Source: a virus
Lineage: Duplodnaviria > Caudoviricetes
Strand: one strand, 5' to 3'
IMG/VR virus record: IMGVR_UViG_3300035148_000226
Span: 1-26,273 of that record
Length of the DNA stretch: 26,273 nt
Shown: piece by piece, positions 1 through 26,273 of the stretch
Layout of the letters: each line of letters opens with the position of its first letter
Numbering within the stretch: the stretch's first letter is position 1
The notes under the pieces: model-generated
Seen by the model: only the letters and a program-made list of their open reading frames with translations
Database searches by the model: none
What the model was told of the DNA's origin: nothing
Program-made: the position numbers and the translations under genes

Positions 1-63
1 ACCATTTAGTACCATTGAGGAACTTTGGTCTTCATTTGCATTTGCATTTTCTATTGTGTTCAT
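1..63 (-). CDS. Partial CDS running off the window edge (MNTIENANANEDQSSSMVLNG...)
   Basis: ATG at 63-61, 1 nt after the stop of the upstream gene; frame is open to position 1. Confidence 0.45.
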   Translation of the reverse strand, partial: MNTIENANANEDQSSSMVLNG

Positions 64-64
64 A

Positions 65-412
65 TTAGAATAGAGTTTTAAGTATGTTATTTTCAAATTT
101 AATTTCGTCTTTGCTTCTTATAAAATCACCATTTGACAATTTTACAATTGTTTCAATGTATATTATGTCATAAGGTAAATCATTTGTATTGGATGCTGCT
201 ATACTTACAGTGAATGCACCATTAGGTGAATCAGTAATAGTAATTCCAGTGCCAACTGTAATTTCAAATAGTTTTGCTGAATCTAAATCGCTTGGCTTAG
301 CTTTTGCTATACATTTAATTGTTGAACCAGCTAAACTTGCAACAAGTGGAACATCAACATCAAGATATGCTATACAATCAAATTTTATTGTTGAACCTTT
401 TATCTTTATCAT
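65..412 (-). CDS. Virion structural protein, BppU N-terminal-like (baseplate/fibre attachment)
   Basis: 115 aa, beta-rich, with a GITITD..NG.FTV.I....T..L pattern typical of BppU-like domains; ATGA overlap with the upstream gene. Confidence 0.5.
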   Translation of the reverse strand: MIKIKGSTIKFDCIAYLDVDVPLVASLAGSTIKCIAKAKPSDLDSAKLFEITVGTGITITDSPNGAFTVSIAASNTNDLPYDIIYIETIVKLSNGDFIRSKDEIKFENNILKTLF

Positions 413-948
413 ACATCAAAGAATTTAATCCCAGTTCTATTTAATGACTCTTGTTGAGAGTATTTCCAGTATGTGTATGTATCAGTGTTTGAATTTAAAA
501 AGTCAACAGCTTTATTCAAATACATAGTTCCATTTGCTCTTACACTGGATATTGCTGAAGCAAGAACTTGTGGGCTTACGGGCTCACTAAAGTTCTCGTT
601 CAGCTTCTGGACTACACCAAATCTTGTTACATTTACAGGATTTCCTTCAAAAAATCTAGCAAGTGCAAAGTACGCTATGGCAGGAGCTATACCATCGAAC
701 AAGATTGGCCCGGCACTTCCAGTTGGGGTATATTCTTTTCCAAAAAGTAGCTCTTGATATGATGCATACATTGGGTCACCAGTTGTTGCAAACTTTTTTA
801 CTAAGTCAGTGAACAAAGTATCGCCAAGCATTGGTTGTATATCATTCAATTGAGCTTCAAGGATGTATGGTGCAATTCTGTCAATAGAAATTTCTTTTGA
901 CAGTGGTCTGTATTGCTTTATTGTATCAACTGTTATTAGTGCTTTCAT
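409..948 (-). CDS. Putative head-tail connector/adaptor (DUF6712-like)
   Basis: 179 aa directly after the portal; motifs PYILEAQ..DI.P.LG..LF, GI..AIAYFALARF and VTRFGVVQK. Confidence 0.6.
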   Translation of the reverse strand: MKALITVDTIKQYRPLSKEISIDRIAPYILEAQLNDIQPMLGDTLFTDLVKKFATTGDPMYASYQELLFGKEYTPTGSAGPILFDGIAPAIAYFALARFFEGNPVNVTRFGVVQKLNENFSEPVSPQVLASAISSVRANGTMYLNKAVDFLNSNTDTYTYWKYSQQESLNRTGIKFFDV

Positions 949-2336
949 ACTTTTGGTGGTTGAGGTGTAGGAGGTACTGGAGCTCCAGGTGCTGGAGGAG
1001 GAGTAAGTTCTTCGCCTACACCAACACCAAGTAGCTTATCAATTTCTTCATTTGATAATGCAAACCCGCCTTGTAAAAGTACTTTAGCTTGTTCGTAATT
1101 AATTTTACCTTGAGCAAATTGTCTTATGATACGACCAAGATTTTGATTTTGTCTTCCGGTCATATTAGCAAGATTGTCTCTTAAGTCTAGCCCAGATGTT
1201 CCAGCTTGCTCATCTTTTACATATTGCTGTTGGCTTATTAAACACGGATTTAGTATTGGTACTTGCCAGTATTGGAGTAATTTGGAGAACGCCCTACTTA
1301 TTCGCGCCCTATCGTTTCGTGTTGATGCGTTGAAGTATGTGTAAGCGTTCTCCATATTATCTTGGTTGAACATCCCGCTTTCTGGACGAACACCAATTAA
1401 TTCTTTTGGTATAGCAAAATTCTCCATGATAGCATCAGCAACTGATTTCTCAGTCCACTCATACAGCTTATCAGTATTTACTGGAGTTAAAGTTTGAAAT
1501 ATATCTGATGCTTTCTTTAATCCAGTTTTATCTTGGAGTCCAATGCGTGTTCCAGCATTTCGTATGCCAGATTTATTTTCAATTAACTGTTTGAAGTCAT
1601 TCTTTTCTTGCTCAGATTCAAATTCACCTGGGTATACAATTGCTAATTCAGCAGAGAATTTGTTTTGTGCTGAACCAACTTTATAAAGTCCAAGCTCATA
1701 TTGAGTTTGTGCATGGTCCATCACAGCATCAAAAGATGCTAATGGATATTGAAATTCTTCTGGAGTAATGAAAGCAATTTGACCTTGATATTTTGCAATA
1801 CCACCACATTGTTGTATTTGCTGTTGAATTGCTAATGGGTCAGGGTTGAATACATCATACTCAAGAATGGTGATGTCAGGAGATGCTTGTCGTCTTCCGT
1901 CTCTTTCCCAATTTGTTGAGTAAAGAATTTTACTAACTTTTCCATCAATTCCTTGAAGGCCAAGTCTAAGGTATGAGAACTTTAAAGGTATGATTGAACA
2001 TATCTTATAGTTCATATTGTAATTTATGTGAACAGGTATAGTTTCCCAACTTGCATATTCTTTACATACTTCAAAAAGTACGTCATTTGCATTTTGGCCA
2101 CTTAACCCGCGTGAGTTCAATTTAATGTTAGCAATGGCTGGGTCTAAAAATCCCTCCCCATTTAAGAAGTCTGCTCTTCGTGAAAGAACAGATTTTAGTG
2201 TATAAGATCTTTTTGCAACTTCCTCTGCTCTTTGAGGATACAAATTATCTAAATCAAAACGCTGTACTTTATCCGTAACATCAGTAATTACTGGAGTACG
2301 CTTTGTGTACGGTTTATTTTTTTCATATACAACCAT
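945..2336 (-). CDS. Portal protein
   Basis: 463 aa; DNLYPQ near the N-terminus, FLNGEGF, YPLASF, SGIRNAG, IMENFAIPKELIGVR...F helical clip/stem pattern resembling Bacteroidota phage portals; Pro-rich tail. Confidence 0.8.
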   Translation of the reverse strand: MVVYEKNKPYTKRTPVITDVTDKVQRFDLDNLYPQRAEEVAKRSYTLKSVLSRRADFLNGEGFLDPAIANIKLNSRGLSGQNANDVLFEVCKEYASWETIPVHINYNMNYKICSIIPLKFSYLRLGLQGIDGKVSKILYSTNWERDGRRQASPDITILEYDVFNPDPLAIQQQIQQCGGIAKYQGQIAFITPEEFQYPLASFDAVMDHAQTQYELGLYKVGSAQNKFSAELAIVYPGEFESEQEKNDFKQLIENKSGIRNAGTRIGLQDKTGLKKASDIFQTLTPVNTDKLYEWTEKSVADAIMENFAIPKELIGVRPESGMFNQDNMENAYTYFNASTRNDRARISRAFSKLLQYWQVPILNPCLISQQQYVKDEQAGTSGLDLRDNLANMTGRQNQNLGRIIRQFAQGKINYEQAKVLLQGGFALSNEEIDKLLGVGVGEELTPPPAPGAPVPPTPQPPKV

Positions 2337-2348
2337 AAAGTGTAGTTT

Positions 2349-2384
2349 AAAATAGGGCAGCGTATTTCATCTGCCCTACTTTTT
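2349..2384 (-). terminator. Rho-independent terminator (possibly bidirectional) closing the capsid/tail-tube unit
   Basis: Perfect 8-bp stem TAGGGCAG (2353-2360) / CTGCCCTA (2371-2378), followed by TTTT on the minus strand and a T-run on the plus strand. Confidence 0.75.
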
Positions 2385-2386
2385 GT

Positions 2387-2572
2387 TTATTCAGCTTTAC
2401 CTTTAACGGCTGGCTTTACCTCTTCAACTTTTACGAACTGAGATTCGTAATTTGGATTTGTCTTAATCAACTCTTCAACAATCTCATCAGTGATTGTGCT
2501 AGCTGTAAGTTCTCCGCTACCCTTGCTCAAAACTATTTTGAACTCTGGATTTTTAAGTTGCCATTTTGCCAT
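2387..2572 (-). CDS. Small hypothetical protein, probably virion-associated
   Basis: 61 aa, ATG 1 nt after the tail tube stop, ends just before the terminator. Confidence 0.65.
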   Translation of the reverse strand: MAKWQLKNPEFKIVLSKGSGELTASTITDEIVEELIKTNPNYESQFVKVEEVKPAVKGKAE

Positions 2573-2573
2573 G

Positions 2574-3434
2574 TTATGTAGTTATTACGTTTTGTGAACT
2601 CAACACAACACCTTTAATTGTAGTAACCCTTACTTTGTAAGATTTACCAGCACCTTCACCTGTTGCAGGTAAACTACAAGCTATAGTGGTTGCTGTAACT
2701 GTAAGTGCAGTTAATACGTTAATCACTGAACCAGTGTCATTATTAACTATCTGTACTTTCAGTACACCATTATTAACTCCACCACCAAAGAAATTAGTTC
2801 CAGTGATAGTGATAGCAGTTGGAGTGATAGCAGGATAAGTAGTGATTGAAAGACCACCAGCACCAATAGTTGGTAAGAATAAGTAACCATCCACCAATGC
2901 TTTTGTAGCTACATATGTTGCACCAGCAAGAGTACGAGGAGGTTTAACTTCGAATTCTTTTTCTGGAGAAGAAAGCATGATACGCATTGCTCCACCATTT
3001 TCTTGAGGAGCTCTTCCACCTTCAGTAACTTCCAATCCAACGTCAAGACCTAAGATTTCAAAAGCATCTATATCTTGTTTTGAATTTTCATAAATGGCCA
3101 CATAACGGCCATTACCCATTTGCCTTAAGTTGTTTTTTGCAATTTGATTGTACTCAAAGTAAAAGAACTCAGCCACGTGTTTGTACACTGTTTGGCCATT
3201 TTCATTTTTTGCAATCTCAAACTTAGGTTTTAAGCTTTGTCTTATTCCATCAAATGAATACCCAGACTTGCCAGCAGCAAGTGTAATAGCAGTAACGATA
3301 TCGTTACCATCTGCTGTGTAAGCATCAATATCCTTTTTAAGAATTAAAACAAGCCTGCTGTCTCCGCCTACCCCGCCTTGCAGGATATTAGTACAGTCTA
3401 AAACGGAGCTTCTTATTAAATCGCCGCAAGCCAT
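2574..3434 (-). CDS. Major tail (tube) protein with C-terminal Ig-like (IPT/TIG-like) domain
   Basis: MAC......LDC....GG start typical of Bacteroidota siphovirus tail tubes; C-terminal ITITGTNF...VTATTIAC.LPA...YKVRVTT..G is IPT/TIG-like; A-rich initiation region. Confidence 0.7.
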   Translation of the reverse strand: MACGDLIRSSVLDCTNILQGGVGGDSRLVLILKKDIDAYTADGNDIVTAITLAAGKSGYSFDGIRQSLKPKFEIAKNENGQTVYKHVAEFFYFEYNQIAKNNLRQMGNGRYVAIYENSKQDIDAFEILGLDVGLEVTEGGRAPQENGGAMRIMLSSPEKEFEVKPPRTLAGATYVATKALVDGYLFLPTIGAGGLSITTYPAITPTAITITGTNFFGGGVNNGVLKVQIVNNDTGSVINVLTALTVTATTIACSLPATGEGAGKSYKVRVTTIKGVVLSSQNVITT

Positions 3435-3442
3435 TTTATTTT

Positions 3443-3682
3443 TTATTCAGTTGGTTTAGTAAATTCTTGAGCAGTGATGCCCTCGGATTTTTTCAATGCG
3501 AGGTAGTTATTCAAGTGGTTTTCACCTTTTACTGTTCCATTGAATACCACTAAATCAGAAGTAACAAAAATTGATTTAGGTTCGTATGATGGATTTTCAG
3601 CAAAAAACTCTGCCGCTTTCTCCGAAGGAGTAGAAGGGAGCGCTGCTTCAGCGCCCTCTTCCATTTGATTTCTTTTAGCCAT
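3443..3682 (-). CDS. Hypothetical protein between capsid and tail tube genes
   Basis: 79 aa with 5- and 8-nt gaps to its neighbours. Confidence 0.7.
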   Translation of the reverse strand: MAKRNQMEEGAEAALPSTPSEKAAEFFAENPSYEPKSIFVTSDLVVFNGTVKGENHLNNYLALKKSEGITAQEFTKPTE

Positions 3683-3687
3683 TTATA

Positions 3688-4764
3688 TTATGCACGATTT
3701 GAAACGATTGCCATTTGCATAAAGTTAGCTGAACGTTGTTTAGCTCCTTTGAAACGTACTTGGAAACCAACTTCATCAGCTCTTTGTTCTGGGTTGATAC
3801 CTTTCTCTTTGTAGAACATTTCAACATCTCCCATACACTTCATAACTTCTGATTGTAAGAAGATAACAGAAGCAACACAATCATTTGTTGCATCAGCTGC
3901 TGCACCGTAAGCTTTAATAGCCAAAGTTGACTTGGTATAAAGTGGTGTATTCTTAGCAACATAGATCTTAAATCCATAGAGATCAAGAGCCTCACCAGTT
4001 TTAAGATTAGCAAATTGCTTTTGTAAAGAAACATCTTGAGCAAGTAAATCTTCACGGTGATAAGGTGAAAGAACAATTACTCTTCCTTCACTTGGAAAAT
4101 CTCTGTTGTCCAATTCTTGTTGTGCACGAGCAATATCTTTAATTGCAAGAGTTGCAGCCACAGAAGATTGTGCACCAATAACTGCTCCACGGTTTGCACC
4201 AGTTGCAGTAAATGCACCAGCTGCTGCAGTAGCAGGAGCGTAATTAAACAAACATTCAGTTACAAGTTCTTGCATTAAAGAAGATTTGTGTTGCTTAATA
4301 ACTGACTCCAATTTTGAAATAGATGCTTCAATTTCTTCAGTATTTCTAACACGTGTGGTTGTTGAATCATAAGTATCAAGAACTACAGTTGAGTTAGTAT
4401 CAGTTCTTTGAGTTGCAGCAATAGGAGTACCATAAGCATAATTCTTTAGAATTACTGGATCAGCACCAACTGCAGTAAAGTTGATAGTGTTATATTCAAC
4501 CCATTCTGACCAATCATCAACTCCATTTAACCAATCGTACTTAGAGTAAAAGTTTTCTTTCAACTTGTCAATCCAAATTTCTTTATTGACACCAGCAAAA
4601 AGTGCATTACCAACTGGTTTTGCAACAAACAAATAAGCAGTACGTAAAATAAAATACACACCAACTACACCTAGTGGGTTGATGGGCAGAAATAGCGATA
4701 TGCCAAAGCCTACAATGAGGGCGGTCAATATGCTATAGATAAAAGACATAGATAAATTTTTCAT
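3688..4764 (-). CDS. Major capsid protein (HK97 fold) with ~57-aa hydrophobic N-terminal leader
   Basis: Follows the protease/scaffold gene; GVNKEIW..KL start of the mature region, LD..DFP.EGRVIVLSP....DLL and LYGFKIY motifs of the HK97-fold P/A domains. Confidence 0.8.
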   Translation of the reverse strand: MKNLSMSFIYSILTALIVGFGISLFLPINPLGVVGVYFILRTAYLFVAKPVGNALFAGVNKEIWIDKLKENFYSKYDWLNGVDDWSEWVEYNTINFTAVGADPVILKNYAYGTPIAATQRTDTNSTVVLDTYDSTTTRVRNTEEIEASISKLESVIKQHKSSLMQELVTECLFNYAPATAAAGAFTATGANRGAVIGAQSSVAATLAIKDIARAQQELDNRDFPSEGRVIVLSPYHREDLLAQDVSLQKQFANLKTGEALDLYGFKIYVAKNTPLYTKSTLAIKAYGAAADATNDCVASVIFLQSEVMKCMGDVEMFYKEKGINPEQRADEVGFQVRFKGAKQRSANFMQMAIVSNRA

Positions 4765-4785
4765 CGTTAAAAATTGTTTTTGGTT

Positions 4786-5964
4786 TTAAATGTTAGGCAT
4801 TTTTCCAAACTTAGCATAGTACAAAGCCTTGTATTTTTCAGGCTCATTTTTACGCATTGCTAAGTGTTCGTTTGCCTTATACGAACGTTCCCATTCAGCA
4901 ACAAGTGCTGTATGATTTTCGGACTTATAAGTTCCAGGGATGTGTGTTCCGCCAATTTCAGAACGTAGCTTGGTAAGCTCTTCATTTACCTTTGCAACAA
5001 TTCTGTCTTCAAGCTTTGCACGTTCTTTTGCATCTTCTCTCATTGCAAGTAAGATTGAATCAAACTTTCCAACGAAAGCTAATTCATCAAATGCAACTGG
5101 AGGTGCTGGTGGTGCGGGTGGTGCTGCTGGTGCAGCCGCATCAACTACTTTCGTAACTACGCCTCCGGCAACAGTTACAACTTTTCCATCAGTCATTTTG
5201 TAATCACCATCAGGAGCGGGTACCTGTGATGGATTGCCTGCTTCATCAACTGTGAATGCTGGCACTCCCTCAAGTTTAGAGGCGTCCTCCGTTGCAAATG
5301 CAATTTTAGCTCCGCCTTCAAGTTCCACTACCATATTGAGTTCCTTACGACTGAAGAATGATTCCATGGCATTAAGGAATGACATGAACTTACTTTGTGT
5401 TTCGGTTTTCATATATGCTGCTATTTTATGAGCCTCTTGTAAATGTGTAGCAAATTTCATCTCCACTGCTTTCTCATCTCTGAATTTTGTTTCAGCTTTC
5501 ATAAGTGGTGAAATGCCTTCATCTGTAATTCCCGTTCTCTCCATATAGAACGCTTTAAGTTCTGATTCAGTTTGTCTTAAACTTGTTGCTAATTCTTCTG
5601 CACCATCAGCATCACCAGAAAATTGTGGTACCCAAGGATTATGAATCAGAAAATCTTCGCCACGAGTTGCTATACGATCATCACCAGCAAACCATGGCAT
5701 TGTGCCAATACTGCCAACCATTCCTATTTGTTCAGAAATGATGCGATACTTTGGTTTTAAAGAAAGCAGATAATTGTAGATATTCTTACCTACGTCTTTT
5801 CTTCCGCCTGGTGTGTCATACTGAATTCTAATGGTTTTCACCGTTTCCGGGAATGACATTACTTTTGTGACAATGTCAAGTAATTGTATTCCCTTGATTT
5901 TCTCACCGTTTGAGAGTTCGAAGTCCCCGATGGGACCGACGAACATGATTAGTCCTTCTTCCAT
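4786..5964 (-). CDS. ClpP-like head maturation protease fused to a scaffolding domain
   Basis: TPGG (cf. SPGG), G.VGSIG (catalytic Ser), FLIHNPW (catalytic His), AET.F...AVEMKFA; C-terminal APDGDY.MTDG.VVTV.GG repeat, AP-rich linker and coiled coil. Confidence 0.85.
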   Translation of the reverse strand: MEEGLIMFVGPIGDFELSNGEKIKGIQLLDIVTKVMSFPETVKTIRIQYDTPGGRKDVGKNIYNYLLSLKPKYRIISEQIGMVGSIGTMPWFAGDDRIATRGEDFLIHNPWVPQFSGDADGAEELATSLRQTESELKAFYMERTGITDEGISPLMKAETKFRDEKAVEMKFATHLQEAHKIAAYMKTETQSKFMSFLNAMESFFSRKELNMVVELEGGAKIAFATEDASKLEGVPAFTVDEAGNPSQVPAPDGDYKMTDGKVVTVAGGVVTKVVDAAAPAAPPAPPAPPVAFDELAFVGKFDSILLAMREDAKERAKLEDRIVAKVNEELTKLRSEIGGTHIPGTYKSENHTALVAEWERSYKANEHLAMRKNEPEKYKALYYAKFGKMPNI

Positions 5965-5971
5965 ATTGTAA

Positions 5972-5979
5972 CAAATTTA
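5972..5979 (-). promoter_or_regulatory. Bacteroidota-type -7 promoter element TAAATTTG
   Basis: Exact TAnnTTTG match in the 43-bp gap, 7 nt before the protease ATG; no clear -33 TTTG at canonical spacing. Confidence 0.45.
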
Positions 5980-6007
5980 ATCAATGTTTGTGTTTATTCT
6001 TATGCCA

Positions 6008-6220
6008 TTATTTTGTCACCAAAGCTATACATCGCACTACAGTACGCTTGCCAATACAGCAAGACTCAGATACTTTATCAACTGCATCTTCAAATTTTAA
6101 ACCATCATTTCTGTAACTTAAATATAGAGCGTATGCTTTACAAGCTGGAATAACTGTTGATTTTAAAAGGTGTTCATCTCCTACAAACTTGCCTGCTTTC
6201 CATTTTTCAAATGTTGTCAT
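6008..6220 (-). CDS. Small helix-turn-helix protein
   Basis: 70 aa ending FEDAVDKVSESCCIGKRTVVRCI, an HTH-like pattern; ATGA overlap with the tape measure gene. Confidence 0.6.
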   Translation of the reverse strand: MTTFEKWKAGKFVGDEHLLKSTVIPACKAYALYLSYRNDGLKFEDAVDKVSESCCIGKRTVVRCIALVTK

Positions 6221-8187
6221 AGTATTTGAGCTTTTGAAGTTAATGCATCTTCTTCTAATTGTTTAGCTTCTAATTCTGATAGAATAAGAACTGGTACAAA
6301 TTCTTTTACAATAGTCTGTTCTGTAGTTACAGTGGTTGGTGTAGAACTTGTAGTTCCAGTAAATCCACTATCAGCAAAACCAGGAACACCAATTCTTCTG
6401 AATGTAGCTGATCCACCAAGCATTGCTTGATGTCTCTCATTTAGTATTACCTCATTTGTTTTTACAGTAGCAAGTAAATTATCTCCATTATCTCTTGTAA
6501 TTGGTATACCCATATTAGATTTTATACGAGTTCCACTTAATGGTGTACGGCCACCTTTTGCAAAACCAAGTGCATTAATTCCAGAAGCTTGAACAGCACC
6601 ATATGCAATTACTCCTCCTGCTGCAACAACTCCAAGTGCCGGTCCAACAATTGGAATACCAGCTAATGATTTGTAAGCTGCTATTGCTCCAGCCTTTGTA
6701 TTAGCAATCGTTTCTGATAGAGCACCTTTTTTGAATATTGAAGTATAGAGTTTCTGTGCATCAACCCTGTCTCCAGTTACTTTACTAATCAGCTTAGTCA
6801 TACCAGCTGATTTGTACTTTTCAATCTCTATTTCTTTATCAGCTTGTTTTTTAGCATCAATAGCTTTTTGCTTATCATCTTTTGCTTTCTGTTCGTCTTT
6901 CTTTTTCTGTTCTTCAGCAAGTTTCTTTTTACGCGCTTCTTCTTCTTCAGCAGTTTTCTTTTCTGTTTCTTCTTTTTCTTTTTCAAGCTTTTTCTTTTCT
7001 TCTTCAGCAAGCTTTTCTAACTCTTTAGCAAATCTTAAAGTTGCTTCAAATCTTTGAGCTTCAGCATTTATAACTGCTGCTGTAGCTTCAGCAACTTTCA
7101 TTTTAGCATCCTTATCATCTCCATTTGCTTTAAGTTCTAACTCTGCTTGCTTTAATAGAGTTTGTTTTGCAGCAAGAGTTTTAGCTGCTAAATCTTCTTC
7201 AAGTTTTATTGCTTGTTCAACTGTCTTTCTTTTTTCTTCTCCTTCTTGGGTTACAGCTTCTCTTCTAAGTTTAGCTACTTCTAAATTTACTTTTGCATTT
7301 TGTACTATTAGGTCTCTTGAATCTTTATCAATTTTAGCTTGATAATCAGCAAGCTTGTTACCTTGTGCAAGTGCTTCATCAAAAGTATTTTTAACTTCAT
7401 TAGCTAAGTCTTGAACTTTACCAATAACATTTTCAACACCAGTACCCATTTGGAGAAAGCCATTTGCTACTTGTTTAAAGTCCAAATTTGTAATGCCTTC
7501 CCATACTACAGAAAACGCTTTTAAACGATTCATAAGATTAGTCTCTATAAAAGAAACTAAATCTAATAAAGCTTGCTTAGGATTATTGAAAGCATTGAAT
7601 ATAGCTTCACCTAAGTTTTCAACCACATCCATAATTTTTTCCATTATGGTTGAGCCTATTAGCATTAATCTGTTTAGATTGTTTTGGCCATCTTCAGAAC
7701 CTTTGAAGTATGCAGTGAGTGCTGATAAAGCAACTCCAAGTGCAGCTATTACTGCTCCAATAGGAGTAGCAATAAATGCTAAACCTGAAGTTATCATCCC
7801 TTTTATTCCAGTAGTTGTTGCACCTAACCCTGGAACTAATTTATCAAGAGCAGCCGAGTAGTCACCTACACCAATTTTTTGTTTGGTGTAAGAATCTACA
7901 TTGTCTTTTATTATAGCATTGTTTTTATCAAGCTCTGCATTAAGCTGTGCTAATCTAGCTCTGCCAGCTTCAGTAGCTGTAGAAGTATTATTACGTTCAG
8001 CAGTAAGCTCTTTATTTTTAGCTCTTAATGATGCAATAGAACCCTCTTCAGCTTTTACTGCTTCAGTAGTTGCTTTTATTGCTGTAGTGTTTTGTTCAGT
8101 AGCTTTAGTAAGCTCGTTAAGACCAGCTTTACTTTTTTCTACATCAATTTCAATTTTAAACAGAACTTTCTTTACTTCTTCAGCCAT
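6217..8187 (-). CDS. Tail tape measure protein
   Basis: 656 aa, Ala/Lys/Glu-rich coiled coils, GSIASLRA and IGVGDY motifs, hydrophobic stretches (PIGAVIAALG, IPIVGPALG), C-terminal FAKGG...GDNLLATVK.NEVILN. Confidence 0.85.
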   Translation of the reverse strand: MAEEVKKVLFKIEIDVEKSKAGLNELTKATEQNTTAIKATTEAVKAEEGSIASLRAKNKELTAERNNTSTATEAGRARLAQLNAELDKNNAIIKDNVDSYTKQKIGVGDYSAALDKLVPGLGATTTGIKGMITSGLAFIATPIGAVIAALGVALSALTAYFKGSEDGQNNLNRLMLIGSTIMEKIMDVVENLGEAIFNAFNNPKQALLDLVSFIETNLMNRLKAFSVVWEGITNLDFKQVANGFLQMGTGVENVIGKVQDLANEVKNTFDEALAQGNKLADYQAKIDKDSRDLIVQNAKVNLEVAKLRREAVTQEGEEKRKTVEQAIKLEEDLAAKTLAAKQTLLKQAELELKANGDDKDAKMKVAEATAAVINAEAQRFEATLRFAKELEKLAEEEKKKLEKEKEETEKKTAEEEEARKKKLAEEQKKKDEQKAKDDKQKAIDAKKQADKEIEIEKYKSAGMTKLISKVTGDRVDAQKLYTSIFKKGALSETIANTKAGAIAAYKSLAGIPIVGPALGVVAAGGVIAYGAVQASGINALGFAKGGRTPLSGTRIKSNMGIPITRDNGDNLLATVKTNEVILNERHQAMLGGSATFRRIGVPGFADSGFTGTTSSTPTTVTTEQTIVKEFVPVLILSELEAKQLEEDALTSKAQIL

Positions 8188-8192
8188 TTTAG

Positions 8193-10571
8193 TTATATTT
8201 TAATGAGCTCAACTTTAGTTAATTTTCCAGGTGTATAGTTAGATATGTCAGTGATTAAAAATAATTCACCATCATCATATATTTTTTTGATTTTGTTTAC
8301 TGCTGTGTATGTCCACAGAGAATCATCATTACCAGGATTCAAAATATTCTGTATGTCAGTGTCTGTTAAATTGTAATAACGCGTTACTGCATAATAATTA
8401 TTTAGAATACGTGAGAATGTTTTGTAATAATTTTCAATAAAATATTTCCAATCAGATCTTTTAGTTTGAGTCACATCACTGTATACAGTCATACGTGATA
8501 CTGTGCCAACTGATGCACCTCCATAGTATACTAATCCATCAGCAGCAACTGTTGGTCTGGTTCTTAGTAAGACTGATGAGCTTGGTGGATTAACTGGTTC
8601 TTCAATGGTTCTTGATGTGTCATCATAAATAGGTATAAGTGGAAGAGGTGCACCACCAGAATTTTTGGTTTCTTTAGGAGCTGCAAATATTGATGTGTAA
8701 ATTACTTTTTCTTCTGTTTGAGCTGATGGAACATCTATACTAAATGAGCTAAATTCGTTTTCAGTATAGGTAGTATCATCTTTAAAAATATTCTTTTTAG
8801 CATAGCCACTATCTCGTTTCACAACATCTTTTTTAGAGCGATCACGTTTATTTGTCCAATCAAGAATATTTTCAGCAGCATCAGCAATTGCATCTATTGG
8901 TATAAGTTCACTGCCTACTAATAATGCACAATAACGAGTAGACATTTCTTTCACAAAATCTTTTTGCTGTACAGCAGGAAGCAAAGCCATCCAATTTATC
9001 TTTGCACACGGAACACCATCAACAGTATTTTCCCATTCAGCTGAATGTATAGTTACAGTTGCTGCACCAATAGCTGTGCTGTTGTAAATTCGAGCTTCTT
9101 GGTAAGTGAATCCATCAAGTAACTGAAATGGCTCAGTTGATTCTATGTAGCCAGTATAAGTACCATTTGCAGTATATGCAATACTTACTGGAATATTTCC
9201 TATGGGCAATTGCAGTTTTATGCTTGCTCCTCCAGATATTCCTGATATTGTAAAATTAACTTTTAGTTTGCCAAGTATTCTTACAGTGCCACCTTGATTA
9301 TTGCATTCCCATCTGTTTGCGCCAGTACCCTCCCACCAGTAATATGCTTGACTGGTTACTGCTCCTCCACGATATACTACTTCCCAGTTTGTTATTACTT
9401 GTGGAGTTGATGATGCAGCAAACACCATAACTTGACTTGTTGTTTTTTTCAATTTATCAGTACGCGCATTTATCCACTTGTCTGGGTATTTCCAATCGCT
9501 CCATGCCGGAGTCATATACAAACTATTTTCTTTAGGATAGATATCTGACACATTAACTTTACATGTATTTAGTACGCTAAATATTGGAACAAGTGGCATA
9601 TATAATGGTGCTCGTATATCAACAAAATTTCCAAGTGATAGTCCACCCATGTTACTTACAATAGTAAAGTCAGTAAGATCAAGTGTACAAGTTGACGCTG
9701 CTGCTGCTACAAATGCAAAATAAACTGAGTCATAGTTTGCACTTGTTAAATTTACAGTAAGAGTTTTTGCACCTATAGTTGTGTAATTTGTAGGAGAACC
9801 AAGTATTACTGGGACAGCAGCTCCAAGTTGACCATACATTGTTAAAGTTATTGTTCCACTTATAGCAGAAAAATTAAAGTTTAAAGTTATTGTATAAGCA
9901 TTTTCAGATCTTAATGGCAAATTATTTAAGCGCATAAAATCAGATGGAGTTGATGCTATTAAAACAAGTGTACCCGTGTTAGTAAACTTTACACTTTCTA
10001 TAGTACCAACTTTTTGAGTTATTGCTTCCCATGGTTCTATTGAATTTGCATTTGCCCAGTTTTTGTTTACAATTGTTATAAGCTGTGCTCCATGTGCACC
10101 ATAACTTAAAATTGATGCAGGATATTTTGCTGTGCCGTCTAAATTTTTATTTGCAGTAAGCACGGCATTAGAAACAACTTCTGCTGCTGGCGGTAAATCA
10201 TTCCACGGATCAACAGCATCTTGTATAGTTTTATTTTCTATTGAAGATATTAAAGTAATTTCAGATGAATACATTGATAAACTAAACCCGTCATTCAAAT
10301 TAGTTAAGACACCTATGTAATCACTAAATAAAGTTAAACCGTTTTGTACAGCTCTGACTGTGTATGTAGAAGCCCCTCTTGCTTTAGGTAAATTAACAAA
10401 CCCAAATATTCGTCTGTTGTTTAACGTGTCTGGTAACTTTACAGCATTTGTATAATTTACAAAGCGACTTGTTAAGTTACTTAGATCAAGATACTTAATA
10501 TTAATTGCTAAAAAGGATTGTGGACTTAAGTCCACTAAATTCTCATTAACATAGAGTTGTAAATTTGTCAT
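8193..10571 (-). CDS. Tail tip/hub protein (Tal-like) with inserted beta-sandwich domains
   Basis: 792 aa; N-terminal LYVN...VDL...YTN.VKLP.T.NN.RIFGF and C-terminal ISNY.PGKLTKVELIKI resemble Bacteroidota phage tail hubs; adjacent to the tape measure gene. Confidence 0.65.
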   Translation of the reverse strand: MTNLQLYVNENLVDLSPQSFLAINIKYLDLSNLTSRFVNYTNAVKLPDTLNNRRIFGFVNLPKARGASTYTVRAVQNGLTLFSDYIGVLTNLNDGFSLSMYSSEITLISSIENKTIQDAVDPWNDLPPAAEVVSNAVLTANKNLDGTAKYPASILSYGAHGAQLITIVNKNWANANSIEPWEAITQKVGTIESVKFTNTGTLVLIASTPSDFMRLNNLPLRSENAYTITLNFNFSAISGTITLTMYGQLGAAVPVILGSPTNYTTIGAKTLTVNLTSANYDSVYFAFVAAAASTCTLDLTDFTIVSNMGGLSLGNFVDIRAPLYMPLVPIFSVLNTCKVNVSDIYPKENSLYMTPAWSDWKYPDKWINARTDKLKKTTSQVMVFAASSTPQVITNWEVVYRGGAVTSQAYYWWEGTGANRWECNNQGGTVRILGKLKVNFTISGISGGASIKLQLPIGNIPVSIAYTANGTYTGYIESTEPFQLLDGFTYQEARIYNSTAIGAATVTIHSAEWENTVDGVPCAKINWMALLPAVQQKDFVKEMSTRYCALLVGSELIPIDAIADAAENILDWTNKRDRSKKDVVKRDSGYAKKNIFKDDTTYTENEFSSFSIDVPSAQTEEKVIYTSIFAAPKETKNSGGAPLPLIPIYDDTSRTIEEPVNPPSSSVLLRTRPTVAADGLVYYGGASVGTVSRMTVYSDVTQTKRSDWKYFIENYYKTFSRILNNYYAVTRYYNLTDTDIQNILNPGNDDSLWTYTAVNKIKKIYDDGELFLITDISNYTPGKLTKVELIKI

Positions 10572-12343
10572 GATATAAATAGTTCAGGGTATTCAATTTC
10601 TAAATTAAAAGCATGTTTCTCTTTACGAGTGAAAGTTTTATTTTTAGTGGGTTTAACTAATAGACCAATTTTAGTAGCTCCAGATTTTAATTCATATACT
10701 TGTTGTCCTATGCGTCTTTGTATAGTAGTAGTTGTTGAAAGTAATTCAGTGACAACAGTAGTATACTCTTCATTAGAGCTCATAAAATCATGTAATGCTT
10801 CCCATTCATTCAACGTTAAATTAGATGCAAATAAAGTTCTTTGTTTTGCAATACTATTTCGTATCTCATAAGACTGCTCTTGGTTAAATTCAAATGACCA
10901 CTCAAGCACACCGCCAAGTGAATTTCTTCCCATTAGCAATACTGCATTGCATCCATATGAATCATTACCTCTGATTTTAAGAATTGGAAATCCACGCAAC
11001 TCAACAATAATGCTCGCAACAGTTATACCAAGATTTTGTATTGTTACTTCATAAGCATCTGAAAGATACCCACCAGTTAAAGCAAGTATATTAAGTTGAA
11101 ATAGTTTATAAGTAGATTCTGCAAATACAAATGAAGCAAGTTCTGTTCCATAACTACTTGTATTAGTAAGTAATGAATGTGGATATATTTTAACAGTACC
11201 AGTTTTTATAATAGTACTTAAAGGCAATTCAAAACCGTTGTATACATAGAGTCTGTCCTGCTTAGTAAGATATTCAGTATACTTAACAATTGAAATGTCT
11301 TCAACATAGTGTTCCATAATTAAGCCACCTGTCTTCATTACCCAGAACTCAACAGTAGTCAGTGTCGTTGTTGGAGTAACTGTTAAAGTAAAAGTTGTTG
11401 ACACTGTATTAAATCCTATTACTTCTAGCTCAGGACCGTAACCGTTGTTGAAACCAACCCACAAAATTCCGTTGCCTCCCATCTTATACGCTGTTATTTT
11501 TATTTGGTATGTGATTCCTGCGTAAAGTGGAATCGACAAAGTTTTTTGAGCCTTCTGCGAATTTGTAACAGGAGCAAGTGAGGCTGTTGCTTCTATTGTA
11601 GTAAACGTCCATGCTGAACCGGCGGAAGGAACGTTTGCCCAACCGCTCGTAAAGTTAGTATCATTTATATTTGCAACATCAGGTACTCTGTATAAATCGG
11701 CATTATTTCCACCGGGTGCAGGAATTTGTAATGCTCCATACACCGCAAAAATAGGGTTAGCACTTTCGGAAATTAATGAACCATTACCACCAAACCAAGT
11801 CTCCTGATATTTTATATAGAAATTTCTATATGCTTCAACATCATTATGAGTATAGCCTGTAAGTGGATTTTTGTTATCAGCATCCATTATTGTTTTTATA
11901 ACTGACAAGTCAGCAGTTATCAATCCACCAAGAGGGTCAACATGATAAAATGCTGTAGGAAATAACTCAGCATTTGTAATCGTATTAAAGAAAGAAACAG
12001 CTAATCTATATGTCCCACGTGCTGTAGTCAAATTTACGTAGCCCGCTCCACCAGCAATTGAGTATACAGTATCAACTTCTACTAATGTGTTTGGTGCTGA
12101 GTACACAGAAGATATTACCCATGCTGATGAGTCATTATAGGTTCCGTCATCTGACTTAAAATAAATGTAGTCACCAGCAGTGAATTGACTTGCTATGTTT
12201 ACACCACTAAACTGTATTTGTGATGCACCACCTCCACCAGCATTTACCTGATTGAATGCATAATCTTTTCGTTGAAACTTATATACGATGGGGTTAAGAG
12301 CCATCGAAAAAGGTGCAGGTCTTTGTAAAACTGTTATACTCAT
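10568..12343 (-). CDS. Tail protein (distal tail-like) with CBM-like insert
   Basis: 591 aa, beta-rich; C-terminal RNSLGG...WSF...Q and FNLEIEYP pattern; ATGA-coupled to the tail hub gene. Confidence 0.6.
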   Translation of the reverse strand: MSITVLQRPAPFSMALNPIVYKFQRKDYAFNQVNAGGGGASQIQFSGVNIASQFTAGDYIYFKSDDGTYNDSSAWVISSVYSAPNTLVEVDTVYSIAGGAGYVNLTTARGTYRLAVSFFNTITNAELFPTAFYHVDPLGGLITADLSVIKTIMDADNKNPLTGYTHNDVEAYRNFYIKYQETWFGGNGSLISESANPIFAVYGALQIPAPGGNNADLYRVPDVANINDTNFTSGWANVPSAGSAWTFTTIEATASLAPVTNSQKAQKTLSIPLYAGITYQIKITAYKMGGNGILWVGFNNGYGPELEVIGFNTVSTTFTLTVTPTTTLTTVEFWVMKTGGLIMEHYVEDISIVKYTEYLTKQDRLYVYNGFELPLSTIIKTGTVKIYPHSLLTNTSSYGTELASFVFAESTYKLFQLNILALTGGYLSDAYEVTIQNLGITVASIIVELRGFPILKIRGNDSYGCNAVLLMGRNSLGGVLEWSFEFNQEQSYEIRNSIAKQRTLFASNLTLNEWEALHDFMSSNEEYTTVVTELLSTTTTIQRRIGQQVYELKSGATKIGLLVKPTKNKTFTRKEKHAFNLEIEYPELFIS

Positions 12344-12522
12344 TTCTTTTTATGTTTAGTCATTCCAATAACTATTATTGCGCTTACTCCAACTCCAATT
12401 ACTCTGGGGTCGTTATTACTTTTAGGTCCATTTACATATGTGCCTTTATTAATCTGAACTGCTGATGTTGTTATACACCCAGTCAATAATGTAGCTAAAA
12501 TAGCTATGATACATTTGGCCAT
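12340..12522 (-). CDS. Small lipoprotein with C-terminal hydrophobic segment
   Basis: Signal peptide with lipobox LTG-C (C16); fills the gap with an ATGA overlap downstream and a 19-nt overlap upstream. Confidence 0.55.
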   Translation of the reverse strand: MAKCIIAILATLLTGCITTSAVQINKGTYVNGPKSNNDPRVIGVGVSAIIVIGMTKHKKK

Positions 12523-12965
12523 AGCTGTTCTCTAATTTTAGCATACATTGTTTGTTGTACTTCAGATTCAAATGCTTTAACTTGTTTATCAAATATAGTG
12601 AACACATATAAACCAGGACGTTCACCAAGAAAAATATCAGTTCCTTTTTGGTGTATCTTTCGAGCAATAAGAAATGCAAGACTTTTAATTGATATTCCAT
12701 CAGGAGTAATGCCTTTATCTTTTATCCACTGAATAAGCCTTACACGCAATGGTTCACCTTTACCACTTCCACTTTTTGTTGGCCCACGTCCATATATTTG
12801 GAAATGAAAATAGCTAGCACCAACTAATTCACCACCAGTTTCAGTTACATTTTGAACTGACAAAGAAGCCATTGACTTACCAGAAGCTTTTATGCCTTTG
12901 CTTTGTTGGTCTTCTATGATGTCAACTTTAATTGACTCCAGTAATTTAGTTATTAGCTCTTTCAT
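12504..12965 (-). CDS. Neck/tail completion protein (HK97 gp10-like)
   Basis: ASGK...SL, YGRGP, I.WIK.KGI.P, SLAFLIARKI...GT motifs common to phage tail-completion proteins. Confidence 0.6.
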   Translation of the reverse strand: MKELITKLLESIKVDIIEDQQSKGIKASGKSMASLSVQNVTETGGELVGASYFHFQIYGRGPTKSGSGKGEPLRVRLIQWIKDKGITPDGISIKSLAFLIARKIHQKGTDIFLGERPGLYVFTIFDKQVKAFESEVQQTMYAKIREQLWPNVS

Positions 12966-13442
12966 TTAGCAACCTCTTGAGTTAGTGTTAAAGTCCCAAT
13001 TGAATATAGTAGCTGCACCAACAAGAGACTTATCAAATTTTTCGTATACTTTGTTTAAGTCCCACTCTACTATAGGATTTTCTTTGTGTGTTAATTGACT
13101 CTTGTTTAATTTGAATATCATATTATTTATAAGCTTATGCATTTTGTATATGTACACATTAGCTTCTTCACTTGATAATTCATTTGTACCAGAGTCAACA
13201 GACATAAGCATCATACCCACAACAGAAATACGTCTTACTATTAATCCACTTTCTGTTGTACGATTTTTTGATTGATCAGTAGAAAGAAAAACAAATGCAG
13301 GCTTATCTTCAGTAGTTTCAATTTCATCTATACCAAAGTTTGCTTCAGTGAAATTTGCATATACAAATGTAACTGGAGAATCAAGTTCATTCTCTACTAT
13401 TCGTTTTAATTCTATTATTGCTGGGTCATTGCGTTGGTCCAT
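12966..13442 (-). CDS. Putative tail terminator/structural protein
   Basis: 158 aa, acidic alpha/beta protein adjacent to the tail completion gene; assignment by size and position only. Confidence 0.45.
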   Translation of the reverse strand: MDQRNDPAIIELKRIVENELDSPVTFVYANFTEANFGIDEIETTEDKPAFVFLSTDQSKNRTTESGLIVRRISVVGMMLMSVDSGTNELSSEEANVYIYKMHKLINNMIFKLNKSQLTHKENPIVEWDLNKVYEKFDKSLVGAATIFNWDFNTNSRGC

Positions 13443-13734
13443 TTTGTTCTGGGTTTACGATTGCTCTATAACGTTCTCTAAATTCTGATTGTTCTTTCCA
13501 TAACACAAAGAATGGGATGACATTGTCAAATGATTCTTGTAAAACAATGCTTGGTAAAACACCATAGTACTGAGCAAACCTATCGATAACAGATAAGTCA
13601 GTGAAGGCAGAAAGCTTTTCAACTTGGGCAGCTTTAGCAAAGTCATTCTCAAGATCAGTTTTTGAACTTTTAGTGGGAGCAAGTAAAGCAAGCCACCGCT
13701 CCCAAAGTTGTTCAGCTTGCTTAAGAAGAAAAAA
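13426..13734 (-). CDS. -1 frameshift extension of the tail assembly chaperone (GT-like C-terminus)
   Basis: The -1 frame stays open for 100 codons after the T TTT TTC heptamer and reaches the next gene (17-nt overlap); protein-like sequence AAQVEKL..F...VIDRFA.YYG...W.EQ.EFRERY. Confidence 0.7.
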   Translation of the reverse strand, partial: FFLLKQAEQLWERWLALLAPTKSSKTDLENDFAKAAQVEKLSAFTDLSVIDRFAQYYGVLPSIVLQESFDNVIPFFVLWKEQSEFRERYRAIVNPEQNGPTQ

Positions 13735-14231
13735 CCAATAGGGAATGTTTCGCATATTGGCATTTCACGCACTTCATTTTCAAGTATATCAGCTTGTTCA
13801 CTATCAAATCTTGCCCCAGATATAATTGGTTGCATATATACAGCAACTGCTTTGCTTATCAATTGTTCTAAAACAACATTTGATTCATACATAGCAGAAC
13901 GTATATGCATATTTTGTTCTATTGATAATGAACCAAGCTTTGTAGGAATTTTGTACTTAACGTCCCTGTACTTAAAATAGCCCTTATGCTTTTGTTCTCT
14001 GAAATATTCAGGTTGGTTGAACACAAAAGCTGTGCATTGGTACAATGAACTTTCCAAAATTTCAGAAGTGGATTGTGCTACCTCATCATAGTCTACATTC
14101 AACAAAAAGCAAAATGCTTTAAGTAAGTCAAGTTTATTCACTGACTTAAGTCGTTGAAATTGTTCAGTGCTGGTTTCTTCCCAACACGTTGGACTATTTT
14201 TTACAATATCATTTACAGATACAACTATCAT
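13455..14231 (-). CDS. Tail assembly chaperone (G-like, 0-frame product)
   Basis: ATG at 14231 in ATGA overlap with the upstream ORF; PTCWEE.STEQF N-terminus; PIGFFF slippery site. Confidence 0.65.
   Translation of the reverse strand: MIVVSVNDIVKNSPTCWEETSTEQFQRLKSVNKLDLLKAFCFLLNVDYDEVAQSTSEILESSLYQCTAFVFNQPEYFREQKHKGYFKYRDVKYKIPTKLGSLSIEQNMHIRSAMYESNVVLEQLISKAVAVYMQPIISGARFDSEQADILENEVREMPICETFPIGFFFLSKLNNFGSGGLLYLLPLKVQKLILRMTLLKLPKLKSFLPSLTYLLSIGLLSTMVFYQALFYKNHLTMSSHSLCYGKNNQNLENVIEQS
13674..13734 (-). promoter_or_regulatory. Programmed -1 ribosomal frameshift signal (heptamer plus H-type pseudoknot)
   Basis: U UUU UUC at 13734-13728, 5-nt spacer, stem 1 AAGCAAGC/GCUUGCUU, stem 2 UGGGAGC/GCUCCCA interleaved. 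Confidence 0.8.
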
Positions 14232-14380
14232 AGTAAATTCCAACCGTAAAGTAAAGACACAAATAACAATTTAGCAGCTATGCCAATAACTAAAAAGCTA
14301 ACAGTAGCAATGGGCAAGTATATCACAACTTGTAGTAACCATTTGCTCCAATCAATTAATACAGTGAGTAGTTTTTTCAT
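14228..14380 (-). CDS. 50-aa membrane protein (below ORF-track cutoff)
   Basis: Hand translation MKKLLTVLIDWSKWLLQVVIYLPIATVSFLVIGIAAKLLFVSLLYGWNLL; fills the gap exactly (1-nt gap upstream, ATGA overlap downstream). Confidence 0.65.
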   Translation of the reverse strand: MKKLLTVLIDWSKWLLQVVIYLPIATVSFLVIGIAAKLLFVSLLYGWNLL

Positions 14381-14381
14381 A

Positions 14382-14615
14382 TTAGTTATTTATGAGTAAG
14401 TGTTTGATTATGTGTTTGTCATTTTGCTTTTTAATGTTCTCCATTATTGAATAGACAACATTGTCGTATTGCTTTTCAAAGTGATATTCTGATTCAGGGT
14501 GAAATGTTTTACTTACAATATGCAATACAACATTATCCTCTCCTTGAATCATTCGTCCATCCCAATACGGCATTTGCGTACGTGGGTCTTCTTTAAGTGT
14601 AATTTCAATTTTCAT
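14382..14615 (-). CDS. Hypothetical protein
   Basis: 77-aa ATG ORF overlapping the upstream gene by 11 nt. Confidence 0.65.
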   Translation of the reverse strand: MKIEITLKEDPRTQMPYWDGRMIQGEDNVVLHIVSKTFHPESEYHFEKQYDNVVYSIMENIKKQNDKHIIKHLLINN

Positions 14616-14847
14616 ATGCTTCTATTTCAAATGGATTTTTTTTATAGCCCAATGTTATGATGTAAAACAAATACAACAAATAAAACTTAGCTACACCAAG
14701 TCTTCGTACTTGCTCTACATGTTTCCACTCATGCTTTCTTGTTGTTTCAGTTGGTTCTCCTTTGTAAAATATGAATGGGTATAGTGTTATTGCATCATAC
14801 TTTTTCAACAGAAACCAGCGTTTACATATTACCTCTTTTACTTCCAT
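14605..14847 (-). CDS. Minimal HExxH zincin-like protein (DUF4157-like)
   Basis: AITLYPFIF, HEWKHVEQ and NPFEIEAY motifs. Confidence 0.7.
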   Translation of the reverse strand: MEVKEVICKRWFLLKKYDAITLYPFIFYKGEPTETTRKHEWKHVEQVRRLGVAKFYLLYLFYIITLGYKKNPFEIEAYEN

Positions 14848-14981
14848 ACCACTATTATAGTTAAAGCTGTAAACGTTACAATGTTTGTCAGTATCAACAA
14901 ACGTATTATGCCTTTTAAGTTATGCTCTTGTGCATAAGCATTTTTAGCAATTTGGTAATAGTCTCTCTTTTTTCTTTTCAT
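14838..14981 (-). CDS. 47-aa protein with basic N-terminus and C-terminal transmembrane segment
   Basis: Hand translation MKRKKRDYYQIAKNAYAQEHNLKGIIRLLILTNIVTFTALTIIVVWK; ATGA overlap with the terL stop. Confidence 0.55.
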   Translation of the reverse strand: MKRKKRDYYQIAKNAYAQEHNLKGIIRLLILTNIVTFTALTIIVVWK

Positions 14982-16303
14982 ATAGTTCTGCCATTTGTTT
15001 TTACTTCTCTGTGTGTTATGATGCTTGGCCCCATTACAGTGTTAACATCAAACCAAGCACGCATTAAATATGTATCACTGTCATCGGGGCTTCTGCCAAT
15101 CACTTTCACAATTTCATCTTTGCTAACTAACTTACGTTTACCATCAACATCAAATGTTTTCTCCTTTAACTGCTCTAATTCCTGTGATAGGAAATCTCTA
15201 CTTTCATCATCAGTGTTCTCATAAGCTTTGCCCTCGTTAATAATTTTTGCAACATGAAATCCACACTGATCTTTCATTGATGCATAATTGCCTGCACTTG
15301 CTGCACGGTTAGCAACAAAGCCCTTACATCTTAAAATGTCAACAACACCTCCACCAATACCATCCTCATCACAAATGACTTTTGACATTGTGATTTGATA
15401 TTGCTCACTAAGCATCTTTATTTCATATGCAGTTTCAGTAATTGGTTTCTTAATAAGCACAACTCTTTTTAGTACTACCCAGCCATCCCATACTCTTATG
15501 ATTGTGCGTGCACTACCAAAGCGTGCAATATCAGCAGTGATATAACGTTTACCATCTCCTTTCACAAAGCTATTAGTGAATAGGTTCATAATCGCTTCAG
15601 CACTAATAAGCTGATTAGGGTCACTAATGAAATCCCAATTGCCATCCAACAATCGTGCTTTGCTTGCAACATCCAACTGCTCAAGACTTGTTCTGTAATG
15701 TGGTGATATGAATTGATTATCATCTAATGTTGAACGTACAAACATACGATGGGACAGCAATTGTTTCTTTACCCATGGTGAATAGTAGTCTAACTTTGTC
15801 CAATTCTTTGCAGGGTTGCATGTCATACCAATTTTAGGAGTGATTGATGCATTAGGAAATTCACGTATACGAGATTTCAATACGTTCTTAACTTTCAGTA
15901 CAACTTGGTTTGCCTCATCAATAAAAGCATCCATGATTTCTAATGAACCTAACTCATCACACTCTGGGTCACTGGGATAGTAGAACAAATCTTTCAGCAG
16001 TATTTCACTGCCATTATTAAAGCGTATTGTTGAAGGCGCAACATATTTGAATGTATGCTCCACTCCTTGCATACGTGCTACTTTAAAAAACGTATTGAGT
16101 GTTGTCTCCCTTAAAGTCTTTAGTGATGCTCTGCCAATAACTGAACGAGTATTGGGGTACATTAATCTCCTTTTCATTTGCCAATAACAACCCAGCATTG
16201 ATTTGCCACCACCTGCACCACCACCATACAGCAAATCACTGATGCCGTTGTCATAATTCTCTAGTATGTCTAGAGCTTCAGTTTGTCTAAACGTTAGCTC
16301 CAT
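14978..16303 (-). CDS. terL: Terminase large subunit
   Basis: Walker A GGAGGGKS, Walker B FIDEA, coupling motif TCNP, RNase H-like ADIARFG, DEDGIGGG and SPDDSD. Confidence 0.95.
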   Translation of the reverse strand: MELTFRQTEALDILENYDNGISDLLYGGGAGGGKSMLGCYWQMKRRLMYPNTRSVIGRASLKTLRETTLNTFFKVARMQGVEHTFKYVAPSTIRFNNGSEILLKDLFYYPSDPECDELGSLEIMDAFIDEANQVVLKVKNVLKSRIREFPNASITPKIGMTCNPAKNWTKLDYYSPWVKKQLLSHRMFVRSTLDDNQFISPHYRTSLEQLDVASKARLLDGNWDFISDPNQLISAEAIMNLFTNSFVKGDGKRYITADIARFGSARTIIRVWDGWVVLKRVVLIKKPITETAYEIKMLSEQYQITMSKVICDEDGIGGGVVDILRCKGFVANRAASAGNYASMKDQCGFHVAKIINEGKAYENTDDESRDFLSQELEQLKEKTFDVDGKRKLVSKDEIVKVIGRSPDDSDTYLMRAWFDVNTVMGPSIITHREVKTNGRTI

Positions 16304-16638
16304 TACTTCTTATACGTTTTGGTTTCATTCCAAGTAATTTCTTGCTTGCCAGTCTGTTCAATCTCCTGTTTAACTTTGCCAAACGCTCTCTCCATTATCT
16401 CTTTTGCTGCTGCAACCTGGCCTGGATTGCTTGTAGACTTTGCAGTTCGTATTAGTGCTTTCACTACTTCAGCAATTTCAGAATCACTCATATTGCCCTC
16501 ATCAGTGTGACCCAGCAATTCAGCCATAAGCATCTTTAATACAGGCAATTGCTTAGGCCTACCTTTGCGATTAATGTTTGGGTCTCCTTTTTTGAAGCCG
16601 TGTTTTTGAATGTTTGGATTTCCTCCTTTGCGTGCCAT
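16303..16638 (-). CDS. terS: Terminase small subunit (DUF5681-like N-terminus)
   Basis: FKKG.PNINRKGRPK motif, AAKEIMERAFGK; TAATG overlap with terL; ATG at 16638 preferred over TTG at 16689. Confidence 0.8.
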   Translation of the reverse strand: MARKGGNPNIQKHGFKKGDPNINRKGRPKQLPVLKMLMAELLGHTDEGNMSDSEIAEVVKALIRTAKSTSNPGQVAAAKEIMERAFGKVKQEIEQTGKQEITWNETKTYKK

Positions 16639-16705
16639 GTTGCGTTTTTTGTTTTTGACATTCGTTGTCACATTGTCACTTTGTGTCAACGCGCATCACT
16701 GATTG

Positions 16706-16718
16706 TTATATAATACTA
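16706..16718 (-). promoter_or_regulatory. Repeated 13-mer TAGTATTATATAA (copy 1), candidate phage promoter
   Basis: Intergenic, upstream of terS; identical copy at 17930-17942. Confidence 0.4.
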
Positions 16719-16731
16719 AAACAATTATTGT

Positions 16732-17832
16732 TCATTCCCATGCTGTTACAGAATCGTGTTGTTGCTTGATGTTATTGACACGCATAAACTTGCTGTTTAC
16801 AAACTTTCGTTTGCCATCCAAAGCTTGTGCAATTTCACTTACTAATGTTTGAGTTGTCTGAACTGGCACATTTTGAAAGATGTGATTAACATACTTCAAT
16901 GGCAACTCTTCGTAATTCTTTGGCAACCCCATCATTGACATTAGTTCACGGACAGAAAGATAACGATCTTCATGAGGAGACAGCATATAAGCAATTGACC
17001 TCCACATTAAAGCGTTACTATGATCATTAACAAATGTTGGTGATATTGCCATTACATTTTTGTACTTAACTCTATCAAAGAGTTTAGTGTATTTAGCAGT
17101 TTTGTACTTAGCATCGCCCCATCCTAAATTCAAAGCAAGTCTGAATGCTGAACGTGGGCCATCAGTAACAGCTTCTTTATACAGATTAGCTCTACTGCCA
17201 AAATGTTTATATAGCTTATTCACTAATTCATCATCACTTCCTTTACCATTGAATACGTATTGCTTCTTGCCATGCTCAACTTTCCACTTATTCAATGGAA
17301 CATAGGGTTCATTAATCCACTTCAACTCTGGTAATTGTTTACCTTTCCATAATATAACAAATGTACGCTTACGATTCTGAGGTAAGCCATGCAATATTGA
17401 AGTTGTTTTGTACAATTGCATTGAGTACCCATACTTCTTTATCAAAGGAAAGAATCGTTTTGAAAATTCTATGCCACCTTCAGTATAAAGCAATGGCGCA
17501 TTTTCTATAAGAATGACTTGAGTCTTAGATTGCATACCAAACTCAGCTACATTTAACATGTGAATGTTCTGTGGTGCAGCGCAACTCATTCCAGTATTTG
17601 CTGACGATAATCCAGAACATGGCGGAGTACAAGTAATTATGTCTACCTTAGGCAATCTTGGTATTCCATTATCTACAGTATGATACGGAATATCAGGAAA
17701 ATATGATTTACACCATTTATCGTTTTCTGCAAAAGCTTCCCAACTCGCTAAATATGTCGGCTTCGCTTTTAACGCGTTAGTTGCTCCAATCGCTTGTCCG
17801 CCTGCTAGCGGTATGATGTGTGCGTGTTTCAT
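16732..17832 (-). CDS. C5-cytosine DNA methyltransferase-fold protein with atypical motifs I and X
   Basis: Motif IV PPCSGLS, VI IENA, VIII PQNRKRTF, IX RYLSVREL..MGLP; motif I IPLAGG; motif X FQNVPV. Confidence 0.85.
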   Translation of the reverse strand: MKHAHIIPLAGGQAIGATNALKAKPTYLASWEAFAENDKWCKSYFPDIPYHTVDNGIPRLPKVDIITCTPPCSGLSSANTGMSCAAPQNIHMLNVAEFGMQSKTQVILIENAPLLYTEGGIEFSKRFFPLIKKYGYSMQLYKTTSILHGLPQNRKRTFVILWKGKQLPELKWINEPYVPLNKWKVEHGKKQYVFNGKGSDDELVNKLYKHFGSRANLYKEAVTDGPRSAFRLALNLGWGDAKYKTAKYTKLFDRVKYKNVMAISPTFVNDHSNALMWRSIAYMLSPHEDRYLSVRELMSMMGLPKNYEELPLKYVNHIFQNVPVQTTQTLVSEIAQALDGKRKFVNSKFMRVNNIKQQHDSVTAWE

Positions 17833-17886
17833 GTATGAGGTTGTTTAAAATTAAACTTTTTAATCGACAACTAAAAATAGATATGC

Positions 17887-17922
17887 TTTACCACCTTTAC
17901 CACCTTTACCACCTTTACCACC
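17887..17922 (+). repeat. 4 perfect tandem copies of TTTACCACC
   Basis: Copies start at 17887, 17896, 17905 and 17914. Confidence 0.97.
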
Positions 17923-17929
17923 TACATAA

Positions 17930-17942
17930 TTATATAATACTA
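17930..17942 (-). promoter_or_regulatory. Repeated 13-mer TAGTATTATATAA (copy 2), candidate phage promoter
   Basis: Intergenic, upstream of the C5-MTase gene; identical to 16706-16718. Confidence 0.4.
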
Positions 17943-18017
17943 TTAAAGGAAAATGCAGTATATTTTTACATACTGTCTTGCTATTTATCTATTACTAAAT
18001 ATTTATTTTTATAAGCA

Positions 18018-18053
18018 GGTGGTAATGGTGGTAAAGGTGGTAAAGGTTGTTAT
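18018..18053 (-). repeat. Inverted array of the same 9-mer (GGTGGTAAA on +): 2 perfect, 1 single-mismatch, 1 degenerate
   Basis: GGTGGTAAT, GGTGGTAAA, GGTGGTAAA, GGTTGTTAT. Confidence 0.93.
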
Positions 18054-20065
18054 TTACAGTAGCGTTTTACTGTTGGCCGCGATACGCCAGTAATCTTAGC
18101 AGTTTTGCTAAAGCTTTTACACTCATCGTATATTGACTTTATGAACTCGATGTTCTTTTTACTTAATGCAACACCGTTCTTTAACTCACTAATCTTACCA
18201 ATGTTTATTAAACGTGCAGTTTCTACTTGCTCATTAAGAATTGAGTCTCCACGCCAGTTCACCTTTGAATCTTGAAACGATTCTATAAAGTGAAATGACC
18301 TATACATATAGATCATTTGCTCCTCAATCATTTCCTTTGTCACATTGAACTGTGCTTCTTTTCTTGAGCCTTGCATCCAAAGTTTAACTGCTGCTCTTTT
18401 GATGCACTCCCTTATGCCCCGATCAACTAAATCAAACAGTATGTAATCTTCATACTCAGTTTTCAGTTTTATCTTTATGTCCTTTACAAACTGTTTGTCA
18501 TATTTTACTAATATGCTTTCTTGTGCACCAGTGCAAACATTCTTTATCATCTCAGAATCGATATACGTTTCTAATTTTGGTATGTTATACTTCTTATCAG
18601 TTATTTGACTACCAATTTCAACAAACGTAAGCCTACCAACCAAGCCATTCGAAACTTTATCTCTGAAATAGCTTACAATGTGGTCAGGTGTTCCACCAAT
18701 TAGCATAGCAACTTTAGCATTTTCTATTTCAAACATAGTTTTGCCAAACGTATCTTGCCTCTTTAACGATTTGCTTACCAATTCACCTTCCACCAATTGT
18801 AATAGTGTTCCCAATAAAGAAGCATTATGCTTTGCACCCACTGCTGCTGATGCTACACTTATTTCAGTTGTGTGAACTATGCACCTGTCATACTCTGATA
18901 ATGATGCAAGTAAAGCAGCTTCCGAGCCCTGAAAAGACCAGTCAATAAAGATATGTGGCAAAACTTTCTCTGCCTTTTTGATTTCAATAACTTCATTGTC
19001 CGGCACTTGCTTTATTTTGCTTACACCCGTGTACCTATCTAACGCTTCATTACGAAGGTCGGGTATGATTGGCTTTGCTATCTTATGTAGCTGTGTAACA
19101 ACATTATTAAGCTTACCTTTGCCTGAAGATGATTTGCCAACTAATACGATACTGTTGTTCACTGATATGCGTTCACCAAAGTAATCTATTTGCAATGGTA
19201 AGAATGCGCTTAATGCAGCTTGTACCATTAAGAATACTTGGTCATCTTCATTACAATAAACAGTTTCAGTTTCAGCTGCTTCAATCTTCTCTGGCTTAAC
19301 AACTATCACTGAAGACTTTATGTTCTTTATTGTTGGCGGGAACTCATATTGCTTTTCCCATTTATCATAGTATACTTCCCTTAACTTTGAAGTCTTTAAT
19401 GATACACTGTTATACAAAAGAGTTTCCATTTCAGCAACAACATCATCATGTGATTTACTTTTATTGCGTAACCATGAGTACACCGACAATGCCATGTCAT
19501 TATCAAGACCAACTAACTTATTCTTTGCATTAATGTAATAGTCTTCAGCACTTGATACAGTAGCTTCTTTGCTTGCTGTCGTTACAATATAACACTGTGC
19601 ATCCCAGTTTACTTTTATATGCTTATCGTAAGAGACATACCTACAACGATCATTATGAATTTGCCCCTCATTTGCTGGCATATCTAACTCACCTTGAATT
19701 AGTTTTCTATATGCAGCATATCGTTCATTAGGCATATCAGGCAAACGAAGTATTAGTGCATACCCTTTGCCCGACACAGACTCAAAGAACGCAAATACAA
19801 ATGGCTTTAGCTTCTCTGGTATCTTATTGCTTTCCCAGTCAACAACCATAAGCGGTAAATGATGAAGCCACACTGCATCCATACCGAGCTTATGTTTGCT
19901 ATACTTAGCATTGTCGAGTGGGTTAAACAATGTACGAGCCTTGAGTACTTGATTTTTCCATTTGCCATTCTTTACTCCATCAAAGAATGCACTCAATTCT
20001 ATTTGCTGTTTGAGTTTCTTCCTTGGAGTAGTTGATTTGCCAATAAATACTTTTTCTTTCATCAT
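18050..20065 (-). CDS. Primase-helicase-like protein (BT4734/VirE-N-like domain, DUF3987-like P-loop ATPase, C-terminal HTH)
   Basis: VKNGKWK..V...R, FESVSGKG and RCRYVSYD (VirE-N-like); Walker A LVGKSSSGKG; IGGTP and NGLVGRL.F (DUF3987-like); SFSKTAKITGVSRPTVKRY HTH. Confidence 0.75.
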   Translation of the reverse strand: MMKEKVFIGKSTTPRKKLKQQIELSAFFDGVKNGKWKNQVLKARTLFNPLDNAKYSKHKLGMDAVWLHHLPLMVVDWESNKIPEKLKPFVFAFFESVSGKGYALILRLPDMPNERYAAYRKLIQGELDMPANEGQIHNDRCRYVSYDKHIKVNWDAQCYIVTTASKEATVSSAEDYYINAKNKLVGLDNDMALSVYSWLRNKSKSHDDVVAEMETLLYNSVSLKTSKLREVYYDKWEKQYEFPPTIKNIKSSVIVVKPEKIEAAETETVYCNEDDQVFLMVQAALSAFLPLQIDYFGERISVNNSIVLVGKSSSGKGKLNNVVTQLHKIAKPIIPDLRNEALDRYTGVSKIKQVPDNEVIEIKKAEKVLPHIFIDWSFQGSEAALLASLSEYDRCIVHTTEISVASAAVGAKHNASLLGTLLQLVEGELVSKSLKRQDTFGKTMFEIENAKVAMLIGGTPDHIVSYFRDKVSNGLVGRLTFVEIGSQITDKKYNIPKLETYIDSEMIKNVCTGAQESILVKYDKQFVKDIKIKLKTEYEDYILFDLVDRGIRECIKRAAVKLWMQGSRKEAQFNVTKEMIEEQMIYMYRSFHFIESFQDSKVNWRGDSILNEQVETARLINIGKISELKNGVALSKKNIEFIKSIYDECKSFSKTAKITGVSRPTVKRYCK

Positions 20066-20391
20066 ACCTTCATGTACTTGTTTAAGTTGTTCTTAGCTCT
20101 AGTAAACTTTTTCTGATATCGTAAATTAGCTATTTCAACTGCTTCATTCATTGAAGTACCAGACTTAAGTTGCCTTGTTACATACACATCAATCAATCTC
20201 TCAAGATGATCAACGTATGCTTTCAATCCCTCGTACTTCAAATTGCTAAAGTACTCTGAATGCGTAACAATCTTGCCCATTAAGAACTTATCCTTTATTG
20301 GCTTACCATCTGGGCTTAAAGTGATTGGCCCAGAAACGTGAAATGGCTTTATCAAATAGATATCCCTTTCTCTGTCTATTACTTTTTTCAT
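20062..20391 (-). CDS. Hypothetical protein
   Basis: ATG at 20391 gives ATGA overlaps at both ends. Confidence 0.7.
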   Translation of the reverse strand: MKKVIDRERDIYLIKPFHVSGPITLSPDGKPIKDKFLMGKIVTHSEYFSNLKYEGLKAYVDHLERLIDVYVTRQLKSGTSMNEAVEIANLRYQKKFTRAKNNLNKYMKV

Positions 20392-20576
20392 TTCAATATC
20401 TTGATTATTTGTTTCCAAGCTTTTTGTAGGTCGCCTTTGAACACCTTTACTTCACCATCAATTGTAAGTGTTAACCCAGTGATGAGTTTAGTTTTATTGT
20501 CAACAGTTGCATCAATGCAATTTTTACTACTCTTTGATGAGTAGGTTGTTTTGTTAGTTTGTGCGCTAATCTTCAT
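20388..20576 (-). CDS. Hypothetical protein
   Basis: 62 aa with A-rich initiation region AAACAAAATCAT-ATG. Confidence 0.65.
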   Translation of the reverse strand: MKISAQTNKTTYSSKSSKNCIDATVDNKTKLITGLTLTIDGEVKVFKGDLQKAWKQIIKILK

Positions 20577-20698
20577 ATGATTTTGTTTAAAGTTTCACAT
20601 TGCTATATCACGTAATTACATGTTTTCTTGCACGACATACGCATGCAAGAAATACTAGAATGGGACGAAGCCCAGCAGGATTGGTAGTCCATAGTAAA

Positions 20699-21331
20699 TT
20701 ACATTCTTATTGCTGGCTGCATGTCGCCACTGAATATCAATCCGTTTTTACGATCAATACCAGATGGGTGATTTTCCATGTTAAAGTCAACAAGTTGTGT
20801 ATCTATTTTCCAATCATACTTCTTAAACAATGCAATCCAAAAGCCATGCCATTGACAATTGATATGCCCTGAACCAATCTGCCCAGGTGTTGCAGCAGTA
20901 AAGTATACTACCTTGCAATTACGAACTATGTTTCTTACAAGCGTATCACTGTACTTAAAGTTAAGATGCTCAGCTACCTCACGGCACCATATCATATCAA
21001 CACCACCTTTTACTTTAATGTTGTTACGAATATCTATTGCCATGAATTTGCTTTTATCAAATAGCAATGAAGGTATAATCTTTTCACTGCCATCAATTGC
21101 AATTACATCAATGCCAAGCTTTAGCATATTCACTGTATCAACTCCGAGTCCGCATCCCATGTCCAAAGCAGTTTTTACTTTGTACTTTTTAATTATCTGA
21201 GACATCGTTCTTGTGTATGGATTGCGTGGCATCTTTTGCCGTGCATATCTTTCAACGTCTTCAAATATTGTGTGATCAACTTTAACCTCCACATCATTGT
21301 ATGGTGTTACTTTTACTTTGCTTCTTTCCAT
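20699..21331 (-). CDS. Class I SAM-dependent methyltransferase (small-molecule/glycan type, not a DNA MTase)
   Basis: ALDMGCGLG, IAIDGS, DMIWCREVAEHL, FTAATPGQ.G.GHINCQ...FW; no DPPY or PC motif. Confidence 0.85.
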   Translation of the reverse strand: MERSKVKVTPYNDVEVKVDHTIFEDVERYARQKMPRNPYTRTMSQIIKKYKVKTALDMGCGLGVDTVNMLKLGIDVIAIDGSEKIIPSLLFDKSKFMAIDIRNNIKVKGGVDMIWCREVAEHLNFKYSDTLVRNIVRNCKVVYFTAATPGQIGSGHINCQWHGFWIALFKKYDWKIDTQLVDFNMENHPSGIDRKNGLIFSGDMQPAIRM

Positions 21332-22944
21332 GTTTTTACAAGTTTAGGTGTTGTACGTACTAAGTTATATTTCAAAATGTCAAATGCTGCTTTATTCATT
21401 ATGTTTTGTTTTACAGTAACCCATTGCTTTGCATAATTGTTTTTAACCTCAGTTATGATTTCATCATGGATGCATGTGACTATCTTTACTGGTAACTTAT
21501 GTTCGTAAATGTGTTCGTATAATCTTACCAAAGATAGCTTTAACATATCAGCAGCAGTTCCCTGTATGGGAGTGTTCTTTGCTTTATTACGCTTTTGCCA
21601 ATCCTCACCATCGAGTATTCGTAAACGATTGTAAGGAGCAAAAGAACTAATCTTACCTTCACGTATTCCAATGGCTCCATTCTTTTCAAGCCACCGAGTT
21701 AGTTTTGGCACAGACAGCTTATACTTTCTTACAATGCTCTCTGCTTTTGATAAAGGTAAATTAGATTTTTCTGCAAATGCTTTAACACCTTGCCCGTAAG
21801 CTAATCCAAAGTTTAAGTCTTTTGCTAACCTACGTAATTCAGGTTTAAAGTCTTCACCAAAGATTAGTTTAGCCATGTGAGAATGTAAGTCACCTCCACT
21901 TTCCATTACTTTAATCCATGAAGGTTCGTTACTCCCAGCTGCCATGATACCAAGCTCCTGGCCTGAAAAGTCTGCAACACATAAGGTATATCCCTTTGCT
22001 GCAATAAAAGCTTCACGGTGGTCACCAGTTGCTGGCAATTGTTGCATATTAGGATTGCTTGAGCTGTAACGCCCAGTATCAATTATCTGATTGAAGTTAC
22101 ATCTTACTCTGCCATCACTGTCAACTGTACTTTCAGTTTCATGCTTATCACGCCAAAGCCAAGACTTACCATAACTCGTTACTGACTTATAGTATTCCCT
22201 CATCAATATGAATTGATCTAAACGTTTGTCTTTGCCTTTCATATCAGGCAACTCTTCAAATGATTTTAGACCGAGATGTTTGAACTCCTCTTTAACTTGC
22301 TTAGGTGAGTTCCAATTTATAGTGTTGCCTAGTTTTTTCAATTGCTTATTGTAAACTGCTTCATTAGCATTAGCAATTTCTAACCAACGTTCAGTATCAA
22401 ATTGAAACCCATTGTATCGCATTTCAGAAGTTGCTTCAACACATCGCATCTCTAAGTCTAACACCTCTAACATCTCAAGTTGTTTAAGGGAACTATATTG
22501 CAATAGTGCAAGCTTATGAAGATACTTAACATCATTCTTTGCATACTCAATATACTCCTTTGTTATTGGAGCATTATGTTCTACATCTTTATTGAGATTA
22601 GCAAGTTCATGGCGAGTTAAAGTATCTTTTAATGAAGCTGATATTCCCATGCGTCCAGCAATCAATAGCTTTTCAGCTAACATAGTATCAAACACATTAC
22701 GTATATGAATACCAGTTTGAAGTCTAATGAACGGCACATCAAATGCAGCATTATGAATTATCTTCATTACAGAATCATCAGTAAGTATGTTCTTTATTTT
22801 GTTGCAATCGTAATCAACAACTGGGAACTTTCCTTTGAAACTATAAGCCACTAATCTAATTTTGCCACTGAATATGTTAAGCCCATCAGTTTCAATATCT
22901 AATGCAATAGCATTCTTAATACTTTTTTCCGATATGGTTGTCAT
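21313..22944 (-). CDS. polA: Family A DNA polymerase with 3'-5' exonuclease
   Basis: ExoI DIET, ExoII HNAAFD, ExoIII YAKND; TGRYSSSNPNMQQLP, motif A DFSGQEL, motif B RRLAKDLNFGLAYG, NTPIQGTAAD, motif C IHDE. Confidence 0.95.
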   Translation of the reverse strand: MTTISEKSIKNAIALDIETDGLNIFSGKIRLVAYSFKGKFPVVDYDCNKIKNILTDDSVMKIIHNAAFDVPFIRLQTGIHIRNVFDTMLAEKLLIAGRMGISASLKDTLTRHELANLNKDVEHNAPITKEYIEYAKNDVKYLHKLALLQYSSLKQLEMLEVLDLEMRCVEATSEMRYNGFQFDTERWLEIANANEAVYNKQLKKLGNTINWNSPKQVKEEFKHLGLKSFEELPDMKGKDKRLDQFILMREYYKSVTSYGKSWLWRDKHETESTVDSDGRVRCNFNQIIDTGRYSSSNPNMQQLPATGDHREAFIAAKGYTLCVADFSGQELGIMAAGSNEPSWIKVMESGGDLHSHMAKLIFGEDFKPELRRLAKDLNFGLAYGQGVKAFAEKSNLPLSKAESIVRKYKLSVPKLTRWLEKNGAIGIREGKISSFAPYNRLRILDGEDWQKRNKAKNTPIQGTAADMLKLSLVRLYEHIYEHKLPVKIVTCIHDEIITEVKNNYAKQWVTVKQNIMNKAAFDILKYNLVRTTPKLVKTWKEAK

Positions 22945-23560
22945 ATATGTGTAGGTTAGTTATGAAGTAATGCATTGTGCCTGGTATCAAACCTAATTCT
23001 TTAGCACAGTCTTCTAATAATTTACTGAAACAATATTGGTCATTGCAAAAACCAAATACTAAATCAACAGACCGAGCAAAGATAGTAATGTATAATGTGT
23101 TACTAATAGTAAAAAAGTTAAGCACAACATTACACGGCGTATCTTTTCTGTACAAATCATTTGAAGCTTCATCAGGTGAGTAGTGCGCAACAATTGACCT
23201 ACGTGTAAAAGGATCTTTACGTAATAAGTCTAATGCATAACCAAGTTGATTGTTACGAATCCACCAAGCACCGTAATTGCTATTCACATAACCAGAGTCA
23301 TCTTTCATTTTTGACCAAAGCTTTGCTCCAGCTTCAATCATAGTATCTGGATTACGATCACCTGACTTATACCACTCGTATTCTTTTTGAGCATAAGTAT
23401 GTTTGAAACCTCTATTGTCATTCACAATAATATTGTAATGTGGTCTCATTAAAGTAAATGACACATTGAATATTGCTAATGTGTTTTGTCTAATGATGCC
23501 CTCATCTTCTATCTTTTTTGCTAAAGCTTCGTAAGCTTCATTTGCTGAGTAGTACTTCAT
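22916..23560 (-). CDS. Thymidylate-synthase-fold enzyme, dCMP hydroxymethylase-like (T4 gp42-like)
   Basis: EYEWY.S, VNSNYG, DPFTRR, DTPC (catalytic Cys), RSVDLVFGFCND with Asp at the position of T4 gp42 D179 / E. coli ThyA N177, NLHIY. Confidence 0.85.
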   Translation of the reverse strand: MKYYSANEAYEALAKKIEDEGIIRQNTLAIFNVSFTLMRPHYNIIVNDNRGFKHTYAQKEYEWYKSGDRNPDTMIEAGAKLWSKMKDDSGYVNSNYGAWWIRNNQLGYALDLLRKDPFTRRSIVAHYSPDEASNDLYRKDTPCNVVLNFFTISNTLYITIFARSVDLVFGFCNDQYCFSKLLEDCAKELGLIPGTMHYFITNLHIYDNHIGKKY

Positions 23561-24480
23561 TTTTTTATCTGTTTCATTTTAGTTAAGTCAAACTTTATGT
23601 TCTTAAATTCACTTTTAAGTTCAGCCAACATTTTACGTTGAAGGTTGATATACTTAGTGTGATTACGTTTAACTCTTTCAACATCATCCATGAAAGTATC
23701 TGGAGATGTGATAAGCTCTTTTGGATATGGAAATCCAAAGCGGTGAGATACTAATCCAATTGTTGTTGTGAACCAAGGTTCGTAACACCGTGTTGTGATT
23801 TGACTTTTACTGTAATGAATTTTTTCATCACCAATAATAGGTGTTGCATAAGCTTTATTAATTAATGGCCACATATTTTTATTGTAAGGTAGCCATTCAT
23901 AATACTCATGTTCATAACCAACAATTAAAACTTTGCTTCTTTCAATAGGGTCAAGGTAAGTTGCTAATTGTTCTTGGCGTTTTGAGTCTCTACGATTTCC
24001 AAAGTACACAACATCAAATTGTTTTTTCTTATTGTCTAACAAAGGAATATCTTTATTAGCATAATAGAACTTAAGAAAATCTGTTTGATAGTTATAAAGG
24101 TATTCACAGTTGCATAGCTTATCTAATGCTTTCTTTGAGCCAGGTATCTTACGATCTTGCTCAAGTTGCTTAGGCATAAGCTTTGGGTCAGTGATATACA
24201 CAATAACTCTTTCAGCTTTGTTAATTAGCTCAACCATTTTGAAAGCTGTTTGTTTTGGTACACCACCATAAAAGTTTAAGTTGGGGTTTACTAAAACCAA
24301 CTCATCAACTTTAGTAACATCATACATAGAAATTCTACGGTCTGATATCAAATCAAACTTTTCATTATCAGAAAGTATTGGTGCATCCATATATTCTCCT
24401 AATGATGCAAATAGAAATCCACCAATGTTGTGGCCGAGAGTATCAATGCTCAATCTGCCAATTGCGCGTTTTAGTTTCAT
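23557..24480 (-). CDS. DNA beta-glucosyltransferase homologue (T4 BGT-like, GT-B fold)
   Basis: Colinear motifs against the recalled T4 BGT sequence: DELVLVNPNLNFYGG (DRLIVVNSSINFFGG), YITDPKL (LFTDIRL), FDVVYFGNRRDSKRQ (LDVIYGGSFRSGQRE), IIGDE...ITTRCYE (IIGDK...ITLRVWE). Confidence 0.85.
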   Translation of the reverse strand: MKLKRAIGRLSIDTLGHNIGGFLFASLGEYMDAPILSDNEKFDLISDRRISMYDVTKVDELVLVNPNLNFYGGVPKQTAFKMVELINKAERVIVYITDPKLMPKQLEQDRKIPGSKKALDKLCNCEYLYNYQTDFLKFYYANKDIPLLDNKKKQFDVVYFGNRRDSKRQEQLATYLDPIERSKVLIVGYEHEYYEWLPYNKNMWPLINKAYATPIIGDEKIHYSKSQITTRCYEPWFTTTIGLVSHRFGFPYPKELITSPDTFMDDVERVKRNHTKYINLQRKMLAELKSEFKNIKFDLTKMKQIKK

Positions 24481-24803
24481 TTTGTTTTGTTTATGTAATT
24501 GTTTAATCCTTCAGTATAACCAATAATGTCGACCAAAGTATCGAAGTTACTATGGGCGTGTAAGCGAGATAGCTTTAATGCTAACATCAGTTTAAATGCA
24601 TCTTCAGTTGTGATGTCTTTACCAATAAGCACAGTAGCAATCTTTGCCATTCTTTCCATTGAGTCATTAAAGCCACCATGAGTTTTATCACGGTCACCAG
24701 CTCTAACGTTTACAATCTCATTTGCTTTCTTTATTGCAGATTGTTTTGACAACTTCAAGTAAAAACTTGAGTTCTTTTTCTTGTTGTTTTGTTTCTTTTT
24801 CAT
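24477..24803 (-). CDS. DUF6378-like all-alpha protein (possible nucleotide pyrophosphohydrolase)
   Basis: A.EIV....DR...HG....SM.R.A.IA...MLALKLSR......D.LVDI.GY pattern; start uncertain (86-nt overlap upstream). Confidence 0.7.
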   Translation of the reverse strand: MKKKQNNKKKNSSFYLKLSKQSAIKKANEIVNVRAGDRDKTHGGFNDSMERMAKIATVLIGKDITTEDAFKLMLALKLSRLHAHSNFDTLVDIIGYTEGLNNYINKTK

Positions 24804-25338
24804 AATGTTGTGTGTCTAAGATAAAAATTGGATAAGGTGGTTTTTTGCATACACCAATAAAAATAAAATGTTCAGCACCAGTAAGTGCCTTGTAAACTAT
24901 TGATTGGCGTAAATAACCAATCTTTAGTGCTTTACGTATAAAAGCCTTTTCACTTGTTTCAGAAGTTGTTTTAAGGTCATATACAGTATTGCGATTGTGA
25001 ATGTCTAATGTCCCACGCATTGAAACACCAAGTACTTCACCAAAGATAAGCTTCTCAATGATTGGCTTTCCTTTCATTGCTTTAATGTACACTGGGTGTT
25101 TTATTAAAGATGCAGTCATGTACTTTATTTGTAACTTTGATTCATCATCAATGTTATCGTAACGTGACTTACCTTCTAAAACATTAGAGTGAAATTCACC
25201 ACCAAAGATAAGATACTTTTCACCACCAAGAAAAGGTGGAATATTTGCTAAGTATCTTTTTACATCTCCTAATGAAGAGTTGTTTACAGGCAAAGTTATG
25301 TTTAACTTTTTCTGCATTTCAATTAGTACACTATGCAT
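24718..25338 (-). CDS. PD-(D/E)XK exonuclease-like protein (DUF3799/RecE-like)
   Basis: NNSSL, FGGEFHS.VLE, RGTLD, YDLKTT, GY.RQ..VY, FIFIGV.KKPPY; ATG at 25338 preferred over GTG at 25377. Confidence 0.8.
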   Translation of the reverse strand: MHSVLIEMQKKLNITLPVNNSSLGDVKRYLANIPPFLGGEKYLIFGGEFHSNVLEGKSRYDNIDDESKLQIKYMTASLIKHPVYIKAMKGKPIIEKLIFGEVLGVSMRGTLDIHNRNTVYDLKTTSETSEKAFIRKALKIGYLRQSIVYKALTGAEHFIFIGVCKKPPYPIFILDTQHYEKETKQQEKELKFLLEVVKTICNKESK

Positions 25339-25486
25339 TTGGCGGGTACAGTTGAGTGATGGTAAAAAAGTCTGCACGGATTACATGAAAATGAAACCCA
25401 TTAGGCATTAAAATAATCCAAGTGTTCTCATGTTGAAAACTTTTAGATACCTTAGTATCTTTGGACATGTAATTAATTTGTGTCAT
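25331..25486 (-). CDS. 51-aa hypothetical protein (below ORF-track cutoff)
   Basis: Hand translation MTQINYMSKDTKVSKSFQHENTWIILMPNGFHFHVIRADFFTITQLYPPNA; same AAAACACA-ATG start context as the SSB gene; 8-nt overlap with the next gene. Confidence 0.55.
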   Translation of the reverse strand: MTQINYMSKDTKVSKSFQHENTWIILMPNGFHFHVIRADFFTITQLYPPNA

Positions 25487-25528
25487 TGTGTTTTTTGAGT
25501 TTTAAGTGAAACGTTAAATGTAATTAGT

Positions 25529-25560
25529 AAAAAAGGTGTACTGCAATAAAGCAGCACACC
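25529..25560 (-). terminator. Rho-independent terminator after the SSB gene
   Basis: Minus-strand RNA GGUGUGCUGC-UUUAUU-GCAGUACACC-UUUUUU: a 10-bp stem with one G.U pair that forms only on this strand. Confidence 0.85.
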
Positions 25561-25597
25561 CTGTGAAAAAAACAACACTAACTAAAACAAAACAATA

Positions 25598-26236
25598 TTA
25601 CCTACGAGATTTCTTTGCCGGCTTTGCTGGCTTAGCAACCTTTTTAGAAGACTTTGATTTTGGCTCCTCATCTTCTTCTGATTGCTCTTCAAATACTCCT
25701 CCACATTCTTTGAACTCCTCTGTGTCAGAGATTTTTTCTTTAATGAAGTTTGGCAGCTTATCAAATGACTCTTGATCAAATTCACCTTCAACAAGGTAAA
25801 CAGAAAAAATATCATTTTCAGCTTTAGAAACCTTCTCACCTTTTTTAGGTGCCATGATTGAAGAAATGTTTGCATAAGTTTCTCCATCAACTTCATTGTG
25901 AGACACTTGTACTTGACATGGAGCATTCAACAATTCATCTAAATCGAACTCATCATTCTTTCCAAACTTCTTATTCAACCAAGAAGAAATGTCTCTGGTT
26001 AAAGAAGCTTTTTGTGCTAATGACATTGAGTAAGTACGATAAAGAACAAAGTTTTCTTCGCCTTTGTCTTCATTGAAAATCTCTGATTCGTCAACTAACT
26101 CAAATGCTAATTGCACTTTGTGTTTTGCTCCGAACTTACTTTCCTGTGTACCTAAGTCGATGACTTGGATGCAACGTGCAGCATGCACTCCTTTTGGAGC
26201 CAATTTGCGTTCTCTTTGACTTGACTTTACTTTCAT
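25598..26236 (-). CDS. Phage single-stranded DNA-binding protein (OB-fold-like)
   Basis: G.H.ARC.QVIDLGTQ, FEL, YS.SL..KA.L, FDL.ELL..PC.V.V.H, YANISSI pattern; acidic stretch near the C-terminus; replication context. Confidence 0.65.
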   Translation of the reverse strand: MKVKSSQRERKLAPKGVHAARCIQVIDLGTQESKFGAKHKVQLAFELVDESEIFNEDKGEENFVLYRTYSMSLAQKASLTRDISSWLNKKFGKNDEFDLDELLNAPCQVQVSHNEVDGETYANISSIMAPKKGEKVSKAENDIFSVYLVEGEFDQESFDKLPNFIKEKISDTEEFKECGGVFEEQSEEDEEPKSKSSKKVAKPAKPAKKSRR

Positions 26237-26273
26237 TGTGTTTTGATTTTAACGACTTTCGGCAAGGCGTTTC

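Follow-up and report, generated by a model that had tools for sequence, protein, structure and literature searches.

A probable T4-type cytosine glycosylation operon with a family A polymerase in a small, likely Bacteroidota phage

Described systems and how the locus compares

Phage T4, with its dCMP hydroxymethylase gp42 and its beta-glucosyltransferase (BGT; PF09198; PDB 1b49, 1bgt and 1qkj), is the reference for the locus that we describe here. Two cultured siphoviruses of 80–86 kb, Enterococcus phage nattely (Vipetofemvirus) and Lactobacillus phage ATCCB, have a thymidylate synthase (TS)-fold gene with an Asp at ThyA position 177 next to a BGT gene. The Enterococcus siphoviruses VPE25 and VFW have glycosylated cytosine, and their DNA is resistant to bisulfite, EcoRI and MspI and is cut by PvuRts1I (PMC4999554). 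Bacteroides phage BF503P2 (53.6 kb) has PolA and a carbamoyltransferase as its modifier, in a hydroxymethylcytosine (hmC) pathway (Yang et al. 2021, PMC8670742). In metaviromes, the GT-B gene has a ThyS nearby in about 28% of GT-B contigs, and neighbors include DNA polymerases and methyltransferases (Pyle et al., bioRxiv 2023.12.21.572611). Finally, cluster O mycobacteriophages have a cassette in which a methyltransferase travels with glycosyltransferases (GTs) (PMC4351075).

The window, which is the whole 26,273-nt stretch of DNA that we analyzed, is an entire IMG/VR record in which we found no terminal repeat, so the contig is likely incomplete. Five minus-strand ORFs lie within positions 20699–24803. 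They encode a DUF6378 protein, a BGT-like GT, a TS-fold enzyme, a family A polymerase and a class I methyltransferase (MT), and when we recomputed the overlaps from the sequence they were 4, 4, 29 and 19 nt. A preliminary description had given the same layout and the same family calls, PolA included, and all of these hold. Neighboring ORFs also overlap (an upstream exonuclease ORF overlaps the DUF6378 ORF, and ORF 20062–20418 shares 4 nt with the primase ORF), so gene overlap alone does not define the five genes as one pathway. The Bacteroidota host that had been suggested is likely, since 145 of 148 portal matches name Bacteroides, Phocaeicola, Parabacteroides, Cellulophaga or Tenacibaculum.

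As in T4, a TS with Asp at ThyA positions 143, 169 and 177 adjoins a GT-B enzyme of the BGT fold with the catalytic Asp. Unlike T4, this phage has a family A polymerase, a small genome, DUF6378 instead of gp56, no gp1 that we could see, and an extra class I MT. Its TS is 25% identical to T4 gp42 and its GT is 21% identical to T4 BGT and 44 aa shorter. The BGTs of nattely and ATCCB are far closer to that of T4 (PF09198 E 2e-61 and 9e-22), and no methyltransferase is annotated in the stretches that we compared; nattely also differs in its DnaE-type polymerase, and ATCCB adds a UDP-galactopyranose mutase. BF503P2 is likewise a small Bacteroidota phage with PolA and a TS of the same clade (40% identity, FCNDQ motif), but it has the carbamoyltransferase rather than a BGT, as well as a P-loop kinase-like gene, a dUTPase and a second Asp177 TS. 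The metavirome clusters differ in that their assayed enzymes are TET-linked, and the products described in the preprint (bioRxiv 2023.12.21.572611) include no methylated sugar. The closest viral relatives of our MT travel with GTs as in the cluster O cassette, which differs in its location among virion genes and its GT2 partners.

The preliminary description had placed the operon outside the known systems, taken there to be large myoviruses with family B polymerases. That view finds no support, because 80–86 kb siphoviruses with TS and BGT and a 54-kb Bacteroides phage with PolA exist. With the siphovirus TS+BGT pairs, the glycosylated cytosine of VPE25 and the published ThyS+GT-B clusters, the operon is less new than had been supposed.

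The predicted enzymes and their neighborhoods

The TS-fold enzyme (22916–23560, minus strand, 214 aa) matches Thymidylat_synt in Pfam (PF00303, E 1.6e-21). Its residues D140, C143, N144, D166 and D174 align with D145, C148, T149, D171 and D179 of T4 gp42. The catalytic Cys is kept (C143), and Asp stands at ThyA positions 143 (D140), 169 (D166) and 177 (D174), the last being the dCMP-specifying Asp that had been reported earlier. The signature rules, as set out in PMC13326640, are that an Asp at 177 means dCMP, an acidic residue at 143 means a hydroxymethyl product, and an Asn at 169 marks 5-hydroxy-dCMP synthases of the RB69 gp48 type; we also judged the signature by rules from PMC8670742. Where the RB69 gp48 type requires Asn169 our enzyme has D166, and where canonical ThyA has Asn177, His147 and a hydrophobic residue at 143 it has D174, N144 and D140. 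All of the NCBIfam ThyA models score it far below cut-off. The three Asp are kept in all 94 distinct relatives, the closest of which is 69% identical and lies on a 33,530-bp contig, and several relatives have a second, canonical Asn177 TS beside the Asp177 TS. In the TS tree our enzyme fell in no starred group, so the tree did not settle its placement. On the basis of these residues we predict that it is a dCMP hydroxymethylase.

The BGT-like enzyme (23557–24480, minus strand, 307 aa) scores 19.3 bits against T4-Gluco-transf (PF09198), which is under the Pfam gathering cut-off of 27. It matches the PHROG beta-glucosyltransferase family with E 2.8e-9 and T4 BGT (1bgt) with E 3.4e-5 in phmmer. 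A Foldseek comparison with T4 BGT had been proposed, and it bore out the assignment: for the AlphaFold model (pLDDT 90.8), T4 BGT made up the top six matches (E 3.7e-11 to 6.2e-8, TM 0.64–0.69), the next family in the list came at E 5e-5, and the Atlas gave a TM of 0.75 to a PF09198 cluster. The GT keeps NFYGG for the NFFGG loop of T4, R164/R168/R231 for Arg191/195/269 and E234 for Glu272, and T4 N66, N70, G73, G74, R191, R195, D258, R269 and E272 are invariant across 13 aligned GT sequences. T4 E22, which presumably has a sugar-binding role, has no counterpart in the alignment. D98 corresponds to D100 of T4 BGT, which is named as catalytic in a preprint that also describes BGT-like enzymes able to transfer Kdo or heptose (bioRxiv 2023.12.21.572611). 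The modeled fold and the kept residues lead us to predict a BGT-like enzyme that glycosylates hmC in DNA.

No locus came out of IMG/VR scans that used the GT by itself or either of two GT alignments, and a metagenome scan found one 3.8-kb locus whose GT is 32% identical and which has no TS within it. Four of five close GT records match a close TS record in the size of the longest contig (35603, 6361, 3623 and 2435 bp), where sizes and not sequences were compared. Judging by these equal contig sizes, close TS and GT relatives likely travel together. The pairing is rare, however, because none of the 140 IMG/VR locus records of the TS clade has a BGT-like gene and the closest TS relative has no corresponding GT record. 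A BGT-profile match in one TS locus (L129) was rejected since it falls on an esterase-like gene. In the neighborhood survey in IMG/VR that had been suggested, DUF6378 accompanies 87 of the 94 distinct TS relatives.

The DUF6378 protein (24477–24803, minus strand, 108 aa) matches PF19905 above cut-off (E 1.8e-14) and has conserved R34, K77, R80, D88, D92 and Y96 across 49 sequences. In hhalign against four single sequences it had no similarity to T4 gp56 or MazG-like proteins (probability 0.26% for gp56, a one-sequence template), which gives no support to DUF6378 as a dCTPase, and an Atlas search returned DUF6378 clusters only. Its co-occurrence with the TS suggests that it is likely a nucleotide-pool enzyme in place of the T4 dCTPase. 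The polymerase (21313–22944, minus strand, 543 aa) matches DNA_pol_A (PF00476, E 7.8e-57) and a 3'-5' exonuclease (PF01612, E 3.7e-19), with both sets of motifs present. Cultured phage PolA matches are at most 27% identical, and a PolA locus scan found no relative.

Pfam and PHROG searches of 28–31 ORFs and a P-loop pattern scan recognized no gp1-type dNMP kinase, as the preliminary description had remarked, and no gp56-type dCTPase on this incomplete contig. A promoter scan gave 26 matches, below the mean of 38.9 in shuffled sequence. GATC, CATG and CTAG are avoided in the contig, but the T4, nattely or BF503P2 stretches avoid the same words, so we rejected palindrome avoidance as a discriminating signal; C/G-only palindromes are not avoided in the contig.

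A T4-type pathway, its product and the methyltransferase

We observed genes, folds, residues and neighborhoods, and from these we infer every chemical step given here. We are fairly confident that the core of the operon is a T4-type cytosine-replacement pathway to glycosyl-hmC. The TS-fold enzyme would convert dCMP to 5-hydroxymethyl-dCMP, a kinase not seen on the contig would take this to the triphosphate, and the family A polymerase would build hydroxymethyl-dCTP into DNA. The BGT-like enzyme would then likely add a sugar to the hydroxyl of hmC in DNA, and this modification would protect the phage genome against restriction by the host. DUF6378 likely serves the nucleotide pool. Because the contig has no sugar-activating gene, the sugar probably comes from a host NDP-sugar, and it is probably a hexose, not necessarily glucose. 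Counting against this pathway are the divergence of the GT (its identity and length, sub-cut-off Pfam score and missing E22), the Kdo and heptose transfer of BGT-like enzymes, the lack of a recognized dNMP kinase or dCTPase, a DUF6378 that matches neither gp56 nor MazG-like proteins, the rarity of the TS-GT pairing, and a Dcm-like gene nearby. It is very improbable that the TS makes another C5 product (5mdCMP or 5hodCMP), in which case the sugar would sit on a base other than hmC or could not be attached at all. Asp177 enzymes do include methylases and flavin hydroxylases, and the parts of the literature that we covered held no assayed member of the TS clade. But Asp143 and Asp169 speak against methylase and hydroxylase alike, and the same clade is paired in BF503P2 with a carbamoyltransferase of a type that acts on hmC (PMC8670742).

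The 210-aa MT (20699–21331, minus strand) is a class I SAM-dependent enzyme of the small-molecule or glycan type. Its Pfam matches are Methyltransf_11 (above cut-off), 12, 23, 25 and 31 and TehB only, with none to the N6A, N4C or C5 DNA methyltransferase families. For its model (pLDDT 88), the PDB fold matches listed were generic small-molecule methyltransferases with no DNA methyltransferase, and structure searches gave no clue to the substrate. Both IMG/VR relatives (42% and 45% identical) are surrounded by GT2 and PIG-L genes in a stretch flanked by head-tail genes, six of the 50 best viral fold matches are named glycosyltransferase proteins, and one bacterial relative lies in a polysaccharide locus (L090). 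Most of the bacterial relatives scanned adjoin housekeeping genes, so the glycan link of the family is not universal. Homology to Corndog gp35 was not found; tblastn matched only Caulobacter phage Cr30. Most likely the MT is a glycan O-methyltransferase, a lineage addition outside the conserved core.

We lean slightly toward a non-DNA glycan, on the virion or on the surface of the host, as the target of the MT, or toward a passenger gene; in either case the DNA would have plain glycosyl-hmC. The GT2 and PIG-L surroundings of its relatives resemble the O-methyltransferase/GT cassette of cluster O mycobacteriophages (PMC4351075), the polysaccharide locus agrees, and neither TS nor BGT occurs in any of 17 loci of MT relatives. 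On the other hand, our contig has no GT2 cassette, the MT gene is in the replication block and not among virion genes, and there are the housekeeping neighbors. A DNA-linked sugar is a doubtful target and another one is more likely, although an MT that O-methylates the sugar to give a methyl-glycosyl-hmC base would fit its position at the end of a run of overlapping replication-phase genes, in a glycan-associated family, on a contig where Pfam and PHROG recognized no other GT and no GT cassette in the terminase-to-portal block. This is countered by the 17 loci, by the 35,603-bp contig with TS and GT relatives, whose length none of the 13 MT homologs shares, and by the 58–62% identical homologs (on 43,794, 15,763 and 3,183 bp), none of which corresponds to a TS or GT record listed; PolA also stands between the MT and the TS and GT, and further GTs could be encoded in the part of the genome that the contig lacks. 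The O-methyl-glucosyl-hmC offered earlier as an example accordingly found no comparative support in these 17 loci and 13 homologs, and glucose was not demonstrated. It is improbable that the MT caps hmC directly, as 5-methoxymethyl-C, wherever the GT has added no sugar. A different class I MT is found inside DUF6378-TS operons of 5 of the 94 TS relatives (one, L116, reads PolA-DUF6378-MT-MazG-TS), and because it never occurs with the common three-gene modifier set or a BGT, class I MTs in such operons may be stand-alone hmC modifiers. That family is distant from our MT (profile E about 1e-5; no blastp match), which is much closer to GT2-cassette enzymes, and some of its loci carry GT2 genes by the terminase (L072).

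Extent of substitution and meaning of the locus

A Dcm-like C5-cytosine methyltransferase gene of the S-TIM5 gp80 family (16732–17832, minus strand) lies outside the five-gene span, 3 kb downstream, and is possibly part of the cytosine system. It matches PF00145 (E 1.9e-17, 64 bits against a cut-off of 22), is 35% identical to the S-TIM5 protein and 30% to that of Pseudoalteromonas phage XG4, and keeps the PC (P-C72) and ENA (E110-N111) motifs; motif I is atypical and the TIGR00675 score is below cut-off. In 10 of 11 IMG/VR loci an Asp177 TS is within 10 kb of such a gene. Because the gene fits poorly with full replacement of C, it suggests partial substitution, in which host dCTP continues to be incorporated and the remaining C is a substrate for the Dcm-like enzyme. 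We hold this tentatively, as a possibility compatible with the T4-type pathway. The motifs look intact, no dCTPase was recognized (Pfam, PHROG, hhalign of DUF6378), and CpG is depleted (rho 0.51, the lowest among 16 sequences compared), but the depletion is partly due to low third-position C use. The Dcm family also occurs with Asp177 TS in T4-like phages that have dCTPase-like genes (XG4, L115), so another role is possible.

Taken to its full extent, the locus would make a three-tier base, with hmC, a sugar (perhaps not glucose) added by a divergent BGT, and an O-methyl group added by an MT from glycan cassettes, while the Dcm-like enzyme covers leftover C; we consider this unlikely as a whole. 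Our literature search found no methyl-glycosyl-hmC base in print. Iyer et al. 2013 reportedly predicted that sugars on DNA are decorated further, so a methylated sugar may already have been proposed there. If true, methylation of the sugar on DNA would be a chemically new response to defenses that read sugars, and an MT acting on that sugar would offer a route of escape from those that recognize glucosyl-hmC.

The core would widen the range of T4-type glycosyl-hmC to include a small phage that has a family A polymerase and is likely of Bacteroidota, and the co-occurrence of DUF6378 with the TS points to it as an uncharacterized core part of hmC pathways. The operon is also a compact testable set, with a short divergent BGT (possibly with a new sugar, and possibly of use as a labeling reagent) together with a PolA for which hm-dCTP would be a substrate.

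The five-gene run and its surroundings

The five reading frames proposed in the preliminary description, with their overlaps of 4, 4, 29 and 19 nt, were confirmed on the window sequence. All lie on the minus strand: DUF6378 (24477-24803), a BGT-like glycosyltransferase (GT, 23557-24480; BGT is the T4 beta-glucosyltransferase), a thymidylate-synthase-fold protein predicted to be a dCMP hydroxymethylase (TS, 22916-23560), PolA (21313-22944) and a class I SAM-dependent methyltransferase (MT, 20699-21331). Ahead of the run on that strand come a replication gene of SSB-like type (NF046043) and a gene resembling exonuclease VIII. It is followed by two small ORFs, a primase-like gene, a gene for a C5-methyltransferase-like (Dcm-like) protein of the S-TIM5 gp80 family (16732-17832, minus strand, outside the span described earlier), the terminase and virion genes. 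There is a strong terminator-like hairpin of 12 pairs at 25533-25562 (minus strand), 3' of the SSB-like gene and upstream of the exonuclease gene and the run.

Because the window is the entire assembly and we found no terminal repeat in it, it is likely a partial genome. As remarked earlier, no dNMP kinase is recognised in the window by Pfam, PHROG or a P-loop pattern scan, the last of which misses variants; a kinase may be located in the missing DNA or be supplied by the host. The proposed Bacteroidota host agrees with the portal, for which 145 of 148 cultured-phage matches name Bacteroides, Phocaeicola, Parabacteroides, Cellulophaga or Tenacibaculum. Among the matches listed, 11 of 15 portal-matching cultured phages are 36-38 kb. 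Gene starts in the window have A-rich sequence upstream and no Shine-Dalgarno motif, which is a Bacteroidota trait. From a tape-measure-like gene and the absence of a sheath match, we infer a probable siphovirus morphology.

Predicted hydroxymethylase and glycosyltransferase

Aligned with T4 gp42, the window TS places D140, C143, D166 and D174 at T4 D145, C148, D171 and D179. It has Asp at ThyA positions 177, 143 and 169 alike; dCMP selection comes from Asp at 177, hydroxymethylation is associated with an acidic residue at 143, and Asn at 169 is the mark of flavin hydroxylases (Lee et al. 2026, PMC13326640). Residue 147 is not His; this position has been linked with modified contigs (Yang et al. 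2021, PMC8670742).

The window GT scores under the Pfam cut-off and is 21% identical to T4 BGT. A structure search had been suggested as a check, and the six best PDB matches of the GT model (pLDDT 90.8, built from 28 sequences) are all T4 BGT. T4 residues N66, N70, G73, G74, D100, R191, R195, D258, R269 and E272 are invariant in a 13-sequence alignment with T4 BGT, and D100 has been named catalytic (Pyle et al., bioRxiv 2023.12.21.572611). Since the T4 segment bearing E22 has no counterpart in the window GT alignment, and some BGT-like enzymes add Kdo or heptose (same preprint), glucose is only a guess as the sugar.

Relatives of the GT are few (2 at 57-60%, 2 further at 32-34%, and 23 weak matches); the Atlas offers, as a lead only, 28 viral clusters with similar features. 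Pairing of TS and GT in close relatives was judged from equal longest-contig sizes, not from their DNA, and by that measure four of five close GT records equal a close TS record (35603, 6361, 3623 and 2435). The fifth (2402) has no TS record of equal size, nor does the closest TS relative (69%, 33,530 bp) have a GT record of equal size.

Two methyltransferase genes

The only matches of the MT model (pLDDT 88) are to generic methyltransferases of small molecules (best E 2e-6), and 6 of its top 50 viral structure matches are named glycosyltransferase proteins. Two points speak for MT O-methylating a DNA-linked sugar to give methyl-glycosyl-hmC (hmC is 5-hydroxymethylcytosine): its gene is the last of the overlapping five, and no GT other than the BGT-like enzyme is recognised on the window. 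Against this, profile searches found neither TS nor BGT in any of 17 MT loci (2 viral, 14 bacterial, Cr30), and contig sizes do not match those of TS+GT relatives. None of the longest contigs of the 13 MT homologues (42-62% identity) is 35,603 bp, the size common to TS+GT relatives; for the three closest homologues (43,794; 15,763; 3,183 bp), no record of equal size is present in 21 TS clusters (E <= 1e-60) or among GT records. This comparison sees longest contigs and close relatives only, so it weakens the case for a role on DNA and does no more.

Both IMG/VR loci are on GC-rich phage contigs, where GT2 and PIG-L genes surround them and head-tail genes lie on either side, and they resemble a cluster O mycobacteriophage cassette (PMC4351075). 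For the 14 bacterial loci (26-34% identity), a scan of 29 of 58 neighbouring ORFs, drawn from 12 loci, showed one polysaccharide cluster, with most others housekeeping and GMP synthase in five. We regard methyl-glycosyl-hmC as unlikely and a direct capping of hmC by MT as quite improbable; that MT has a non-DNA target, or is a passenger, is on balance the probable reading. Operons of DUF6378, a 250-aa class I methyltransferase, a MazG-like gene, sometimes a deaminase, and a hydroxymethylase occur at loci L068, L071, L072, L077, L078, L116, L139, L141 and L142. They have no BGT and no esterase/PLP set, L116 also has PolA, and their methyltransferase is a candidate for placing a methyl cap directly on hmC.

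For the Dcm-like gene, 10 of 11 IMG/VR loci have an Asp177 TS no more than 10 kb away, as do S-TIM5, XG4 and the window (set L084, L085, L105-L115). Because nine of those ten loci are S-TIM5-like, the association amounts to about three lineages, the window's included. In XG4 and L115 the gene is last in a TS-phosphatase-nucleotidyltransferase-two-gene cluster. It is puzzling that the S-TIM5-type family pairs a C5 methyltransferase with pre-replicative modification at C5. The window enzyme may methylate leftover C, and substitution would therefore be partial. CpG is strongly depleted across 1-26273 (rho 0.51) with CA/TG in excess, and codons very seldom end in C (GCC 12 vs GCA 269); the CpG depletion is consistent with partial substitution, short of proof. 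S-TIM5 gp076 (L084:6766-7602), annotated as a thymidylate synthase, may be a dCMP methylase because its residue at ThyA 177 is Asp and the one at 143 is not acidic.

Precedents and a shared core

The preliminary description offered a candidate new pathway, and here we disagree: precedents are known, and the set is probably an added case of the T4-type pathway. In nattely, an Enterococcus phage of 85.7 kb, and in ATCCB, a Lactobacillus phage of 80.5 kb, an Asp143/169/177 TS adjoins a beta-glucosyltransferase, although the nattely polymerase is DnaE-type rather than PolA. In siphophages VPE25 and VFW cytosine is modified, and the modification is likely glycosylation (Duerkop et al. 2016, PMC4999554). 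ATCCB carries TS, BGT and UDP-galactopyranose mutase (L104:8998-12053), a gene set pointing to galactofuranosyl-hmC in this cultured phage. Bacteroides phage BF503P2 (53.6 kb) shares PolA and the TS clade with the window, but its modifier is a carbamoyltransferase. At L081:6633-12663 this cultured 54-kb PolA phage has the carbamoyltransferase (annotated hypothetical), a P-loop kinase-like gene, a dUTPase and a pair of distinct Asp177 TS paralogues.

ThyS adjoins about 28% of GT-B contigs, with polymerases and methyltransferases among the neighbours (Pyle et al., bioRxiv 2023.12.21.572611), DNA_pol_A is one of the top-ranking domains next to the dCMP deaminases and Asp177 TS of modified contigs (bioRxiv 2024.12.05.627091), and 753 phages have T-even GT homologues (PMC13216743). 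No cultured phage among the matches listed joins PolA, the window-type TS and BGT. This combination may be unreported, with the supplements of PMC13326640, PMC8670742 and two preprints being places that could list such contigs or members of the TS clade that have been assayed, and it is a member-level difference from known systems. The literature searched, supplements apart, yielded no methylated DNA sugar. We consider the run a real predicted T4-type glycosyl-hmC operon of a small Bacteroidota-type phage, likely functional, with a chance of a new or methylated sugar.

Two IMG/VR scans (best 80 of 112; best 80 of 576, the second covering 39 of 64 parts) gave 140 locus records (L001-L080, L116-L175), some contigs being present twice, with 94 distinct TS proteins. 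Among these best-ranked loci, all 94 proteins keep the three Asp, 87 are accompanied by DUF6378 and 78 by a dCMP deaminase, and PolA is in view for 19. At least one gene of a three-gene set is present with 73; two members we take to be esterase-like and aGPT-PPlase-like, and the PLP-enzyme-like third matches the PHROG threonine dehydratase. With five, no gene of that set occurs, and a class I methyltransferase other than the window MT is present. One has a 345-aa gene whose PHROG match is of unknown function, possibly a glycosyltransferase of another family than the window GT (L074:5673-8625, ordered dUTPase, DUF6378, hydroxymethylase, 345-aa gene, in a small phage with a portal resembling the window's). 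Two loci (L123:10001-11812 and L175:10001-11806) have the hydroxymethylase fused to a further domain (~600 aa). The window GT, window MT and nattely BGT had no blastp match at the loci of the 94.

DUF6378 conserves R34, K77, R80, D88, D92 and Y96 in a 49-sequence alignment, residues that might fit a small nucleotide enzyme. Neither T4 gp56 nor any of three MazG/PRA-PH-like proteins matched it, although as single-sequence templates these are weak. A separate MazG-like gene accompanies 32 of the 94 TS relatives as well, which argues against DUF6378 being simply the dCTPase. From the gene counts across the 94 relatives, the hydroxymethylase and DUF6378 are a common core with exchangeable modifiers, of which the BGT version is rare.
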